Shown here: positions 1-64,000 of the stretch, piece by piece
Position numbering within the stretch: position 1 is the stretch's first letter
How the letters are laid out: each line of letters starts with the position of its first letter
IMG/VR virus record: IMGVR_UViG_3300012685_000001
Coordinates: 32,001 to 96,000 of that record
Reading direction: 5' to 3' (one strand)
Length of the DNA stretch: 64,000 bases
From: a virus
Translations under genes and position numbers: made by a program
The notes under the pieces: generated by a model
The model's input: only the letters and a program-made list of their open reading frames with translations
Databases searched by the model: none
What the model was told of the DNA's origin: nothing

Positions 1-1
1 C

Positions 2-568
2 TGTATTAGTTCCCCAGAAACGATACTTAAGTTTGAATTCTAAAAGTCTGTCCCTGTCATGAGGATGCCATGTAGGAAAACAATAAGCAGAGTTAAGAGG
101 GAGGATACGTACTCGTCCAGCATGATTGTTGCTTGCTTCATCAACCCATGCAGATTCATAAGCCACCTTAACGAACGAATCTCCAGAGACACCCCCTTGC
201 TGACCCATCTCCCAAGTAACGGCCTTCATGTTGTTATCCATCTGCCAAATTCTCTTCAGCAGTGCGGGAACAATGTGGTCGTACTCTTTGACAGTGTCAA
301 AGGAAATGCCTCTGGAGAAACAGAAGCTATTTATATAGTCGGCAAAAGCCTGCACGTAATTGAAAGTAAGTTGTGGATCACCGAACTCACGACGAGTTCC
401 CCAGTGATGACCTAGATACCATGCCCAGTATTCTGCATATCTATTAAGACGTGGACCATGCATTTCAAACTCTTCATCAGAAAGTTCGACCAGACCTAGT
501 GGCGAAATCGCAATAGCTAGATCTGATGCTGCGGCTCTCATTGACGGAGAGTAGAAAGTCATTGACAT
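2..568 (-). CDS. Portal protein, N-terminal part (runs off the window edge)
   Basis: Not in the ORF track; translated by hand: MSMTFYSPSMRAAASDLAIAISPLGLVELSDEEFEMHGPRLNRYAEYWAWYLGHHW...GGVSGDSFVKVAY...GRVRILPLNSAYCFP. Resembles SPP1-gp6-like actinophage portals and lies downstream of the terminase. Confidence 0.75.
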   Translation of the reverse strand, partial: MSMTFYSPSMRAAASDLAIAISPLGLVELSDEEFEMHGPRLNRYAEYWAWYLGHHWGTRREFGDPQLTFNYVQAFADYINSFCFSRGISFDTVKEYDHIVPALLKRIWQMDNNMKAVTWEMGQQGGVSGDSFVKVAYESAWVDEASNNHAGRVRILPLNSAYCFPTWHPHDRDRLLEFKLKYRFWGTNT

Positions 569-626
569 TTAAGTACCTTATTCTTCGAATTAATATCTCT
601 ATGCGTATAGGGTATCACAAACTTAG

Positions 627-959
627 TTAATTCTGATCTCCAATAACAGTTATATAGATAACATGTCCTGCACCCACTGTTGTAATTCCTAAAAGACCTA
701 ATACGGCAACAGTGGATTGATAGGCCACACCACCAACAGAAGTCGTGCTCAAGGAAGATACAGCAACTTGAATTGCGTTGGACAAGGTGTTATTAGTCGC
801 TAAGGAACTAGCTTGTACGCCATGTACGTGAGTAAGACCTGCATTGGAAATGTCTACAGTGAATGTACCGTTTGACGCTGTGGTTGCTGTAGTGTGTACC
901 AGCATTGGACTTTGCGTCAGGTTTCCAGATTCATCTTCTACAAAGAAATCAAAAGGCAT
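627..959 (-). CDS. Virion structural protein (T/S/A-rich beta protein)
   Basis: ORF track; composition; follows the fibre-like gene. Confidence 0.5.
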   Translation of the reverse strand: MPFDFFVEDESGNLTQSPMLVHTTATTASNGTFTVDISNAGLTHVHGVQASSLATNNTLSNAIQVAVSSLSTTSVGGVAYQSTVAVLGLLGITTVGAGHVIYITVIGDQN

Positions 960-971
960 GTTAACTCCATT

Positions 972-3569
972 TTAAGGGTTAGCGAATCTAGCTACTGTAA
1001 AGAACTGAGCTTGTCCAGTGTTATTAAGAGTAGTGGCATTCTTTACTGATGTGATATAACCAATAAGTGTTGCCTGACTACCAATAAGATCTGGATTAGG
1101 AAGGTAAACTTCCTGACCAATAGCAGCATTGGCAGCAGCTAGGTTGGAATATAAAACCTGTCCGTACTGGATAACAATCTGAGTTCCAGCAATACCTGTA
1201 GGAAGTAGCCATACTCTATGGATGGCTGCGTTGGCATTAGCCCCTAGAGCTGTAATAGTTCCACCAACATCATAGTTAGCTACATCAAGAGTAGTACGAG
1301 TAGCAGACTGTGAGTTAGTATTCTGCGTTACATATCTAAATGTAGCACTGCTCTCTACAGGGTTACCAACTAGATTAGGTGTCTGTACACCACCATTAGC
1401 ATAGTTATACCCTGCCGCAAGTTGCGTACCTACTGCCTTAGAGATATTTAAGTTAGCACCATTTGCAGAAACTCTATTCCCTGATACAGAGAAAGAGCCC
1501 ATATTTAGGAAGATACCCCATAGAGTATCTGTGTCATATGGCAGCAGAACAGGGGCGGATAGTACGTTGTACAAGTTACCTGTACCTGTGGTTCCCCATG
1601 TTGTCCCCAGAAGAATATTGGCTCTACGCTGGAGACCTGTTAGCGGAGTAGTCTGAGACAAAATAGTTCCAGAACTATTTGCATACCAGTAATTAACTGA
1701 CTGAGAAAGCTGTCCACCAGAAAGAGTGACTGTCTGAGCATTAATAGTTATTGGCGTAATTATAGGAACAGTAGGAGTGGTGTGATAATCAACCACATAA
1801 CCACTGGCAGCAGTGATATCGAAAGCATTCAAAATGCCACCATTTTGTGTCATTACTCCACCGGAATAAATACCAGAGCTAGCAAAGGTTGGCAAAATAT
1901 TCCATGCTGATGCTGAAGAAGATGTAGCTGTAGGACTACTACCATAAGCAGCTGTGCCTGTTATAGCTACTCCATTAATCTTTGCCACAGTTGGATTAGG
2001 TAATGTTCCTGAAAGATCTCCAGCTACTGTCGGATTCTGCCATGAAGCAGCAGAAGTTGAATTGGCAGAGATTATCTGACCAGATGCAGGAGTTCCTGTA
2101 ATGGTAATTCCATTAACCTTAGCTACTGTAGGAGCTGGATATGATCCTGAAAGATCTCCAGTAGCCAGACCATTCGGAGGTAAAGTTGTTGGTAGCTGTC
2201 CAAACGCAATAGCGTCAGTTGCCAGAGTTGCATTTGCAAGACTTGTGATCTTCTGACTTCCCATATTTACGGATGCTGTAGGAGCAGTCATTTGATCTAG
2301 TCTATTAGTGCGAACCACTGACTGAACATTTGCAGTATTGGACAGAGTAGGAGCTGGATATGTTCCAGTTAGATCTCCAGTGGCAGCACCATTAGGTGGC
2401 AGTGTTGCAGGGATCTGCCCGAATGCCGCGCTATCTGTAGCTGCTGTTCCATTAGCAAGAGAAGTTAATTTCTGGCTATTCATAGGTACTGAGGTAGTAG
2501 GAACATTGATCTGGTTCAGAGTGGGCATTGCGTGAATATGCCCTGCATCCGCTACAGAACCTACAGCACCTGCTGACTGTGTTCCCAAAGGCGCTATATT
2601 GCCTCCTGTGGAATTAATATTCGCAGTGGCAGAGTTTCCTAGGGCAAGAGTTGTTCGTGCCCCAGCGGCCGTTGTAGCGGCTACTCCACCCTGTGCCAAC
2701 GGTAATGGTGAAACTAGATGAGTAGCTATAACTGTAGGAAGTACCGCAGTTCCACCTAAGTCATTAGCCAACTCAACAACACCTTGGATAGAAGTGGTAG
2801 CTGGAGGCAGATTGCTTGGGTCAACCGGAGTTGCCAGACTAATGGTATTTCCTGCAAGGCCTAAACCTATACCAACATTAATCAATCCAGGAGATGTGAA
2901 CTGGGTCCAATTGACTGCTGTAGTTCCTACAACATACGGAGGAGTTCCGACTACTACCCAACCAGAACCGGTATTCGTTGTTCCGTGATTAATAAATGCC
3001 GCAGCCGCAGAAAATTCTGCCGCCTGATCCATATCAGTGGCACGAGTAAGAATATAAGCAATACCTACAGTTCCTAGGGTGGTCAAAGTATAGATACCAT
3101 TATTGGCTGGCAGTACTTCATTTTTAACCATAATTCGGTCGTTTAATAAAACAGTATAGCCATCAATAATAAGAGCACCCAAAGTTGTAGCAGTAAGGGT
3201 AGCTCCTACACCCAATGTGCCATTGGCATATGTGTTAGTTGGAAGAGCTACAGTTGTTCCTACAGCTACAGAGTTCTTTACTGCTATACCAGCGGAGATA
3301 CCATCAGCATATCCTTTAGAAGCAGCATCTCCGCTACTACTAGGAGTAGGTACAATAACGCGGTCAGTAAAAGTTTTAATCCCAGAAACATTCTGATCAG
3401 TTGTCAGATCTACATAATTTTGTGTAATGCTACCTGTTCCACCCTGTAAAACAGGTAGTGGGGCAGTTAGATTTGTAGACTTAACTGTTGGTGAGGGATA
3501 AGCACCTACAAGATCACCACTTGCAGAACCTGTAGGACTACCTCCGCCAAAACTACCTCTGGTAGACAT
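972..3569 (-). CDS. Large fibre-like structural protein with internal repeats
   Basis: Five (G/N)DLxGxxxxPT(V/L) repeats and two 'M.SQK.TSLAN.T.ATD..AFGQ.P.TLPPNG' stalk-like repeats; likely start MSTRG at 3569. Confidence 0.65.
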   Translation of the reverse strand: MSTRGSFGGGSPTGSASGDLVGAYPSPTVKSTNLTAPLPVLQGGTGSITQNYVDLTTDQNVSGIKTFTDRVIVPTPSSSGDAASKGYADGISAGIAVKNSVAVGTTVALPTNTYANGTLGVGATLTATTLGALIIDGYTVLLNDRIMVKNEVLPANNGIYTLTTLGTVGIAYILTRATDMDQAAEFSAAAAFINHGTTNTGSGWVVVGTPPYVVGTTAVNWTQFTSPGLINVGIGLGLAGNTISLATPVDPSNLPPATTSIQGVVELANDLGGTAVLPTVIATHLVSPLPLAQGGVAATTAAGARTTLALGNSATANINSTGGNIAPLGTQSAGAVGSVADAGHIHAMPTLNQINVPTTSVPMNSQKLTSLANGTAATDSAAFGQIPATLPPNGAATGDLTGTYPAPTLSNTANVQSVVRTNRLDQMTAPTASVNMGSQKITSLANATLATDAIAFGQLPTTLPPNGLATGDLSGSYPAPTVAKVNGITITGTPASGQIISANSTSAASWQNPTVAGDLSGTLPNPTVAKINGVAITGTAAYGSSPTATSSSASAWNILPTFASSGIYSGGVMTQNGGILNAFDITAASGYVVDYHTTPTVPIITPITINAQTVTLSGGQLSQSVNYWYANSSGTILSQTTPLTGLQRRANILLGTTWGTTGTGNLYNVLSAPVLLPYDTDTLWGIFLNMGSFSVSGNRVSANGANLNISKAVGTQLAAGYNYANGGVQTPNLVGNPVESSATFRYVTQNTNSQSATRTTLDVANYDVGGTITALGANANAAIHRVWLLPTGIAGTQIVIQYGQVLYSNLAAANAAIGQEVYLPNPDLIGSQATLIGYITSVKNATTLNNTGQAQFFTVARFANP

Positions 3570-3868
3570 TAGACACCAGCTTGAATTGTAAATGTACAAG
3601 CTGTTGCTGTAAGAAGTCTTACTTCGGTATTTGATGTAATCCCAGTCGCAATCTCCGGTGGAAGTTTAGGATTATTAACAGCGATAAAACTTTGTGCTGG
3701 AACGAAGAAGCATTCGTCTCCACCAATTGTTGGATCTACTCCGTCAAAACGAGCCCACATATCTGCGGAACCACGGTTGACTACTTCGATAGGTCTATAC
3801 CACGATGTAAACGTAACTGTAGTAACGACATTACTCACAGTAGTTCCACTGGTGATGTGAATAGCCAT
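3569..3868 (-). CDS. Small beta-sandwich virion protein, paralog 1
   Basis: Shares 'SGT...T...F..Y...I.V..RG....W.R.DG..P.I..D' with 3947-4249. Confidence 0.55.
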   Translation of the reverse strand: MAIHITSGTTVSNVVTTVTFTSWYRPIEVVNRGSADMWARFDGVDPTIGGDECFFVPAQSFIAVNNPKLPPEIATGITSNTEVRLLTATACTFTIQAGV

Positions 3869-3946
3869 AAGGCTCTCCCAAAATTGTGGGGGATGGATAG
3901 AGGAGAGTCCAAATAATGGGTCTAATTAATTTCTGATAGTTTCTCG

Positions 3947-4249
3947 TTAAGAACAATATATCGTGAAAGGAACAGCAGTATCAGAAATAAGTTGAATACT
4001 GGTTCCGCTAATCACGCGAGTAATGGGTTCTTGTGTCAGAATCCCATTAGGAAAAGTCATAGCCTGTCCTGGAAGAACAGGAAGATTGTCATCAGCAAGA
4101 ATTACTGGAGCTGTTCCATCCGTACGTAACCAGATTGTTCCAGTAGTTCCACGATGTATAACAGTAATATTTGCAAAATACTGTGGAAAATCAACAGGTG
4201 TTGCTGTATCTATAACCAAAGTACCCGAGTGCGCTCTGCTCGCAGCCAT
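3947..4249 (-). CDS. Small beta-sandwich virion protein, paralog 2
   Basis: Visible similarity to 3569-3868 and 4450-4839. Confidence 0.55.
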   Translation of the reverse strand: MAASRAHSGTLVIDTATPVDFPQYFANITVIHRGTTGTIWLRTDGTAPVILADDNLPVLPGQAMTFPNGILTQEPITRVISGTSIQLISDTAVPFTIYCS

Positions 4250-4256
4250 ACTATTC

Positions 4257-4439
4257 CTATCTCATATCGACTACTGAAGCAGTCTGGTCTACTGGATACT
4301 GTTCTTGGATATCACTGATTGATGGTAGTTTTCCACCACTGTATTGAAAATTATGTCCGGAGATACCAGTTATTAGCTCAACTGGCTCTCCGGACAATTC
4401 AGTATAAGCAGCTTTACGTCTGTCATAGAAGACTGTCAC
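4257..4439 (-). CDS. Hypothetical protein
   Basis: ORF track; fills the operon gap; GGAG SD. Confidence 0.5.
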   Translation of the reverse strand: MTVFYDRRKAAYTELSGEPVELITGISGHNFQYSGGKLPSISDIQEQYPVDQTASVVDMR

Positions 4440-4449
4440 TGCTTACTCC

Positions 4450-4839
4450 TTAACTATAAACTGGAAGTGTTCCAGGATCTTCAGCCAGATCGACACTGAA
4501 CGGAGCAGCTAGATCAGAAATTACAGAAACCTTTGATCCATAAGCAGTAAATGCTGTGGAAGCAGAAGGATCTGTAGCTAGAGGAGTAGTTGTAGAAAGG
4601 GCAGGGCGAGGGAAGTTGTTCTTAACTGCAACACTCACAGAACCACTGGCAGGAATTCTTACAGAAGCTGTGTCGTTACCATTAACGGTAGCAGTTGTTC
4701 CATCAGTAGTTACAGAAAGAGTTCCAGCCACGGTGCTAGGAGCGGTAGCAGTAACAATAATATACTTCTCCCAGCCAGTTAAAACAGCAGGAGTAGCTGT
4801 GCTGGCTACTAGGGTTCCGCCAATTGCGTGTACGGCCAT
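4450..4839 (-). CDS. Small beta-sandwich virion protein, paralog 3
   Basis: 'GGTLVASTATP...TDGT...VISD...PF' shared with its neighbours. Confidence 0.55.
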   Translation of the reverse strand: MAVHAIGGTLVASTATPAVLTGWEKYIIVTATAPSTVAGTLSVTTDGTTATVNGNDTASVRIPASGSVSVAVKNNFPRPALSTTTPLATDPSASTAFTAYGSKVSVISDLAAPFSVDLAEDPGTLPVYS

Positions 4840-4871
4840 AATTCACGTCCAAAATAATAAAGGGATAGTTA

Positions 4872-5144
4872 TTAAGAGATGGCCTTATCCACTGCGTCAT
4901 CAGCAGCATCAACAGCCTGTACCGCTACGTCTACATCAGAACGTAGGGTATCTGCAATAGCTTCTACATGAGAAGCAGCAGCATGAATGTCAGTAGAGAT
5001 AGCATGCTTTAGACCATCAGCTACCTGAGCTTGATGAACTCTATTGAATACTGCCTCCAACTTTAGAACAAGTGCGTGAAGATCTCCTTCAGCCTTATCC
5101 TTCAAGGCAGTAAACTTTGCCTCTAGTTCGTTAACAAAAGTCAT
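4872..5144 (-). CDS. Hypothetical helical protein
   Basis: ORF track; SD present. Confidence 0.6.
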   Translation of the reverse strand: MTFVNELEAKFTALKDKAEGDLHALVLKLEAVFNRVHQAQVADGLKHAISTDIHAAASHVEAIADTLRSDVDVAVQAVDAADDAVDKAIS

Positions 5145-5153
5145 TTTAATTCC

Positions 5154-5360
5154 TTAGTGTCTAGCCACAGCGGCATTAAACCACATGACTGTTTGATCCA
5201 AATTAGTAAGAGCCAATGACTTCTCTCGGCTTTCAGGAGCATTCTCATCCATCCATAATGCCAATTCTAAAGCCTTGGCTCGCATCGCTTCATAAGTAGC
5301 TGCGGTTATCGAAGTCGATGGATGAAAAGTAAATCTGTTCCATAAATCTGCGTGATCCAT
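5154..5360 (-). CDS. Acb2/Tad1-like helical-hairpin protein (putative anti-defence nucleotide sponge)
   Basis: Motif 'F.FH...YE.MR.KA.ELA......PESREKSLALT.L...VMW.NAAVAR', as recalled for the Acb2/Tad1 hairpin family. Confidence 0.6.
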   Translation of the reverse strand: MDHADLWNRFTFHPSTSITAATYEAMRAKALELALWMDENAPESREKSLALTNLDQTVMWFNAAVARH

Positions 5361-5382
5361 TTAATATTCCTTTATAAATTTC

Positions 5383-5820
5383 TTAGTCCGTAATTACAGC
5401 TGCATGTAGTCTTTCATAACGTCCACCACTACGATTTACTTCTTCAAATCTACGTGCGGAAGTAGCATCTACATGTACTCCGTGCATAAACTCTCCAGTC
5501 ATACTTGCAGAATCCAGCCAAGCGGCAGAACCAACATGTGCACGAGCTGCCATTGTTTCCTCTGCTGTCTTGATAAACACAGGCTTATTGTGATTAGGAC
5601 GTCCAGGTGCAGTTACATAACCCTGCATAGCTCCAAGTTGGAAACCACTAGGAACGTCAGTATCTGTCGCCAGACCTTCCTCAAAGCGCAAAGGTCCACG
5701 ACGCTCTGAATTAGTTGCACTCTTGGCTTCGTAATTAACTGCGCCACGATCTCTTTCTGGGAAAGTAGGATTTGGGGCAAGTTGAACGTTGCTTCCTGCT
5801 TCCTTATACATATCTGCCAT
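5383..5820 (-). CDS. Conserved terminase-adjacent hypothetical protein
   Basis: ORF track; 'RGPLRFEEGLATDTDVP' block; AAGGA SD. Confidence 0.6.
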   Translation of the reverse strand: MADMYKEAGSNVQLAPNPTFPERDRGAVNYEAKSATNSERRGPLRFEEGLATDTDVPSGFQLGAMQGYVTAPGRPNHNKPVFIKTAEETMAARAHVGSAAWLDSASMTGEFMHGVHVDATSARRFEEVNRSGGRYERLHAAVITD

Positions 5821-5866
5821 ATTAATTTCCTTAAGTTAAAACACTAGTGTTAATTAATGATATCAG

Positions 5867-7453
5867 TTAAGAACGCTTTCTATCATAGAACGGATTGTTC
5901 GAGATCTCCACTTCCTCAGTCTTATTCTCAGGAATAACGCTCAAAGCAATAGCCAAAGAATCACAGTAGTCGTCATGAGCATTGACTTCCTTTGGTGCTT
6001 CCGCCAACATATATGGTCCTTCGAACTTCACCTGTAAATCAGACATCTGCTGAATGAAGTTCCTATATGTACGCAAATTCTTAGTCTTGGCATGAGAAGG
6101 CCATCCAATGCGCCCTCTGTCCAACATCTCTCTGAGGTATTTCCATCTGTCAGACTGAGCTGGTCTCTGAGAAGATACATCTACTACTTCTATATGTGGT
6201 AATAGCACTCTAAGTCTGGAGATAAAGATATCTCCCATTCCTCCTGCGTCTACTCCAATGGCCCAAACATTATATTTGGATACAAACTCAACAATTCTAT
6301 GATACTGGGATTCCCAGTCCATACCTTGTAGGTCCAACCAGTTCAATACACGACAATTATAATAACCGTATTCATCTTGATGATCCCAGTCCACAAATAC
6401 GGCAGTAACAATAGTACTGTCGATCTTACGTGCAGGATCAATACCAATAATAATAGGAGAAGTGTAATAAGACTTAACCACCTGCATTGATTTGTCCCCA
6501 AGCTCGTCAAGACGCTCAGAGGTTGTAAACATTCCTTGTTCCAGTAGCCATAGCAGACGATAAGAAAGCTTGAACTCATCAGAGTCGTAGCCCATACGAA
6601 GCATGTCTCCAGCTACAGCCTTCTCGTATCTCTTGTTCCACTTTGAAACTTCTCTGTAATCGGCTTCAAAATGATTAGTACGAGCACCACGCTTTGTAGC
6701 ATTACGCTTGTTGTGCTGAATCTCTCTATAAAAAACTCCCTTTTCATATGTAGGAGTTCCAGTCATACAGAAAGTACCATTGGTAGAAGCAAGCATTGGG
6801 CGAATAGACTTGTCTACTACCTTTTGATCAGCTACCTGAGACTCATCTAGAAGGGCAATATGATATGTCTTACCTTCAATATTGGCGCGAGGGTGAGCAG
6901 TTTGCCTTCTTACTAAAGAACCACAGCGTTCCAGCCGCATTTCTGAGCCACGCCCTCTTACCTTCTCATCAATAGAGGAATCAGAAAGAATCTCTTTCGC
7001 TCTCTCAGATTCAAACATAGAAACAATACGAGAATAAAGAGTTTTGGCCATGTCATCTACAGGGGCAAAAGCACCAACCCAGACACCTTCCTTGAAGTCT
7101 TCCAACAGTTCGCTGAACTGAGGAACCTTTGCAAGGCGGGGAAGCATAATCATAAGAGTAGCTACTGTTACTGCTACCGTTTCAGTCTTTCCAGACTGAC
7201 GGGAAAATAGGGCTGTTACAGTAGCTCCGTCATTAATAACGACAGATTCCATAAGTCTGGCGGCAAAAGGTCTCTGATACCCATAAAGAGGATGCCCGGA
7301 CAGTTCGTCTGCGAAAAGTAATAATCCTTCTACAAGTTTATCGACGAAGGCTTGAGATCTAGGATCAAGATCAATAGTGATTTTCTGGTGTGCTTCAAGC
7401 TCTTCTGCGGTTAATTCATCTAAATCGATATCAGTTTCCATATTATTCTCCAA
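5867..7453 (-). CDS. terL: Terminase large subunit
   Basis: Walker A SRQSGKT, Walker B LLDE, motif C TGT, RNase H-like nuclease GIDPA...HDDYCDS. Confidence 0.92.
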   Translation of the reverse strand: MENNMETDIDLDELTAEELEAHQKITIDLDPRSQAFVDKLVEGLLLFADELSGHPLYGYQRPFAARLMESVVINDGATVTALFSRQSGKTETVAVTVATLMIMLPRLAKVPQFSELLEDFKEGVWVGAFAPVDDMAKTLYSRIVSMFESERAKEILSDSSIDEKVRGRGSEMRLERCGSLVRRQTAHPRANIEGKTYHIALLDESQVADQKVVDKSIRPMLASTNGTFCMTGTPTYEKGVFYREIQHNKRNATKRGARTNHFEADYREVSKWNKRYEKAVAGDMLRMGYDSDEFKLSYRLLWLLEQGMFTTSERLDELGDKSMQVVKSYYTSPIIIGIDPARKIDSTIVTAVFVDWDHQDEYGYYNCRVLNWLDLQGMDWESQYHRIVEFVSKYNVWAIGVDAGGMGDIFISRLRVLLPHIEVVDVSSQRPAQSDRWKYLREMLDRGRIGWPSHAKTKNLRTYRNFIQQMSDLQVKFEGPYMLAEAPKEVNAHDDYCDSLAIALSVIPENKTEEVEISNNPFYDRKRS

Positions 7454-7483
7454 ATTAATCTCAATAAATCTATTGTACCTGAG

Positions 7484-7512
7484 TTGACAGTGAGCACTAC
7501 ACCTTCTAGACT
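7484..7512 (+). promoter_or_regulatory. Sigma70/HrdB-type promoter
   Basis: TTGACA-17-TAGACT. Confidence 0.75.
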
Positions 7513-7543
7513 TCCCGTATCACCCACTATCAAGGAGAACATC

Positions 7544-7774
7544 ATGGACAACAACCCATTTGACAACATGCAATCGCAGCATCACGGTTCTGAATTCGTT
7601 CGAATAGCAGCTGCTACATTTGTTGGGGCATGGATTGGATCTCGTCTGGACAACACACAATTCGGCCGATGGTTCAATACAAGCAAGTTCATAGGTCTAC
7701 TATTCAAAATAATTGGTATATACGTTCTGTACCTTGCTGGTGTATTTATTTACGAACTGATCAAGATTTGGTGA
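7544..7774 (+). CDS. Small membrane protein, opposite to the operon, with its own promoter (moron-like)
   Basis: AAGGAG SD; two hydrophobic segments. Confidence 0.65.
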   Translation: MDNNPFDNMQSQHHGSEFVRIAAATFVGAWIGSRLDNTQFGRWFNTSKFIGLLFKIIGIYVLYLAGVFIYELIKIW

Positions 7775-8021
7775 TTCTTTCTTCTATGACTTGCATAGCA
7801 GCAAGAAGAGATGTAGCTCCTATCCTTATATCTTCTATATTAATGAGAGCCTGATCCTTTCCACTAGGGGTCAGGCTCTTTCTCATTTCTGAAACATTCT
7901 GACCCAGGGCAGTATGAATATTATCCACCCAACGAATTAACTCTGTATCTGATGTCTTGCGTAGTCTATTGAGTAACCTTGTTCTTATCTTCTCATCAGG
8001 TTTCATACTTCTATTGAACAT
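7761..8021 (-). CDS. Hypothetical protein
   Basis: ORF track; coupled to 8021-8374. Confidence 0.6.
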   Translation of the reverse strand: MFNRSMKPDEKIRTRLLNRLRKTSDTELIRWVDNIHTALGQNVSEMRKSLTPSGKDQALINIEDIRIGATSLLAAMQVIEERITKS

Positions 8022-8374
8022 TAAATATCCAGGGCTTCTACTAGTAGTTCTTGCTGTTCGGCCGAAAATTGATTCTTGATCATTGTTCTTCTTATATGCA
8101 CTTTCTCAGCAGAAGAGAACTCATTGTCAGTCATCTGACGGCCTTCCAATGCCTCAAGGAGCATCTGTTCCTCTGTACGGCTGGTAGAGCGCCACAGACC
8201 TACTACAAGGCCCTGACGACACCATGGGATACGTACTATAACTGAGTTAGACCACCGGTATGGTGCCTCAACTTCATGAGAAGGATATCTATGAAAAATA
8301 GGAGATTTCTTTTCCAGTTTAATTCTATGTACGAATAGTGGTCCCAAATCATGCTTCTTATTATGTATAGCCAA
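8021..8374 (-). CDS. Hypothetical protein
   Basis: ORF track. Confidence 0.55.
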   Translation of the reverse strand: MAIHNKKHDLGPLFVHRIKLEKKSPIFHRYPSHEVEAPYRWSNSVIVRIPWCRQGLVVGLWRSTSRTEEQMLLEALEGRQMTDNEFSSAEKVHIRRTMIKNQFSAEQQELLVEALDI

Positions 8375-8375
8375 A

Positions 8376-8831
8376 CTAAATCAATCCTCTTGTATATGGG
8401 AACGAGTTAAGTCTTGAGTTGATAAACCTTCCAGGAGACTGCGCCCTCTGAAACTGCCACCACACTGACGGGGGAACATTGTAGTAAGTATAGTACTCTC
8501 CATTTCTGAACTTTATACGAAGAGACTGACTTCTCTCGTCATATCCTGCCGCAAGAGTTCTCGGTCTTCCAGGATTAATTGTAGGAGTCGGCTGATAAGG
8601 AAGCAGTTCATCGTCATCTCCATTAAGAGCCAATTCAATTTCTTGATATAAACGCCCGTCTGCAATACGTGCTGATTGAGCCCTGATGGCGTTTATATCA
8701 AGATAAGAAGATGGAACTACTCTATTCGTCTCAGGAACATTACCCAGAAAGGTATTGTCCCATGCTGACCCAGCTCTTCTTGTAGGTGGTGTAAGTCTGG
8801 GAATTCTGCTGGAAGCTTTTCTTCGCGCCAT
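8376..8831 (-). CDS. KTSC domain protein
   Basis: 'AAGYD...LRIKFRNG..YTYYNVP..VW..F..A.SPGRFIN'. Confidence 0.85.
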   Translation of the reverse strand: MARRKASSRIPRLTPPTRRAGSAWDNTFLGNVPETNRVVPSSYLDINAIRAQSARIADGRLYQEIELALNGDDDELLPYQPTPTINPGRPRTLAAGYDERSQSLRIKFRNGEYYTYYNVPPSVWWQFQRAQSPGRFINSRLNSFPYTRGLI

Positions 8832-8894
8832 TATTTCTCCTTAAAATAGAAATATCCCCACACCCTAGATACTACAGGGCTGGGGATATTTATT

Positions 8895-9107
8895 TTATTG
8901 CTGCACTGTCCAACCTGGATTCAAGTCATCAACAGTGTCATGAGGACAATTAGGCCCCTCATAGTGAACACCATCCAGATACATACAGGAAAGATGTTCT
9001 TGTGCTGTTAGATCCCAAGGAACTTCCTGGGCAGAATGAGCTGTCCAGCTTTCTTCTCGCCAGACATCTCCTTCATCATGTACTCGTCGATAGAAATTGA
9101 TTGTCAT
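8895..9107 (-). CDS. Hypothetical protein
   Basis: ORF track. Confidence 0.45.
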   Translation of the reverse strand: MTINFYRRVHDEGDVWREESWTAHSAQEVPWDLTAQEHLSCMYLDGVHYEGPNCPHDTVDDLNPGWTVQQ

Positions 9108-9513
9108 GGATGAAACTCAAATCTGGTGGTGCGTATGTCGACGGCTTCAGTATCTTGCCAAATTCATTACGCTTAACTGTACCATCAGACTCAGCCTTGG
9201 ACATATTCGACTGATGAACTACTTGAAACACTTGTTCTAGAGGTATATCCAATTCCTCAGCAGTTCCATAGACTACATAGAGAAGGTCAGCCAATTCCTT
9301 AGCCACTTCCTCCTTAGCCCCATTCAGCGTACTGGAAGTTTCATTGAAGAATGTGGACTCCATATATTCTAGGGCATCAATTGTTTCTCTGGCCTCTTCT
9401 GCAATAAGATTGATCCTACGAGTCAATTTCATAGGCAGAAAATCCTTGCTCTGCTCTGGAACAAAAGTACTATGAAACTCTTGCAGATCTCTCATAGGTG
9501 TATGACTAAACAT
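9076..9513 (-). CDS. MazG-like / PRA-PH NTP pyrophosphohydrolase
   Basis: 'EEARE...KELADLLYVVYG...VHQSNMSK...GKILKP'. Confidence 0.85.
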   Translation of the reverse strand: MFSHTPMRDLQEFHSTFVPEQSKDFLPMKLTRRINLIAEEARETIDALEYMESTFFNETSSTLNGAKEEVAKELADLLYVVYGTAEELDIPLEQVFQVVHQSNMSKAESDGTVKRNEFGKILKPSTYAPPDLSFIHDNQFLSTST

Positions 9514-9701
9514 CAGTAAACAGCCTTTCCGCACCACGTGCATTGTGTAGCCAGTCCTGGAGGTTTATCATGTAAATTTAACCGATGTCGTATTTTTCTG
9601 GTAAATACATAAACTCGGAACCATAACCAATAGGTCCAACTAATTGGATCAGCTTCGTCACCAGACCATGGGCACTTAATCCCTAATACTGTAGGAGTCA
9701 T
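9513..9701 (-). CDS. Hypothetical protein
   Basis: ORF track; start/stop overlaps on both sides. Confidence 0.5.
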   Translation of the reverse strand: MTPTVLGIKCPWSGDEADPISWTYWLWFRVYVFTRKIRHRLNLHDKPPGLATQCTWCGKAVY

Positions 9702-10759
9702 CAGTAGATCTTTCCCTCATAGCGGAAGGTTCCATTGTTCTGGCCAAGTACAAGTTCAGTGTAATTCTGTCCTGCCTCGCGGGTAATAACTACAATACCC
9801 TTGGACCAGTTGGGAGAGGTTCCCTTGATGTAGCCACCATTGGATTCCATCGCCTTCTCAAAATCCATGATACAGCCAGCATTCACATATACATGCTGGG
9901 TACCCTTACCTTCATACCCGATGAACACTGGACGCAAAGCAGCCTGATGAACATGTCCCGCAAGAATAGACTTGCCTGTACGCATAACATGCTCAGTACC
10001 CTTGATGACGTGAGTCTTGGAAGTCAATTCCCACTGATGTCCATGACCAAGCAAATAATCAGGAAGAAACTCAAATACCTTGTGCTGATAGTTGATATCC
10101 AGGCTATCAAGCTCATACATGACCTCAGGAGTCAATGCACGGAGTGTGGCAAGACCAGGCAGACGGGTTTCAACTGCCCTTGTAATCCAGTGCATATGAT
10201 TGGAATGCGCCATATGAATAGTTGCATTGGGAGCAGCTTCCCGAATACGGGTCAGCCACTGAACAGTCTCATCAATCTGAGCCTGAAGATTGGACTCGTA
10301 CTCTTCCTTCATACCCTTGGCCCAACGGCCGACAGCACTGTTGTCACTCTCGTCTCCAGTCAGACAGATCATATCCGGCTGCTGATCACGAACAAACTCT
10401 ACTGTCTTGGCAAGGAACGCAGGATCATGCTTATTGATCTGGAAATCTCCGAAAGCAATAACTCGCTGATCCTTCTTCTCAGCCTTCAAAGTAGCGGCAG
10501 GCTTGGAGCCATATACATTCATGGCATGCTGATGACTCTTTACTATATTGGCTACGGAAACTTCTGCCAAAGTTGCCTGTACAGGCTTGTTCTTGTCCCG
10601 CCAGGTACGAATGAGTTTCTCGGATACGAGGAAACCCTTCTCAATAAGACGTGCCTTGACTGATAGACGGCCAAGACTTGAATCACTCAGAATATTATAA
10701 ATCTCCTGGTCAATCTTGGCCCAGACTTCAAGTTCTGTAATACTCACTACAGAATGCAA
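9701..10759 (-). CDS. Calcineurin-like metallophosphoesterase
   Basis: GDFQ, GDESD, SNH, HGH and GHVH motifs. Confidence 0.8.
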   Translation of the reverse strand: MHSVVSITELEVWAKIDQEIYNILSDSSLGRLSVKARLIEKGFLVSEKLIRTWRDKNKPVQATLAEVSVANIVKSHQHAMNVYGSKPAATLKAEKKDQRVIAFGDFQINKHDPAFLAKTVEFVRDQQPDMICLTGDESDNSAVGRWAKGMKEEYESNLQAQIDETVQWLTRIREAAPNATIHMAHSNHMHWITRAVETRLPGLATLRALTPEVMYELDSLDINYQHKVFEFLPDYLLGHGHQWELTSKTHVIKGTEHVMRTGKSILAGHVHQAALRPVFIGYEGKGTQHVYVNAGCIMDFEKAMESNGGYIKGTSPNWSKGIVVITREAGQNYTELVLGQNNGTFRYEGKIY

Positions 10760-10824
10760 CGTTCCTCCTCCAATAGTAAGACCCGCATAATGCAGTACAT
10801 CCTACACTATGCGGGTCCTCGTGT

Positions 10825-11256
10825 CTACTTCTTGCTGGCTATAAGCTGTACTAGCGCTATTGCTATAGGGATCATAACCATAGACAACAACCATCTGAAC
10901 TGATCCTGCCTAGAAGCTATATAAGACTTGTGCTGTGTCTCTCTAGCCGCAGTTTCACGATTGATTGCTGCCTCATAACGCTCACGTTCAACGGTTATAT
11001 CATGTCTCAGTCCTTGAAGCGCTTCCCTCAGTTCAGCCTTTAAGGCTAAAAGATCATCTTCCCCGTCTTCAAGTTTTTCATTTAAATTACTGAAACGTAA
11101 TTCTAATGAACGCTTATCAGCATCGTATTCAATTAAAGTTAGTAGTTTGTCCAAGCGGCTGGAAAAGTCAATAAGCCGAGTTTCAACATTTCGCTGCAAA
11201 CCGTCTAGTTCTCTCTGTACCGCCCCGGACCATGTAGGTGTTTCTGGTGTTGGCAT
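10825..11256 (-). CDS. Coiled-coil protein with C-terminal TM helix
   Basis: Heptad-rich body, hydrophobic C-terminus. Confidence 0.6.
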   Translation of the reverse strand: MPTPETPTWSGAVQRELDGLQRNVETRLIDFSSRLDKLLTLIEYDADKRSLELRFSNLNEKLEDGEDDLLALKAELREALQGLRHDITVERERYEAAINRETAARETQHKSYIASRQDQFRWLLSMVMIPIAIALVQLIASKK

Positions 11257-11423
11257 CAACAACTCACTTGGGGCTAGATTCGAAAAGGACAACAGCAAAA
11301 GACCATGTCATCCATTCAATTCTCCAAATTTCCTGCCCCAAATGTACTATGAGAAGAGGTCTAGTGCTATTACTCCTTAAGGATAACATTAGACCTCTTC
11401 TGTTTCATGTATACAGAAAGTAA

Positions 11424-12479
11424 TTACTCTGCCTCAGGCTTTACCAGATCATACACCTTGGAAGTAATGTCCTTGTCATCAAGGATCATGAACATGAAAC
11501 CAGGGTACTGTGTGTCCTTCACTCTAATAGCAAAATCCTTTCTGGTCCAGCCGTCTGGGTACTTGAAACTATTCCACATATCCAATTTTACTAGCCAATA
11601 ATCGTGCTCAATATTATTTCGAGTAATCCTGAAATCAATGGATATCTCTGAATATGTATCCTTCAGCCAGTCATGCCACTCATCAGGAATGATGCTACAC
11701 ATCTGCTCAAGCGTCTTGCCTGCCTTTATGTTCTCCCAGACACGACGCTTCGTCAAACCGGTAACGATCTTGTGCAGAGCAATATAGTCAGCCTGCTTGA
11801 TCTTCAATCGGTACTCATTGTGCGGAAACGATACTACGTAGCCCTCAGCGTTCACCCTTTGCGGAGCCTCCAGAGCCTCTCTGAGCGTCTTATAGCGGAA
11901 GGTAGTAGTCCTGGGCCCCCGCCACTCTACAAGGCCCTCAGGAGGAAGCGTATAACCTTCCTCGATATCCCGGGCACCCAATAGAACCAGATCATCGAAA
12001 CCGTAGTTCAGAACGATACGGTTCTCTGGATAGATGATCTCAAACATATAAGTGAGATCAATACCAGCATCCTCTATGAACTTCTTATAACGGCTCTTCA
12101 GAAGATACGTGGCGTGAATTGCTTGATCCGAAGCAAAGGAACCTCGGGTAGCAATTCCCCAGTCTGCCTTGTACTCCCAGTAGATACCAAGAGAACCGTC
12201 CATCTTATCGGTAATAGTCGCAGGAGAATCAAGATACTGATTGTCCTCATCAGAATAGTTGTGGAACTTGTCGAATGGCCGCGCAATTACCTTGTCGTGA
12301 GAATTCACAATAAGACCACGGCACTGAGATGTTACATCATTCCACAGATTGTCATACTGAGCTTTCTCTGTATAGTTCAGGATAGAAAGATCATGGTAAG
12401 GATGAGTCTGCTCACGTACGTAACCTTCAGTCTTCAATTCCAAGTAGTCTTTGATCGAGAACAGATCATACAGATACAT
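11424..12479 (-). CDS. RNA ligase, T4 Rnl1-like
   Basis: 'LNYT...QCRGLI...ARPFDKFHN', motif I KMDGSLG, TRGSF, FEIIYP, EGYV, KIK. Confidence 0.9.
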   Translation of the reverse strand: MYLYDLFSIKDYLELKTEGYVREQTHPYHDLSILNYTEKAQYDNLWNDVTSQCRGLIVNSHDKVIARPFDKFHNYSDEDNQYLDSPATITDKMDGSLGIYWEYKADWGIATRGSFASDQAIHATYLLKSRYKKFIEDAGIDLTYMFEIIYPENRIVLNYGFDDLVLLGARDIEEGYTLPPEGLVEWRGPRTTTFRYKTLREALEAPQRVNAEGYVVSFPHNEYRLKIKQADYIALHKIVTGLTKRRVWENIKAGKTLEQMCSIIPDEWHDWLKDTYSEISIDFRITRNNIEHDYWLVKLDMWNSFKYPDGWTRKDFAIRVKDTQYPGFMFMILDDKDITSKVYDLVKPEAE

Positions 12480-12657
12480 TGTCTTCCTCCTCTAGATACT
12501 CTTTGCAGGGACAAGTGCAATTGCCTTCAGGTGGACCATAACCCATTGCCTCATTGTGTTCAACATCATCAGGACCCCACCAAGGATGAGGATCAGGATT
12601 ACAGAAGCCGAATTTACATGACCAGCAGGTTACATAACAAATGATTACGCTCATCAA
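12466..12657 (-). CDS. Small Cys-rich hypothetical protein
   Basis: CxxC and CxCxC motifs. Confidence 0.5.
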   Translation of the reverse strand: MMSVIICYVTCWSCKFGFCNPDPHPWWGPDDVEHNEAMGYGPPEGNCTCPCKEYLEEEDNVSV

Positions 12658-12917
12658 TAATCTCCCATAAGCCACATCAGACAAATACGGTCAGGTACTG
12701 TTCCATCTTTTACCCAGGCATTTATCTCATGCTCCTCAAGACCCAGGAAATCATAAAGCCGTACAGTCTCTCCAGCAATGTTGAAGTTCGTTTCTGCGTC
12801 ATGCCAGACATCCACCAGATTCTCTGTATAGTCCTCTACCGTGTCAACCCGTCGCAGGTAATCCTCAACGAAGGGTGCTCGATCTGCCTTGGTCCATACG
12901 TGTGTGTTGGTATTCAT
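12654..12917 (-). CDS. Hypothetical protein, likely leaderless
   Basis: ATG 8 nt downstream of the -10 box. Confidence 0.55.
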   Translation of the reverse strand: MNTNTHVWTKADRAPFVEDYLRRVDTVEDYTENLVDVWHDAETNFNIAGETVRLYDFLGLEEHEINAWVKDGTVPDRICLMWLMGDY

Positions 12918-12924
12918 GTGGTAC

Positions 12925-12987
12925 ACATTAAGGCATGAAAAAACCTCTGTCAAGAGAACTGATTGTTCAATCTTGACAGAGGTTTTT
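12925..12987 (-). promoter_or_regulatory. tRNA-operon terminator hairpin overlapping a promoter
   Basis: Inverted repeat AAAAACCTCTGTCAAGA/TCTTGACAGAGGTTTTT; minus strand TTGACA-17-TAATGT. Confidence 0.7.
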
Positions 12988-12990
12988 AAG

Positions 12991-13074
12991 TGGGTGCAGA
13001 GAGACTTGAACTCCCAGAGACCGAAGTCGACGGCTTTACAGGCCGTAACGCTACCAATTACGTGTTATACACCC
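12991..13074 (-). tRNA. tRNA-Tyr(GTA)
   Basis: Cloverleaf; anticodon arm ACGGC-CTGTAAA-GCCGT; long variable arm. Confidence 0.9.
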
Positions 13075-13188
13075 ATTGTGCGCCGATGCCAATTCTTCGC
13101 CTGCCCCGGTATCCCGGACGCGCAAGCAATCAGCGCATTCCCCAGAGGTGGATTTTTCTATCGGGGACCCATATTTTATTATATTAAA

Positions 13189-13261
13189 GGGTGAAGTACG
13201 GGGATTGAACCCGCGAATCCTGAGTCACAGTCAGGTATGTTACCACTACATCAACTCCACC
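13189..13261 (-). tRNA. tRNA-His(GTG)
   Basis: CCTGA-CTGTGAC-TCAGG; G-1 present. Confidence 0.9.
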
Positions 13262-13264
13262 ATA

Positions 13265-13341
13265 GCCGCAAGAAAGGGATTCGAACCCCCAACCTTCCCT
13301 CGAACATCGGGAATGCTCTTCCAATTGAGCTATCTTTTAGC
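13265..13341 (-). pseudogene. Aberrant tRNA (9-nt anticodon loop, mismatched acceptor stem)
   Basis: Intact D arm GCTC-AATTGGAA-GAGC and T loop TTCGAAT; anticodon arm TTCCC-GATGTTCGA-GGGAA. Confidence 0.6.
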
Positions 13342-13343
13342 AG

Positions 13344-13415
13344 TCCGCCCACCGAGAATTGAACTCGGAACTAGACTTTATCAGAGTCTTGTGATAACCA
13401 TTTCACTACAGGCGA
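13344..13415 (-). tRNA. tRNA-Ile(GAT)
   Basis: AGACT-CTGATAA-AGTCT. Confidence 0.88.
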
Positions 13416-13419
13416 TTAT

Positions 13420-13728
13420 TCAGTTGTGTTCTTTAATTATACCCATAAGTTTGAACTTAGGAAGTGCACCTACCTGATATTCTACTATCTTTCCCTTCTT
13501 GAAGAGAAGGAGAGTAGGGATAGATGATACATCATATTTCTTAACTGATACAGGATTTTTATCTGCGTTGATCTTTACTACTTCCAGCCACTCGTTCTCT
13601 GTTGCTATAGATTCTAACACAGGCGCCATCTGCTTGCAAGGACCACACCATGGAGCCCAGAAATCAACTAGTACTGGCTTCTCCGAGATCAAAACCTCAT
13701 CGAAAGTTCCATCAGTAATATCCCGCAT
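13420..13728 (-). CDS. trxA: Thioredoxin
   Basis: VLVDFWAPWCGPCK, SIPTL. Confidence 0.95.
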   Translation of the reverse strand: MRDITDGTFDEVLISEKPVLVDFWAPWCGPCKQMAPVLESIATENEWLEVVKINADKNPVSVKKYDVSSIPTLLLFKKGKIVEYQVGALPKFKLMGIIKEHN

Positions 13729-13751
13729 TTATTCTCCTTATAGTATCAACG

Positions 13752-13825
13752 TACGCCCATCGGGATTTGAACCCGCATCGACTGCTTATAAGACAGTTGC
13801 TCTCACCTAATTGAGCTATAGGCGC
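13752..13825 (-). tRNA. tRNA-Ile(TAT)
   Basis: ACTGT-CTTATAA-GCAGT. Confidence 0.88.
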
Positions 13826-13952
13826 ATGTCCCACTAATATAGCAGTTCTGCGAACGTCTGCATAGTCGATCTCTTTTCGCAGCTTACTTAAATCTTTATA
13901 CAAGATCCTGACTATGCGTAGTCCTTGTAAAGGGTAGTGAGCATACCCTAAG

Positions 13953-14037
13953 CGGAAGCAGAGGGATTCGAACCCCCAAGGCTTTTCAAGACCCAGCCGT
14001 TTTCAAGACGGTGTCCTCATCCGACCGGATTACTTCC
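13953..14037 (-). tRNA. tRNA-Ser(TGA)
   Basis: CCGT-CTTGAAA-ACGG; long variable arm; G73. Confidence 0.85.
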
Positions 14038-14108
14038 ATTAGGGGAATCATCCTCTACCCCCGTGTGTGGCCCCACCTTGAATGCATCCTTTGCCACTTC
14101 TGTTTAAT

Positions 14109-14204
14109 TCAACCTTTAGGATACTTACATTTAAAACAAACTCTATCAGTATCCCTATTCTTATATCTACAGTTATTACGAGAACATTGCCAAAATTCTA
14201 GCAT
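14109..14204 (-). CDS. 31-aa RanBP2-type zinc-finger peptide
   Basis: Below the track cutoff; MLEFWQCSRNNCRYKNRDTDRVCFKCKYPKG matches W-x-C-x4-C-x3-N-x6-C-x2-C; AAGGAG SD. Confidence 0.7.
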   Translation of the reverse strand: MLEFWQCSRNNCRYKNRDTDRVCFKCKYPKG

Positions 14205-14222
14205 TAATCTCCTTAAGTGCTG

Positions 14223-14307
14223 CGGAGAGTACGGGATTTGAACCCGCTCAGGCTTGAGACCCTTACTACGTTTCCAACGTAGCTGCTAACCAATTCGCTT
14301 ACTCTCC
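14223..14307 (-). tRNA. tRNA-Ser(GGA)
   Basis: CTACG-TTGGAAA-CGTAG; long variable arm. Confidence 0.88.
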
Positions 14308-14312
14308 ATGCG

Positions 14313-14397
14313 AGGAAGAGATGGGATTCGAACCCACGGAGCTTTTACACCCTCAGTCTTAGCAGGACTGCCCGATAGACCTCTCTGGCACTCTTCC
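14313..14397 (-). tRNA. tRNA-Ser(GCT)
   Basis: CAGTC-CTGCTAA-GACTG; long variable arm. Confidence 0.88.
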
Positions 14398-14403
14398 ATT
14401 GTA

Positions 14404-14580
14404 CTATTTACGTATTAGATTACTCTCAAGAAAACATTGAGTTTCTCCCTTGGAACGTCCAGAAAGAATCTTTACTTGCCACAGTCTGTAACCTTCATGC
14501 CAGCCAATAACTTCTCCATCACGATTACCATGAACATTAAGAATATTGACCTGTGTATTTCCTGTCCATTGCTTAACCAT
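14404..14580 (-). CDS. Small SH3-like protein
   Basis: GGAGGAG SD; 58 aa with a beta-barrel pattern. Confidence 0.6.
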   Translation of the reverse strand: MVKQWTGNTQVNILNVHGNRDGEVIGWHEGYRLWQVKILSGRSKGETQCFLESNLIRK

Positions 14581-14591
14581 ATCTCCTCCAG

Positions 14592-14669
14592 AGCGGATAG
14601 TCGGATTCGAACCGCAACCCAACAGCTTTGCAGGCTGTTTCCATCACCATCAGGATTAGGGCTATCCGC
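14592..14669 (-). tRNA. tRNA-Cys(GCA), non-canonical body
   Basis: ACAGC-CTGCAAA-GCTGT; U73; elongated acceptor-D connector. Confidence 0.75.
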
Positions 14670-14677
14670 ATATTCAG

Positions 14678-14866
14678 TTATCTCTTATCAAGAGACAAGT
14701 ACATTGCGGGGAACTTAATGCTCTGTCCGCCATCCTCATAAATAAGGATGTATTTCTTGGTGAAGAATCCCACACGTTGAATAACTGTTCCTCGACGGCC
14801 CGTAAAAGGTCCACGAGTAATAACTATAGGATCACCTATAGAGTATACAATTTCATGTTTACCCAT
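14678..14866 (-). CDS. KOW-motif protein
   Basis: IGDPIVITRGPFTGRRGTV (NusG/uL24-like KOW). Confidence 0.75.
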   Translation of the reverse strand: MGKHEIVYSIGDPIVITRGPFTGRRGTVIQRVGFFTKKYILIYEDGGQSIKFPAMYLSLDKR

Positions 14867-14883
14867 TTTAATATCCTTAAGTT

Positions 14884-14997
14884 TTAACTAGTAGAGTAAG
14901 AACACTTAGTACACACCAATGTAGGTGACTTGCTCCCATCACCATGAACAATAGGGGCACCAGATACCAAATTATGGGGCTTTCCATCTACACACAT
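14884..14997 (-). CDS. 37-aa putative zinc-ribbon peptide
   Basis: MCVDGKPHN...VCTKCSYSTS; AAGGA SD. Confidence 0.5.
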   Translation of the reverse strand: MCVDGKPHNLVSGAPIVHGDGSKSPTLVCTKCSYSTS

Positions 14998-15028
14998 TTA
15001 TTTTCCTTAGTTCCTAATTATATAATTG

Positions 15029-15109
15029 TGGAGCACTGGAGATTCGAACTCCAGTCTCAGCCCGTCCGACGTGCGGCTTTAAAGGCTGATCGACACCAAT
15101 TTGTGCCCC
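15029..15109 (-). ncRNA. Mini tmRNA-like RNA (tRNA-like domain only)
   Basis: GGGGCAC-AAATTGGTGTCGA-TCAGCC...GGCTGA-GAC-TGGAG-TTCGAAT-CTCCA-GTGCTCC-A: G3:U70, A73, stemless D loop ending GG..TCGA, GAC linker. Confidence 0.75.
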
Positions 15110-15116
15110 ATAGGAA

Positions 15117-15182
15117 GTACAGAAGTATGCTGCCATTACACCATACCCGGGCTGACGGAATCGAACCGTTCCTCTTCTATAC
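15117..15182 (-). ncRNA. Circularly permuted tRNA-elbow mimic
   Basis: 9-bp closing helix, with the T arm (ACGG-TTCGATT-CCGT) preceding the D arm (TGGTGTAATGGCAGCAT). Confidence 0.65.
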
Positions 15183-15186
15183 AACG

Positions 15187-15257
15187 TACCCCGTAACAGA
15201 ATCGAACTGATGTCTACGCTTTGTAAGAGCGCCGCTCTCCCATTGAGCTAACAGGGC
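15187..15257 (-). tRNA. tRNA-Val(TAC)
   Basis: GCGCT-CTTACAA-AGCGT. Confidence 0.85.
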
Positions 15258-15280
15258 AGGTGCCCCGAAGGGCTATTGAA

Positions 15281-15460
15281 TTATTTTCCCGGTTTCTTAT
15301 GAAACTCATCGCGCTTAACATTGCGAATCGTAACATCTTCAGAACCAGGGGTGTCATTCAGCGTAAGAGTATACTTATCACGCCTAATCGCACGAACTGT
15401 AGCAGGTCTACCCTTGTAGTGACCTCTGTCAATAACGACAACATCACCAACAATAATCAT
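15281..15460 (-). CDS. 59-aa KOW-motif protein
   Basis: Below the track cutoff; MIIVGDVVVIDRGHYKGRPATV...; AGGAG SD. Confidence 0.7.
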   Translation of the reverse strand: MIIVGDVVVIDRGHYKGRPATVRAIRRDKYTLTLNDTPGSEDVTIRNVKRDEFHKKPGK

Positions 15461-15468
15461 TATAACTC

Positions 15469-15645
15469 CTACTGCTTCTCAAGCTCTCCAGAACGATAAG
15501 TACGCTCAGCGCCCTTACTGGCACCAACACTTGCCTCTGTTGCCTTAACGGCAACAAGATCACGAGCTGAATCAACAGCTATAACCTTACCCACAAGGCC
15601 GTCAACAGCGCCTACCTTATCGCCAACATGAAGCTTCTTACCCAT
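15469..15645 (-). CDS. 58-aa SH3/KOW-like protein
   Basis: Below the track cutoff; MGKKLHVGDKVGAVDGLVGKVIAVD...; AAGGAGG SD. Confidence 0.65.
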   Translation of the reverse strand: MGKKLHVGDKVGAVDGLVGKVIAVDSARDLVAVKATEASVGASKGAERTYRSGELEKQ

Positions 15646-15668
15646 ATCATATCCTCCTTATTTGGAAG

Positions 15669-15746
15669 CGCCTCAGACAGGATTCGAACCTGCATACTCC
15701 GTTACCCTTTTAATGACCGGTTAGAAGCCGGGGGGGATACTAAGGC
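15669..15746 (-). tRNA. tRNA-Arg(TCT)-like, D arm absent or rearranged
   Basis: Acceptor GCCTTAG/CTGAGGC, CCGG-CTTCTAA-CCGG and a canonical T arm; only TATCCCCC in place of the D arm; 23-nt variable region. Confidence 0.65.
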
Positions 15747-15771
15747 AAGTCCGCCCGAAGGCGGGGTAATA

Positions 15772-15924
15772 CTAAAGCTTCTTAACAGGCACTGCAATAA
15801 CCGTGTGCATTCCGGTACGGACATCCTGAACCTCTACACCCTTAACGATCTTGGGAGCAGTCTCAACAGTTCCCGAGCCAACACCAGGAACATTCACCTT
15901 CGCGCCGACCGACTTCTTACCCAT
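15772..15924 (-). CDS. 50-aa SH3/KOW-like protein
   Basis: MGKKSVGAKVNVPGVGSGTV...; AAGGAG SD. Confidence 0.6.
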   Translation of the reverse strand: MGKKSVGAKVNVPGVGSGTVETAPKIVKGVEVQDVRTGMHTVIAVPVKKL

Positions 15925-15937
15925 TGCTTCTCCTTGG

Positions 15938-16405
15938 TTAGTCCCACCAGTAAGAACTATCATACTTGGAATCTGTGTGGGTGTCCACATCCCAGCAATC
16001 TTCTTCTGTGCAGCCACCATGGTCTCTGATGGCATTGTGCAGTACTTGTCTTATCTTAGAACGCTTGGCACCATTCGTCAAGCGCTTATAGTCCTTGTTA
16101 CTCTTCACATTGGGGTAATACTCAAGCCAGTAATGACAGTTCTTGTCACGTCTCCAACTATGGCCGCTGATCTCTGGAACATCAAGATCACAGTCTACCT
16201 GTTCAACGTGACATCTGAAAAGAGAACGCATGTACATCAACTCATCATGCCAGTGCCAGCCGTCTTTATCAAGAACGTAACGGTAAACTGGCTCTTCACC
16301 AATCTTTTCACGAATAGTAACAAGGTGATCATGACTAGCATAACGATCCATAGTGGGGTCATTCTTCATAACCCAATAAGGTCTGTCTTTACGAGTACGG
16401 GACAT
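15938..16405 (-). CDS. Hypothetical protein (H/C/W-rich)
   Basis: Likely start MSRTRKDRPYW. Confidence 0.6.
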   Translation of the reverse strand: MSRTRKDRPYWVMKNDPTMDRYASHDHLVTIREKIGEEPVYRYVLDKDGWHWHDELMYMRSLFRCHVEQVDCDLDVPEISGHSWRRDKNCHYWLEYYPNVKSNKDYKRLTNGAKRSKIRQVLHNAIRDHGGCTEEDCWDVDTHTDSKYDSSYWWD

Positions 16406-16551
16406 TTCAACTCCCAAGGTAGTACTAAAGAAAAAATGTGCTTTGATCCGGAGCACTAACCGACCAGCTTGTATGTACGTGCTGGAACGCACTCTATGAC
16501 CTACGTGTTTAAATAGGGACAACCCTAGCATAGAACAGTCCTATGTCCCTG

Positions 16552-16623
16552 TAGTTCCAGGGAGACTCGAACTCCCACCAACGGCTTCGTAGGCCGGTAT
16601 GCTGTCCATTACACCATGGAACC
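16552..16623 (-). tRNA. tRNA-Arg(ACG)
   Basis: CGGC-CTACGAA-GCCG. Confidence 0.88.
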
Positions 16624-16627
16624 AAAA

Positions 16628-16777
16628 TTACTGATGCTTCTTCTTATCGTGCTCTAATCGCATATACACTGCTACAGTTCTATAGAAATACCTATCAGAT
16701 ACAAATGTAGGATTACAAGCAATACAAGAAAATATGTATCTCTTATCCTCACCTTTACCTACTGAAGTTACTGCCAC
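16628..16777 (-). CDS. 49-aa C2H2-like peptide
   Basis: CIAC...HDKKKH; GTG overlaps the upstream stop. Confidence 0.45.
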   Translation of the reverse strand: MAVTSVGKGEDKRYIFSCIACNPTFVSDRYFYRTVAVYMRLEHDKKKHQ

Positions 16778-17310
16778 TAGTTTCCCCGAACTTGCTTGGC
16801 AAGCTTACTATAGCCACGACGCTCATGCAAGTACTTTGTAAGCTTGCCTGGAGTCACAAGATACGGCGGAAGGTCTGTAAGAGATACACCTTCAGCATCA
16901 TAATCTGTTGCAACTAATTGAGAACAGATAAGATGATCAGAATCCTCAACGCGCTTAGAAATACCTGGATGTTTGATATGAAGACGATACAAAGCAATTG
17001 CTAAGTAATCAAGAAAACTATAAGGAATTCCCTTTTGATATATGGCTCTGGAAACAATATTATTACGTTGTATTGCTGTAAGGTGAATTAAATCAGTAGA
17101 CCACATGATAGCTCTACCATCGTACTCAGACAAATCAGATAATAAGGCACCACCAGGCATGGCTTCTACAATCTTCCCATTACCTACATAAATGAAGGCA
17201 TGCTCATAATTATAAAATCCATCTCCATTAAGAAATTGACCTAGGCGAATAAGAAAGCCTACGCCACCTTCAATGGATACTAAACCGAAATCCCCGGCAA
17301 TTGGTGCCAT
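16777..17310 (-). CDS. Permuted papain-like (YiiX/NlpC-P60) enzyme
   Basis: EHAFIYVGNGKIVEA precedes PYSF and LICSQLVA; VTPG. Confidence 0.8.
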   Translation of the reverse strand: MAPIAGDFGLVSIEGGVGFLIRLGQFLNGDGFYNYEHAFIYVGNGKIVEAMPGGALLSDLSEYDGRAIMWSTDLIHLTAIQRNNIVSRAIYQKGIPYSFLDYLAIALYRLHIKHPGISKRVEDSDHLICSQLVATDYDAEGVSLTDLPPYLVTPGKLTKYLHERRGYSKLAKQVRGN

Positions 17311-17330
17311 ATTTCCTCCTATTAGTAAAG

Positions 17331-17403
17331 TGATCCATGTCAGACTCGAACTGACGCGCTTCGGATTAAAAGTCCGCTGCTCTACCAACTGAGCTAATGG
17401 ATC
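17331..17403 (-). tRNA. tRNA-Lys(TTT)
   Basis: CGGA-CTTTTAA-TCCG. Confidence 0.9.
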
Positions 17404-17536
17404 ATGTGTCCATAAGAGACCCCCTTCGGGAACCGCATACAGGACTGGTATGGCCAGATCAGGTGCGCACGCTGTCTGGTAGGCAATTTACGGTACAAAG
17501 CCGTAGGGATTGTTCCTAGCTACACTATCTTAAAGT

Positions 17537-17986
17537 TTACTTACCAGTTCCAGCCTTGGCAGTAATGGTAGGAACACCAGCTTCACCAGAAGGAACATAG
17601 ATAACAGTGTTATTCTTACCAGACTTAGCAATACTTTCCATTGCCTGAATCATCTCGAACTGAACATAAAGAGGAGTCAGAGTCTTGGCAATCTCATCCT
17701 GAGCCTTACGAACACCTACAGACTGCTCATAGCGAATCTGAGCCTGCTGCTTTGTAACTTGAATACGCTGCTTCTGATTACGAATCTCAATATCCGTTAC
17801 CTTAACAGTATTATTCGCGTGAATCAATGCGATATTAGCGTTATTCTTAGCATCCGCAGTATTTTGACTACGACTGAATGCCTTGAAGCCTGCTGTAGCA
17901 CCCATGATAATACCTAGCAGAAGAAACAATCCAAGCGCGCCTGCCAGAACAATCCTGACACCATTCTTAAAATCTTCCTTGTCCAC
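17537..17986 (-). CDS. Membrane-anchored coiled-coil protein (SPFH/band-7 C-terminus-like)
   Basis: N-terminal TM; 'A..I..TLTP.Y.Q...I.A......VIYVP..E.GVP'. Confidence 0.6.
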   Translation of the reverse strand: MDKEDFKNGVRIVLAGALGLFLLLGIIMGATAGFKAFSRSQNTADAKNNANIALIHANNTVKVTDIEIRNQKQRIQVTKQQAQIRYEQSVGVRKAQDEIAKTLTPLYVQFEMIQAMESIAKSGKNNTVIYVPSGEAGVPTITAKAGTGK

Positions 17987-18020
17987 TGTGCTCCCAATTA
18001 GTATTCCATTTAAACTAACG

Positions 18021-18103
18021 TGATTCGGGTGGGATTCGAACCCACGTAGGATTTCTCCGGCAGATTAAGAGTCTGCTCCAATTGGCCGCTCTGGCACCGA
18101 ATC
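18021..18103 (-). tRNA. tRNA-Lys(CTT) with a class-II body
   Basis: GCAGA-CTCTTAA-TCTGC; variable arm GGA-GAAA-TCC; Ser/Leu-type D arm. Confidence 0.8.
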
Positions 18104-18150
18104 ATGTCCCGGTTCTTTCTTATAGGGGAACCGCGCTACTAAGACCCAAG

Positions 18151-18222
18151 TGGAGCTACGGGGACTCGAACCCCGAATTGAAGTATGCAAAACTTCCGTG
18201 TTACCGTTCACACTATAGCCCC
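18151..18222 (-). tRNA. tRNA-Ala(TGC)
   Basis: GAAGT-TTTGCAT-ACTTC; G3:U70. Confidence 0.9.
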
Positions 18223-18277
18223 ATTGTGAGGACTTAACCGGTCCTCAGCGGGTATAACTACTTTAGCAGACTAGATC

Positions 18278-19858
18278 TTACTTTGCAACCCAAGGCCACG
18301 TCTGTGATATTCCAGCTTCTATCAAAGGAATCATCTGGAAACCCTTGTCAGTCAGTCCACCAAAGGTGTGACGCTTCTTGGAACCAGATTCACTCTGGCC
18401 AACAGCATACCCTCCGAGGTTCCAGGTGTAGACAGGAACATTAGCAGGTACAGAAGCAACAGGATCTCCACCGTAACCATTGTACTGCTCATCAGTGATG
18501 ATCACAATACGGTCATGGTTCTTGAAGTTGCCGTTGACTGCTCCACGGGTATCAGTTCCACCCATGCTCTTGAACTTACTCAGCATAGGAAGAACAGACT
18601 GACCCTTACGGAAAGAAACTGTTTCGAAAGAAGGTCCACGCCATGCGTCACCAAACTGTACCAGATCTGCATTTTCAGCACGAAGTGCTAGTGCTGAACC
18701 AAAGATAGCAGCCGTGTCAGCTCTGTCAAGTCCCTGAGTTCCTCCGTTAGAAGTAAACATGGAACCAGAACGGTCAACCAGAACCAGTGTACGTCCCTTC
18801 AGAGAAGGCACATTGCTCAGAGAAGCCTCAAGGGCAGTCTCAAGCGCCGCAGCGATCTGAAGAGTATCCTTGTTGGCCTGGTAAGCAGCAAGGAATCGGA
18901 AAGGGAACTGCTTACTCTTGGCAACCTGCGCAGGATCAGCAAGTTTTGCAAGAACATTCTGCATCACTGGGACACTAATTCGGGCATCCTGGAAGTTCCG
19001 CAAGTTTCGAAGAAGTGCCATATATCCCATGGAAGGAATAACAGCTTCCCAGGCAACAGCATCCATAGGACCCTGAAGCCATCCGGAAAGAGCTTCCCAA
19101 GTCATTCCAGCATTCTTCATACGAGTAGCGTCCAGAAGGCCAGTAACTATTGCGCCCTTACGGTTTTCTACTGGAATACGCATTATATACTTTCGCGTAT
19201 TAATCATCTCTAGTACGCCTGGAACAATCTCTACATTTCCATAACGACTAGCAAGAGCGTACTTGAACAACTGCTCCTGAATCTCGTTATCAGGCTTAGG
19301 GTGAGTCAACTGAAGAACATCCGCGAAACGGTATCCCACAGAAGTATCGTACTTAAGAAGACTGTACTCGTTATACAACTTCTTGGCACCATCCGCAACA
19401 CCCTTCTTAAGGAAGGATGGGAAGTTCTTCCCGTACTTGGACTCGTAATAAGCCAGCACCTCACCAGGCTCATCAGCACGAGCCATAGAAGCGGCTACAA
19501 GGCCCCTAGGAGTCCCATTCAGCTGTCCTGAGTCCCAAAGGGCCTTGGCACCTTCTACACCCGCTACAATCGCCGCTGAACGCATGAAGGCAGAGTTACG
19601 AAGCCAATAGACGAAACCGGCAAACCAGAATGAATTAGTTACCGCTACTTCGGCACACAACTTGGAGAAACGGTCATCACGGCTCTTGGCGTTCTCATAG
19701 AACGTATCCTGACCGACAAAGTTGGAAACTGCTAGCAAGAACAACTCAGATTGCTTAGTGCGCACAAAACCTGCCTTGAAGTCAGCATTCAGTGCTGCCT
19801 GAGTAGTCTTGACAGGAGAAGTAGTTCCTGTCTTCTTTACCTGATTGAACTTGCCCAT
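18278..19858 (-). CDS. rsr: Ro60/Rsr TROVE-domain RNA-binding protein
   Basis: TROVE motifs (TFYE, RADE, KYD, HPKP, TWE, MGYMALLRNLRN, FPFRFL) plus a C-terminal vWA MIDAS DRSGSM...GGT...TDEQ. Confidence 0.93.
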   Translation of the reverse strand: MGKFNQVKKTGTTSPVKTTQAALNADFKAGFVRTKQSELFLLAVSNFVGQDTFYENAKSRDDRFSKLCAEVAVTNSFWFAGFVYWLRNSAFMRSAAIVAGVEGAKALWDSGQLNGTPRGLVAASMARADEPGEVLAYYESKYGKNFPSFLKKGVADGAKKLYNEYSLLKYDTSVGYRFADVLQLTHPKPDNEIQEQLFKYALASRYGNVEIVPGVLEMINTRKYIMRIPVENRKGAIVTGLLDATRMKNAGMTWEALSGWLQGPMDAVAWEAVIPSMGYMALLRNLRNFQDARISVPVMQNVLAKLADPAQVAKSKQFPFRFLAAYQANKDTLQIAAALETALEASLSNVPSLKGRTLVLVDRSGSMFTSNGGTQGLDRADTAAIFGSALALRAENADLVQFGDAWRGPSFETVSFRKGQSVLPMLSKFKSMGGTDTRGAVNGNFKNHDRIVIITDEQYNGYGGDPVASVPANVPVYTWNLGGYAVGQSESGSKKRHTFGGLTDKGFQMIPLIEAGISQTWPWVAK

Positions 19859-19860
19859 TC

Positions 19861-20064
19861 CTATTCTCCTATTTTCTCGAAGCGCTGCATACGCTTGCCA
19901 TCACGTTCTACATACTCAACAAACTCATCCAAGGGACGCACTGAAATAATACCTTCTCCGTATTGCGCTGCATAAACTACCACATCTCTCCAGGAGCCAC
20001 TTTCCTTTGCAAGGAACAGGACTCTATAAAGATTTCCCTTAAAATGTCTGTACAGCCCATGCAT
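19861..20064 (-). CDS. DUF1653 SH3-like protein
   Basis: YRHFKGNLYRVL...VVY...YG...VRPLDEF...RF. Confidence 0.85.
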   Translation of the reverse strand: MHGLYRHFKGNLYRVLFLAKESGSWRDVVVYAAQYGEGIISVRPLDEFVEYVERDGKRMQRFEKIGE

Positions 20065-20150
20065 TGTACCTCCTATTTGTAGTACGTTATAAAGACAAAA
20101 ATAATCCCCTAAAGTGCACTTTCGTGGACCTAGGGGAGGATTAAAAATAA

Positions 20151-20257
20151 GTTCCTAGAAAAAACGGTGTGAGGTATATAGGCGCCGTGCCTTAAGGGGA
20201 CTCGAACCCCATGGGTTTCATATCAATTGAAGTAACCCCGTACCTTCGCATCGGAAC
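20151..20257 (-). ncRNA. Y RNA 1 (Ro stem plus T-arm/D-like elbow)
   Basis: GTTCC-GATGCGAA-GGTACGGGGT-TACTTC...GGGG-TTCGAGT-CCCC...ACCTCACACC-GTTTTTTCTA-GGAAC. Confidence 0.8.
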
Positions 20258-20266
20258 TAAAAAATA

Positions 20267-20341
20267 TACCCTAGAAAAAACGCCTACAGTGCTTTTTGAT
20301 TACCAATTAATTTGAAGTAACTGTTGGCTACGCATCGGGTA
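20267..20341 (-). ncRNA. Y RNA 2 (minimal, Ro stem only)
   Basis: TACCC-GATGCGTA-GCCAACAGT-TACTTC...ACTGTAGGC-GTTTTTTCTA-GGGTA. Confidence 0.78.
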
Positions 20342-20359
20342 AAGCTTATTAAATTTTAA

Positions 20360-20500
20360 GACAACTAGAAAGAATCGATAAAAGTGCTTTATATACCGCT
20401 GCTCTGCCTCTGAGCTATCAACCATAGAATTGGCTGAGAAGGATTCGAACCTTCGTCACGCGGTTCCCTGTGAAGTAACTCTTATCTTCGCATCGCTGTC
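20360..20500 (-). ncRNA. yrlA: Y RNA 3, YrlA-type with a complete permuted tRNA domain
   Basis: Ro stem, then T arm GAAGG-TTCGAAT-CCTTC, loop-closed acceptor TCAGCCA/TGGTTGA and D arm GCTC-AGAGGCA-GAGC. Confidence 0.88.
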
Positions 20501-20568
20501 AAACTTAATAGATCTAGGCTCGGTTTCGACGTATCGCAAGATACCCTTGACAGCGTTCAAGATCTAAG

Positions 20569-20640
20569 CTCCCCGAGCTGGATTCGAACCAACAACCGGT
20601 CGATTAACAGTCGACTGCTCTGCCGTTGAGCTATCGGGGA
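20569..20640 (-). tRNA. tRNA-Asn(GTT)
   Basis: GTCGA-CTGTTAA-TCGAC. Confidence 0.92.
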
Positions 20641-20676
20641 ATAAACTCTATCCACAAGGAATAGAGTGGGTTAAAG

Positions 20677-20747
20677 CATGAGCTAGAGGATTTGAACCCC
20701 TGATGGCGGTTTTGGAGACCGACGTGTTACCACTACACTAAGCTCAT
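20677..20747 (-). tRNA. tRNA-Trp(CCA)
   Basis: CGGT-CTCCAAA-ACCG. Confidence 0.88.
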
Positions 20748-20763
20748 ATAGCCCGAAGGCTTT

Positions 20764-20970
20764 TTACTTAATGGAATTAACTACACCCGTTAATCCATCA
20801 TTTACAGCACTAGGCAACTTAGGGAAATTCGATACTAGCAGAATTCCCAACATAGCACCAGCTACAATCTGTGCCAGCTTCCAACCCTGCTTAAGAATCA
20901 TAACCCAAATGAAAAGGCCCATAAGTCCAACAGTTCCCAGAAAAGCTAGCAATGCATGTACGATATCCAT
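20764..20970 (-). CDS. Small two-TM membrane protein
   Basis: Hydrophobic segments; downstream of the 21013-21042 promoter. Confidence 0.65.
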   Translation of the reverse strand: MDIVHALLAFLGTVGLMGLFIWVMILKQGWKLAQIVAGAMLGILLVSNFPKLPSAVNDGLTGVVNSIK

Positions 20971-21012
20971 TTTTAACCCCTAGAAAGTTCTTGTCGTTCT
21001 CTCTTGTAGAGA

Positions 21013-21042
21013 AGCTTACTAAGAGTCTGTGGTACTTGTCAA
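21013..21042 (-). promoter_or_regulatory. Internal promoter reading toward Trp/Asn tRNAs, the Y RNAs and Ro60
   Basis: TTGACA-18-TAAGCT. Confidence 0.65.
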
Positions 21043-21045
21043 GCG

Positions 21046-21119
21046 TACCCACGGGGAGACTCGAACTCCCAAGCTCCTGAGCCTAAATCAGACGGCTGTG
21101 CCAATTCGCCTACGCGGGC
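21046..21119 (-). tRNA. tRNA-Leu(TAG), short variable arm
   Basis: TCTGA-TTTAGGC-TCAGG. Confidence 0.85.
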
Positions 21120-21197
21120 ATAACGACAGTTTTTCTGAAGCCCAACTTAATGGATGCTGTGCTCTTACTCTTCAGAGGGCAAACTGTCAACCTCACG

Positions 21198-21270
21198 TAG
21201 TCCTAGTCGGATTCGAACCGACGCTGTCTCGATTTTAAGTCGAGTGTCTCTTCCGCTGGACTATAGGACC
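21198..21270 (-). tRNA. tRNA-Leu(TAA), short variable arm
   Basis: CTCGA-CTTAAAA-TCGAG. Confidence 0.88.
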
Positions 21271-21276
21271 AAGATG

Positions 21277-21350
21277 TACTCCTGGTCGGACTTGAACCGA
21301 CACTAACATAGTTTTTGAAACTATGGCCTCTGCCTTTGGGCTACAGGAGC
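21277..21350 (-). tRNA. tRNA-Leu(CAA), short variable arm
   Basis: ATAGT-TTCAAAA-ACTAT. Confidence 0.85.
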
Positions 21351-21494
21351 ATAAGTGACTGTCTGGATTCTCAATCCAGCGCCACTACACAGGTCTTTAG
21401 CGTTTAGTCGGATCATATCTTGGCTTTTATTGTACCCCGGAAGTACCTTCCAAGTCAAGACGACCGTGCCAGGAGTTACTGTGCAGAACCTAAG

Positions 21495-21566
21495 AGCCCC
21501 TTCCCGGATTCGAACCGAGCACTTGGCTTTACAAGAGCCGCGCTTTTCCTACTAAGCTAAAGGGGC
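21495..21566 (-). tRNA. tRNA-Thr(TGT)
   Basis: GGCT-CTTGTAA-AGCC. Confidence 0.88.
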
Positions 21567-21603
21567 AAGAGCCATTGTACTAGCCCAATGGCAGGCTGTC
21601 AAA

Positions 21604-21918
21604 TTATGCTGTTCCAGTAGCCTTTACCACAAAGTCAACAGTATCGTTGATTGTGGCCTGGTTTGGAAGAGCGAAAATAGAAGCGTTGTTCACATAAATT
21701 GTCCATAGGACAGAAGTATTGGTAACAGGATTACCCGCACTATCAGTTCCAGGTGGAACATCAGCGGCTACGATCTTCTTAACTGTAGAAGGAAAAGAAG
21801 CACCACCAGTTGTAGGAACTGGGAACACATAAGCATGTCCATCAGCACATACAATAGCACGAACCTGATCATTCACAGCAAGAGCATCAGCCTTGACAAT
21901 CGTATAAGTAAAAGCCAT
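21604..21918 (-). CDS. Hypothetical beta-rich protein
   Basis: ORF track; GAAAGG SD. Confidence 0.6.
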   Translation of the reverse strand: MAFTYTIVKADALAVNDQVRAIVCADGHAYVFPVPTTGGASFPSTVKKIVAADVPPGTDSAGNPVTNTSVLWTIYVNNASIFALPNQATINDTVDFVVKATGTA

Positions 21919-21994
21919 TTGTTAAACCTTTCTAGAAAGAATCACTAAGTGATCGCTATAGCTCTTTTAGTATATAGCATTTCTTTCTGAAACG

Positions 21995-22066
21995 TACTCC
22001 CAGAGGGAATTGAACCCTCTCCTAGGGCTTGAAAGACCCTGATACTAACCAATATACGATGGGAGC
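21995..22066 (-). tRNA. tRNA-Glu(TTC)
   Basis: AGGGT-CTTTCAA-GCCCT. Confidence 0.88.
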
Positions 22067-22263
22067 ATAACTATTGGTACTGGTAGGGCTTGCCAGTTTC
22101 GAACCTGAGCCTTTATTTCAGAATATCCAATAGTATCCGAGTCTAGTCCCACACATACTTCCTCGGTTTGCAGCATCTGACAGGCAGCCTATCTCTATTT
22201 TGGCTAGCAGTCTGTAGGAACCGATAGTCCCCCAGCGTCTTTGAGACCTGTCAGGTGTGATGC

Positions 22264-22337
22264 TGGTATCCCTACAGGGACTTGAACCCTGTCTAGAAGC
22301 TTGAGAAGCTTCCGTACTACCTATATACGATAGGGAC
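22264..22337 (-). tRNA. tRNA-Glu(CTC)
   Basis: GAAGC-TTCTCAA-GCTTC; CCA encoded. Confidence 0.88.
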
Positions 22338-22519
22338 ATTAAATGGCTGGTGGTCTCATCCCTTGTGACTACTTAGTTCCGCCACAAACTAAGGTTACTC
22401 CCACCTGGCGGCACCTGCCCTGTCTCTCGCCGCTTCTCAACACGGACAACCATCGGATGGATGATAATTGCCAGCACTCCTCGTCTTCCTTGTGGGAAGA
22501 ACTGTCCATCACGTGCACG

Positions 22520-22591
22520 CGCCCCATACGGGAATTGAACCCGCCGATTCAAGCGTGACAAGCTTGTGACCACCCAGCAGTCTCATGGGGC
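22520..22591 (-). tRNA. tRNA-Asp(GTC)
   Basis: CAAGC-TTGTCAC-GCTTG. Confidence 0.85.
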
Positions 22592-22624
22592 AACAAAGTG
22601 CCCTTTAAGGTAGGACACAAACCT

Positions 22625-22927
22625 TTACTTCTTTAAATCTGTCTCAGGCCACGATAATATCGCCCTTTGCTCAACAACCGTACCATGGTTAACTACAGCT
22701 CGGGAAATATCTGAATAATCTTCGCCATACCGCAGAATTATCAAGTAGTTGTTGGGATAAAGCTTAGCAACCTCTTCCAGATCTGTCAACCAGGCATACC
22801 ATTTGGAAGCTGACAGAGTTATATTTTCCTGCCACTCATCCCACTTGTAGCCAGAAGCACCATTGAGAACATCAGCTACAAAAGGTATATCTGTTCCATC
22901 TACTTCAAAATTTGAGTAATAACCCAT
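22625..22927 (-). CDS. Hypothetical protein
   Basis: AGGAG SD; 'MGYYSNF...KWY...YP....I...GED'. Confidence 0.65.
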   Translation of the reverse strand: MGYYSNFEVDGTDIPFVADVLNGASGYKWDEWQENITLSASKWYAWLTDLEEVAKLYPNNYLIILRYGEDYSDISRAVVNHGTVVEQRAILSWPETDLKK

Positions 22928-22944
22928 ATTTATCTCCTAACGCG

Positions 22945-23016
22945 CTGGAGTACTAGGATTCGAACCTAGACTGTCCTGATCCAAAGTCAGGTGGGCTGCC
23001 GTTACCCCATACTCCA
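22945..23016 (-). tRNA. tRNA-Gln(TTG)
   Basis: CCTGA-CTTTGGA-TCAGG. Confidence 0.9.
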
Positions 23017-23313
23017 AAGTGGTCCCTCGTGAGTGCCTTACCAAGATAATAGTCTTGACGCACTGCTTTTCAGTATCTTCCCGGCACTTTCCCACACCTT
23101 TACCATGGTTATTACATGTGTTCCAGATTCGTTCTTTTCCCAATTCTGTACGAGCGTTTAACAACTCTACCTGCCAAAAGATAGAGTAAATGGTTGGACG
23201 TAGCTTGGCTTATCCCCAAGTTTCGACCTTGTCTTCATTTGCAACTTATCTAGAAAACGGCAAACTATCATCCGGCTTATCCTTGCTCTTGTGCACTGAG
23301 CTTTGGCGTCCAG

Positions 23314-23384
23314 CTCCCCGACCTAGATTCGAACTAAGTCTAACGGTGTCAGAGACCGTTGTGCTGCCGTTACACCATCGGGGA
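23314..23384 (-). tRNA. tRNA-Gln(CTG)
   Basis: ACGGT-CTCTGAC-ACCGT. Confidence 0.9.
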
Positions 23385-23489
23385 ATAAACTAGGTGCGGA
23401 TTATAAATACCTTTATCGCTCCAGAAGAGCAGTTGGTCCCTAGCAACCAAAAATAGTGCCCTGCTATTACTAGCTGTTTATGGGCTAAG

Positions 23490-23562
23490 AGCGGTATGCC
23501 AGATTCGAACTGGCTCTTATAGTTTGGAAGACTATCGTGCTGCCGTTGAACACTAATACCGC
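23490..23562 (-). tRNA. tRNA-Gly(TCC)
   Basis: ATAGT-CTTCCAA-ACTAT; U73. Confidence 0.9.
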
Positions 23563-23665
23563 ATTGTATGGATTTTTATTGACCGTGCTTCCCCGCAGGG
23601 GCTAGACTTCCATGTCGTATGACCTACCATACTTCAGACACACTAGGTCGTCAAACTGATCGAAT

Positions 23666-23742
23666 TGGGAGCGCAGGTGGGAGTCAAACCCTACTACTTT
23701 CCAGGTTATGAGCCTGGTGAGACATCGTTTCTCTATCCGCGC
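23666..23742 (-). tRNA. tRNA-Met(CAT), divergent and initiator-like
   Basis: CCAGG-CTCATAA-CCTGG; irregular T arm. Confidence 0.65.
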
Positions 23743-23744
23743 AG

Positions 23745-23816
23745 TGGTTATGAAGGGACTCGAACCCTCGCGTACCGGGATATGAATCCGGCGCTCTGCC
23801 TCTGAGCTACATAACC
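23745..23816 (-). tRNA. tRNA-Met(CAT), elongator-like
   Basis: CCGG(A)-TTCATAT-(C)CCGG. Confidence 0.8.
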
Positions 23817-23870
23817 ATAATCATGGTTTTTTATTGTGTTCCGCTACGGGATAACCATAAACCCGTAAAG

Positions 23871-23941
23871 TGGCCCCCACCGGACTTGAACCGATATTCA
23901 GCGGGCTTCAACCGCTTGTATTTCCTTTATACGAAAGAGCC
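23871..23941 (-). tRNA. tRNA-Phe(GAA)
   Basis: AGCGG-TTGAAGC-CCGCT. Confidence 0.85.
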
Positions 23942-24020
23942 ATAATGAGTTATTACCTGGTATTGAACATCATATCTATTATTTATTATGAGGATGTATA
24001 TACGTGCTGATAACTCAAAG

Positions 24021-24092
24021 TCGGATGCCTCAGAGTCGAACTGAGTTTATCTTGGTCCCAAACCAAGCGGATTACCGTCTTCCTCGCACCCG
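24021..24092 (-). tRNA. tRNA-Pro(TGG)
   Basis: CTTGG-TTTGGGA-CCAAG; C1:G72. Confidence 0.88.
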
Positions 24093-24158
24093 AGAACTCC
24101 TAAAGATTGGATCCATTAACGAAAGAGATCTCTAGGAGCTTTTTAAGGAGGCTATGCC

Positions 24159-24187
24159 ATTATAACATGTGGTCCAACAGCTCACAA
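24159..24187 (-). promoter_or_regulatory. Promoter at the head of the tRNA island
   Basis: TTGTGA-17-TATAAT, about 65 bp upstream of tRNA-Pro. Confidence 0.6.
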
Positions 24188-24275
24188 GTCCCGAAGCTTG
24201 ATGCCATTCTTGACATGATCTCTGCAAACCTTGATCTCTTTACCGTTATGGTACAAGATTACCGCAACTGGAGTC

Positions 24276-24515
24276 TTATTGCAACGGGTCATCCAACAGC
24301 GGTTCTGTATTCCCGTCATCTGTTTTCTCCACGACTAGTTCTATCACATCATTACTCATTACCGCAACTGTGATATATCCAGGTTCCGATGTTGTATCCA
24401 ACACTAATCTAGTGGGAAGCATATTGTCAAGCAGATCTTGAGAAATTGTCCAGGAGCCCCCGAAGTTATGGACAGCCAGAGCTAAGAACCTAGCAAGGTC
24501 TTGTTCAAGAGTCAA
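24276..24515 (-). CDS. Hypothetical protein
   Basis: ORF track; overlapping operon. Confidence 0.5.
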   Translation of the reverse strand: MTLEQDLARFLALAVHNFGGSWTISQDLLDNMLPTRLVLDTTSEPGYITVAVMSNDVIELVVEKTDDGNTEPLLDDPLQ

Positions 24516-24744
24516 GATGTTCTCTATTCTTCAGATCATTGAGAAGAGAAATCTTTTCATCAGTAATTCTTTTAATAGTATCTTTCAGATAAGTTACTGA
24601 CTCTTCCAGATCAGAAACATATTCTTGAGCACCAGAAGAAGCCAGAGAAACTAGCTTATCCAGTACTCTTCTGTCTTGTTCTGTTTCTGAATCAAGAATC
24701 TCTGTTAGAGAGAAATAAATAGAATCATATAGTTCTTGATTCAT
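24505..24744 (-). CDS. Hypothetical coiled-coil protein
   Basis: ORF track; GGAGG SD. Confidence 0.6.
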   Translation of the reverse strand: MNQELYDSIYFSLTEILDSETEQDRRVLDKLVSLASSGAQEYVSDLEESVTYLKDTIKRITDEKISLLNDLKNREHLDS

Positions 24745-24937
24745 AAGAATCAGCCTCCTCTATTCTTTTTTCCATTTCTCTCTGATTATTAAGATTGTCA
24801 ACCAAAGATTCAAGAACCTTACGAATATAGACTGTAATCCCTAATTCTTGGTAATCAGCTTGTTCCTTCAATATTTCTAATGTTTCCTTCTTTAATCTTA
24901 AGCTTCTGGAAACCATAGCCTTACTATCTTTGGTCAT
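24725..24937 (-). CDS. Ribbon-helix-helix DNA-binding protein
   Basis: 'SRSLRLKKETLEILKEQADYQELGITVYIRKVLE' CopG-like pattern. Confidence 0.65.
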   Translation of the reverse strand: MTKDSKAMVSRSLRLKKETLEILKEQADYQELGITVYIRKVLESLVDNLNNQREMEKRIEEADSYESRTI

Positions 24938-25175
24938 ATATTCTTCTTCCCTATATTCTTGGTATCTCTTCTTTATAGAGAGTAAGTATACAGGTTGTAG
25001 TACATATGTCAATCTCTGGTTGGATCTTCATATTCAAGCTTGGGAGTGAAACGACCAAGCTATATGGTTGACAACCACTGTTTTTAGAGATAGATATAAA
25101 GACTCTTAAGTACTTAACTGCTTTTCGATCGGTAGTGCTTCGATCATACACTACGGTTCCAAAGAATTCAACCTG

Positions 25176-25204
25176 TTGTGGTTCATACCTGAAACTGGTA
25201 GAGT
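25176..25204 (+). promoter_or_regulatory. Rightward promoter
   Basis: TTGTGG-17-TAGAGT at the strand switch. Confidence 0.55.
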
Positions 25205-25425
25205 ATTTCCTATGGGGAAACTGGTGGGGGTACTACTAGTACAGAGGTTTTAATATGAAGTTCAAAGATATGGACATTGGTAAAGAAGGTCCCTGCATGG
25301 TACCTGGCCACAAGAAAAGTCATGTACTGACTCTGGCTTGCTGGTCAGAAATGCGCAGATTCCTTTTCGACCATAGTTTTCAGGATTTTCTGGAAAAAGT
25401 AGAGAACAAGTAGAAAGAGAAAATT

Positions 25426-25833
25426 ATGGGACATGCTGTACAGAGTTCCTACTACTCTAAACCTATAACACGGATTCACGCTGATTTCAACGGTATCTGT
25501 GCTTTGTGCGGTGAGTATGTAGAACTTGAAGACGCGTCCCGTGACCATATTATCCCCCGTTCAGCAGGCGGGGGTAATGGTCCGGACAATATCCAATTGA
25601 CACATAAGCAATGCAACAACCTGAAGGGAGATCAGCTTTATCCATCTGACTGGCAGGAACAACTTAGTCGCAATATTCCTATTCCACGCGACTACCATTG
25701 CCAATATTGTTCCAATCCGATAGTCAAGTGGCATAAGTCACAAGGCTATACAACAAAGATTTTCCACAAGGGAAAGATCATATTCCTCCACACCTGGTGC
25801 AATGAAGGGAGATTGAAGTATGGACGCCTTTGA
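25426..25833 (+). CDS. HNH endonuclease
   Basis: CALC...DHIIPRSAGG.N...N...TH..CN..KG. Confidence 0.9.
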   Translation: MGHAVQSSYYSKPITRIHADFNGICALCGEYVELEDASRDHIIPRSAGGGNGPDNIQLTHKQCNNLKGDQLYPSDWQEQLSRNIPIPRDYHCQYCSNPIVKWHKSQGYTTKIFHKGKIIFLHTWCNEGRLKYGRL

Positions 25834-26248
25834 AGAATTCGACAGGTTCATGTCGGAAGATCCGGAAGACAGACGAATCATGGAGAATCACGGTTTCACC
25901 TATGAAGATGATTTCAGAGATTTAACGCTGCTTTGTAGGAACGGCTGCGGACTGACTTATCTCGAAGTGGTTCAGGACAAGATTGAGAAATGCCGAGGAA
26001 AGGATGACAATGAATAAACCAGCAATACTGCTGGACGAAGATGTTCCACAATGGAAAACTGATAGCACTGCATTCCTGATGCAATAAGGAGAGACTGAAG
26101 TATGGAAGACTCTAAAAAAGATAAGGTCCGCAAGGGGGACCATTACTGTTCCCGTTGTGATAAATTTCTTCGTATCTGGCAGACATGCAAGCATAATCCG
26201 ACAATACTGAAAAGAGACCGGATATGGTAATTTCGAAAAGTTGTCACA

Positions 26249-26890
26249 ATGTCTAGGCCTACTATTCTCCTAGACGTTGACGGGCCTCTGAATCCATGGA
26301 GTGCCCGTCATGGGCTTCCAGAGGGGTATACAGAGCATTTGATGCGTCCTAGGGGCTGGGAGACGGGTAAGCCTCTGAAAGTCCGTCTACGGGCTTCTGA
26401 CGGCTTCAAACTTCAGAAGCTGGATTGTGAACTGATATGGGCTACCGCGTGGGAAGAAGAAGCCAATAAATGGATCGGTAAAGAAATAGGTCTTCCGGAA
26501 CTTCCCCATATCGACTGGACAGACAAGAATCACTGGAATATTGAACGACTCCACTGGAAAACAAAGAGAATCGTCCAGTGGATGAACGAGAACAGACCAG
26601 GAATCCCGTTTATCTGGCTCGATGACGAAGTAACAAAGCGAGATCGTCTCTGGATTGCTGATTCTTGCGCAAAAGGAAGCACTATTTTGCTGATTAATCC
26701 AAAAACAGGGCTGGAAGACGAATATTTCGAAAGAATTAAGGCATGGAAGAACTATATGGTTCTAGAAAATCTTAGAAAAACTATAGAAACTATTCCGGAC
26801 GGGCGTAAAGAAGAGATTCGTAAGGATATAAGAACTTTTCACGATAAGCATGGGAGACCTGGCGATGAAGTTAACAGCAAGAACCCCTGA
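26249..26890 (+). CDS. HAD phosphatase, Swiss-Army-Knife RNA-repair type
   Basis: LLDVDGPLN, WATAWE, WKT, WLDDE, P..GL. Confidence 0.8.
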   Translation: MSRPTILLDVDGPLNPWSARHGLPEGYTEHLMRPRGWETGKPLKVRLRASDGFKLQKLDCELIWATAWEEEANKWIGKEIGLPELPHIDWTDKNHWNIERLHWKTKRIVQWMNENRPGIPFIWLDDEVTKRDRLWIADSCAKGSTILLINPKTGLEDEYFERIKAWKNYMVLENLRKTIETIPDGRKEEIRKDIRTFHDKHGRPGDEVNSKNP

Positions 26891-27632
26891 ACTGCTGGAA
26901 TATGCGTTCAAACTGTTCAAGATTCCCGCCCAGATCAGAGATCTACCCAAAAATAGTCTCTACAAGGTTCTTTTGGACTATGGAATTCAAGCAGATCCTG
27001 AGGTAATCGACGAATGGAAAGACAGTGCTTGCTAAGCGATTGATCGAAATTCTAAGTAAGTTCCCTGATTACAGGGTCCAGATAGAGACAGAGACACTTA
27101 TTACGGACATTGACAGAGTCGAAGTGGATTGTTTCGACAGAGATGACAGTTTTGTATTTGTTATTGTCCCCGATTTTGAGGCCTGATGAACAGGAACAGG
27201 GAAATAGAGTGAATTACGGGGAAGAATACGATCTTACTGTCTATATGGATGGTATAGATGTGAAAGATGTAGCTGCTGCGGCCAGAAGACTCGATGCTAC
27301 ATCTTTCTTCAGAAATCAGATGTCTCATGAAAAGTTCCAGAAGAGTATTCAGAGAACTGATGAAGAACTCTTCGCCGAAAGAGAGAAATTCCGTATTCAG
27401 GAAGAAAAAGAACGTAAAGAACTAGCAGTTCAGAAACTATTGGCAATCAGAGATTCCTGGGGGCAGTAAGTGGCTAAGCGTGAATGGGAACCAGTAGAAG
27501 AACTTCCGGACGGTAAGTGTATTGCTTACAACAACAGAACAAAGCGCTGGTACCTCTACAACAAGCGAAGCGTACTCATTACATCCAACAGAAAGAAGCA
27601 AGTACTACTGGACTGGAAAGAAGGAGAATAAC

Positions 27633-28196
27633 TTGAACATTTACTACGACTGCGAATTCCTGGAAGACGGAAATACTATCCGGTTAATCAGTATAGGAAT
27701 GATCAGGGAAGACGGTACGAAGTTATACAGAATTGTCGAAGACAACCAGTTGATGGTTGATGTATGGCATCACGACTGGCTGAGAGAAAATGTTGCACCT
27801 TCTCTTCCTGTATCCGCAGAATACGAGATGCACGACCTTGACGGTACGTACAAGCCTCTAGTAGTGTGGGAGACGGCACATCCGGACTACAAATATGTAG
27901 CACCAAGAGAGAAGATCAGAGAAGACATAAAGAGATTTGTACTCGATACACCAGATCCACATCTATGGGCTTACTATTCCGCATACGATCATGTAACTCT
28001 CTGCCAGTTGTTCGGCCGCATGATCGATCTTCCCACAGGCTTTCCCATGTACACCAATGATCTGAAGCAAGAAGTGGTAAGACTGGGTAATCCGCAGCTT
28101 CCCCAGCAGAAATCGGGGGAACACAATGCATTGGAGGACGCTTTGTGGAACAAGGAAGTAATGGAATATCTCCTGAGTTATCAGGACAAGTGGTAG
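27633..28196 (+). CDS. DEDDh 3'-5' exoribonuclease, Rv2179c/RNase AS-like
   Basis: YDCEF...ISIG...AYDHV..CQLFG.M...P...DLKQ...HNALEDA; TTG start with AAGGAG SD. Confidence 0.85.
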   Translation: MNIYYDCEFLEDGNTIRLISIGMIREDGTKLYRIVEDNQLMVDVWHHDWLRENVAPSLPVSAEYEMHDLDGTYKPLVVWETAHPDYKYVAPREKIREDIKRFVLDTPDPHLWAYYSAYDHVTLCQLFGRMIDLPTGFPMYTNDLKQEVVRLGNPQLPQQKSGEHNALEDALWNKEVMEYLLSYQDKW

Positions 28197-28822
28197 AGAC
28201 AACAGGAATAAAAATGAAGAATGTAAGACCCATAACCATACCGGACAAGTCAGTGAGAAAATGTCCCAAGTGTACTCTGAGAACTTCTCTTCTACGATGT
28301 CCCACCATTGCCTGCAAAGGCGTACAGACAATAATCGATGATGGTTCCATAGCGAAACGATAAGAGAAAATGTCCAGACCAGCAACAGATCCAAAGAATC
28401 CTGTCTACATATGCAGAAAATGCAAGGCTGAAAGCACCAACCCCAATAGATGTCCCAGACAGGAATGCCCAGGGGAAATGACCAGAGCAGAAGACTACAA
28501 GTAACGGAGGATTACAAGTAATGGGAAAAATGGGGGCAGTAACAGTAGTCTGTACCAACTGTGGATATCAGGCAGCAACTTCAAAACCGAAGAATGCTCT
28601 GAAGGACAAACCCTGTCCGATGTTCCGCTGTAACGGTACGATGAAAGACATGGAACAGTGACCATACAATATGATGACGACAGCCAGGACAAAGCTTCAG
28701 TGTATGTGAACGGCTATGCAATTTCCTACCACTATCCGAACTGGAAAGCTGTGAAGAAGGGAATAGTTCACTTCTATCATAAGAAGAAGGACAAAGTAAT
28801 CAAGTGGGCCGAGGCCAACTAG

Positions 28823-28868
28823 AAAAAAAGGACCCTAATCTCTTCTTTGAGAAAAGGGTCCTTTTTTA
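28823..28868. terminator. Bidirectional terminator
   Basis: A7-GGACCCT...AGGGTCC-T7 between convergent genes. Confidence 0.75.
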
Positions 28869-28883
28869 ACACCAAACTTTAAA

Positions 28884-29075
28884 TTACTTCTTGACAATAA
28901 TCACAGGATAAAATTTTGCGCCCTTCTTACGGACACCAGTACTCACATCATGACCAAGTCCTCTCAGTTTCATAAGCATACCGTTGTCCTTCTTACGAAA
29001 AGCCATAATCTCTTTCCATGCATCTTCTTCCCTAATATGACCAGGGCTGTCCAGCCAGGTAATTTCTTCAGTCAT
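28884..29075 (-). CDS. Hypothetical protein
   Basis: ORF track; ends at the terminator. Confidence 0.45.
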   Translation of the reverse strand: MTEEITWLDSPGHIREEDAWKEIMAFRKKDNGMLMKLRGLGHDVSTGVRKKGAKFYPVIIVKK

Positions 29076-29559
29076 TACTGGATACTAACAGATACCTATT
29101 AAAAAGTAAAGTACTTGATTCAATATAAATAGATACTGTACACAGAAAAGAATGCATATTCATAAATCAAACTAGGGCTGCCCCTTTCCTACACATATGT
29201 CCTTAAAGGTGGGGGTGTCCATATATATAGCCCTGATGTCCCTTGTGTGCTATCCATCCTGTATGTCCGAATTGGCCTTGATGAGCATGATAAGGTGTAT
29301 GTCCTATGCCTCCTGGTATGCCTATTATGCAATAGTTACAGAGAGTTTGTATCATATTAACTGCTATTGTCCTATATCACAATGTGTAATGGCTGATTAC
29401 TCTAAATCAACAGTGAATTGGATACATGTATTCAGGAATTGGGAATATGAATGGATTATGAATAGCCTGGTATAAGAGGGAATTCGATATCAGAGTAGTT
29501 GATATTGTATTGAGGGGCTCTATATGCCTGTGTAAGGGTATAAGAGCCCCTCAGTGTGC

Positions 29560-30033
29560 TTAGACCCCAGTGAGGTAGTCAAAGGCTCTTAGACAGGCAT
29601 ATGGGCTGTCTCTCAGGTAGCCTAAAGCTGTGTTGCACAGTCGGCAGAGCAGTCCTCTTACACACTTGCCACAGGATTGTTTATCAGCACAGCATGAATG
29701 ATCGTGGTCTATGTGCGGTGGGCTGTTCTTAGTGAACGGCTCATTACATATAGGGCATGCATAGTTACATGTATCCAGCATAAGCAGATAGTCATACCAG
29801 GTGAGGTTATACAGTGTGTTTAGTCTATGCGTCTTGGCTATGAATGACTGCTCCCGTTTCTCATTCTTTCCGCGCACCATTTTTGGGGGAGTAATAGGCA
29901 TTGGTATTGGAGTTGTTGATATATCCCGTGTACATCTGTATTCAGCATCCCTCTTTATGACGGTGACAATGCCATTACACGCTAAGCAATAGCCTTGCAT
30001 TGTTTTCTTTGAGTAATTACGTAGTATGTGCAT
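29560..30033 (-). CDS. Endonuclease VII-like (His-Me) nuclease
   Basis: Y.LT..DY...CPIC...IDHDHSCC...CGKCVRGLLC..CN.ALG. Confidence 0.88.
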   Translation of the reverse strand: MHILRNYSKKTMQGYCLACNGIVTVIKRDAEYRCTRDISTTPIPMPITPPKMVRGKNEKREQSFIAKTHRLNTLYNLTWYDYLLMLDTCNYACPICNEPFTKNSPPHIDHDHSCCADKQSCGKCVRGLLCRLCNTALGYLRDSPYACLRAFDYLTGV

Positions 30034-30440
30034 GGAGTTAACCTACCATCTGTCAAGAGCTATGACCAAACCTTTGTAATCTGATCCCCCATCATATGTC
30101 ACTCTCTGTAAAATCGCTCTCTAAGGGCCTGCCAGGAAGAGAGTGGAGTAAGGAGACCATGACTATGATCAAAAGCTGTTAGACGGGCCTCTATGGCTTT
30201 CTCTCTTATACTATCCAGTACTCTTGACATCCTTTGGACTATCTGCTTCCCCAAAATTTCCTTGCGAAATGGATCTTCCCTGGTGAGAGTGATGTGTCCT
30301 GGTGTGTCCATTATGGGTATACGTCTTGGTCTTGATTGGGCAAAGACTTGGTCACGATCATGAGTGTGATGGATGAAAAGGCCTGGTCATGGGGGAGAAT
30401 CCTCCCAACGCACACATGAGACACGACAGAGGAGCACATC

Positions 30441-31763
30441 ATGAGCACTGTCTACATCCTCAGCACGAACGGCATCGAGTCACAGCGCTTCACCTCTAAG
30501 GCGAAGGCGATCACGGAAGCTGAGATGATCAGCAAGGTTGCTGAGGAGCGCAATGTGGGTGATGTCATCACTGTCACTACTCAGAAGACGGGCAAGGTCG
30601 TCTACACCTACACGAATGAGATCGACTTCTCTCTTCCCGCGCCGACCATTGAGATCCAGGGTGAGTACGTGGAAGCGGAAGACGCTCATGGTCACATCGC
30701 GGAGCAGACGGCATGGATGACCCAGGAAGGTGTCTGTGTGGGCCTGTGTGCCGTTGGCACGGGTTGCATGCACTGTGATGAGCAGTACGGAGAGATCGAG
30801 CCTGAGACAGACGCTGAGAGCCTTTCAGAGGTAATCCAGCGCGTTGAGACTGTCTGTGTCATTCAGAACATTCCTGGCACCAATGGGAACATGCACTACC
30901 ACACTCCAGGATGCCGTGACATTCAGCGCGAGATGAAGCGTCATGGACAGCAGAAGGACGATGCCTTCGGGGGAAGGTTCAATTCCATTGCCGATATCCT
31001 CGCGCACGAATACGGGGACGTCTGCAATGACGATGCCTATGACATGGTGTGCGAGGCGAATTCGGAATGGTTCGGTGTTCGTGTCATGCCGTGCCTTTCC
31101 ATTTCTTTCGGTGAATTGAATTCCCGCCCGCTTTCTTTCGTGAATGGCATGTGGGTATTGGGAGACGCTCCTGAGACCCTTGTGGAGGATGACCAGACGT
31201 CCTATGAGGTTCCCTCCCACACCCGCTACCCGCACGGTCGTAAGGGCCCTGAGGACACCACTGCTGAGACTGAGGTGTTCGAGCCTGGCACGCGTGTGAT
31301 CAGCAAGGTCACAGGGGAGCGTGGAACAGTGGTCCAGCCCTACATGACTGGCGTGATCTACGGCATCGGTGAGCGTATGAGTGCCGTCACCCTGGAAATG
31401 GACAATGGCTCTCTCCAGTCGGCATTGATTGGGGATCTGATGCTGAATTTCGCTTGCAAGGGTGAGGACGGAAAGGCCGTTCACATTGCGCCCTGCACAG
31501 AGGCCACAGGTGAGGATGGTGCGTGCTGTGCCCTTGAGGATGACGGAACAGACCTTGACGTCACCATGATCGAGATGGAGTTCCACCTGAGTGTTGAGGT
31601 GGAGACGGGTGTCACTGTGGATCTCGGATGGCACACCTTCGATGTTCCTGCCACCTGGAACGGCGACTTGATCGCTGATCTCTATGGTGCTCGCCACGGT
31701 TCGGGCAATCCCAAGGATGGTTGGTCCTCCATCATCCAAGTCATTGACTTCGCTGCCCTCTAG
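30441..31763 (+). CDS. Acidic multidomain early protein
   Basis: AGGAG SD; GC-rich codon usage; H...C...RVMPC motif. Confidence 0.7.
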   Translation: MSTVYILSTNGIESQRFTSKAKAITEAEMISKVAEERNVGDVITVTTQKTGKVVYTYTNEIDFSLPAPTIEIQGEYVEAEDAHGHIAEQTAWMTQEGVCVGLCAVGTGCMHCDEQYGEIEPETDAESLSEVIQRVETVCVIQNIPGTNGNMHYHTPGCRDIQREMKRHGQQKDDAFGGRFNSIADILAHEYGDVCNDDAYDMVCEANSEWFGVRVMPCLSISFGELNSRPLSFVNGMWVLGDAPETLVEDDQTSYEVPSHTRYPHGRKGPEDTTAETEVFEPGTRVISKVTGERGTVVQPYMTGVIYGIGERMSAVTLEMDNGSLQSALIGDLMLNFACKGEDGKAVHIAPCTEATGEDGACCALEDDGTDLDVTMIEMEFHLSVEVETGVTVDLGWHTFDVPATWNGDLIADLYGARHGSGNPKDGWSSIIQVIDFAAL

Positions 31764-31865
31764 AAAGCCCTGTAGGGCACCTAGGACGCTCTTACAGACT
31801 CTAGGTGCCTCCCTGGTCCACTCCACCCGAACGATCTCGTTAGAACGCCACTGAGAGGTTTTCTC

Positions 31866-33254
31866 ATGAACATCACAACAGGCGCCCGACTTCATGGCTC
31901 AGTGCGTCACGTCATCGTCAACGCTCAGGTCACTGCCTGTGGGCGTGTGGTCATTGTGGGCATGGGTAAGGGGTTCAGGTTCTGCAAGACATGTGTGCGC
32001 GTCAACAGTGAGGCACGCAAACTCAATGACGCTGTCCGTAAAGCAGTACGTGAGGAGCGTATGCAGATGAGCACGGAACTTCCCGCTGAGGAATTCAGCA
32101 CCTGGGAATGGAGTCTTTCGGAAGAAGAGTGGACATTGACTCTTGAGAAGATTGACAAGATCAATCAGCGTTGTGCCAAGCGCGGTGTTCCTGGTGGACT
32201 CAACGTTGAATGGACCCGTGAAATCGAAGAGGTCAACAACTTCGGAGTCAAGATCGAAAAGATCAGCTATTTGACCAGGATCACAGGTGTTGCCCCCAAG
32301 CTTCCCGGCTGGTCATTCATTGCCACACTGGACTATGACCAGCATGCGGGCCTGATTGTCCGTGGCTATCCCGGAGCAACTCCTGTGGACCGTACAGAGC
32401 TTCGTGAAGGCTGGTGCGACCACTGCCAGACCAACCGCATGCGTACGGTCACCTATGTCATGCGCAATGACGAGACGGGTGAACAAGTCCAGGTCGGTTC
32501 TTCCTGCATAAAGGATTTCACAGGCTGGACTGCGCTCCCTTACATGAGTGCCGACAAGGATGTCTCTGAGTTTTCAGGTGGCTTTGGCGGCGCTCCCAAG
32601 GATGTCACTGTCCTGAGTGCTCTGGCCATCTCATGGGCATGTGTCACTGAATACGGATTCAAGCGGTCGAATGAGGCAGGCGCAACAAAGGGAATGGTCA
32701 TGGATGTCATCGACCCTCCCAAGCCTTCAAAGAACAATGCGGATTACCTCGCTGAATTGCAGCGCATTTCCAAGCACTCTGAGGAAATGTACATAAAGGC
32801 TGAGGAATTGCGGCAATTCATTCTCTCCGACAATTTCTCCGGCTACAGTGACTACGTCGTCAACATGAAAGCCATTGTGGACACAAAGAAGGTTTCATTC
32901 CGTAACCTGGGACTGCTGGCAAGTGCTCCTCAGGCTTGGGCACGATTCCTTGAGAAGACGTTCATTCAGAAGGTGGAGAAGCAGGAATCCCCCAGTAAGC
33001 ACGTGGGCAGCATCAAAGAGCGTATGACTCTCACACTCACCATTGAGTCCGTGACATTCATCTCTGGTGACTATGGAGTTTCCAGCCTTTACCGCATGAG
33101 CGACGCGGAAGGGAATGTATTCAAGTGGTTCTCATCAAATGGCATTCTCGATGAGATGATCAGCGAGACAGTCACCATCATTGGAACTGTCAAGGCTCAC
33201 GATGAATGGAAGGGTGTTCCTCAGACCTCCCTGACTCGCTGCAAGCTGGTCTAG
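31866..33254 (+). CDS. Conserved phage protein: zinc ribbon plus C-terminal OB-like fold
   Basis: CDHC...R...QVGSSC.KDF; C-terminal GTVKAH.E.KG..QT.L.RC; true start may be about 32061. Confidence 0.7.
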   Translation: MNITTGARLHGSVRHVIVNAQVTACGRVVIVGMGKGFRFCKTCVRVNSEARKLNDAVRKAVREERMQMSTELPAEEFSTWEWSLSEEEWTLTLEKIDKINQRCAKRGVPGGLNVEWTREIEEVNNFGVKIEKISYLTRITGVAPKLPGWSFIATLDYDQHAGLIVRGYPGATPVDRTELREGWCDHCQTNRMRTVTYVMRNDETGEQVQVGSSCIKDFTGWTALPYMSADKDVSEFSGGFGGAPKDVTVLSALAISWACVTEYGFKRSNEAGATKGMVMDVIDPPKPSKNNADYLAELQRISKHSEEMYIKAEELRQFILSDNFSGYSDYVVNMKAIVDTKKVSFRNLGLLASAPQAWARFLEKTFIQKVEKQESPSKHVGSIKERMTLTLTIESVTFISGDYGVSSLYRMSDAEGNVFKWFSSNGILDEMISETVTIIGTVKAHDEWKGVPQTSLTRCKLV

Positions 33255-33338
33255 AAAGCTCTAGAGGGTGCCTAGGAGTAGTCTTGGGCACCCTTTCCCC
33301 ACTGACCCTGAACGATCTCTTCAGAGAGGCACACAGCG

Positions 33339-33638
33339 ATGCAGCAAGCACTGTTCGAGCTAGAGCACGTCCATCAGTACGAGACATTCCACGGGCCTAT
33401 CAAGACTCAGAATGTGATCCAACTCATTACAGGCACTAAATGGTGCTGGACATGCATTTCATGGGTTAGGCCTGATCCTGAAGAAATGGCAGCACATTTG
33501 GCACGGAGAATTAAAGCGGGTGATGAATATCGCAGTAATGCAATAGTTATTTACTGTGCGCGATTCAAGACAACATTCCATGAAGCGCTATTGGCTATTG
33601 ATATCGCTATCGGAAATCTGAATGAAGGAGTCAAGTAA
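33339..33638 (+). CDS. Hypothetical protein
   Basis: ORF track; GAGG SD. Confidence 0.55.
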   Translation: MQQALFELEHVHQYETFHGPIKTQNVIQLITGTKWCWTCISWVRPDPEEMAAHLARRIKAGDEYRSNAIVIYCARFKTTFHEALLAIDIAIGNLNEGVK

Positions 33639-33768
33639 TGTGTTTTCCCCATAAATGGTCCAAGTGGACCAAGTTGTTTCCCTCACTGGGCAGTGGTTCT
33701 ATTTTCCAGACCAGGCGCTGTCTGAAGTGTGATCTCCGTGAGGAGAAGATAATTGTTCCCAAGAAGGG

Positions 33769-33797
33769 TTGACATAACCTCACGCATTTGATAGTGT
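33769..33797 (+). promoter_or_regulatory. Early promoter
   Basis: TTGACA-17-TAGTGT. Confidence 0.7.
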
Positions 33798-34152
33798 CCT
33801 GTACGTCGAAGCGCTACCGTAAATTCTTATACGGCTCTTGACCAGACATAGGTATATATGAAATTACCCTGTCTGGTCAAGAGCTTCGCTCTCTCCCTGA
33901 GACAGATAAGTAAACAGGTTTCTCCCATAAATACAAGAATATATCTGAATAGCTAAACCAGGTATATTCCTCCTTATGAATAAGAACAAATATCAATTGA
34001 GAAATAAAGGTAATTATGGATAAACCTAAAAGATGTAGATCTGTTCGCTTTGTCAGATGGATTCCTAAAAGATGTATGTATACCTCTGGCCATAAACATT
34101 TACATTATGGTTCTGGTGGTTTCTTCTGGAAAGTAATAATTAAGGAGATGTA

Positions 34153-34470
34153 ATGCTAGGTTTCATAGTCTTTCTCTTCCTTATTGGCACAGGATGCTGT
34201 ATATATGGACTTATTCGGGGGACAATTAGATTGAGGGTTGGAGAGAACAAAGCAAGGATAACTAATTTCTGGTCAATGCTTGGTTGGTCTTCTAACCTCA
34301 TAGGTTCTATACTTCAACATTCCTCATTCGCTTATGTAGCTGCCTTTTTCTTGGCAGGCAGTATCTACTTCTGGTGGAATTCAGGTGGTGGAGATGGTAT
34401 GAAGACCAAGATCAAGAACTTCGTACAAAAGATAACTCCTCAACCCCTTGTGCTGGCTAGAATCAGTTGA
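34153..34470 (+). CDS. Membrane protein
   Basis: AAGGAG SD; TM segments. Confidence 0.65.
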   Translation: MLGFIVFLFLIGTGCCIYGLIRGTIRLRVGENKARITNFWSMLGWSSNLIGSILQHSSFAYVAAFFLAGSIYFWWNSGGGDGMKTKIKNFVQKITPQPLVLARIS

Positions 34471-34688
34471 TAGATTCCTTCTAGGAGGTAAGACAATGTC
34501 ATCTATCAACTCTCTTGGTGAGACACCTGTACCTGTGATCCTGACAAGAGATCAGGTTCGTCTGATTCGTGGCATGATTGCCACAACTGCCATTCAGGGT
34601 GAATTGATTCCCTGTTTCCGGGAATTGAAGGACATTCTTGACCTGGCAGAAACTCAAGCCACCATTTCTCAGGTAAAAAGGTAGGACG

Positions 34689-34916
34689 ATGAAGATTGAG
34701 GTAGAAGACCTGGACAAGATCATCAGTGTCACAGGTGCTGAGGATTCTTCTGGACTCCGTATGGTTCTGGCAAGATATCTGATTAACATTTATGATCGTG
34801 GAATGGACGAAGGTCTTATGAATCGAGTTGATGATTCAAAGATTTCTGGAGAGTGCCCTTATGCTCAGTCTCATACTCGGGACTGGTGCGACTATTCAGG
34901 ATGCAGGGAGAGCTGA
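34689..34916 (+). CDS. Hypothetical protein, C-terminal C-H-C-C cluster
   Basis: ORF track. Confidence 0.55.
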   Translation: MKIEVEDLDKIISVTGAEDSSGLRMVLARYLINIYDRGMDEGLMNRVDDSKISGECPYAQSHTRDWCDYSGCRES

Positions 34917-35113
34917 GATGGCTGGCAGACCTAAGGACATCTGGCTTGCTCTGGTAGGACGTACAGGGCTTACAATGCTCCGTGAGGGCATGAGGATTCA
35001 GGTACGTCTCTCCCTTCCCAAATTTCCTGGCAGAGATGTACACATGAATCTGACTGTTGCAGAAGCCCGTAAATGGGCAGACGCACTGAATCATTACGCA
35101 GACAAGGTGGAGA

Positions 35114-35440
35114 ATGAGTATCGCGAATCCTGACCGTACTCAGGCAGAGATCTGTGTTGACTGCGGGGGAAATACAGCAATTGAATACGAGCGCCATATT
35201 TCCAGGTGTTTGGAATGTCCGGACGATCACGGTGAATGCGTCCATGAGGTCACAGAAGCCGTTCTAACGCCCTCTGAGCCATCGGAGGCACAGGAACCTA
35301 CCTACGACCTTACGGGGCTGTCAGAGAGGGATCTCCGTGCCCTCTTGAACATGCTGAACAATGTCTCTCCCTACGTAGGGCTGGACTACAAAGTACTTGG
35401 CAGGATTCAGGGACATGTGTACAACCTGATTCCTGACTAA
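35114..35440 (+). CDS. Hypothetical zinc-binding protein
   Basis: CVDC, CLEC. Confidence 0.55.
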   Translation: MSIANPDRTQAEICVDCGGNTAIEYERHISRCLECPDDHGECVHEVTEAVLTPSEPSEAQEPTYDLTGLSERDLRALLNMLNNVSPYVGLDYKVLGRIQGHVYNLIPD

Positions 35441-35495
35441 ATGATCAAGGGAGTCCCATGTCAGAGATGATGTGGGACTTTTCTTGTGTCTGGGG

Positions 35496-35524
35496 TTGCG
35501 CTCAGGGTTCAGGGTGTGTAGTGT
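35496..35524 (+). promoter_or_regulatory. Early promoter
   Basis: TTGCGC-17-TAGTGT. Confidence 0.6.
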
Positions 35525-35565
35525 TCTGGTTGTCAGCAAGGAACACCGCAGACAAAGAGGCAGAG

Positions 35566-35868
35566 ATGAACATCGTTTACCAGAACAAGGTGGACCACGC
35601 GTCCACTGAGTGGGTAGCATATGATGTGGATGACTTTCACATGGATGGAACTGTCATCTCGGATGCAAGTGCTCAGGCCATTGCAGCATGGTGGCACTCA
35701 CCTGGCTCCCCGCTTTCAACCGTTCTCAGTACCATGGGCGCAGTCACGGAGGATATGCACATTCACGATTTTGCTTCTCCACGTGAGTATGCAGATTCAG
35801 ACTTCAACGATAAGCTTGTGTTGAATGCTCTAGAGGCCTATATTGAGACGAAGCAGGGAAAGAGGTAG
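35566..35868 (+). CDS. Hypothetical acidic protein
   Basis: GAGG SD; 'ISDA.AQAIAAWWHSP'. Confidence 0.6.
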   Translation: MNIVYQNKVDHASTEWVAYDVDDFHMDGTVISDASAQAIAAWWHSPGSPLSTVLSTMGAVTEDMHIHDFASPREYADSDFNDKLVLNALEAYIETKQGKR

Positions 35869-36656
35869 ACATGTCCAGGAAGTACAGTGACAAAGAGGTT
35901 GCGGAAGTTCTCTTGCAACTTCTTGAGAATGCTGGTAACAGTGCCGAATATCCGTACTCTGGTGTAGACCAGGTGGAATATGTCGGCCAAGGTCAGTACA
36001 CTGTGCAGTTGTTCAAGGACGATCTTCATGCAGCGGCAGAATAACTGCTAGTGGGATTGCATCTGGCCAAGACATGTGCTTGACTAGGTGTTGTCTTCCT
36101 AACCAGGAAGCAAAACAGGAGGTAATACCATGACTGTTCAGCTGCACAATCGCTGGGGAATCGTTGTTGGCGCGCGTAAGGACGAGTCTCGCTGTGTGCT
36201 CTGGAGTGACGACACTTTCGAGTGGTTTGACTCTGGCCAGTTCGCTTGCCTCTTCTCCAACTGAGGGATCATAATGATTGTTCGTCTGCTTCTTCTGCCC
36301 TTCTTCCTGGCATTTCTGCTCAGTTATGCTGTAATTGCCCTGGTAGTAGGAGGGTTCACCTGGATGTTTACAGGTGAACCGTATCACGTAGTTCTTTCCT
36401 ACAAAGGCTGAGCCGTAGTTGACTGAGCTTTCTGCATAAGAATACGTAAACCTTGTGGGTTTATAGCTTATGCAGATTACTCCACCAACTAAGGGAGAAA
36501 ATCAAGTGAACTGGTGGCAAGCGCTTATAGCGACATTCGGGTCATTCGGTTTTGCTGCGGCATTTGTAATATGGGCAGTATGGGTGACGCGAGACAGGTT
36601 CTAGATGCATTGCATCCTATGCACGATGTGTGTAGGGTGTTGTCCACCTAGAGACA

Positions 36657-37070
36657 ATGGGAGAAACAGTGATTGAGCTTACTACGGAAAACGTTCTCGA
36701 TGCCCTTGAAAAGGCTGTTGAGGAAAAGGGTGAGAGTTTCGTTTACTCCAATCAGGATGGCGTCTCTTCTCGCAATAAATTCGGTAGTTCTTCCGGAATC
36801 ATGTGTCACTACGTGCACTGGAATGACCGTACGCCCGTCTCGGGATGCATTGCGGGAAATGTTCTGCATCGTCTTGGTGTGTCTCTTGACACTCTGTCAG
36901 AGCATGAGAAGCGGCCGATTCGCTCCGTGCTTGAGGATTTTGAAGACGAGGGCATTGTGACGTTTGAGGATGGCTATAAGGTCACAATGATGCTGTCCCA
37001 CGCTCAGGGTGCACAGGATGGCGGCAAGACTTGGGGTGACGCGCTCAAGGCCGCAAAGAACATGATCTGA
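36657..37070 (+). CDS. Paralog family A member 1
   Basis: 'AVEEKGESFVY...C.Y...C..G.VL..LGV...Q..QD...TWG'. Confidence 0.7.
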   Translation: MGETVIELTTENVLDALEKAVEEKGESFVYSNQDGVSSRNKFGSSSGIMCHYVHWNDRTPVSGCIAGNVLHRLGVSLDTLSEHEKRPIRSVLEDFEDEGIVTFEDGYKVTMMLSHAQGAQDGGKTWGDALKAAKNMI

Positions 37071-37156
37071 GTGGTTGACTTGCATGGAGCTTAGACAAGT
37101 ACTAAGCTCTGTGTTGTTCACCTAGTCAGTGGTGACCAGACCAACAGGAGTAGAAA

Positions 37157-37528
37157 ATGTATCTGAGTGCTTTCGTCAAGGATGAGAACCTCACTGTTCA
37201 CTCTTCCCAGTGCTCTCATGTGCTCCGCGAATGGCGTAAGTACGGTCTGCCAGTCGTGACGATGGCTGAGTCTGAGATGGGACTCACACGTCAGCTCAAG
37301 GCCTTGAACATCAGGGTTCACAGTATCCGTGTAATGCCGTGTGCTGGACTGCCTGAGGGATTCTGGAGTCGTACCCCCGCTGGTACTCCCCTGAAGCTTC
37401 TCAGTACCCGTGAAGGTGCTCAGCGAGCCACTCAGCGGGTTAAGCGTGAGATCGCTCTGGAATGGGCTGCAAGGATCAATGACATGTCTCCGATGCTTCG
37501 TGAACTCATGGGCATGCCTCAGCAGTAA
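37157..37528 (+). CDS. Hypothetical protein (H...C...RVMPC motif)
   Basis: AGGAG SD; preceded by TTGCAT-17-TAAGCT. Confidence 0.65.
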   Translation: MYLSAFVKDENLTVHSSQCSHVLREWRKYGLPVVTMAESEMGLTRQLKALNIRVHSIRVMPCAGLPEGFWSRTPAGTPLKLLSTREGAQRATQRVKREIALEWAARINDMSPMLRELMGMPQQ

Positions 37529-37791
37529 AGGAGCAATACAATGACGCACAAGAATAGCCGGAAGAAGACTGGTCAGAAGAATGGTTTCAAGATTCTTCGC
37601 AATAAAACCACCTCGCGAGTGAGTAAGCGTGGTAATGGCTACGAGGATATCGATGAACGCTTTGTCGACTTCTCTCGGATAAGGAATGTTTCTCCCGATT
37701 ACTTCTAGACGGCTTTACTCATTCTTGGGTTGAATCCCGAGAGTGGGTATGGCAGGCTAGAGCTTGTCAGACAGAAACGAAGGGGCACAAA

Positions 37792-38067
37792 ATGACTGAG
37801 CTTGAGCTGATGGTAGCTATTGCCAACGATCCTCGTGTAGTCCAGTATCGCAAGGCTGTACAGATCATGGACCGGAAGATGGTGTCTGTCTACGGTCCTG
37901 ACTATGCGTGTGCGCCGCTCAAGGAGTCTTCTAAGGACAGTCGGCGTCGTGAGTCTCCTGTTGGTCATACTCTGATGACTGACGCTGATTGGGCACGGTT
38001 CGAAAGCCTTCTTCGTGGTGCTGCTCTCATCCGTCAGAGTGTGCGTGAAAGCCTTATGGAGGCATAA
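37792..38067 (+). CDS. Hypothetical protein
   Basis: ORF track; SD. Confidence 0.6.
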   Translation: MTELELMVAIANDPRVVQYRKAVQIMDRKMVSVYGPDYACAPLKESSKDSRRRESPVGHTLMTDADWARFESLLRGAALIRQSVRESLMEA

Positions 38068-38265
38068 ATGTTTGAGCTGAAAGTTCAGTACGAGAACGGC
38101 GGAAAGTCCTACCTTCCCGGACTCACCAGCGATTCCGTTCAATCAGTCACAAAAGCTTTCCACAGCCGAAAGCCAGTAGTTATTACTGATGACTATGGAG
38201 ACTCTGTGGGAGTGGACATGTCCAAGGTAATTTACTTTACTATCTTCGCAAAGAAGGAGATTTAA
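38068..38265 (+). CDS. Hypothetical protein
   Basis: ORF track; GGAGG SD. Confidence 0.6.
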   Translation: MFELKVQYENGGKSYLPGLTSDSVQSVTKAFHSRKPVVITDDYGDSVGVDMSKVIYFTIFAKKEI

Positions 38266-38269
38266 TTCA

Positions 38270-38854
38270 ATGCTGGTTCTTAAGAAGGAAGACGACGCGG
38301 CTGATCTCGATGGAGTCACTCACTTCTCTGTGGGTGTTTCCTGGGACACTACTGCTGGAAGCTCTGGTGGCCTACTGGGCAAGCTGCGACAGAAGGTTGG
38401 GACTGATCTCGACCTGATTGCCGTTGCCTGTCAGGATGGCGATCCTGTTCGTCTTGCTGGTCTGGATTCTCTCGACCCGTTCGGTAATGGTTCTCTGATC
38501 CATTCTGGTGATAATCAATCGGGTAAGGGTGAGGGGGACGATGAGCTTGTCACTATCGACTTTGCCCGAGTTCCTTCGAATGTGGATTCCATCGTCTTTG
38601 TCGGTGCTGCCTATAAGAAGTACAGTTCTTTTGAGAATGCGAAGAACATTTCTCTCAAGGTTTATGACGCTTCGGGTGGTTCTTCTACTCAGGTTGCCGA
38701 TATTTGGCCGAGCCTACTTGCTATGGGTAATGCTATTCGGATTGCTAAGGCTTTCCGAGTTGGCAATTCATGGCAGTTCAAGGTTCTTGACCAGCGCGGA
38801 CCAGTTGAGCAGGGCAACGAGAAGTCCCTCTTGCGCTTCGCCGTTGGCACCTGA
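38270..38854 (+). CDS. terD: TerD-family protein
   Basis: VG.SWD, DLDL.A, HSGDN.SG.G.GDDE, F..VP. Confidence 0.85.
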   Translation: MLVLKKEDDAADLDGVTHFSVGVSWDTTAGSSGGLLGKLRQKVGTDLDLIAVACQDGDPVRLAGLDSLDPFGNGSLIHSGDNQSGKGEGDDELVTIDFARVPSNVDSIVFVGAAYKKYSSFENAKNISLKVYDASGGSSTQVADIWPSLLAMGNAIRIAKAFRVGNSWQFKVLDQRGPVEQGNEKSLLRFAVGT

Positions 38855-38900
38855 TAGTCTTCCTACATCGCACCACAGACACAGAGAAAAGGGTTAGAAC

Positions 38901-39143
38901 ATGATCACTCTTCCCAGCATTCAGGCTCCGATCAATAACATCGTTTCTCCTCTACGTCCTCTTGTCCGTCCGGATCATCACGTGGCTGTTCGCAGGTCTC
39001 CCAAGGGAGATAAGGTGGTTTTCGGATTCATCCTGCCACTGTCAAAGAAGGCTGCAATGCAGTACGTCAAGTCAACAGGTCACATTGGGGATTACCGAGT
39101 GATTCAGCGCAAGACTGCAACGCGTGAAGGACTTTTCAGCTAG
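38901..39143 (+). CDS. Hypothetical protein
   Basis: ORF track. Confidence 0.55.
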   Translation: MITLPSIQAPINNIVSPLRPLVRPDHHVAVRRSPKGDKVVFGFILPLSKKAAMQYVKSTGHIGDYRVIQRKTATREGLFS

Positions 39144-39491
39144 TAGCTTTTACTCGTAACTCTCTTGTATAAGACCCAAGAGAGTTGCGGGTATGAATTA
39201 CTAGAAGGGAATAGAAATGCTGAAAAGAATAGGCAAGGGAATAGCCCTTCTTATAGGAATTCCTTTCTTCTTTATTCTCGCGCTTACTACTGTCGTCGGA
39301 TTGTTCTGGATAGGAAGTAATCTCTGATGATTGTCGGATTCTGTGTAGGGTTCACTATCTATGTCCTGTTTCACATGTTCATTCCATGGGTGAAAAAGTT
39401 CTTGAAGTAGTGAGTTTTAATCGATATCTGGAAATAGATATCGGTTATGATTCCCTAACTGCGGAATTATTTCTAAGAGAAAGTAATAACC

Positions 39492-39848
39492 GTGATTACT
39501 ATTACTCTTGATGACGCTGTCAAGCACCTTAAGGCCGTTGTTGAGGAAAAGGGTGAGAGTTTCGTCTATCATCCAGTAGGCAGTATTCACTGTACATATG
39601 TACAGAACGGTAAGCCTGATTGCGGTGTTGGTCATGTCCTTGACCGTATGGGCGTTGATCTGGTAAAGAACTTTGAGGACAAGAGCGCCAACAGCACCGC
39701 TATTCGTTATCTGCCTGTCTCTTCCCTGGTAGAGCCTTTCGAACTCCATGAGGACGCCAGTAAGTTTCTTCAGAATTTCCAGTCATGTCAGGATCAGCAT
39801 ATGACTTGGGGCGACTCTCTGAATGATGCCCTGTCCCAGTTGAACTAG
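39492..39848 (+). CDS. Paralog family A member 2
   Basis: Shares the nucleotide block GTTGAGGAAAAGGGTGAGAGTTTCGT with 36657-37070. Confidence 0.7.
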   Translation: MITITLDDAVKHLKAVVEEKGESFVYHPVGSIHCTYVQNGKPDCGVGHVLDRMGVDLVKNFEDKSANSTAIRYLPVSSLVEPFELHEDASKFLQNFQSCQDQHMTWGDSLNDALSQLN

Positions 39849-39852
39849 TGGC

Positions 39853-39882
39853 TTGACAGGATGGTGGACATCGCGCTACTGT
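39853..39882 (+). promoter_or_regulatory. Early promoter
   Basis: TTGACA-18-TACTGT. Confidence 0.65.
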
Positions 39883-39929
39883 CCTCTCAGGTTCCTAACC
39901 AAGAGGGAACCGCACAAGGAGGAAACACA

Positions 39930-40793
39930 ATGGCTTCACGTAAGACCAGCACCGAGACTGTCAGCCCTGTTGAGGCTTTCGTAGCTCTCCAGACGTTCGA
40001 AGCTACTGAGGCCGATCCGGTTTCGAACGGTGACCTTGCCGATGATCAGAAGTGGGATCACACCGCCACATTCAAGGCCATGGAGATCCTTGCGGATGCC
40101 GAATTGGTCGACTCGCATGGTCGCGGTCTGACTACTGAATGGTTCATCATTGCTCCTGATGTCACGGCTGAGAATGCCGAGAACGTCGCTCAGGAGGCTC
40201 TTAAGGACTTCACTCCGCCCAAGCCTGTCAAGGCTACCAAGGCCCAGCAGAACAAGGCTGAGAAGGATGCCGAAGCTCGTGAGCGTCTGGAATACGCTAC
40301 GCGTGCTGCTGAGTCTCAGGATGGTGTAATGAGCCAGGCACAGCATGAGTGGAGTACTGAGGCTCTCAAGGATCTTGACACCATGGCAAAGGGTGAGCCT
40401 CCCGTCATCATTCAGGATGTTCCGCCACTGACTGACAAGGTGGACACAACGTCTTTCAGTCTCTCTGTGGATGCCCCTAAGACTGATATTGCGATTCGGG
40501 CTTTGGCTGACAAGTTGAAGAGCCTGACTCTGCCTGACAAGGGGCTTGACCAGTTCGTTGACTCTGAGACTGGCGACATGGTGTATGAGAGTGCCATTGA
40601 GAAGAATGGCCTTAAGCTCGATGAGCCTGACAGTGTTCCTGAGGTTCCGGCTGGTGTGAATGCGAATGTTTGGGACTTGGCTCATACGGCCATTACTCAG
40701 ACTGCGCGGGATTACTGGTTGCGTGCGGCTGCGGCCGATGCTCTGTTGTATGAGGAGAACAAGGGTGTTGTCGTTCTGGGTGCTCCGCTTTAA
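39930..40793 (+). CDS. Acidic early protein
   Basis: AAGGAGG SD; host-like codon usage. Confidence 0.7.
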   Translation: MASRKTSTETVSPVEAFVALQTFEATEADPVSNGDLADDQKWDHTATFKAMEILADAELVDSHGRGLTTEWFIIAPDVTAENAENVAQEALKDFTPPKPVKATKAQQNKAEKDAEARERLEYATRAAESQDGVMSQAQHEWSTEALKDLDTMAKGEPPVIIQDVPPLTDKVDTTSFSLSVDAPKTDIAIRALADKLKSLTLPDKGLDQFVDSETGDMVYESAIEKNGLKLDEPDSVPEVPAGVNANVWDLAHTAITQTARDYWLRAAAADALLYEENKGVVVLGAPL

Positions 40794-40865
40794 TTAGCAG
40801 GCTTTAGGGATTCCTCAAGAAATTGGGGAGTCTCTATGGCTTTCTAATAGGAAAGGAAAAGCCAA

Positions 40866-41069
40866 ATGAAGTGTGCTCGATGCTTTCAGCCGATTCTAGC
40901 GGGCGAAGATGCTGTAAGTGATCCGTGTTGCGATGCTCCTGACTGTGAGAACTCGTTGGACTGGAGTCATTACGCCTGTCTTCCTCTCAGTCTTCAGATC
41001 ATTGAGGATGATTTTCAGAATTACGATCCTTATGGTCTTGAAGATTACGACGATTACCCAGAAGACTAG
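40866..41069 (+). CDS. Small zinc-binding acidic protein
   Basis: CARC...H..C; D/E tail. Confidence 0.55.
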   Translation: MKCARCFQPILAGEDAVSDPCCDAPDCENSLDWSHYACLPLSLQIIEDDFQNYDPYGLEDYDDYPED

Positions 41070-41085
41070 CAGGTAAGCAAATACG

Positions 41086-41117
41086 AGAACCCCGTAACCA
41101 ATTGGTTACGGGGTTCT
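41086..41117. terminator. Terminator between convergent early operons
   Basis: Near-perfect palindrome AGAACCCCGTAACCAATTGGTTACGGGGTTCT. Confidence 0.7.
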
Positions 41118-42061
41118 TTGCTGTACTCCTAAAAGCTTTGAGGGGCTCTCTAACAAGATCGGTTGGACAGGGTGGTCTCTGTGTCCACTGAGGAACTGGA
41201 AGGCTCTTAGAAGAGCGTATAGGGGCCTTACTTGGCCGCTCCGTGCTGGAACTCGTGAGTGTGGATGGCTATCGCCTGAATCTGCTTTCGTGCTGTCTCC
41301 TTGGACTGAGGATGCTTGCTGAATGTCTTGGAGGTTCCTTTATGAGCGGCCTTGTATCCACCCTTTACTTTACGAACTTCGTACGGCACTGGCCTACTCC
41401 TTACTGGCTAGGCACGTAGAGGACTCTGAGGGGGCCGTAGAAACGTTGACAGACGGCTTAGGTGTGGAAGTGCCACTGTCACTCTTGAAGGCTGTCACAG
41501 AGACAGCTACGCCTGTTGTCAGCAGAGCTGAAAGAGCGACGTGTGTGCATGTTTTCTTGGTCCATAATTTGATATGGGATTGGTCAATCATGAATTCTCC
41601 TGAAATAGAAATAGCTATGCCCTCCAATTCTATAAGAATCAGAGGGCATAGCTGTAATTCAGTCACAACGAACGCAGTAACCTTGCTCGTCTAGTTTCTT
41701 GATATGGAATTTTCGATAGAACTTAAGAAGAATACGAAGAGCCATCTCGCTCCTCTTCAACAGGTTGCCAGTCCCACTCATTGTAGGTAATGGACACCTT
41801 GGAATCGTAATCCAGAGTAAGCCACTTCTTGTCCCCAACGAACATAGCCTGAACAGAATAATCCCCAGCAACAAAGACAGCGTCACTCAGCGCGGTAAAA
41901 TTACGCCCCAACGCATCCGTAACATCGTCACCGACACGGATCTCAGAAGGAGACTGGTCATTGTATGTAACCATGAAGGTTGTGCCTTTCTCAGTAAAGC
42001 AGACTGACCGTTTAGCCAATCATAACCGCTCCCCAATTTCTTGGGAAACGATTAAAACTGT

Positions 42062-42616
42062 CTATCCGAAGAAATAAAGATTTCCCGCGAAGGCTACAAC
42101 AGAAGAACTTTCCTGCTCAGCAATTTCCTTGAGCGTCTCTTCCCAGTCAATTACCATCCAACTGGGGAATGTTTCAGTCTCCACGTAATCCGACTCATAG
42201 TAACTCTTGGAGTTTTCCCGATAAATCTTGTGGAAAACCTCAACCCACTCACGAACAATCTGCTCATGAGTCATACCCTCAATATAGATATGCTCGTGCC
42301 AGCTGTCCACATCAGCACAGTCATTCTCCTGAATGAAAGCGCAGATGACACCAGCTTGCTGAATATCGTTGCAGAGCGTTTCGAACAGAAGAACCAGATT
42401 GGAAATATGTCCAATCTTGTGCCACATTTCCTCAATGAAATCATATCCGTCAATGAAGACAGAGACAATCTCATAACCTCGGTCATCGCAGGCATTCAGC
42501 ACATTGAGGAGAGTATCACTGTTGTGTCCGTCCTCCACAGTAATCTCATGGAAGTACCCGCCATTTTCCGTGACATCCTTCGCAACGGTAATAGTCATGC
42601 TGCGGAACTCAGACAT
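42062..42616 (-). CDS. ArdA-like antirestriction protein
   Basis: Very acidic, 184 aa; C-terminal 'P.W..IDWE.T...I......F.G..YFF'. Confidence 0.55.
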   Translation of the reverse strand: MSEFRSMTITVAKDVTENGGYFHEITVEDGHNSDTLLNVLNACDDRGYEIVSVFIDGYDFIEEMWHKIGHISNLVLLFETLCNDIQQAGVICAFIQENDCADVDSWHEHIYIEGMTHEQIVREWVEVFHKIYRENSKSYYESDYVETETFPSWMVIDWEETLKEIAEQESSSVVAFAGNLYFFG

Positions 42617-42692
42617 AATATGCCTTTCATCGCTTCCCAGATTTAGGAAGACACAGAGACTCTCCCATCTCTGGGATAATCCCTGAATCCTA

Positions 42693-43109
42693 CTAATTCT
42701 CTTCTTGCCACACCATGTGATTGAGCCACGCCATTATAACGTACATGGTTGTTGCGTCGATCGTCCAGTCAGGGTTACCACCCGAAAGCTCAAGGTCATA
42801 ACCCTTCTGACGTTCCATCAGAGTCTCACGGTTGCAGTCAGAGACAAACTGCCCATACTGGGTGTGACCTTCGAACCTGCGGTCATAGAACGCTACCACA
42901 GGAGTCTCTGAGTAGTCACCGTACAGGTACTCTCGGTACCCGTATACTACAGTGAACTTGACGCCACGTGTCGTAGGGATGGTAAAGAACTCATCCATTT
43001 GGACAGTGCTGCAAGTATCGCGGTCACAACCAACAAGCCTACAGGGCTTTGATGCGACCAGTCTACAACGTTCAACACTCATGATCCTTGCCTCTCTAGC
43101 GGACATCAC
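42693..43109 (-). CDS. Hypothetical protein
   Basis: 'P.V.FYD.RF....YGQFVS...ETL......L.L.GG.PDWTID'. Confidence 0.6.
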   Translation of the reverse strand: MMSAREARIMSVERCRLVASKPCRLVGCDRDTCSTVQMDEFFTIPTTRGVKFTVVYGYREYLYGDYSETPVVAFYDRRFEGHTQYGQFVSDCNRETLMERQKGYDLELSGGNPDWTIDATTMYVIMAWLNHMVWQEEN

Positions 43110-43416
43110 CGACTAGGTACAAGACCTAGACGATAAAGAGCACTAGGGAAGATAGGAAAAACGGACTAGGCAACTATTACCGTTGTCCATGCTGAATTGG
43201 AATCCCTGAGAATGAAATTCATGTGCCCAGTTGTGCAACGCGCATTCCATGAACTCCTGAGAAGCGGTACAAGCCAAATTCTCTTCCAGGGCTCGAAACA
43301 CGCTTTCCGGGGTATCTCCTGACAAGTATGTATCAGGGTATTCGACACCATCAGCGTCAATGTCCATGATCAGAATCTGTGGCACTCTCTGTCCCTTCAC
43401 TGTTCCGATGAGTAGA

Positions 43417-43445
43417 ACTCTAGGCGGACTGAGCCAGGCTGTCAA
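43417..43445 (-). promoter_or_regulatory. Leftward early promoter
   Basis: TTGACA-17-TAGAGT. Confidence 0.75.
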
Positions 43446-43986
43446 CACAGCACGTCAGAATCCTCTGAGAGGCTCAGGGAGACACAGCGGCACTCGGATG
43501 CTAGTCTCCTCCCACAATGCGTCAGACAGGCGCACAGACGTTCCTAGTGGCTATGACAGAGCTTCACAGAAGGGGTTGCACGACATAGCCGAGTGTGGTT
43601 TGATAGAGATATCGAACGGAGCGCTTGCGCTCTAAGGCCCATGGCTGGGGCATCTCATCAGCCACCTATGGATTCAAACCAGAGCTGCCAAAAAATAATT
43701 GCCCTGAAATGTCGGAAATAGGAGATATCAGCCATATGAGAGATATTGTGAAGGATGCCGCTATCATCGCGGTTGTGAAGCACCTCCAGAACGACAATAG
43801 CGCATGGATGAGTGTGGGAACTTTCGTTGAGACTTATTCAGGTAGTAAGGAAGCTGCTCAGGAGGAAATGAGATCGACATTGGCCTTCTACAATCTGACA
43901 AAGTACGAGTTTGTCAAGCGGGCCTGGAGCAATGAAGGTGACTACGAATTGATTTGGAATGATGATTACGAGCAGTAAAAGCATAT

Positions 43987-44029
43987 AGAAATGCCCCCGA
44001 ATTCCACTTAGGTTTTCGGGGGCATTTCT
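43987..44029. terminator. Bidirectional terminator at the right edge of the early region
   Basis: AGAAATGCCCCCGAA...TTCGGGGGCATTTCT. Confidence 0.75.
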
Positions 44030-44062
44030 GTTTAGATTATATTAAGAATTCCGATTGGGTTT

Positions 44063-44335
44063 TCAGGGTAATAACTGATCCCAGTCCATGTCTTTTACTG
44101 AATGACGAGCAGCATGCAAAGCTTCAAGGAACAGATGGAGATATTCAAGTTCTTCTCCAGCAATAACAATATCAGTCATATGATTCGGTTCGTCAATAGT
44201 AATACCGATTCTGTCCAGATCATAGGCAGAAAGAACAAGTCCTGAATCAAATTCTGCTACAAGTCCTTCCCCATGCAATAAGTCATCAACCATTGAATCG
44301 AATACATCTAATCCCTCAGACAACGCCATCACCAT
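44063..44335 (-). CDS. Hypothetical acidic protein
   Basis: ORF track. Confidence 0.5.
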   Translation of the reverse strand: MVMALSEGLDVFDSMVDDLLHGEGLVAEFDSGLVLSAYDLDRIGITIDEPNHMTDIVIAGEELEYLHLFLEALHAARHSVKDMDWDQLLP

Positions 44336-44498
44336 AACAATTCATACAATCCACATCCTCATATCGATCAAGACCTGTTCCAAAACATGCAGAACATTTT
44401 GTTGCCTCTTCACCCAATTCTCCTAAATATTGGAGTTCAAAGGTTTCAGCAACAAAATCAAGTTCAGTGTCATAGTCTAATTCTTCAGTTTCAGTCAT
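44316..44498 (-). CDS. Small DnaJ-type zinc-finger protein
   Basis: CSACFGTG and CMNCYGDG (CxxCxGxG). Confidence 0.6.
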   Translation of the reverse strand: MTETEELDYDTELDFVAETFELQYLGELGEEATKCSACFGTGLDRYEDVDCMNCYGDGVV

Positions 44499-44517
44499 TT
44501 GGTAGTTACTACTGTCC

Positions 44518-44736
44518 TTAAGGTATATAGGTAAGAAGTATAGTTTCTTTACTCCTCTGAATCTTCAGAGGAGTTCTCATTGAAGATGAAAGCCACATAT
44601 TCAGAGTTGTTTCAATTGACTTGTCACTGAACATCTTCTTGAACTGCTGGGCAACTGTACGTATAGCTTCAGACTTGTCTTCTACAGGTATCTGAATAAC
44701 TTGACCCTTATTGGGGGTAACAACCACAGTTGGCAT
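44518..44736 (-). CDS. Hypothetical protein
   Basis: ORF track; SD. Confidence 0.55.
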   Translation of the reverse strand: MPTVVVTPNKGQVIQIPVEDKSEAIRTVAQQFKKMFSDKSIETTLNMWLSSSMRTPLKIQRSKETILLTYIP

Positions 44737-44746
44737 AATTAATCCT

Positions 44747-46237
44747 TTACATATCAGGATCGAATACTTCTATGAAATCTTCTGTCTGTACTGGTTCAAT
44801 GGCTCTTAGTACTGATGTATCCCCCATATTACCGAATATTTTATCCATAATTCCAGGCTGACCATGCTGCTTGGCATTGATAGTAAGAGAAAAACCCTCT
44901 TGTGCCATATCATGACTTGTTTTTGCCAGCTTATTGAATCTGTCTATTTCACTGGAAAGAATAGGATCGGCGTGACCACCTTCCATGTCTTCTGCCATCT
45001 TCATGAACAGAATACGCTGTAATTGCATCTCAAGAATACTGTCCATCGCTGATTGCATCTGGTCCTTGGTACGCAAGGTAATGGGAATATCATACGCGCA
45101 GTTGGAATTTTCTTCAACCATAGGACACTTGGAAGCAAGGAAACAAGTGTCACAGATACGCATGCTCTCACTACGGATCTTCAGAGTAGGAACATCTGTC
45201 TCCTCTATCTGACCTGTATCTTTGTTACGTCTCTTGTCCTTGATGAAGTCAAAATCAATAAGTGGAATTACTTGCTTTTCACTAGGATCTCTACGATTCA
45301 GAGTTGATAGTGTCTTCCTTACCGGCTCAATGACACCATCAACTGAAGCATCATAGTTTTCCTCAATAGCCTCTTCAGGCGAATTCATGGATGTAGTTAC
45401 TCCTGTACCTTTTTTAGTGTTAATTGACTCAACAAACTGTGACCAGGACCACAAAGAGAGACGTAATAGCTCCTTAGGATCATCCTTCAGAATCTTCTCC
45501 ATATCAAAACCAGCAGCTTCGATAACGAATCTTTCCTTACGTCTTGCCTGTTCCTTCTGATCCTTCGAATAACTCTTTAAATGATTATGTGACCATACGA
45601 AAGTAGAACCGAATTTCTGTGGAGAAACCCAGGAAGTAGAAGAAACAGAAGTCCAGTTGACCACCTGCATGATGTCCTGCTTGGTCATGGCTAATCCGTG
45701 AAGTTCAATCCCCCGTGACACCATTCTATTGAGCACAAGGACGAGGTCTCTTCCGTTAAGAGAAGTCTGAGCAATTCCGATCTTTCCGAATCGTTCTCCC
45801 AGTTCAAGTAGAGATTCCATTCCGTCACTCTGGGAGTTTCCGGTTGGATGCCAAACTGGTACGAACTTGTCAAACATGACATCGCGTAGGGAATCTCGTA
45901 TTTCCTCAAGGTATCCCATACCGAGTTGTAGAGCATCGAATTCTGTATAGATTTCGATTTCGTTGATATTCTCAGCCACCCACCCATAATAATGCTCCGC
46001 TATCTCCTTGAGTTCTTCGTTTGAATACTTCTGTTCTTTTGCCGAATTGAGAACTTGACAACCTGAATCCACAAATAATGAATGTTCTGAAGGAAAATAC
46101 TTACTGACATTCCATGGATTATTGAAGTTGGTTCTCTTGCGTAATCCTAAATAAGACAGGGAACTCCAAGGAGTTCCCGTCTCTTTTATTAAATTCCTAT
46201 ATGTTGGAAGGTGTGAACCACCGAAAAATAGCTTAAT
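44747..46237 (-). CDS. TGT/DpdA-like TIM-barrel protein with a C-terminal Cys cluster; probable ATT start
   Basis: LFVDSG, PVWH, LHGL and SVSSTSW motifs; CDTC....KCP...C; frame stays open 55 codons upstream of the track start. Confidence 0.6.
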   Translation of the reverse strand: MKLFFGGSHLPTYRNLIKETGTPWSSLSYLGLRKRTNFNNPWNVSKYFPSEHSLFVDSGCQVLNSAKEQKYSNEELKEIAEHYYGWVAENINEIEIYTEFDALQLGMGYLEEIRDSLRDVMFDKFVPVWHPTGNSQSDGMESLLELGERFGKIGIAQTSLNGRDLVLVLNRMVSRGIELHGLAMTKQDIMQVVNWTSVSSTSWVSPQKFGSTFVWSHNHLKSYSKDQKEQARRKERFVIEAAGFDMEKILKDDPKELLRLSLWSWSQFVESINTKKGTGVTTSMNSPEEAIEENYDASVDGVIEPVRKTLSTLNRRDPSEKQVIPLIDFDFIKDKRRNKDTGQIEETDVPTLKIRSESMRICDTCFLASKCPMVEENSNCAYDIPITLRTKDQMQSAMDSILEMQLQRILFMKMAEDMEGGHADPILSSEIDRFNKLAKTSHDMAQEGFSLTINAKQHGQPGIMDKIFGNMGDTSVLRAIEPVQTEDFIEVFDPDM

Positions 46238-47189
46238 TGCCCGTTCCTCTCTTAGCTCTTACTTGTGCCTGCTTTCCCATAGCCCACGATTCCAGCTGAG
46301 ATCCTCTCGCAGCAATTCCTCCTGGCTTGGCATTACGTGAACCAGTCGTAAACGTATTGGGCTTTGGCTGATTTGCTGTCAGAGTAGGAAGAGGAGTAGT
46401 GGAGGAACCAGCAGGATGCTCATGATCAGAGAACTGAGAGCTTGTCAGAGAGCCTGCGACAGGACTAGGGGCACTTGGAGTACTTCCATGACTAAAAGTG
46501 GCTCCAGGAATCCCTGAAGGCCCTTGCTGAGGCTTCTGTGGTGACAACTGATGGGAAAAAGTAGACGCTGTAAGAGACAAAGCCTTGATAGGTGTATGTG
46601 TAGGAGTAGGACTTGAGAATCCAGGAGTAAGTTTAGGTGCTGCTGGTGTAGTCACTGATCCCTTTCCTTTCTGCTTGTCCATCTGCTTCTGCTGTTGAAT
46701 AGCTTGTCCATGAGCATAGTTTGTCTGGCTCTGCTTGGTCTTGAACTGTGCAGCCTGAAACGTAAGAGCCTGTCCATGAGCAAAATTCATCTGCTGCTGC
46801 ATAGTCTTTGTGTTTGCGGCTGTAGCCTTTGCCTGTGTCTTCTGTTGTGGAGTTGTTCCCATGGCAAAAGTACGTGGTGCTTCTCCAGAAGCTGGTGCTA
46901 CTCTACCAGACTTGACACCAGCGGCATGAGTCTTTGCTGCTGTAGCTGCTTGCTTGGCTTGTGTCTGCTGATTCTTCACAAAAGCAGCACGGCCTTTGTT
47001 GACTGCTTGAGCAGCACTGTTGGCATAGGCATTTCTGTTTGCCTCAGCAGTCTTTACACCAGACTGATGCTGAGCAGATAATTGTCTGCTCTTCATATTG
47101 AGATTCTTTTGAGCACCAGCAAAGATATTATGAGTGAACTGTCCACCCAGATTATTAATGGCTCCCGTATCCGGAATATTTGCGGGCAT
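46233..47189 (-). CDS. Low-complexity Q/A/K/P-rich protein (internal virion-like)
   Basis: ORF track; composition. Confidence 0.6.
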   Translation of the reverse strand: MPANIPDTGAINNLGGQFTHNIFAGAQKNLNMKSRQLSAQHQSGVKTAEANRNAYANSAAQAVNKGRAAFVKNQQTQAKQAATAAKTHAAGVKSGRVAPASGEAPRTFAMGTTPQQKTQAKATAANTKTMQQQMNFAHGQALTFQAAQFKTKQSQTNYAHGQAIQQQKQMDKQKGKGSVTTPAAPKLTPGFSSPTPTHTPIKALSLTASTFSHQLSPQKPQQGPSGIPGATFSHGSTPSAPSPVAGSLTSSQFSDHEHPAGSSTTPLPTLTANQPKPNTFTTGSRNAKPGGIAARGSQLESWAMGKQAQVRAKRGTGN

Positions 47190-47198
47190 CTTGTTTCC

Positions 47199-47696
47199 TT
47201 AGAAGTCTAGAAGGCGGGTATCTGTAGCTCTGGCCTCTTGTTGTCTTATCTTCTCTGCCAGCAGGTTGTTCCAGGGTGTTGGTTCGTCCTTTCTTCCTGG
47301 ACGAAAATCAGGATGTGTGTATTGCGGATGTAGAAAGAGCATGGTAGGAATCTGCGCCTGAAGAAGTCTTGTAGCTGCTTCAGTATCCGATTCATACACA
47401 AGGGCCAACGCACCTTGCTTTCTCAAACGTGTTATCTGGGCTAGTCTTCTTGTAGCTGTATCCTCTGAATCAGTATTCTCCCAATAAATCTCATTGACAT
47501 GATCAGTAAGAGAATTCATGAGAAGCCAGTACTGCACTTTTTCTTTTGCTCCACTGTCAATAATAAGAGAAACTCGATGATCTTTCACCAATGATTTATA
47601 GATAAGAAGTCCAGGAATGATGACAGAAGAATCGTTTGGCTGTCGTAGTATTCCATTGACTACTATTGCTACGTGGTTTCCCCATGCATCACCCAT
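47199..47696 (-). CDS. Degenerate HAD-fold protein
   Basis: 'AIVVNGIL' in place of DxDG; Rossmannoid pattern. Confidence 0.45.
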   Translation of the reverse strand: MGDAWGNHVAIVVNGILRQPNDSSVIIPGLLIYKSLVKDHRVSLIIDSGAKEKVQYWLLMNSLTDHVNEIYWENTDSEDTATRRLAQITRLRKQGALALVYESDTEAATRLLQAQIPTMLFLHPQYTHPDFRPGRKDEPTPWNNLLAEKIRQQEARATDTRLLDF

Positions 47697-48569
47697 TTAA
47701 TTCTCCTGATTAATTATCTCATTCAATGCGTTGACTACTCCGTTGGCCTTTGCTGCCTGCCATTGAAAGTTATAGAAATCCCCATAACCTTCTCCTTGAG
47801 AAGAGAACGCAGTCTTTCTCCCCAGATGAAGACTGTCGAAAAGATTTCTAGCCTCTCCTCGTACCAAAGTCTTATGGCGACTGTTATTAACATCTTGTGC
47901 ACTTCCCGGTATGTTCATAGAGCCCTCTGCACTGAGACTGTTGTATCGTGCAACCAAAGCAGACGCAACTTCCTTACTGGCCTCTGCTTGTTCATAATAC
48001 TCTGAGGGGTACAGTTGTCCAGGATTGTCAGGAAGCTTGGGAGGCTTTGTTGTCCATTCATCCTTTGTCAGGTTATACGCAGCATAGGGACGGATGTTGG
48101 TAATGGAATCTGGAGTAGCTTCCACATGGTCATTAAGGAAGAATGTCAGTTCATACCACTGAGCAACCCAGTCGGGTGCACCAGCCAGAGGATAGTTTCC
48201 TGTCATAGGCCATAGATTGGTACGCAGATCCTCAGTAATATGCTGAGCTATCTCAGATCTGTCCATCCACTGAAATTCAGGATTCTGGGTTACGAACTCT
48301 GAGTAATCGAGCCCGAATAGTACATCGAGATCACCGTTTCCGCGATTTGCAGACCACTGGAAAGAGATTCCGCTACCTGCCAGCCAAACCATAGTCCATA
48401 ACTCAGGCTTAGAATACCTGCTGCCAAGATAGTCCATAAGAATATGAAGGATAGTCTCTCGTACATAGGGATAAATATGCTCATTGTCTTCGAAGAGATG
48501 GGGGTCAAGTATATTGGAGGGCTTGCTGAAATAACTGCTCGCTCCTGTATTAATTCTTATATCATTCAT
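47697..48569 (-). CDS. Pol-beta-superfamily nucleotidyltransferase
   Basis: LAGS...GDLDV motif; ELTFF. Confidence 0.75.
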   Translation of the reverse strand: MNDIRINTGASSYFSKPSNILDPHLFEDNEHIYPYVRETILHILMDYLGSRYSKPELWTMVWLAGSGISFQWSANRGNGDLDVLFGLDYSEFVTQNPEFQWMDRSEIAQHITEDLRTNLWPMTGNYPLAGAPDWVAQWYELTFFLNDHVEATPDSITNIRPYAAYNLTKDEWTTKPPKLPDNPGQLYPSEYYEQAEASKEVASALVARYNSLSAEGSMNIPGSAQDVNNSRHKTLVRGEARNLFDSLHLGRKTAFSSQGEGYGDFYNFQWQAAKANGVVNALNEIINQEN

Positions 48570-48636
48570 AAATTCTATCCTACCTTATAAAGATAAAAGA
48601 GGGAACCCTTAGGGTTCCCTCTCTATTTTACTAGTA

Positions 48637-49500
48637 TTAAGCAATCTTAGCTGCAATAGCCTTTACAACTGCATCTGCCAAAGCATTTACATCTACAGTA
48701 GGTGTAGAAACCGCTGCTACTGCTGTCTGTAACTTACGAACCTTGTCGTTGGTGTCCTTGATGTAGGACTGTAGTGCCCAGTACTTATTGGTAGCGAAAT
48801 CAGGAGCTGAAGAAGGAGCCCCAATAACTCCGTCAAGTTCAAGAACCTTCTTTGCGATTGCGGTAATTTCTGCATCTGTTAGTGCCACGTCTGCTCCTGT
48901 TGTCTTATCAAATGATAGTGCCCATGTCTTCAATGCCGCTCTGCTGGTAAATGTACTGTAATCACGGTCAGTACTCCCAGCAGTAGAATATTGATGGAAT
49001 GTCCATTGAGCTGTAATTCCTGGATCTCCCGCTGATTTTGCAGCAGTGGCAATCCAAAGGAAATCACCAAAGTAACCTGTGGTATCCACACTCTTCCAGT
49101 AATCAGTATTACAGTACATTCCTACTGGACTATTAGGAAGTTTATTCTTTAAATATCTGAGAGAAGCTTCTTTGTAAGCCTTCTGTACAGACTTTGAAAC
49201 CCCACTGTTGTTCGAGTCATATCCCTCCCAGTCAAGTACTACCATTTCCCCAGACTTGGGAGTCACTTTGGAAAGAAAGTAGTCAGCTTCTTCCTTAGGA
49301 CTGTTGGCCATATGAGGATATAGATAGAAACCAGTAACCAGACCTGCATTCTTAGCTGTAGTGTACTGAGACTTCCAGCGGGGACTTTCATAACTCAGTC
49401 CCTCCGTTACCTTGAGAAATACAAAATCAATTCCCGAAGTAGAAGGAGATGCTGACTGATATCCTGACCAGTCCTGTCCTAAAATTCCTGTCATTGTCAC
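48637..49500 (-). CDS. GH25 muramidase endolysin
   Basis: GQDWSGYQ, FLKVTEG, GFY.Y, LDWE, LWIA, QYS, DRD. Confidence 0.9.
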   Translation of the reverse strand: MTMTGILGQDWSGYQSASPSTSGIDFVFLKVTEGLSYESPRWKSQYTTAKNAGLVTGFYLYPHMANSPKEEADYFLSKVTPKSGEMVVLDWEGYDSNNSGVSKSVQKAYKEASLRYLKNKLPNSPVGMYCNTDYWKSVDTTGYFGDFLWIATAAKSAGDPGITAQWTFHQYSTAGSTDRDYSTFTSRAALKTWALSFDKTTGADVALTDAEITAIAKKVLELDGVIGAPSSAPDFATNKYWALQSYIKDTNDKVRKLQTAVAAVSTPTVDVNALADAVVKAIAAKIA

Positions 49501-49850
49501 ACTCTCAGTTTATGAGGATCAATAAGGGAAGAAACTCTCTTCGCCTCTTGTTGCTGCATCATCTGTTGCTGCATCATAGCTGCTCTCTGCTCCCACATAA
49601 TAACTGTGGAAATAGCTACTTGCTGTGTCTGACAGCCAACCTTGACGTTCTCACAACCACCAATAATGTCATCCACTGTTGCTGCTCTCACCATGGACAG
49701 ATCCTTGTCAGCAAAATCTGCGTAGGCAATCCATTGTCCATCAGTGTTCAGAGTGATAAGGAAAGCTGTTGTTACTTCTTCTGGTCCCTTGTCATCTGCC
49801 AATAGTTCAGCAGCCTTCTGCTTCTGTAGTTCTTCTAAATCAATTGTCAT
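49497..49850 (-). CDS. Hypothetical protein
   Basis: ORF track. Confidence 0.6.
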   Translation of the reverse strand: MTIDLEELQKQKAAELLADDKGPEEVTTAFLITLNTDGQWIAYADFADKDLSMVRAATVDDIIGGCENVKVGCQTQQVAISTVIMWEQRAAMMQQQMMQQQEAKRVSSLIDPHKLRV

Positions 49851-50033
49851 TCTTAGTATTCCTTAGTGCAGATCCTATTGACTGAATGTCATTAACTAAC
49901 TGATATAAATCAGACATAAGTGAACTGTCCATTCCTACTTTGGCCATAATTTTTTCAGTACCGTTTCTTGCTTCTTCTATGTACCACTCTACTGTGCGAG
50001 GAGTAAAAGGATTATCACGAATATAAAAGTCCA

Positions 50034-50597
50034 TTACTTTCTCAACTCCATTTTGACGGATTGGTGGTATGGACAATATTCACAGATGAAACTCTTCTTG
50101 ATCTTCGACTCATCATAGGTAGGAAGTCCAGCAATTTTTCTTTCGCGAGAAGTATTGGGTTTGATCTCCATATGAGAATCCAGATAGTCAGTACACTTTG
50201 GCTGGGTATTCGATTTGAAGGCTGGTCTGTTGTGTCTCTGCCAGCATTCCATGGCGTCAGCCCTGAAAGTATTCTGCACATCATAGAATTCCTGATCGAA
50301 ACCAGTTCTTCCGTTACTCTCAAGAATCTTCTTAGTAATATCCTTACGGTACTCGGGATCTTTCCAGTGTCTTGTAGGAACAAATCCCAGCATGCTCCAC
50401 TCCAGTACACTGCGATCCTCAAAAGACGGATGTCTGCGTAGATGGGCCTCAATTATATGACCTATTCTGGGGTCATTATCCGCTTCATCAGGATTATAAT
50501 CCGGAAGCTCCTCAATAACTTTACAAGGATGACAGACAATCAGACCAGTCAAATGTACATCTCCACGGTTATTGGGATCAAAACCGTCATTCGCCAT
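50034..50597 (-). CDS. Cys/His-rich hypothetical protein
   Basis: CHPC, DAM.C..RHNRP, C.DY, C.YCP. Confidence 0.65.
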   Translation of the reverse strand: MANDGFDPNNRGDVHLTGLIVCHPCKVIEELPDYNPDEADNDPRIGHIIEAHLRRHPSFEDRSVLEWSMLGFVPTRHWKDPEYRKDITKKILESNGRTGFDQEFYDVQNTFRADAMECWQRHNRPAFKSNTQPKCTDYLDSHMEIKPNTSRERKIAGLPTYDESKIKKSFICEYCPYHQSVKMELRK

Positions 50598-50699
50598 TTA
50601 TTGTTCCTTTTGTATTGCGTTTATTAGACCACTTCATGGTAACAGAAAAGGGCCTTTCCTTCAAGCTACCTAAAGTAACTGAAGGAAAGGCCCTTACTA

Positions 50700-51789
<1,090 letters not shown>

Positions 51790-51865
51790 GTTGGACCAAT
51801 CTATAGACAATAAGGACTGTTGTGAAACCGTTTCTAATGTCCCGATCCCGTAACAACAAGATGAA

Positions 51866-51894
51866 ATACTACAGCCCCTGACTGACGCTGTCAA
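51866..51894 (-). promoter_or_regulatory. Promoter for the NlpC/P60-Rpf pair
   Basis: TTGACA-17-TAGTAT inside an inverted repeat. Confidence 0.7.
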
Positions 51895-51927
51895 CTCAGG
51901 GGCTGTGTTACATGCTATAAAAAAGTA

Positions 51928-52203
51928 CTACCAGGACTCTCCAAGTACAGAAGAATCTTCGAGTGTTTCAAACTTATTAGGTATGAATGACGGATTGGGA
52001 ACATATGTATTACGTCCCGGAACTTCATTCATTCTAGCCTCTCCATAGCCGTAGTACAACAGGCTGAGAGACTTGCGTGTGTCGTAAGTAGCTTCTGTGT
52101 TCATGCTACTTGCTGATGAATTGGGACGCAACTTCTTGTATTTGCCGTCTGTCGCACCCTCAACCAGATCATCATTCATGGAACGTAGTGGTGGATATGC
52201 CAT
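51928..52203 (-). CDS. Hypothetical protein
   Basis: ORF track. Confidence 0.6.
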   Translation of the reverse strand: MAYPPLRSMNDDLVEGATDGKYKKLRPNSSASSMNTEATYDTRKSLSLLYYGYGEARMNEVPGRNTYVPNPSFIPNKFETLEDSSVLGESW

Positions 52204-52391
52204 TATTGAGCCTTTCTTGGTCTTCCAGCCTTGCCCTTGACCACAGGAGTGACCTTGGGAGCCTTATACGCAGCAGCTGAAGGTGCTGTTACTTTAGTAG
52301 GATTCTTTGCTGTGCCAGTAACTCTCTTGTCCGTAGCACGTCTAGGGGCAGCCTTCTTTCTGGCCGCCGCTTTCTTTATAGGTTCTGCCAT
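52203..52391 (-). CDS. K/A/R-rich histone-like peptide ending in an AT-hook-like motif
   Basis: KKAAARKKAAPRR...GRPRK. Confidence 0.6.
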   Translation of the reverse strand: MAEPIKKAAARKKAAPRRATDKRVTGTAKNPTKVTAPSAAAYKAPKVTPVVKGKAGRPRKAQ

Positions 52392-52726
52392 ATTAATTCC
52401 TTATAGTTGAGGAACAGAAGGGAAGGACGTCCCACTGAATCCGCCCTCAGTACCTGAGAAGTCACCGAATTGGGCAGAGAAACTATCATCTATTGTCAAT
52501 ATATCCAGAATTCCAGGAGTTTCCGTTCTATAACCAAAACGATTAGGAATCTTACCAATATTAGGAATAGGCGGACGTAAGTTAGCGGCATCCGAAAAAG
52601 CATTAGCTACTAACTTAGCTGATACAAGTTGTTCTGCAAAAGACTGGGAAGGACGCTGAAAGTTATATACCGAATCATCCTGGTATTCACGCTTTGAAGC
52701 GTCGTAGTTCTGATTCTGCTTCTCCA

Positions 52727-53293
52727 CTATACGCTTCTCCCACTTCCAGATGCTGACCAACCAGGTAAGTTCACTGAACTATGGAACTTTCTTATGTTCG
52801 GATCAATATTTCCGGCTACCTGCGGATCATAGGCAATATTCAATTCCTGAGCCAGCTTCTTAGCAGCTTCATTTGTCATGAACTTACCACCGTGAGCCAG
52901 TCTTTCAATAGGATTACCTTCAGCAGAATATCTTTTCTTATCCCCAGTCATTCTTCTTTCCAATGAAGAATAAGGAGTTAAGTCATCTGGCCAGAAATAA
53001 GATTCAGCGCCGATTACTGATCCTTTGTGTACTCCTCGGGTATAGCTTCTTGCGTTATTACGAACAGTCTGAAGAAGCTTGTCCTGACGTCTGTCAATGA
53101 CGGAACCGAGATAACCATCAGGATATTGTGCTTCTGGAGTTTTACCTGTAGCCGCCGCAATACGTGCGTCAAGAATGGAACGGAATCCTGATATAGGAGT
53201 TCCGCCACCTCCACCGTACTGAGTTACAGAGCCTTGCTGGCCTATTTGAGGGTTATAGGAAACATTGTTCATTCCGGCTACTGAACTAGGCAT
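52727..53293 (-). CDS. Hypothetical protein
   Basis: ORF track; 'PEAQYPDGYLG'. Confidence 0.6.
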   Translation of the reverse strand: MPSSVAGMNNVSYNPQIGQQGSVTQYGGGGGTPISGFRSILDARIAAATGKTPEAQYPDGYLGSVIDRRQDKLLQTVRNNARSYTRGVHKGSVIGAESYFWPDDLTPYSSLERRMTGDKKRYSAEGNPIERLAHGGKFMTNEAAKKLAQELNIAYDPQVAGNIDPNIRKFHSSVNLPGWSASGSGRSV

Positions 53294-53627
53294 CGTCTTC
53301 CTCCAATGGTATATCCAGCTTTGCTGAAATTTTTTCCAACATTCTTTCTGATTTCAGATCTGATGCCAGATCCATTTCAAATTTCAGTCTGTCCTTGTCC
53401 GACTGTCTATTCTGTGAGAACAGAATAATTGGAGCAGCATAAGATGCCTGCAATGACAGAAGCAGCGTCATGAAGATAAATGGGTAGTTATCGAATCTGA
53501 GATTATGCGGAGCGAAGATATTCCAGAGGAACCAGGCGACTACAAATACTGTCATTCCAGCTATGAATTTAATTGATCCGAAGAATGCCGCAAATCTGTC
53601 GAAATAATCAGTTATTTTGTCGCTCAT
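53286..53627 (-). CDS. DUF1003 membrane protein
   Basis: FDNYPFIFMTLLLSLQASYAAPIILFSQNRQ. Confidence 0.88.
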   Translation of the reverse strand: MSDKITDYFDRFAAFFGSIKFIAGMTVFVVAWFLWNIFAPHNLRFDNYPFIFMTLLLSLQASYAAPIILFSQNRQSDKDRLKFEMDLASDLKSERMLEKISAKLDIPLEEDDA

Positions 53628-53636
53628 GGTTTCTCC

Positions 53637-53960
53637 TTAAAATGCGCTGCGGCCGTACTTCGCCTTTGAACGGAACTGATCTGTCCATGAACTACGAGAA
53701 GGCATCATCAGTACATGACGTTCACTCATAGAAGCCTCAGCAGCGTTCTGAGCGTACAGAGTAGCTGTCGGGTGGCATGTTGCCCCCATCTTCTCGAAAG
53801 AGGCTCTACGATGCCCTGTAGCCCCATCAAGAGCATTGCCCTGCTTCCCACCTCCACCTCTTGGACGCATGTTACCACGCTCAGCCTTGCCTACACGGGT
53901 AAGTTGCGCAGCGGAAGTTCCCATTGTAGAACGGCTTCCTGTTCCAATTTCTTCTGACAT
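53637..53960 (-). CDS. Hypothetical protein
   Basis: ORF track; AAGGAG SD. Confidence 0.6.
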   Translation of the reverse strand: MSEEIGTGSRSTMGTSAAQLTRVGKAERGNMRPRGGGGKQGNALDGATGHRRASFEKMGATCHPTATLYAQNAAEASMSERHVLMMPSRSSWTDQFRSKAKYGRSAF

Positions 53961-53972
53961 AATTTCTCCTTG

Positions 53973-54197
53973 TTAAGAACGGTAATAGCTCAAGGCTCTG
54001 TTTTGCTGATAAGTCGTAGCACTCATACCATTGGGATTTCCCTCAAGAGGTGAAAGTACCGAAGAAGGTGAATAACTCTTGGGAGCCATCTGCTGAACTG
54101 AATGCGTAGATCCCTGACCTGTCAGTCCTGTAGCTCCTGAGGAGAATTCAGCAGTTCTTGATTGCGGAAAACTATTGTCCGCTGGTTGTGCTGGCAT
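53973..54197 (-). CDS. Hypothetical protein
   Basis: ORF track; SD. Confidence 0.55.
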   Translation of the reverse strand: MPAQPADNSFPQSRTAEFSSGATGLTGQGSTHSVQQMAPKSYSPSSVLSPLEGNPNGMSATTYQQNRALSYYRS

Positions 54198-54210
54198 CCT
54201 GACTCCTTTA

Positions 54211-54495
54211 TTACGAAACTATAATCTTGAAAATAAGTGCGCTTATCTTTTCGCCATCGTCCATAGTTACTGTAGCAAAACCAGGGCGGCAGGAAAGTAC
54301 CTGTCCTCTGGGACCTACATACGATTGAGCGATGGCTACAGCCTTCATGGACTGATTAACAGCAGCAGCACCAATAGCTCTCAGAGTTATATCATTGTGG
54401 GCATACACATTATTTGCAATAGCTGCTGCAAGAGATGCTGCGGAAGAGGCAGACTTCACTTTGAGAAGTACCTCGTTATTCGTATTTTCTACCAT
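54211..54495 (-). CDS. spoVS: SpoVS (Alba-like fold) protein
   Basis: LKV..S...SLAAAIA...RAIGAAAVNQ.MKAVAIA...L.C.PGF. Confidence 0.85.
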   Translation of the reverse strand: MVENTNNEVLLKVKSASSAASLAAAIANNVYAHNDITLRAIGAAAVNQSMKAVAIAQSYVGPRGQVLSCRPGFATVTMDDGEKISALIFKIIVS

Positions 54496-54624
54496 ATTTT
54501 TCTCCAGATTTAATTCATGTCTTTATTCGATTATACAGACAAAAAGACCCCGACACCTGATAGATGCCGGGGTCTTACAGAAAGGAGATATTGAAAGGAA
54601 GGAGGAATCTCTAAGAAGAGTATA

Positions 54625-55119
54625 TCACACTGGTTTATTCATTAAAAATAGTGCAATTCCCATAGCATCTGCTAAATTATGATCTGTGATTTCAGGGTCC
54701 AGCTTTTGTATTGCTTCGACCATAGCTTGCTTGCTTGCTTTGCCGGTCCCGGCAATGAAGCTCTTGAGAGTTGTCGGAGCAATACTGGTGGGGGTACTTC
54801 TAAATACAAGGTATGATGCAAGTTTGACAATTCCTCCGAGTTCTCCGAGTTTTTCTCTGTTGAGTTTTGCTCCGTAGGCATAGCCTTCCATTCCAATGTA
54901 AATAGCCGATGTGTCGTGTCCGTAAATAGAGAAGAACATAAGTAAATCATCATAGATCTTTACCAGACGTTCTCCTTCATCCTTGAATTTGTTCAAAGGG
55001 TATTTCAACAAGCTTTTCTGGCGGCAATGACCAGTCTCATCTAATACCACAAGCCCAAAGCCTGTATAGGATTGATCGATCCCTATATACAAAGCTTCGG
55101 GCCTAGGTAGTTCACTCAC
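54625..55119 (-). CDS. ruvC: RuvC-like resolvase
   Basis: IGIDQS, MEGYA, ELGG, P.TLK...G.G.ASK, NLADA. Confidence 0.85.
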   Translation of the reverse strand: MSELPRPEALYIGIDQSYTGFGLVVLDETGHCRQKSLLKYPLNKFKDEGERLVKIYDDLLMFFSIYGHDTSAIYIGMEGYAYGAKLNREKLGELGGIVKLASYLVFRSTPTSIAPTTLKSFIAGTGKASKQAMVEAIQKLDPEITDHNLADAMGIALFLMNKPV

Positions 55120-55909
55120 CTAGTACTCTTTCCCATGTTCGTAGTCCATTGTCGGTTTCCCGGATCTTTTGAATAAGTTCCTCATCGAATTCTACATCAT
55201 AGAGATAAGGCTCACCATCAGGCCTAGAATAGACGGAGGGTGCTGGACCATCAGGCATTGAATCCCAATAGTTCTTGACGAACTGATCCCTGTCAGCAGA
55301 AGTGAGATGAAGAGAATATCCATCCCAACTGGTTCCCCAGCCTCGCTCTGACTCAAGCCAATCCTGTATTACAATTGTAGTCATTTCTTTTTCTGTCCTT
55401 TGTTCCAGAAGTTCCAGCAGATCCTTGAACAGTACGGTCTCCACTCAAGGACTGCTGGCTTACCGCATGCGCAAAGCAGTTGCATTACTCGACATAATTC
55501 GTAAGAGTACTAGTCAAGAATTCAATCGGATCGTCATCTACAGAATAATATCTCCAGTTCGTATCCCCAGCACACTTGTAATTAATGTAAAAATGAATTG
55601 AACTTCCACTACAAGAACATCCGCCATGTTGCTCAACATACGCTTCATCAAGTTGTGCTGCTACAGCATTAAGCTTACGTACGTCATTGGTGTACTTAAG
55701 TAGCGCCTTATTTATAATCTCCAGGTAGGTCATTTAGTATCCCAGGGCCTTTCGCATCTGAATAATCATGTAAGTAAGTCCACCAATAACAGCAACCGGC
55801 AAAAGAATCCAGGTGAATACAAACTTGATCACTGTATAAGTGATCCACAGAATCATCATGATTCCGAAAATTGCCAGAAGAGTAAGAATAAGCTGCTTGA
55901 GTTCCTTGT

Positions 55910-56299
55910 TCATGCTAGTACACTCCAAATCCTGTCCGAAAGGCCAGCGGCCTTGGCCATATTGACTGTGTTCGTGGTGCCTTGGTTCTTGGCGCCCCGT
56001 AGGAAACAAGCTAGCACATAGTCAGGATTCAGGTCAACCATCTGCTGATTACGCAGGTTGTAGTAGTAACCAGTACGCTCCTTCGGTGGGTGAGGAACCA
56101 CCTCCCAGTCTGCTCCAGAGGCCCATGAAGCGCCTATCAGATCTGCACCCCCAAAGGGGCAATCCCCATGATGCAGCTCCCAAGGAGACCAGTGCCAGTC
56201 ATTTTCATGTTCCTTCTCCATCTTTCGTAGTGCTTCCCAGATAATAGGTGCCTTCTGAATAGGAAAATCCCTGGAACCAGTAATTACTACAATTGTCAT
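55910..56299 (-). CDS. SLOG-family (YspA/DUF2493-like) protein
   Basis: ITGSRDF, HG.C..GAD, RN..M, GT. Confidence 0.75.
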   Translation of the reverse strand: MTIVVITGSRDFPIQKAPIIWEALRKMEKEHENDWHWSPWELHHGDCPFGGADLIGASWASGADWEVVPHPPKERTGYYYNLRNQQMVDLNPDYVLACFLRGAKNQGTTNTVNMAKAAGLSDRIWSVLA

Positions 56300-57082
56300 T
56301 TTATCTCCTTGCAGATATCGCAGTACCATCTTCCGACACGATGAACAATAACACGCCTCAGTAACTTGTTGCAAGTACCACATCTAGGTGGTGCCATAAT
56401 ATCTCCTTAATAGAAAAGGCCCCAAATTACTTGGGGCCTTTTCTTACTTCCTACCGTGCTTGTTCTTAGTAGTTTTGGGCTTCTCCAAATGAGAGAAGTT
56501 CTCTATAGCGTACCTACTTGGATTACCTATAGAAGAATCAAACTCTGTTCCCTTTTCCTCAGGAGTCAGCTTGTTCCAGGGCTTTCCAGTATAAGTACGT
56601 GAAGGCGTCTTTTCCATTCTCTTCTTTCTGTGCAAAGCCATTGTGTCCCCCTTGTTGTCGATAGGAACTACTTTACGCTGTCTTCTGAGCCCATGCAATC
56701 TTGCCGTTGCCCTGAAGAATCATTACACGATTACCAGAACCGACCTTAGGACCATTCTTCTTACGCTTCTTCGGAGGACCGTTATGAGTACCACCAGAAT
56801 AACGGCCACGGGTCTTGGGGCAGGCATACTTCCACTTGATCCAGGTAACAGCCATCAGATTGCCTCCAGAGTAATTGATGCCTTAGTAGCGAACAGTTCA
56901 CGAGTAAGAATCTCAGTGACTATATAGGTATTTCCACTAGAATTTTCAGCATCAGTAACTGCATCCTCTTGTGCACCCTCTAGATTGTCATACCATTCAT
57001 GCTGATCAGGAACACGGGAATTCTCTTCATGAACAGCATAGTAAGTCTCCTGCAAAGCCATTATCTCTCCTACCGTCGTAGA

Positions 57083-57439
57083 TTACCACCACATGTGAAT
57101 TACGTACTTGCCTTCATCAACCACTCCCATGTTGCAGAGCCACTGTAGCATATGCTCCGCAGAAGGAACACCTCCTGCACCTCCATAAGCAGTTTCGTCA
57201 TAAAAATCTCCACCCAGAAGCCAGCGATCGAAATCCTGGTCAGTCTGGTCTTCTACTTCCATGCCGTAAACAAGGTCGGCTTCCTCATAACTGCCATTAT
57301 GGTAACTGTCATAAGGATTGGATTCCAGGGCACGCCATTTTACATCATAGCCCTCTTCCAGCGCAAGAGCCACGAACTTATCAAGATTATGACAATCCAC
57401 TACACGAGCATTCTCATATTTCAATTGCGGTTCACTCAT
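57083..57439 (-). CDS. Hypothetical acidic protein
   Basis: ORF track; ends 'G.YVI..WW'. Confidence 0.6.
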   Translation of the reverse strand: MSEPQLKYENARVVDCHNLDKFVALALEEGYDVKWRALESNPYDSYHNGSYEEADLVYGMEVEDQTDQDFDRWLLGGDFYDETAYGGAGGVPSAEHMLQWLCNMGVVDEGKYVIHMWW

Positions 57440-57779
57440 TGATTTTCAAATCTCCAACTTCATCGATATTAAGTCGCTTGTCAAGTCTTTCTGACAGCAA
57501 ATTACCGAATTCAGCTAGTGCAACTTCAATAACATCATCAAGAATATATTCTGGGGGCTGACAGTCAATCTTGTGAGTAGCGTATATCTCACGTCCGAAG
57601 AAGGCAACCACTATGTGACCACCACCTAGAATATAATCGTCTACCCATTGAGCCTGAAAAGGCTCAATAGTCATTATCGCCTTCATCGAACAGCCCCACC
57701 AGCAGCATGGTTGTTGTCATCCGCGTCATCCTTACGCTTCTGCTCAGCAGTCTTCTTGTCGTCAGCCATTGTGTATCTC

Positions 57780-58484
57780 CTATTCAAAAGGTTGGAAGGG
57801 AAAATCCTGGTATGTAGCAGGAGCTATCTTACGCAGTTCTTCTAGTAGAAGCTCAGCAAGTTCACAAATCTCAGCATCAGCATGCACAGAGTACCGCTTC
57901 TTCAGCATATCCCTGAAGGCACGATGATTTCCACTCAGAACGATACGCGTTTCCATACCGCTTGGCAAGTAGCTACGAGCAGCCTCACGAGCCTGCTTAC
58001 GTGTCTTACCAAAATCTAGTAGGCGCTGTACTGCTGACTTATAACGATTGAGGGATGTCGAGTCATTCTTGATGCTGAAGGATTCTATGCCTTCTTCGCG
58101 CATCGCAGGAGGAACGATAAAGTTTGCTTCCTCCATGTTGACGAAACGCTGTGACAGCTCACTGTAACTCAGGTGCCTGTGACGGATCAACTCATGCGTC
58201 AGATTACGGCTCACACCTTCAATGTAGAAGGTAACGCTAGCGTGCTCAAGAACTGAAAAATGCCCCTGATTGATAATGTTATTTATGTAGCCCTGATTGG
58301 TCCTGGTAGCCTCATTTGGCATATTCCAGGCCTGGTAACAGGAACGCCCTGCAAAATGTGCCAACGTATCAGCATCATTGAGCAGGGCCTCTCTGTCACC
58401 ATAGAAGAACTCTTCAAACGCTGTCCCCATTACCGATTCGGAAATAGTAGACATATTTGTCTGAGCAATTACGGTGATTTTCAA
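57780..58484 (-). CDS. thyX: Flavin-dependent thymidylate synthase
   Basis: FAGR.CY, GHFSVLEH, THELIRHRHLSYSELSQRF, AR..LP, HADAEI. Confidence 0.95.
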   Translation of the reverse strand: MKITVIAQTNMSTISESVMGTAFEEFFYGDREALLNDADTLAHFAGRSCYQAWNMPNEATRTNQGYINNIINQGHFSVLEHASVTFYIEGVSRNLTHELIRHRHLSYSELSQRFVNMEEANFIVPPAMREEGIESFSIKNDSTSLNRYKSAVQRLLDFGKTRKQAREAARSYLPSGMETRIVLSGNHRAFRDMLKKRYSVHADAEICELAELLLEELRKIAPATYQDFPFQPFE

Positions 58485-58859
58485 TTAAAACTCATCTTCC
58501 TTAATATTCTCAATAGCCTTGGTGTATGCTTCACCCCAGGTCATATAGTCATCCTGGTTCATCTGAATATCGGACAGTAGTTTAAGAGCTTCAGAAGTAA
58601 CAGTCACCAACTTATTAAACTCGGGATGTGCAAGTAGATCGTCCACACCATTGCCCTCATATGGCGCGAAAACATCAATAGGAACACCCTTACTTACCAG
58701 ATAACAGCCGATAAGACAATCAGGCTCACCGTTATAGATATACGTACATGTAAAGGGCATTTCACTATCAGAATGAATTGAGTAAACAAAGTCTTCACCG
58801 CGAGTTGCGATAATAGCGGGAAGTTCGGCTACAACATCCTCATACGTAATATGAGTCAT
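58485..58859 (-). CDS. Paralog family A member 3
   Basis: RGEDFVY...CTY..NGEPDC.IG...QD..MTWG. Confidence 0.7.
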   Translation of the reverse strand: MTHITYEDVVAELPAIIATRGEDFVYSIHSDSEMPFTCTYIYNGEPDCLIGCYLVSKGVPIDVFAPYEGNGVDDLLAHPEFNKLVTVTSEALKLLSDIQMNQDDYMTWGEAYTKAIENIKEDEF

Positions 58860-59034
58860 TTAACTCTCCTATAACTTTTTGACAACTGATTATAAGTTAC
58901 CGGAATAGTACCCGATGCGGCTATATCCTGCAAGAACACTTTCTTCTTGACAATATCCACAGCCATCACTTCATAAATAACATCTTTGATCTGCTTGTGC
59001 TTATATCTGTCTCCTGGTGAAACCATTTCCCCTC

Positions 59035-59538
59035 TTATGCTGAATATTTATCGGCCCGATTCTCCGTATCTCTTCTGGAAATACGGCGGGAAAGTTCTCT
59101 GGATACTACCTTCCCAGCAGCCTCCAGGTGGTTATATTCACTTTTTGAAAGCTTCGTCACCGCATAAGCATATTCAACAGTATCTTCTGCGTCAAGGTAG
59201 TCTTTTTCCTGTTGAACCATGGCTTTTGTGGCGGCCACAGTCTTTTCCTTCTTGTGAATGATGCTATAACGGTCCGAAACTCTTTGCAAACTTCTTTCGG
59301 CCCTACGTTCATTAATCTCATTCAGTGCTACCTGATAGCCAGCGTAACCAGTCCAGTTGGTAAAGTCAACCAGAAGATCCATCAACTGGTCATCATGAAG
59401 GTCTGACAATCCTGGTGGTAACAGTGGCTGCTCTTCTGACGGTTTTTCTTTCAGAGTCGTTGTCGTTAACCAACCGCTCTGAATCGGACTTCTCTTCGCC
59501 ATACTTCTCGCAATCCTTACACGTAGTGCCAGCAACAC
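59035..59538 (-). CDS. Coiled-coil protein (possible recombination mediator); start uncertain
   Basis: Helical; ends SRELSRR; overlaps the Cas4-like gene. Confidence 0.5.
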   Translation of the reverse strand: MLLALRVRIARSMAKRSPIQSGWLTTTTLKEKPSEEQPLLPPGLSDLHDDQLMDLLVDFTNWTGYAGYQVALNEINERRAERSLQRVSDRYSIIHKKEKTVAATKAMVQQEKDYLDAEDTVEYAYAVTKLSKSEYNHLEAAGKVVSRELSRRISRRDTENRADKYSA

Positions 59539-60403
59539 ATTCGGGGAGAGACATTGTATTCTTTAGGGCTCCTGCAATGAAATAGCATTTAGTTATTACG
59601 TCATCACAATAGTTAGGATCGTATTTGACTACGAATTCCTTTACACCCTGATTGAATTTAGCCTCGTAAATAAAGATGATTTTGTCGAATGGAAGACCCA
59701 TACTTTCACAGAGTCTCAAATACAACTGACCTTGTCTCATATGAGAAGGAAACGGTCCCTTAATATCCTTCCACAAATTCTGGAAATCAATGAAAGTACC
59801 ATTCGAGTTCTTCGCATAAATCTCGGGTGCTTCTATTCTAACCGTACCCGCACCGACGGACTTTATCTCAATAAGGGCATTAAGGTGAGGTACTGCTCCA
59901 TCAGCGTGACCAGCAATAAGATACTCTCTTGCTCTCAAAGGTACTTCGCGGTATATAAGGAACTTAGGATTACACCCATTCCTGGAACCACATACTGTAG
60001 GAGGCAGAGAATCCCTGACAATATTTCTGCACTGCTGACATTCCCAATTACCCCATAGTTTCCCCATGGCTGTCAAGCGCTTCTGCCACTTGTCGTGAAT
60101 ATAGTGACCTTCATCAAAGATGTTGAGAAGCTGCACACCTACGCTCTCAGGAGGCTTGAGAAAGGGGTCACCTGCCTCTCTACAGGCCTTAATCCGATGG
60201 TAGGTGGCTCGGGGACACCAGCTCTCTTTGGCAGTCTCAGACGGATGAATAATGTCCTGCCTACGAGTAGAAGGCTTGGAATGTTCCTTTATCATATGTG
60301 CCTGAATGTCTCCCAGAAGAATAGTTCCTTTGGAAGCATTCATATAATTGGCCATGGAACCAGTTAACTTAGGTCCCCAGCCTTTTCCTGTGATTGTTGC
60401 CAA
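59393..60403 (-). CDS. Cas4-like PD-(D/E)XK exonuclease
   Basis: HPS..CPR, G..IH, GHADG, EIKS, Q..LY, C-terminal Cys. Confidence 0.85.
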   Translation of the reverse strand: MATITGKGWGPKLTGSMANYMNASKGTILLGDIQAHMIKEHSKPSTRRQDIIHPSETAKESWCPRATYHRIKACREAGDPFLKPPESVGVQLLNIFDEGHYIHDKWQKRLTAMGKLWGNWECQQCRNIVRDSLPPTVCGSRNGCNPKFLIYREVPLRAREYLIAGHADGAVPHLNALIEIKSVGAGTVRIEAPEIYAKNSNGTFIDFQNLWKDIKGPFPSHMRQGQLYLRLCESMGLPFDKIIFIYEAKFNQGVKEFVVKYDPNYCDDVITKCYFIAGALKNTMSLPECVAGTTCKDCEKYGEEKSDSERLVNDNDSERKTVRRAATVTTRIVRPS

Positions 60404-60699
60404 GTTCTTCTTTCCTTCCGTAGTTTTGTACGCTCATCTGGTGTAGTACCTCCCCAGACTCCCCAGCGTTCGTTATTGACGAGGGCAAATTCCAGACAGC
60501 TACTCAATAACGGGCAGGGTCTTCCATCATATGTACCATTGCAGACGGCTTTGGCTTCCTCCGTATGATCTGACAATTCTTCTTCCTCGGAATCTTCAAA
60601 CCATGGATCATAATCAGAAGTAGCCGGAAACATTGCACATTTAGCTGTTCTGTCTCTGTCTTCATGAAACCATTGCGGAGCTATGCTACGTAGTTTCAT
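60364..60699 (-). CDS. whiB: WhiB-family transcription factor
   Basis: AKC, AKAVC...CP....CL..AL...E.WGVWGG...ER. Confidence 0.92.
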   Translation of the reverse strand: MKLRSIAPQWFHEDRDRTAKCAMFPATSDYDPWFEDSEEEELSDHTEEAKAVCNGTYDGRPCPLLSSCLEFALVNNERWGVWGGTTPDERTKLRKERRTWQQSQEKAGDLS

Positions 60700-61015
60700 T
60701 ACCAATAGACGCTTCTTCCCTTAAAGTGAGATAATCCTCTTTCGAAAGAATTACCCACGAATTGCCAGTAGATTTGAACTCTACCATAAAGACCGGAATT
60801 CGTCCATCTATAAGAGCTTGGTCAGAAAGCTTCTCAAGTTCCGTATCCTTGAGAGCATAAGATTTCTTATCAGTGATCTTGAGTTCAAACAATTCCTTCT
60901 CCGTTCTTACATCTGCTTTACGCAGCCAGCCGTTACCTGAACCAGAATTAAGAGAGCCTCCAACCATATGGCTGAAGGCTCTCTCCTGTTTCTGGCTGTC
61001 TTTAAGATCAGCCAT
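60686..61015 (-). CDS. Small PD-(D/E)XK nuclease (resolvase-like)
   Basis: QE....GG...SG....KADV.....ELK.T.KKS. Confidence 0.7.
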   Translation of the reverse strand: MADLKDSQKQERAFSHMVGGSLNSGSGNGWLRKADVRTEKELFELKITDKKSYALKDTELEKLSDQALIDGRIPVFMVEFKSTGNSWVILSKEDYLTLREEASIGNETT

Positions 61016-61124
61016 TTTTATTTTCTTTCTTTGTTCTTCTTTGGATATGAACAATTAGGCATATGCTGAGCCAGTTCAGTATCAGTCTTGAACGGCTTGT
61101 CACACATAGGACAGGTTGCTGCCA

Positions 61125-61400
61125 TTACTTCTCCATAACTGGCTTTCCCATGACCAGACGAACAGTGTCACGAACAAGACCAACCAGGAAAGCAAGGAAG
61201 CCAGTGCACGGCCAGAAAGTAGGCCAGAGGGCACGATAGAAGGTACAGAGAGCCATTCCTAGATCCTTACCGTACTTCTCACGGTACTGCTCAAGGCTCT
61301 TGCCGTTGTCCAGTACATCGTGAAGGACAGTGAAGAATCCAATCACATATGCAATACCACCCAGAATATACATGAGGGTCCTGAAATTATCCCAGTTCAC
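61125..61400 (-). CDS. Membrane protein
   Basis: Two TM segments. Confidence 0.55.
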   Translation of the reverse strand: MNWDNFRTLMYILGGIAYVIGFFTVLHDVLDNGKSLEQYREKYGKDLGMALCTFYRALWPTFWPCTGFLAFLVGLVRDTVRLVMGKPVMEK

Positions 61401-61684
61401 TTAGTGTCTACCCACTTCTTTATTGAAGGATTGAACGTCTGTACCCTACCACATTGCGAATTGCTGCACTTACGTACATGTCCATTAGCCTGAAAGTTAT
61501 GGCCAGCGGGATTAGTACATGTCTGACTCACTTCTGAATCACATCCCAACTGCGAGTAATTGAGTTGTACTTAGTAATCCTAGAACAACGTATACAAGAC
61601 ATCTTATCCTTCACTGCCTCATATACATGCCCTCTCAGGCTTCCAGGACAATCCAAGAGCATTGCCCTGCTTCCCACCTTTTTG

Positions 61685-61963
61685 TCAGCCATTTGCAGCC
61701 CTAATAATACCTTCAACAATGTCTCTGTCAAGCTCCTGAATAACTTCAGTCAATTCATTAAAAGGAACGATGTTCCTATGCGCAGGAGCATTACGGTTTC
61801 TCCAGATTGCCCAGGCATTGTGAACATCTTCGAGAGTAGTATCTGAACCTTTGACAAAGTAGAGAAGAGTATAAAGATCAATTAGTTCAGGCGGCAGCCA
61901 TGAAAGTTCCCTTTCCATATTCCTGATTGCTGCTTGAATATACGTCAAGATTTTATCTCCCAC
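61685..61963 (-). CDS. Hypothetical protein
   Basis: 'YTLL...KG..TT.EDVH.AW..W.....H..IVPF.EL'. Confidence 0.6.
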   Translation of the reverse strand: MGDKILTYIQAAIRNMERELSWLPPELIDLYTLLYFVKGSDTTLEDVHNAWAIWRNRNAPAHRNIVPFNELTEVIQELDRDIVEGIIRAANG

Positions 61964-62571
61964 TTATGAATATCATCGTTTTCCAGAAGGACCTTGGAAC
62001 TCGTGCGTTGCTCTCGTAGGTACACTATCATTCCTTCAGCAGCACGTCCACCAGGAACAGCCTTCGAACCCTGAGTGTACAGCTCCTCCCGTAGCTCCTG
62101 GACATTGAAGTTGTAGTAGTCACCCATGTAAAGGATGGGAACAGTGTACAGGTTCGAGATTTCAGAACGAGCTTCAGTAGGATGCAGAGTCTCAATCCAG
62201 CGAGGCGCATTGAAGAGACTGAAACGCTTCTCCGTCAAACCATAACCTCGCTGAATACCTGAACCCCACCACTCGCCGTAGTGGTCACCCACACCCAGAA
62301 TCTTAACGAGCTGAGTAGCATTGTCATACACCCAGCGAGCGAATCCGAAGTTGTCCTTTTCCTTTACAGGCTGAAGGAATCGCTTACGTGACTGCGCCCA
62401 GATCGTGTACTGTACTCCGTCGATTGAGACCGTGTCAACCTGATCGGAACGGTCATCGTCAATATTGAACAGACGAATACGAACCGCAGAATTGGTGCCG
62501 TCAATCTTCTCAGTTACAACTACCCTCTCCTTGGAAAGGCGAGGAATAGAAGGCCAGGCTTGAAATTCCAT
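61945..62571 (-). CDS. RNA ligase, Rnl2-like adenylation domain
   Basis: W.SIPR, TEKIDGTN, SRKR, YGEW.G.GIQ, F.LF, VP.LY.G, EG.IV, K. Confidence 0.8.
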   Translation of the reverse strand: MEFQAWPSIPRLSKERVVVTEKIDGTNSAVRIRLFNIDDDRSDQVDTVSIDGVQYTIWAQSRKRFLQPVKEKDNFGFARWVYDNATQLVKILGVGDHYGEWWGSGIQRGYGLTEKRFSLFNAPRWIETLHPTEARSEISNLYTVPILYMGDYYNFNVQELREELYTQGSKAVPGGRAAEGMIVYLREQRTSSKVLLENDDIHKWEIKS

Positions 62572-62777
62572 TAAAGGTTGATCTCCTCGTCAGTAAACGT
62601 AGTAATATCGGAACCCCAGCGCAGCTCATGACCCATGCCGTACATGTTCAGGTCGTGCAGAACTCCTGCAAAAGTCTGAAGACTCAGATTTCCCTCTGCT
62701 GACAGATGAGCTGCTGCATCTCGGATGTACTTGAGGTCATCGTCGTCAAGAGCCAGTCCGTCAAGGTTCAGTGCCAT
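62571..62777 (-). CDS. Hypothetical protein
   Basis: ORF track; SD. Confidence 0.55.
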   Translation of the reverse strand: MALNLDGLALDDDDLKYIRDAAAHLSAEGNLSLQTFAGVLHDLNMYGMGHELRWGSDITTFTDEEINL

Positions 62778-62786
62778 GATTTCTCC

Positions 62787-63170
62787 TTAGATATAAGGGG
62801 CGAGAACTTCTGTAAGGTCCACCGTAGCACCGTAGGTAGAGGGGATCAAGACCCCCTTGGTAATACGGTTCGCCATGTTCGTAACCTTTTCGATGATGGT
62901 ATAACTGAACCCGCCAGGATGCAACTCATCGTTGTCAGTACATGGCAGGGTCAGACTGAAGGTACCTGGACCACTGCTGTTCGGGGTACCTCCTTGTGTC
63001 CCTGGTAGTACAGCAGTGAAGGGAGGCACTGTCAAGAATTGGTGATCTGTCTCATCAGACAGGGAGGGAAGATTGGCAATGAATTGCACAGATCCATTCT
63101 CCCCTGCTCCGCTGATGAAATTGATGTACTTACCTGTGACAATTATTGTCTTGGCACCTGTAATAGCCAT
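62787..63170 (-). CDS. Beta-rich structural-like protein
   Basis: 'G.F...LP.TD...L.P..F.Y...E', resembling tail-protein N-termini. Confidence 0.5.
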   Translation of the reverse strand: MAITGAKTIIVTGKYINFISGAGENGSVQFIANLPSLSDETDHQFLTVPPFTAVLPGTQGGTPNSSGPGTFSLTLPCTDNDELHPGGFSYTIIEKVTNMANRITKGVLIPSTYGATVDLTEVLAPYI

Positions 63171-63173
63171 AGA

Positions 63174-64000
63174 TTATTCCTTATTCGTAGCAATTTCTAG
63201 AGTCTTTGCAGAGATCTCGTCTCTAAGGTCTAGATTACTACGAATAGCTTCAACCATCGGATCACGTCCGAGCCACTGCATAGCATCAGCACTGTCAGAC
63301 TCGTACTTGAAGTAAGGACCAGCGCGCTTGATGACCTTGAACAATACAGCCATCGTCACAAGATCCTTGATGAGATCGAACTGTCCTGCCTTGAATCCCT
63401 TTTCGGAATCAGTGAAGTAGAAATCTCCCATGGCTACAGACTTAGGCATAGCAGCCTTGTTCTTCTCCATCAAATACTTATTGGTCTGACCGACCTTTAT
63501 CTTTCCCTGACCATCTACCTTCTCTTCGATCCATTCATCTCTGGATACAAGAATTCTCTGATAGAAAGCATAATTCTTTGCCTTTCCACCAGGAGTAGTA
63601 GTAGGTGTTCCATAAGGAGAGAAAGAACCAACAGCATCACGTAACTGATTGACAAAGATTCCTAAGTAAGGGCGCTCGTCAGTGAATGTTCCGCCGATCT
63701 TACGGAAGAACTGTCCTGTACGTCTGGCACCAAGAGTCATTGTATTCTGATCCATGTTCTTCTCATCCTCCTCAGAGGCAGTAAGAGCAGGATAACTGTC
63801 AATGACAATGTAATCGAATTCATGAGATTTAGCGGCATCAAGAGCCATCTGATAAGCCAGTTCCATATTATTGGTAGGCATGACAACTACACGAGAATTA
63901 TCCACACCATTCTTTTCAGCCCACTCGGCATCGTAATACTCAGAGGCAACCCAGAACACCATGAAATCAGGATCAAGTAACTGATTTGCTGCAATAGATC
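63174..64000 (-). CDS. recA: RecA-like recombinase, C-terminal part (start beyond the window)
   Basis: IVIDS..AL, F.NQLR, TTPGGKA..Y, KNK, AG.YF. Confidence 0.88.
   Translation of the reverse strand, partial: SIAANQLLDPDFMVFWVASEYYDAEWAEKNGVDNSRVVVMPTNNMELAYQMALDAAKSHEFDYIVIDSYPALTASEEDEKNMDQNTMTLGARRTGQFFRKIGGTFTDERPYLGIFVNQLRDAVGSFSPYGTPTTTPGGKAKNYAFYQRILVSRDEWIEEKVDGQGKIKVGQTNKYLMEKNKAAMPKSVAMGDFYFTDSEKGFKAGQFDLIKDLVTMAVLFKVIKRAGPYFKYESDSADAMQWLGRDPMVEAIRSNLDLRDEISAKTLEIATNKE

What the first reader, a model, noticed from the sequence alone, without database searches (positions are those of the whole stretch)
15029..15109. 81-nt 'mini-tmRNA': tRNA-like domain without the mRNA-like domain
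Seen: the gene has the hallmarks of the tmRNA TLD: 5'-GGGG, G3:U70 with A73 (AlaRS identity), a stemless D loop ending GGTGTCGA, a P2-like helix TCAGCC/GGCTGA, a 3-nt GAC linker and a perfect T arm. The ~270 nt of pseudoknots and tag frame are replaced by a ~20-nt loop. That loop reads UUUAAA-GCC-GCA-CGU-CGG-ACG-GGC-UGA (A-A-R-R-T-G-stop), possibly a vestigial tag frame, although the geometry makes decoding doubtful. Established: the TLD elbow binds SmpB, and tag-less tmRNAs are known from some protist mitochondria. Inference: a phage SmpB sponge or trans-translation inhibitor, or a tag-free ribosome-rescue RNA. A normal tRNA-Ala exists separately at 18151.
Basis: partly seen in the sequence, partly recalled or inferred. 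Interest (0 to 1): 0.88.

Follow-up and report, generated by a model that had tools for sequence, protein, structure and literature searches.

The report
Phage tag-less mini-tmRNA gene
This soil Streptomyces-type phage carries a real 81-base gene for only the alanine-accepting, tRNA-like end of the bacterial ribosome-rescue RNA (tmRNA). The type is already known from mycobacteriophage DS6A, so this is a new, unannotated member of a known but little-studied phage RNA family.

Summary
On the minus strand at 15029-15109 lies an 81-nt RNA gene with the anatomy of the tmRNA tRNA-like domain (TLD) and no pseudoknots or tag frame.

It is a conserved gene.
- A covariance model built from nine relatives, without the window copy, scores it 51.8 bits (E 1.5e-11). 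The next best hit in the window is tRNA-Ala at 24.4 bits.
- Homologs follow tRNA-Val in BRock, pSt2308, GiJojo, Alone3 and five BE-cluster Streptomyces phages, and one lies in Shaeky's tRNA array. Three reach Rfam's tmRNA gathering score.
- Across 92 distinct relatives, 19 of 23 base pairs covary. G3:U70 is kept in 90 of 92.

It is not new in kind. Mycobacteriophage DS6A's 'TLD only' tmRNA (PMC4131195, PMC11915505) belongs to the same family and scores 61.6 bits on my model. This scan has also reached the same conclusion on other phage genomes.

The 'vestigial tag frame' is coincidence: 2 of 30 relatives have an in-frame stop, and the 'codons' are the stem of a small hairpin that covaries.

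The likely role is an alanine-charged, SmpB-binding competitor of host tmRNA. This is untested. BE phages also carry a full tmRNA, which argues against a plain sponge.

Verdict: new member of a known kind, interest moderate.

The parts
15029..15109 (-). Whole mini-tmRNA (TLD-only) gene, 81 nt. CCA is not encoded.
   Evidence: Model R1 gives 51.8 bits, E 1.5e-11, end to end over model positions 1-78. Sequence read.
15103..15109 (-). Acceptor stem, 5' strand (RNA 1-7), including G3 of the G3:U70 pair.
   Evidence: Pairs with 15030-15036. In relatives, G1-C72 and G2-C71 are kept in 92 of 92 and G3:U70 in 90 of 92. Pairs 4-7 covary.
15090..15102 (-). Stemless D loop, 13 nt (RNA 8-20), with the GG and UCGA elements. 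Its last G-A can form tandem G.A pairs with the G-A of the linker.
   Evidence: Aligned to the family consensus. The same layout appears in the Rfam tmRNA consensus as aligned to the pSt2308 homolog.
15083..15089 (-). P2-like helix, 5' strand (RNA 21-27).
   Evidence: Pairs with 15057-15063. All 8 model pairs of this helix covary in 92 relatives.
15064..15082 (-). Cap that replaces the pseudoknots and tag frame (RNA 28-46). It is an A-rich internal loop plus a 3-bp hairpin (RNA 34-36 with 42-44) with a 5-nt loop.
   Evidence: The hairpin pairs covary family-wide. The exact 11-nt motif is a subfamily trait, found in 23 of 83 members of a motif-independent set.
15057..15063 (-). P2-like helix, 3' strand (RNA 47-53).
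   Evidence: The stop is not conserved.
15054..15056 (-). GAC linker between P2 and the T arm (RNA 54-56).
   Evidence: The linker A is invariant and its G and C are kept in at least 90% of 30 relatives. Matches the Rfam tmRNA consensus.
15037..15053 (-). T arm (RNA 57-73): 5-bp stem and a 7-nt T loop of canonical sequence.
   Evidence: Four of the 5 stem pairs covary.
15029..15036 (-). Acceptor stem, 3' strand (RNA 74-80, including U70) and discriminator A (RNA 81, window 15029).
   Evidence: The discriminator is A in 81 of 83 motif-independent relatives.

Best explanation
What it is: a TLD-only (message-less) tmRNA gene of the mycobacteriophage DS6A type. I put this identity at about 0.9.

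How it is made (inferred): it is transcribed with the phage tRNA array, cut out by host RNase P and 3' processing enzymes, and given CCA by the host.

How it most likely works (inferred, about 0.45-0.5):
- The mature RNA of about 84 nt keeps the full alanine identity set, so host AlaRS charges it.
- It keeps the D-loop, tandem G.A, GAC-linker and T-arm surface that tmRNA presents to SmpB, so it binds host SmpB and EF-Tu.
- It therefore competes with host tmRNA for SmpB and for stalled ribosomes.
- It has no resume codon or tag frame, so nascent chains it intercepts cannot receive the degradation tag.
- The net effect is that host tagging is damped or blocked during infection.

Shown here: the anatomy, the conservation, homology to tmRNA TLDs and to DS6A, and the absence of a coding frame. 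Inferred: charging, SmpB binding, and the effect on tagging.
For: Anatomy and membership:
- Model R1, built without the window copy, scores the window copy 51.8 bits and the DS6A copy 61.6 bits.
- Homologs reach Rfam tmRNA RF00023's gathering score of 47 bits end to end, with about 300 central model positions deleted: pSt2308 52.5, BRock 64.5, Shaeky 59.3.

Selection on structure and on alanine identity:
- In 92 distinct relatives, 96.6% of cells are paired, against 67.3% in shuffles, and 19 of 23 pairs covary.
- G1-C72 and G2-C71 are kept in 92 of 92 and G3:U70 in 90 of 92, while the neighbouring acceptor pairs change freely.
- 81 of 83 members of a set found without reference to the acceptor stem have G3:U70 plus A73.

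It is not a by-product of tRNA arrays: in many contigs, and in DS6A, it is the only tRNA-like gene.

No message: 28 of 30 have no stop in the frame.

Partners must come from the host: the phage genome has no SmpB, Pth, RF-1/ArfB or CCA-adding enzyme gene.

[quoted passage not shown] 2009). PMC11915505 says the form inhibits endogenous tmRNA when expressed in E. coli.
Against: - No expression, charging or binding data exist for this copy or for any Streptomyces-phage copy.
- The window copy itself does not reach Rfam's tmRNA threshold.
- The cited experiment found inhibition whether or not the RNA could be charged. The strict conservation of G3:U70 is then not explained by titration alone.
- Five BE-cluster Streptomyces phages carry this RNA together with a complete 269-285-nt tmRNA; I read the tag frame in Riptide's. 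A pure SmpB sponge would also disable the phage's own tmRNA.
- I could not read Mao et al. 2009 itself.
Confidence: 0.5

Rival explanations
1. Tag-free ribosome rescue. The alanine-charged RNA enters stalled ribosomes with SmpB and EF-Tu and accepts the nascent chain. With no message to resume on, the peptidyl-RNA is released and hydrolysed by host factors. Ribosomes are freed without marking phage proteins for degradation.
For: - The alanine identity set is near-invariant, which a mere SmpB sponge would not need.
- It co-resides with a full tmRNA in BE phages, which suggests a distinct job.
- Message-less tmRNAs kept together with SmpB in mitochondria are thought still to help with incomplete mRNAs (PMC11915505).
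Against: - No release mechanism is known for a peptidyl-TLD in bacteria.
- The phage encodes no Pth or ArfB-type hydrolase.
- The only cited experiment on such a molecule reports inhibition of tmRNA, not rescue (PMC4131195, PMC11915505).
Confidence: 0.2
2. Decoy or ligand for another partner that recognises the acceptor/T-arm elbow of tmRNA or tRNA. Candidates are a host defence or RNA-turnover factor (RNase R, defence proteins with SmpB-like domains, RNA repair enzymes) or a phage protein. Under this reading the cap module would be the specific handle.
For: - The cap has a conserved architecture family-wide: a purine-rich internal loop plus a small covarying hairpin. The SmpB-titration model does not explain this.
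- The phage invests in several other tRNA mimics and a Ro60 gene.
- SmpB-like domains occur in predicted RNA-targeting defence systems (PMC11090510).
Against: - No protein gene is conserved next to it across the different phage types.
- Nothing links it to any particular defence system.
- The features that are conserved are exactly those of the tmRNA TLD.
Confidence: 0.1
3. Non-functional remnant: a decayed tRNA-Ala, a recently deleted ssrA, or an attP-type fragment of the host tmRNA gene.
For: - ARAGORN and Rfam do not call the window copy.
- Many actinophages do carry 3' fragments of the host tmRNA gene as attachment sites. These appear as 26-31-nt hits in mycobacteriophages, which I read as attP cores because subcluster K1 phages integrate at the tmRNA gene (PMC10865867).
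Against: - Both halves of the acceptor stem are present and covary.
- The same short form sits at the same place in distant relatives.
- It is found in about 90 distinct versions.
- This phage has direct terminal repeats, and DS6A integrates at a tRNA-Lys gene, not at ssrA (PMC10865867).
- There is no anticodon loop.
Confidence: 0.03

Closest known systems
'TLD only' (CDS-less) tmRNA of Mycobacterium phage DS6A (tmRNA Website tmID 11587; JN698994 28478-28560; PMC4131195, PMC11915505; Mao et al. 2009, not held)
   Same: - Same family. Model R1 scores DS6A 61.6 bits and the window copy 51.8 bits.
- Same length class (80 vs 81 nt).
- Same order of parts: acceptor with G3:U70 and A73, stemless D loop, short P2, small cap hairpin with almost the same motif, T arm.
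- Both are phage-borne and unannotated in GenBank.
   Different: - Different host genus and phage type. DS6A is a 60-kb temperate mycobacteriophage in which this is the sole tRNA-like gene, next to a DnaN clamp gene. The window phage is a 113-kb phage with terminal repeats, and its copy sits inside a 28-tRNA array.
- DS6A has CAC, not GAC, as linker.
Bacterial and phage full-length tmRNA (Rfam RF00023), e.g. the 269-nt tmRNA of Streptomyces phage Riptide
   Same: - The tRNA-like domain: alanine identity set, D-loop consensus, tandem G.A at the base of P2, GAC linker, T arm.
- Homologs of the window copy pass Rfam's gathering score end to end.
   Different: - No pseudoknots, no resume codon, no tag frame.
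- About 300 model positions are replaced by a cap of about 19 nt.
- The window copy itself is below Rfam's threshold.
Message-less tmRNAs of jakobid and oomycete mitochondria and of Mallomonadaceae plastids (PMC11915505)
   Same: Reduced to the tRNA-like part, with no tag reading frame. They are retained under selection together with SmpB.
   Different: They are organellar and descend from the organelle's own ssrA, where they are the only tmRNA present. The phage RNA acts in a cell that has a complete host tmRNA.
tRNA-Ala(UGC), e.g. window 18150-18222
   Same: Acceptor stem with G3:U70 and A73, and the T arm. tRNA-Ala genes are the next best hits of model R1 (24-30 bits).
   Different: No D stem, no anticodon arm and no anticodon. 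It is not called by ARAGORN or by Rfam's tRNA model.

Membership tests
TLD-only (CDS-less) phage tmRNA, DS6A type | An RNA of roughly 65-95 nt made of the tmRNA tRNA-like domain, with P2 closed by a short cap | tested here: met
   81 nt. All parts are aligned end to end to family model R1. Relatives are 69-95 nt.
TLD-only (CDS-less) phage tmRNA, DS6A type | Homology to the DS6A element | tested here: met
   One model, built from neither sequence, scores DS6A 61.6 bits and the window copy 51.8 bits. They share the cap motif.
TLD-only (CDS-less) phage tmRNA, DS6A type | No tag reading frame | tested here: met
   28 of 30 relatives have no stop in the frame. The window's stop lies in the P2 3' strand.
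TLD-only (CDS-less) phage tmRNA, DS6A type | Inhibits host tmRNA / binds SmpB | not testable with these tools
   Known only from the literature, for a similar molecule in E. coli (PMC4131195, PMC11915505).
tmRNA (Rfam RF00023, functional trans-translation RNA) | Alanine identity: G3:U70 with discriminator A73 | tested here: met
   Present in the window copy. Kept in 90 of 92 relatives.
tmRNA (Rfam RF00023, functional trans-translation RNA) | Score at or above Rfam's gathering threshold (47 bits) | tested here: not met
   The window copy has no RF00023 hit reported. Homologs do pass: 52.5, 64.5 and 59.3 bits.
tmRNA (Rfam RF00023, functional trans-translation RNA) | mRNA-like domain with a resume codon and an in-frame stop, plus pseudoknots | tested here: not met
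   Only a cap of about 19 nt lies between the P2 strands. The frame is not conserved.
tmRNA (Rfam RF00023, functional trans-translation RNA) | Alanylation by AlaRS and delivery by SmpB/EF-Tu | not testable with these tools
   Inferred from the conserved identity elements only.
Canonical tRNA-Ala | Cloverleaf with a D stem and an anticodon arm carrying a 7-nt loop | tested here: not met
   No ARAGORN call and no RF00005 hit. No consistent 7-nt loop in the relatives.
Bacterial Y RNA (YrlA type) partner of the nearby Ro60 gene | The 5' and 3' ends form a Ro-binding helix, and the tRNA-like module is internal and permuted | tested here: not met
The ends form the acceptor stem, and no Rfam Y RNA hit was found. 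Relatives occur in many phages where I saw no Ro60 gene.

The most novel reading that the evidence does not exclude
The family is not just an SmpB sponge. The alanine identity set is near-invariant in about 90 variants, the cap module is conserved, and BE-cluster phages keep this RNA alongside a complete phage tmRNA. On that basis it may be a charged, ribosome-active RNA that carries out a message-less form of trans-translation (add one alanine, then release). That would be a tag-free rescue route that phages use to keep ribosomes free without condemning their own proteins.
Probability: 0.2. Interest if true: 0.75.

Novelty: new member of a known kind. Interest (0 to 1): 0.45.

Why it matters
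Trans-translation is the main ribosome-rescue and protein-tagging system of bacteria and a drug target.

A natural, widespread, phage-made RNA that keeps only the SmpB- and AlaRS-facing end of tmRNA is a ready-made probe of that system. It is also a likely case of a virus interfering with host translation quality control.

Standard tools (ARAGORN, Rfam thresholds) and GenBank records miss these genes. One record has a protein gene annotated over the RNA. Phage RNA gene counts are therefore systematically short.

This particular copy adds little that is new. The type and its proposed role are published, and this scan has met the family before. What would matter is the unanswered question of why alanine identity is so strictly kept, and why some phages carry both the short and the full form.

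Tried and rejected
Y RNA idea. A Ro60-like gene lies 3 kb away, and a permuted tRNA-like 'elbow' sits directly 5' of the element. I first thought the two small RNAs formed a Y RNA. I dropped this for three reasons:
- The element's ends form an acceptor stem.
- The elbow is absent in pSt2308 and GiJojo, which keep the mini-tmRNA.

Tag frame. Tested and rejected.

Cap motif as a universal signature. My first relative set was selected with that motif, so its invariance was circular. A motif-independent scan shows it in only 23 of 83 members.

Resemblances of the cap motif recalled from memory (to 16S rRNA helix 45, to the 3' part of mycobacterial tmRNA, to the first pseudoknot of E. coli tmRNA). 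I did not test these and they are not used.

Search for a conserved partner protein next to the gene. None was found. The recurring 'ORFs' were translations of the RNA itself, and the real neighbours differ between phage types: a DnaB-like helicase or a DnaN clamp in the phages without tRNA arrays, tRNA genes elsewhere.

Bacterial genomes. One pattern hit in 185,579 species, which is the 3' end of a normal Pseudomonas ssrA and not a mini form.

Expression. No RNA holder is listed among public runs, so I did not lay reads.

BLAST of the window copy against phage records found no match. Relatives were reached by synteny, patterns and the covariance model.

Consensus promoter and terminator scans near the gene gave counts at chance level for promoters and found no terminator at the gene's 3' end.

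Mao et al. 2009 could not be read.

Full report
1. What is in the sequence

The feature lies on the minus strand at 15029-15109. Read 5' to 3' it has:
- a 7-bp acceptor stem with G1-C72, G2-C71, G3:U70 and an A discriminator;
- a 13-nt D loop with no stem, ending in the UCGA element;
- a 7-bp helix in the place of tmRNA helix P2;
- a cap of about 19 nt;
- the return strand of P2;
- a GAC linker;
- a 5-bp T stem with a canonical T loop.

The G-A at the end of the D loop and the G-A of the linker can form the tandem G.A pairs that the Rfam tmRNA consensus has at the base of P2. CCA is not encoded, and tRNA-Val next door does not encode it either.

ARAGORN tRNAs in the window but not this gene. 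No Rfam family reaches its threshold. With relaxed thresholds only tRNA-Sec appears, at 23.9 bits against a gathering score of 47.

2. Setting

The window is bases 32001-96000 of a 113,467-bp virus record with direct terminal repeats.

Its Ro60-like protein (18278-19858, minus strand) is 62-64% identical to those of Streptomyces phages BRock, pSt2308, GiJojo, Alone3 and LuckySocke. These phages share the same order of tRNA genes.

The gene lies inside the tRNA array, on the same strand. The order is tRNA-Val (15186-15257), a 77-nt spacer that holds a permuted 'elbow' RNA, the mini-tmRNA, then small ORFs and two tRNA-Ser genes. No consensus promoter or terminator of its own was found. Co-transcription with the array and processing by tRNA enzymes is therefore the simplest reading, but it is inferred.

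3. It is a conserved gene

The same short form follows tRNA-Val in:
- BRock (L001:1421-1498, minus strand);
- pSt2308 (L002:13949-14026);
- GiJojo (L003:13998-14075);
- Alone3 (L004:14009-14085).

I built covariance model R1 from nine 78-nt relatives, leaving the window copy out. R1 scores the window copy 51.8 bits, E 1.5e-11, end to end. The next best hit in the window is tRNA-Ala(UGC) at 24.4 bits.

Rfam's tmRNA model RF00023 has a gathering score of 47 bits. It matches three homologs end to end, with about 300 central positions deleted:
- pSt2308, 52.5 bits;
- BRock, 64.5 bits;
- Shaeky, 59.3 bits.

The family is thus homologous to the tmRNA tRNA-like domain by Rfam's own criterion. The window copy itself is too diverged to pass.

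4. Size of the family, and what is conserved

A pattern built on the cap motif found 38 viral contigs. That set is biased towards the motif.

A second pattern used only the D-loop end, the linker and the T arm.

I aligned 92 distinct members to the model:
- 96.6% of cells form standard pairs, against 67.3% in shuffles and about 40-52% with slid partners.
- 19 of 23 pairs show changes on both sides.
- G1-C72 and G2-C71 are kept in 92 of 92 and G3:U70 in 90 of 92, while acceptor pairs 4-7 change freely.

RNAalifold predicts the acceptor, P2 and T helices on its own.

Many contigs, and DS6A, carry the gene as their only tRNA-like gene. It is therefore not debris of tRNA arrays.

A scan of one genome from each of 185,579 bacterial and archaeal species found only the 3' end of an ordinary Pseudomonas ssrA. 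The short form with this cap motif is therefore phage-borne as far as that scan shows.

5. The cap and the supposed tag frame

In the window the cap can be read as six codons ending in UGA. Of 30 relatives, only 2 have any stop in that frame, and the window's UGA is part of the P2 return strand.

In the motif-independent set, the 'codons' are one strand of a 3-4-bp hairpin that covaries between members. The hairpin is flanked by a purine-rich internal loop.

So there is no message. The cap is a structured module with a conserved architecture. The exact 11-nt motif of the window copy is a subfamily trait (23 of 83). What the cap does is unexplained.

6. What is already known

Hudson, Lau and Williams (2014, PMC4131195) list 'Mycobacterium phage DS6A (TLD only)'. 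[quoted passage not shown] They add that a similar molecule, chargeable or not, strongly inhibits tmRNA, perhaps by titrating SmpB, citing Mao et al. 2009.

The 2025 tmRNA database paper (PMC11915505) groups it with message-less tmRNAs of mitochondria and of two plastids. It says the form inhibits endogenous tmRNA when expressed in E. coli.

I located the DS6A copy at JN698994 28478-28560. It scores 43.2 bits on RF00023 and 61.6 bits on my family model, and it carries nearly the same cap motif. The window gene and the DS6A gene are therefore members of one family.

Follow-up reports of this scan on other phage genomes reached the same conclusion. I had found the DS6A papers before reading those notes.

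None of the GenBank records I looked at annotates the gene. GiJojo has a protein gene drawn over it. The BE1 phage papers count a single tmRNA (PMC5764925).

7. A point that complicates the simple model

Five BE-cluster Streptomyces phages each carry the short form about 100-110 nt after tRNA-Val: Riptide, NootNoot, EGole, Tomas and Jay2Jay.

Each also carries a complete 269-285-nt tmRNA about 10 kb away, scoring 93-104 bits on RF00023. I read the tag frame in Riptide's copy, where it ends in a normal degradation signal.

The two forms have different acceptor stems, so the short one is not a recent copy of the long one.

A pure SmpB sponge would disable the phage's own tmRNA as well. The cited experiment found inhibition with or without charging, which leaves the strict conservation of the alanine identity set unexplained. 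Both facts suggest that the charged state matters in nature.

8. Mechanism

Most likely (about 0.5):
- The RNA is processed like a tRNA, receives CCA from the host and is charged by host AlaRS.
- It binds host SmpB and EF-Tu and competes with host tmRNA at stalled ribosomes.
- Because it has no message, the degradation tag cannot be added.

All partners must be host-encoded. The phage genome has no SmpB, peptidyl-tRNA hydrolase, RF-1/ArfB-type factor or CCA-adding enzyme.

Rivals:
- True tag-free rescue, about 0.2.
- A decoy or handle for another factor that reads the tmRNA/tRNA elbow or the cap, about 0.1.
- A non-functional remnant, about 0.03, contradicted by the covariation.

No expression data could be found.

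9. Verdict

- It is wrong about a vestigial tag frame and about novelty.
- This is a new, unannotated member of a known kind.
- Interest is moderate. The open questions concern the family as a whole, not this copy: why charging is conserved, what the cap does, and why some phages keep both forms.

Noticed in passing
window 15117-15182 (minus strand): A permuted tRNA-like 'elbow' RNA lies between tRNA-Val and the mini-tmRNA. A 9-bp closing stem encloses a T-arm-like and a D-arm-like hairpin. BRock has it too, with compensatory changes in the stem. pSt2308 and GiJojo lack it, so it is independent of the mini-tmRNA. Another note of this scan already covers it.
   Followed up: partly
L051:1477-1553; L070:1501-1578; L071:1501-1577; W05 (MK494112) 87963-88039; W07 (KM652554) 87505-87581; full tmRNA e.g. 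L053:1501-1769: BE-cluster Streptomyces phages (Riptide, Tomas, NootNoot, EGole, Jay2Jay) carry both an unannotated mini-tmRNA after tRNA-Val and a complete 269-285-nt tmRNA. Published descriptions count one tmRNA.
   Followed up: yes
L003:13996-14238 (GiJojo gp44); L001:1235-1315 (BRock gp175): Likely annotation errors. GiJojo's hypothetical protein gp44 starts 2 nt before the mini-tmRNA and runs across it. BRock's 'tRNA-Cys' is annotated on the strand opposite to the tRNA array, where ARAGORN calls a tRNA-Arg(tcg) on the array strand.
   Followed up: no
L136:5-81 and L136:1317-1392: One viral contig carries two mini-tmRNA copies about 1.3 kb apart (45.6 and 49.0 bits on model R1).
   Followed up: no
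L063:1481-1529 (Synechococcus phage S-SSM7); L062:1478-1529 (S-CAM1): T4-like cyanophages have sequences of about 50 nt consisting of an acceptor stem and T arm (27-31 bits on model R1). Their T arm is almost identical to that of some mini-tmRNAs, but they lack G3:U70. They are unannotated or lie under hypothetical proteins. They may be a different, smaller tRNA-like RNA.
   Followed up: no
L004:13876-14004 (Alone3): Between tRNA-Val and the mini-tmRNA, Alone3 has a tRNA-like sequence of about 130 nt. It has a normal-looking 5' part and T arm but a long insertion in the middle. It is not annotated.
   Followed up: no
window 14884-14997, 14678-14866, 15281-15460 (minus strand): Small ORFs flank the RNA genes. 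A 37-aa Cys-containing ORF with a ribosome-binding site starts 31 nt after the mini-tmRNA. Two ORFs of about 60 aa give weak KOW-motif hits (E about 0.004, below Pfam's cut-off).
   Followed up: partly
window 18278-19858 (minus strand): A Ro60-like RNA-binding protein gene lies inside the tRNA array. It is 62-64% identical to those of BRock-like Streptomyces phages. DS6A, the other phage with a known TLD-only tmRNA, encodes an RtcB-like RNA ligase.
   Followed up: no
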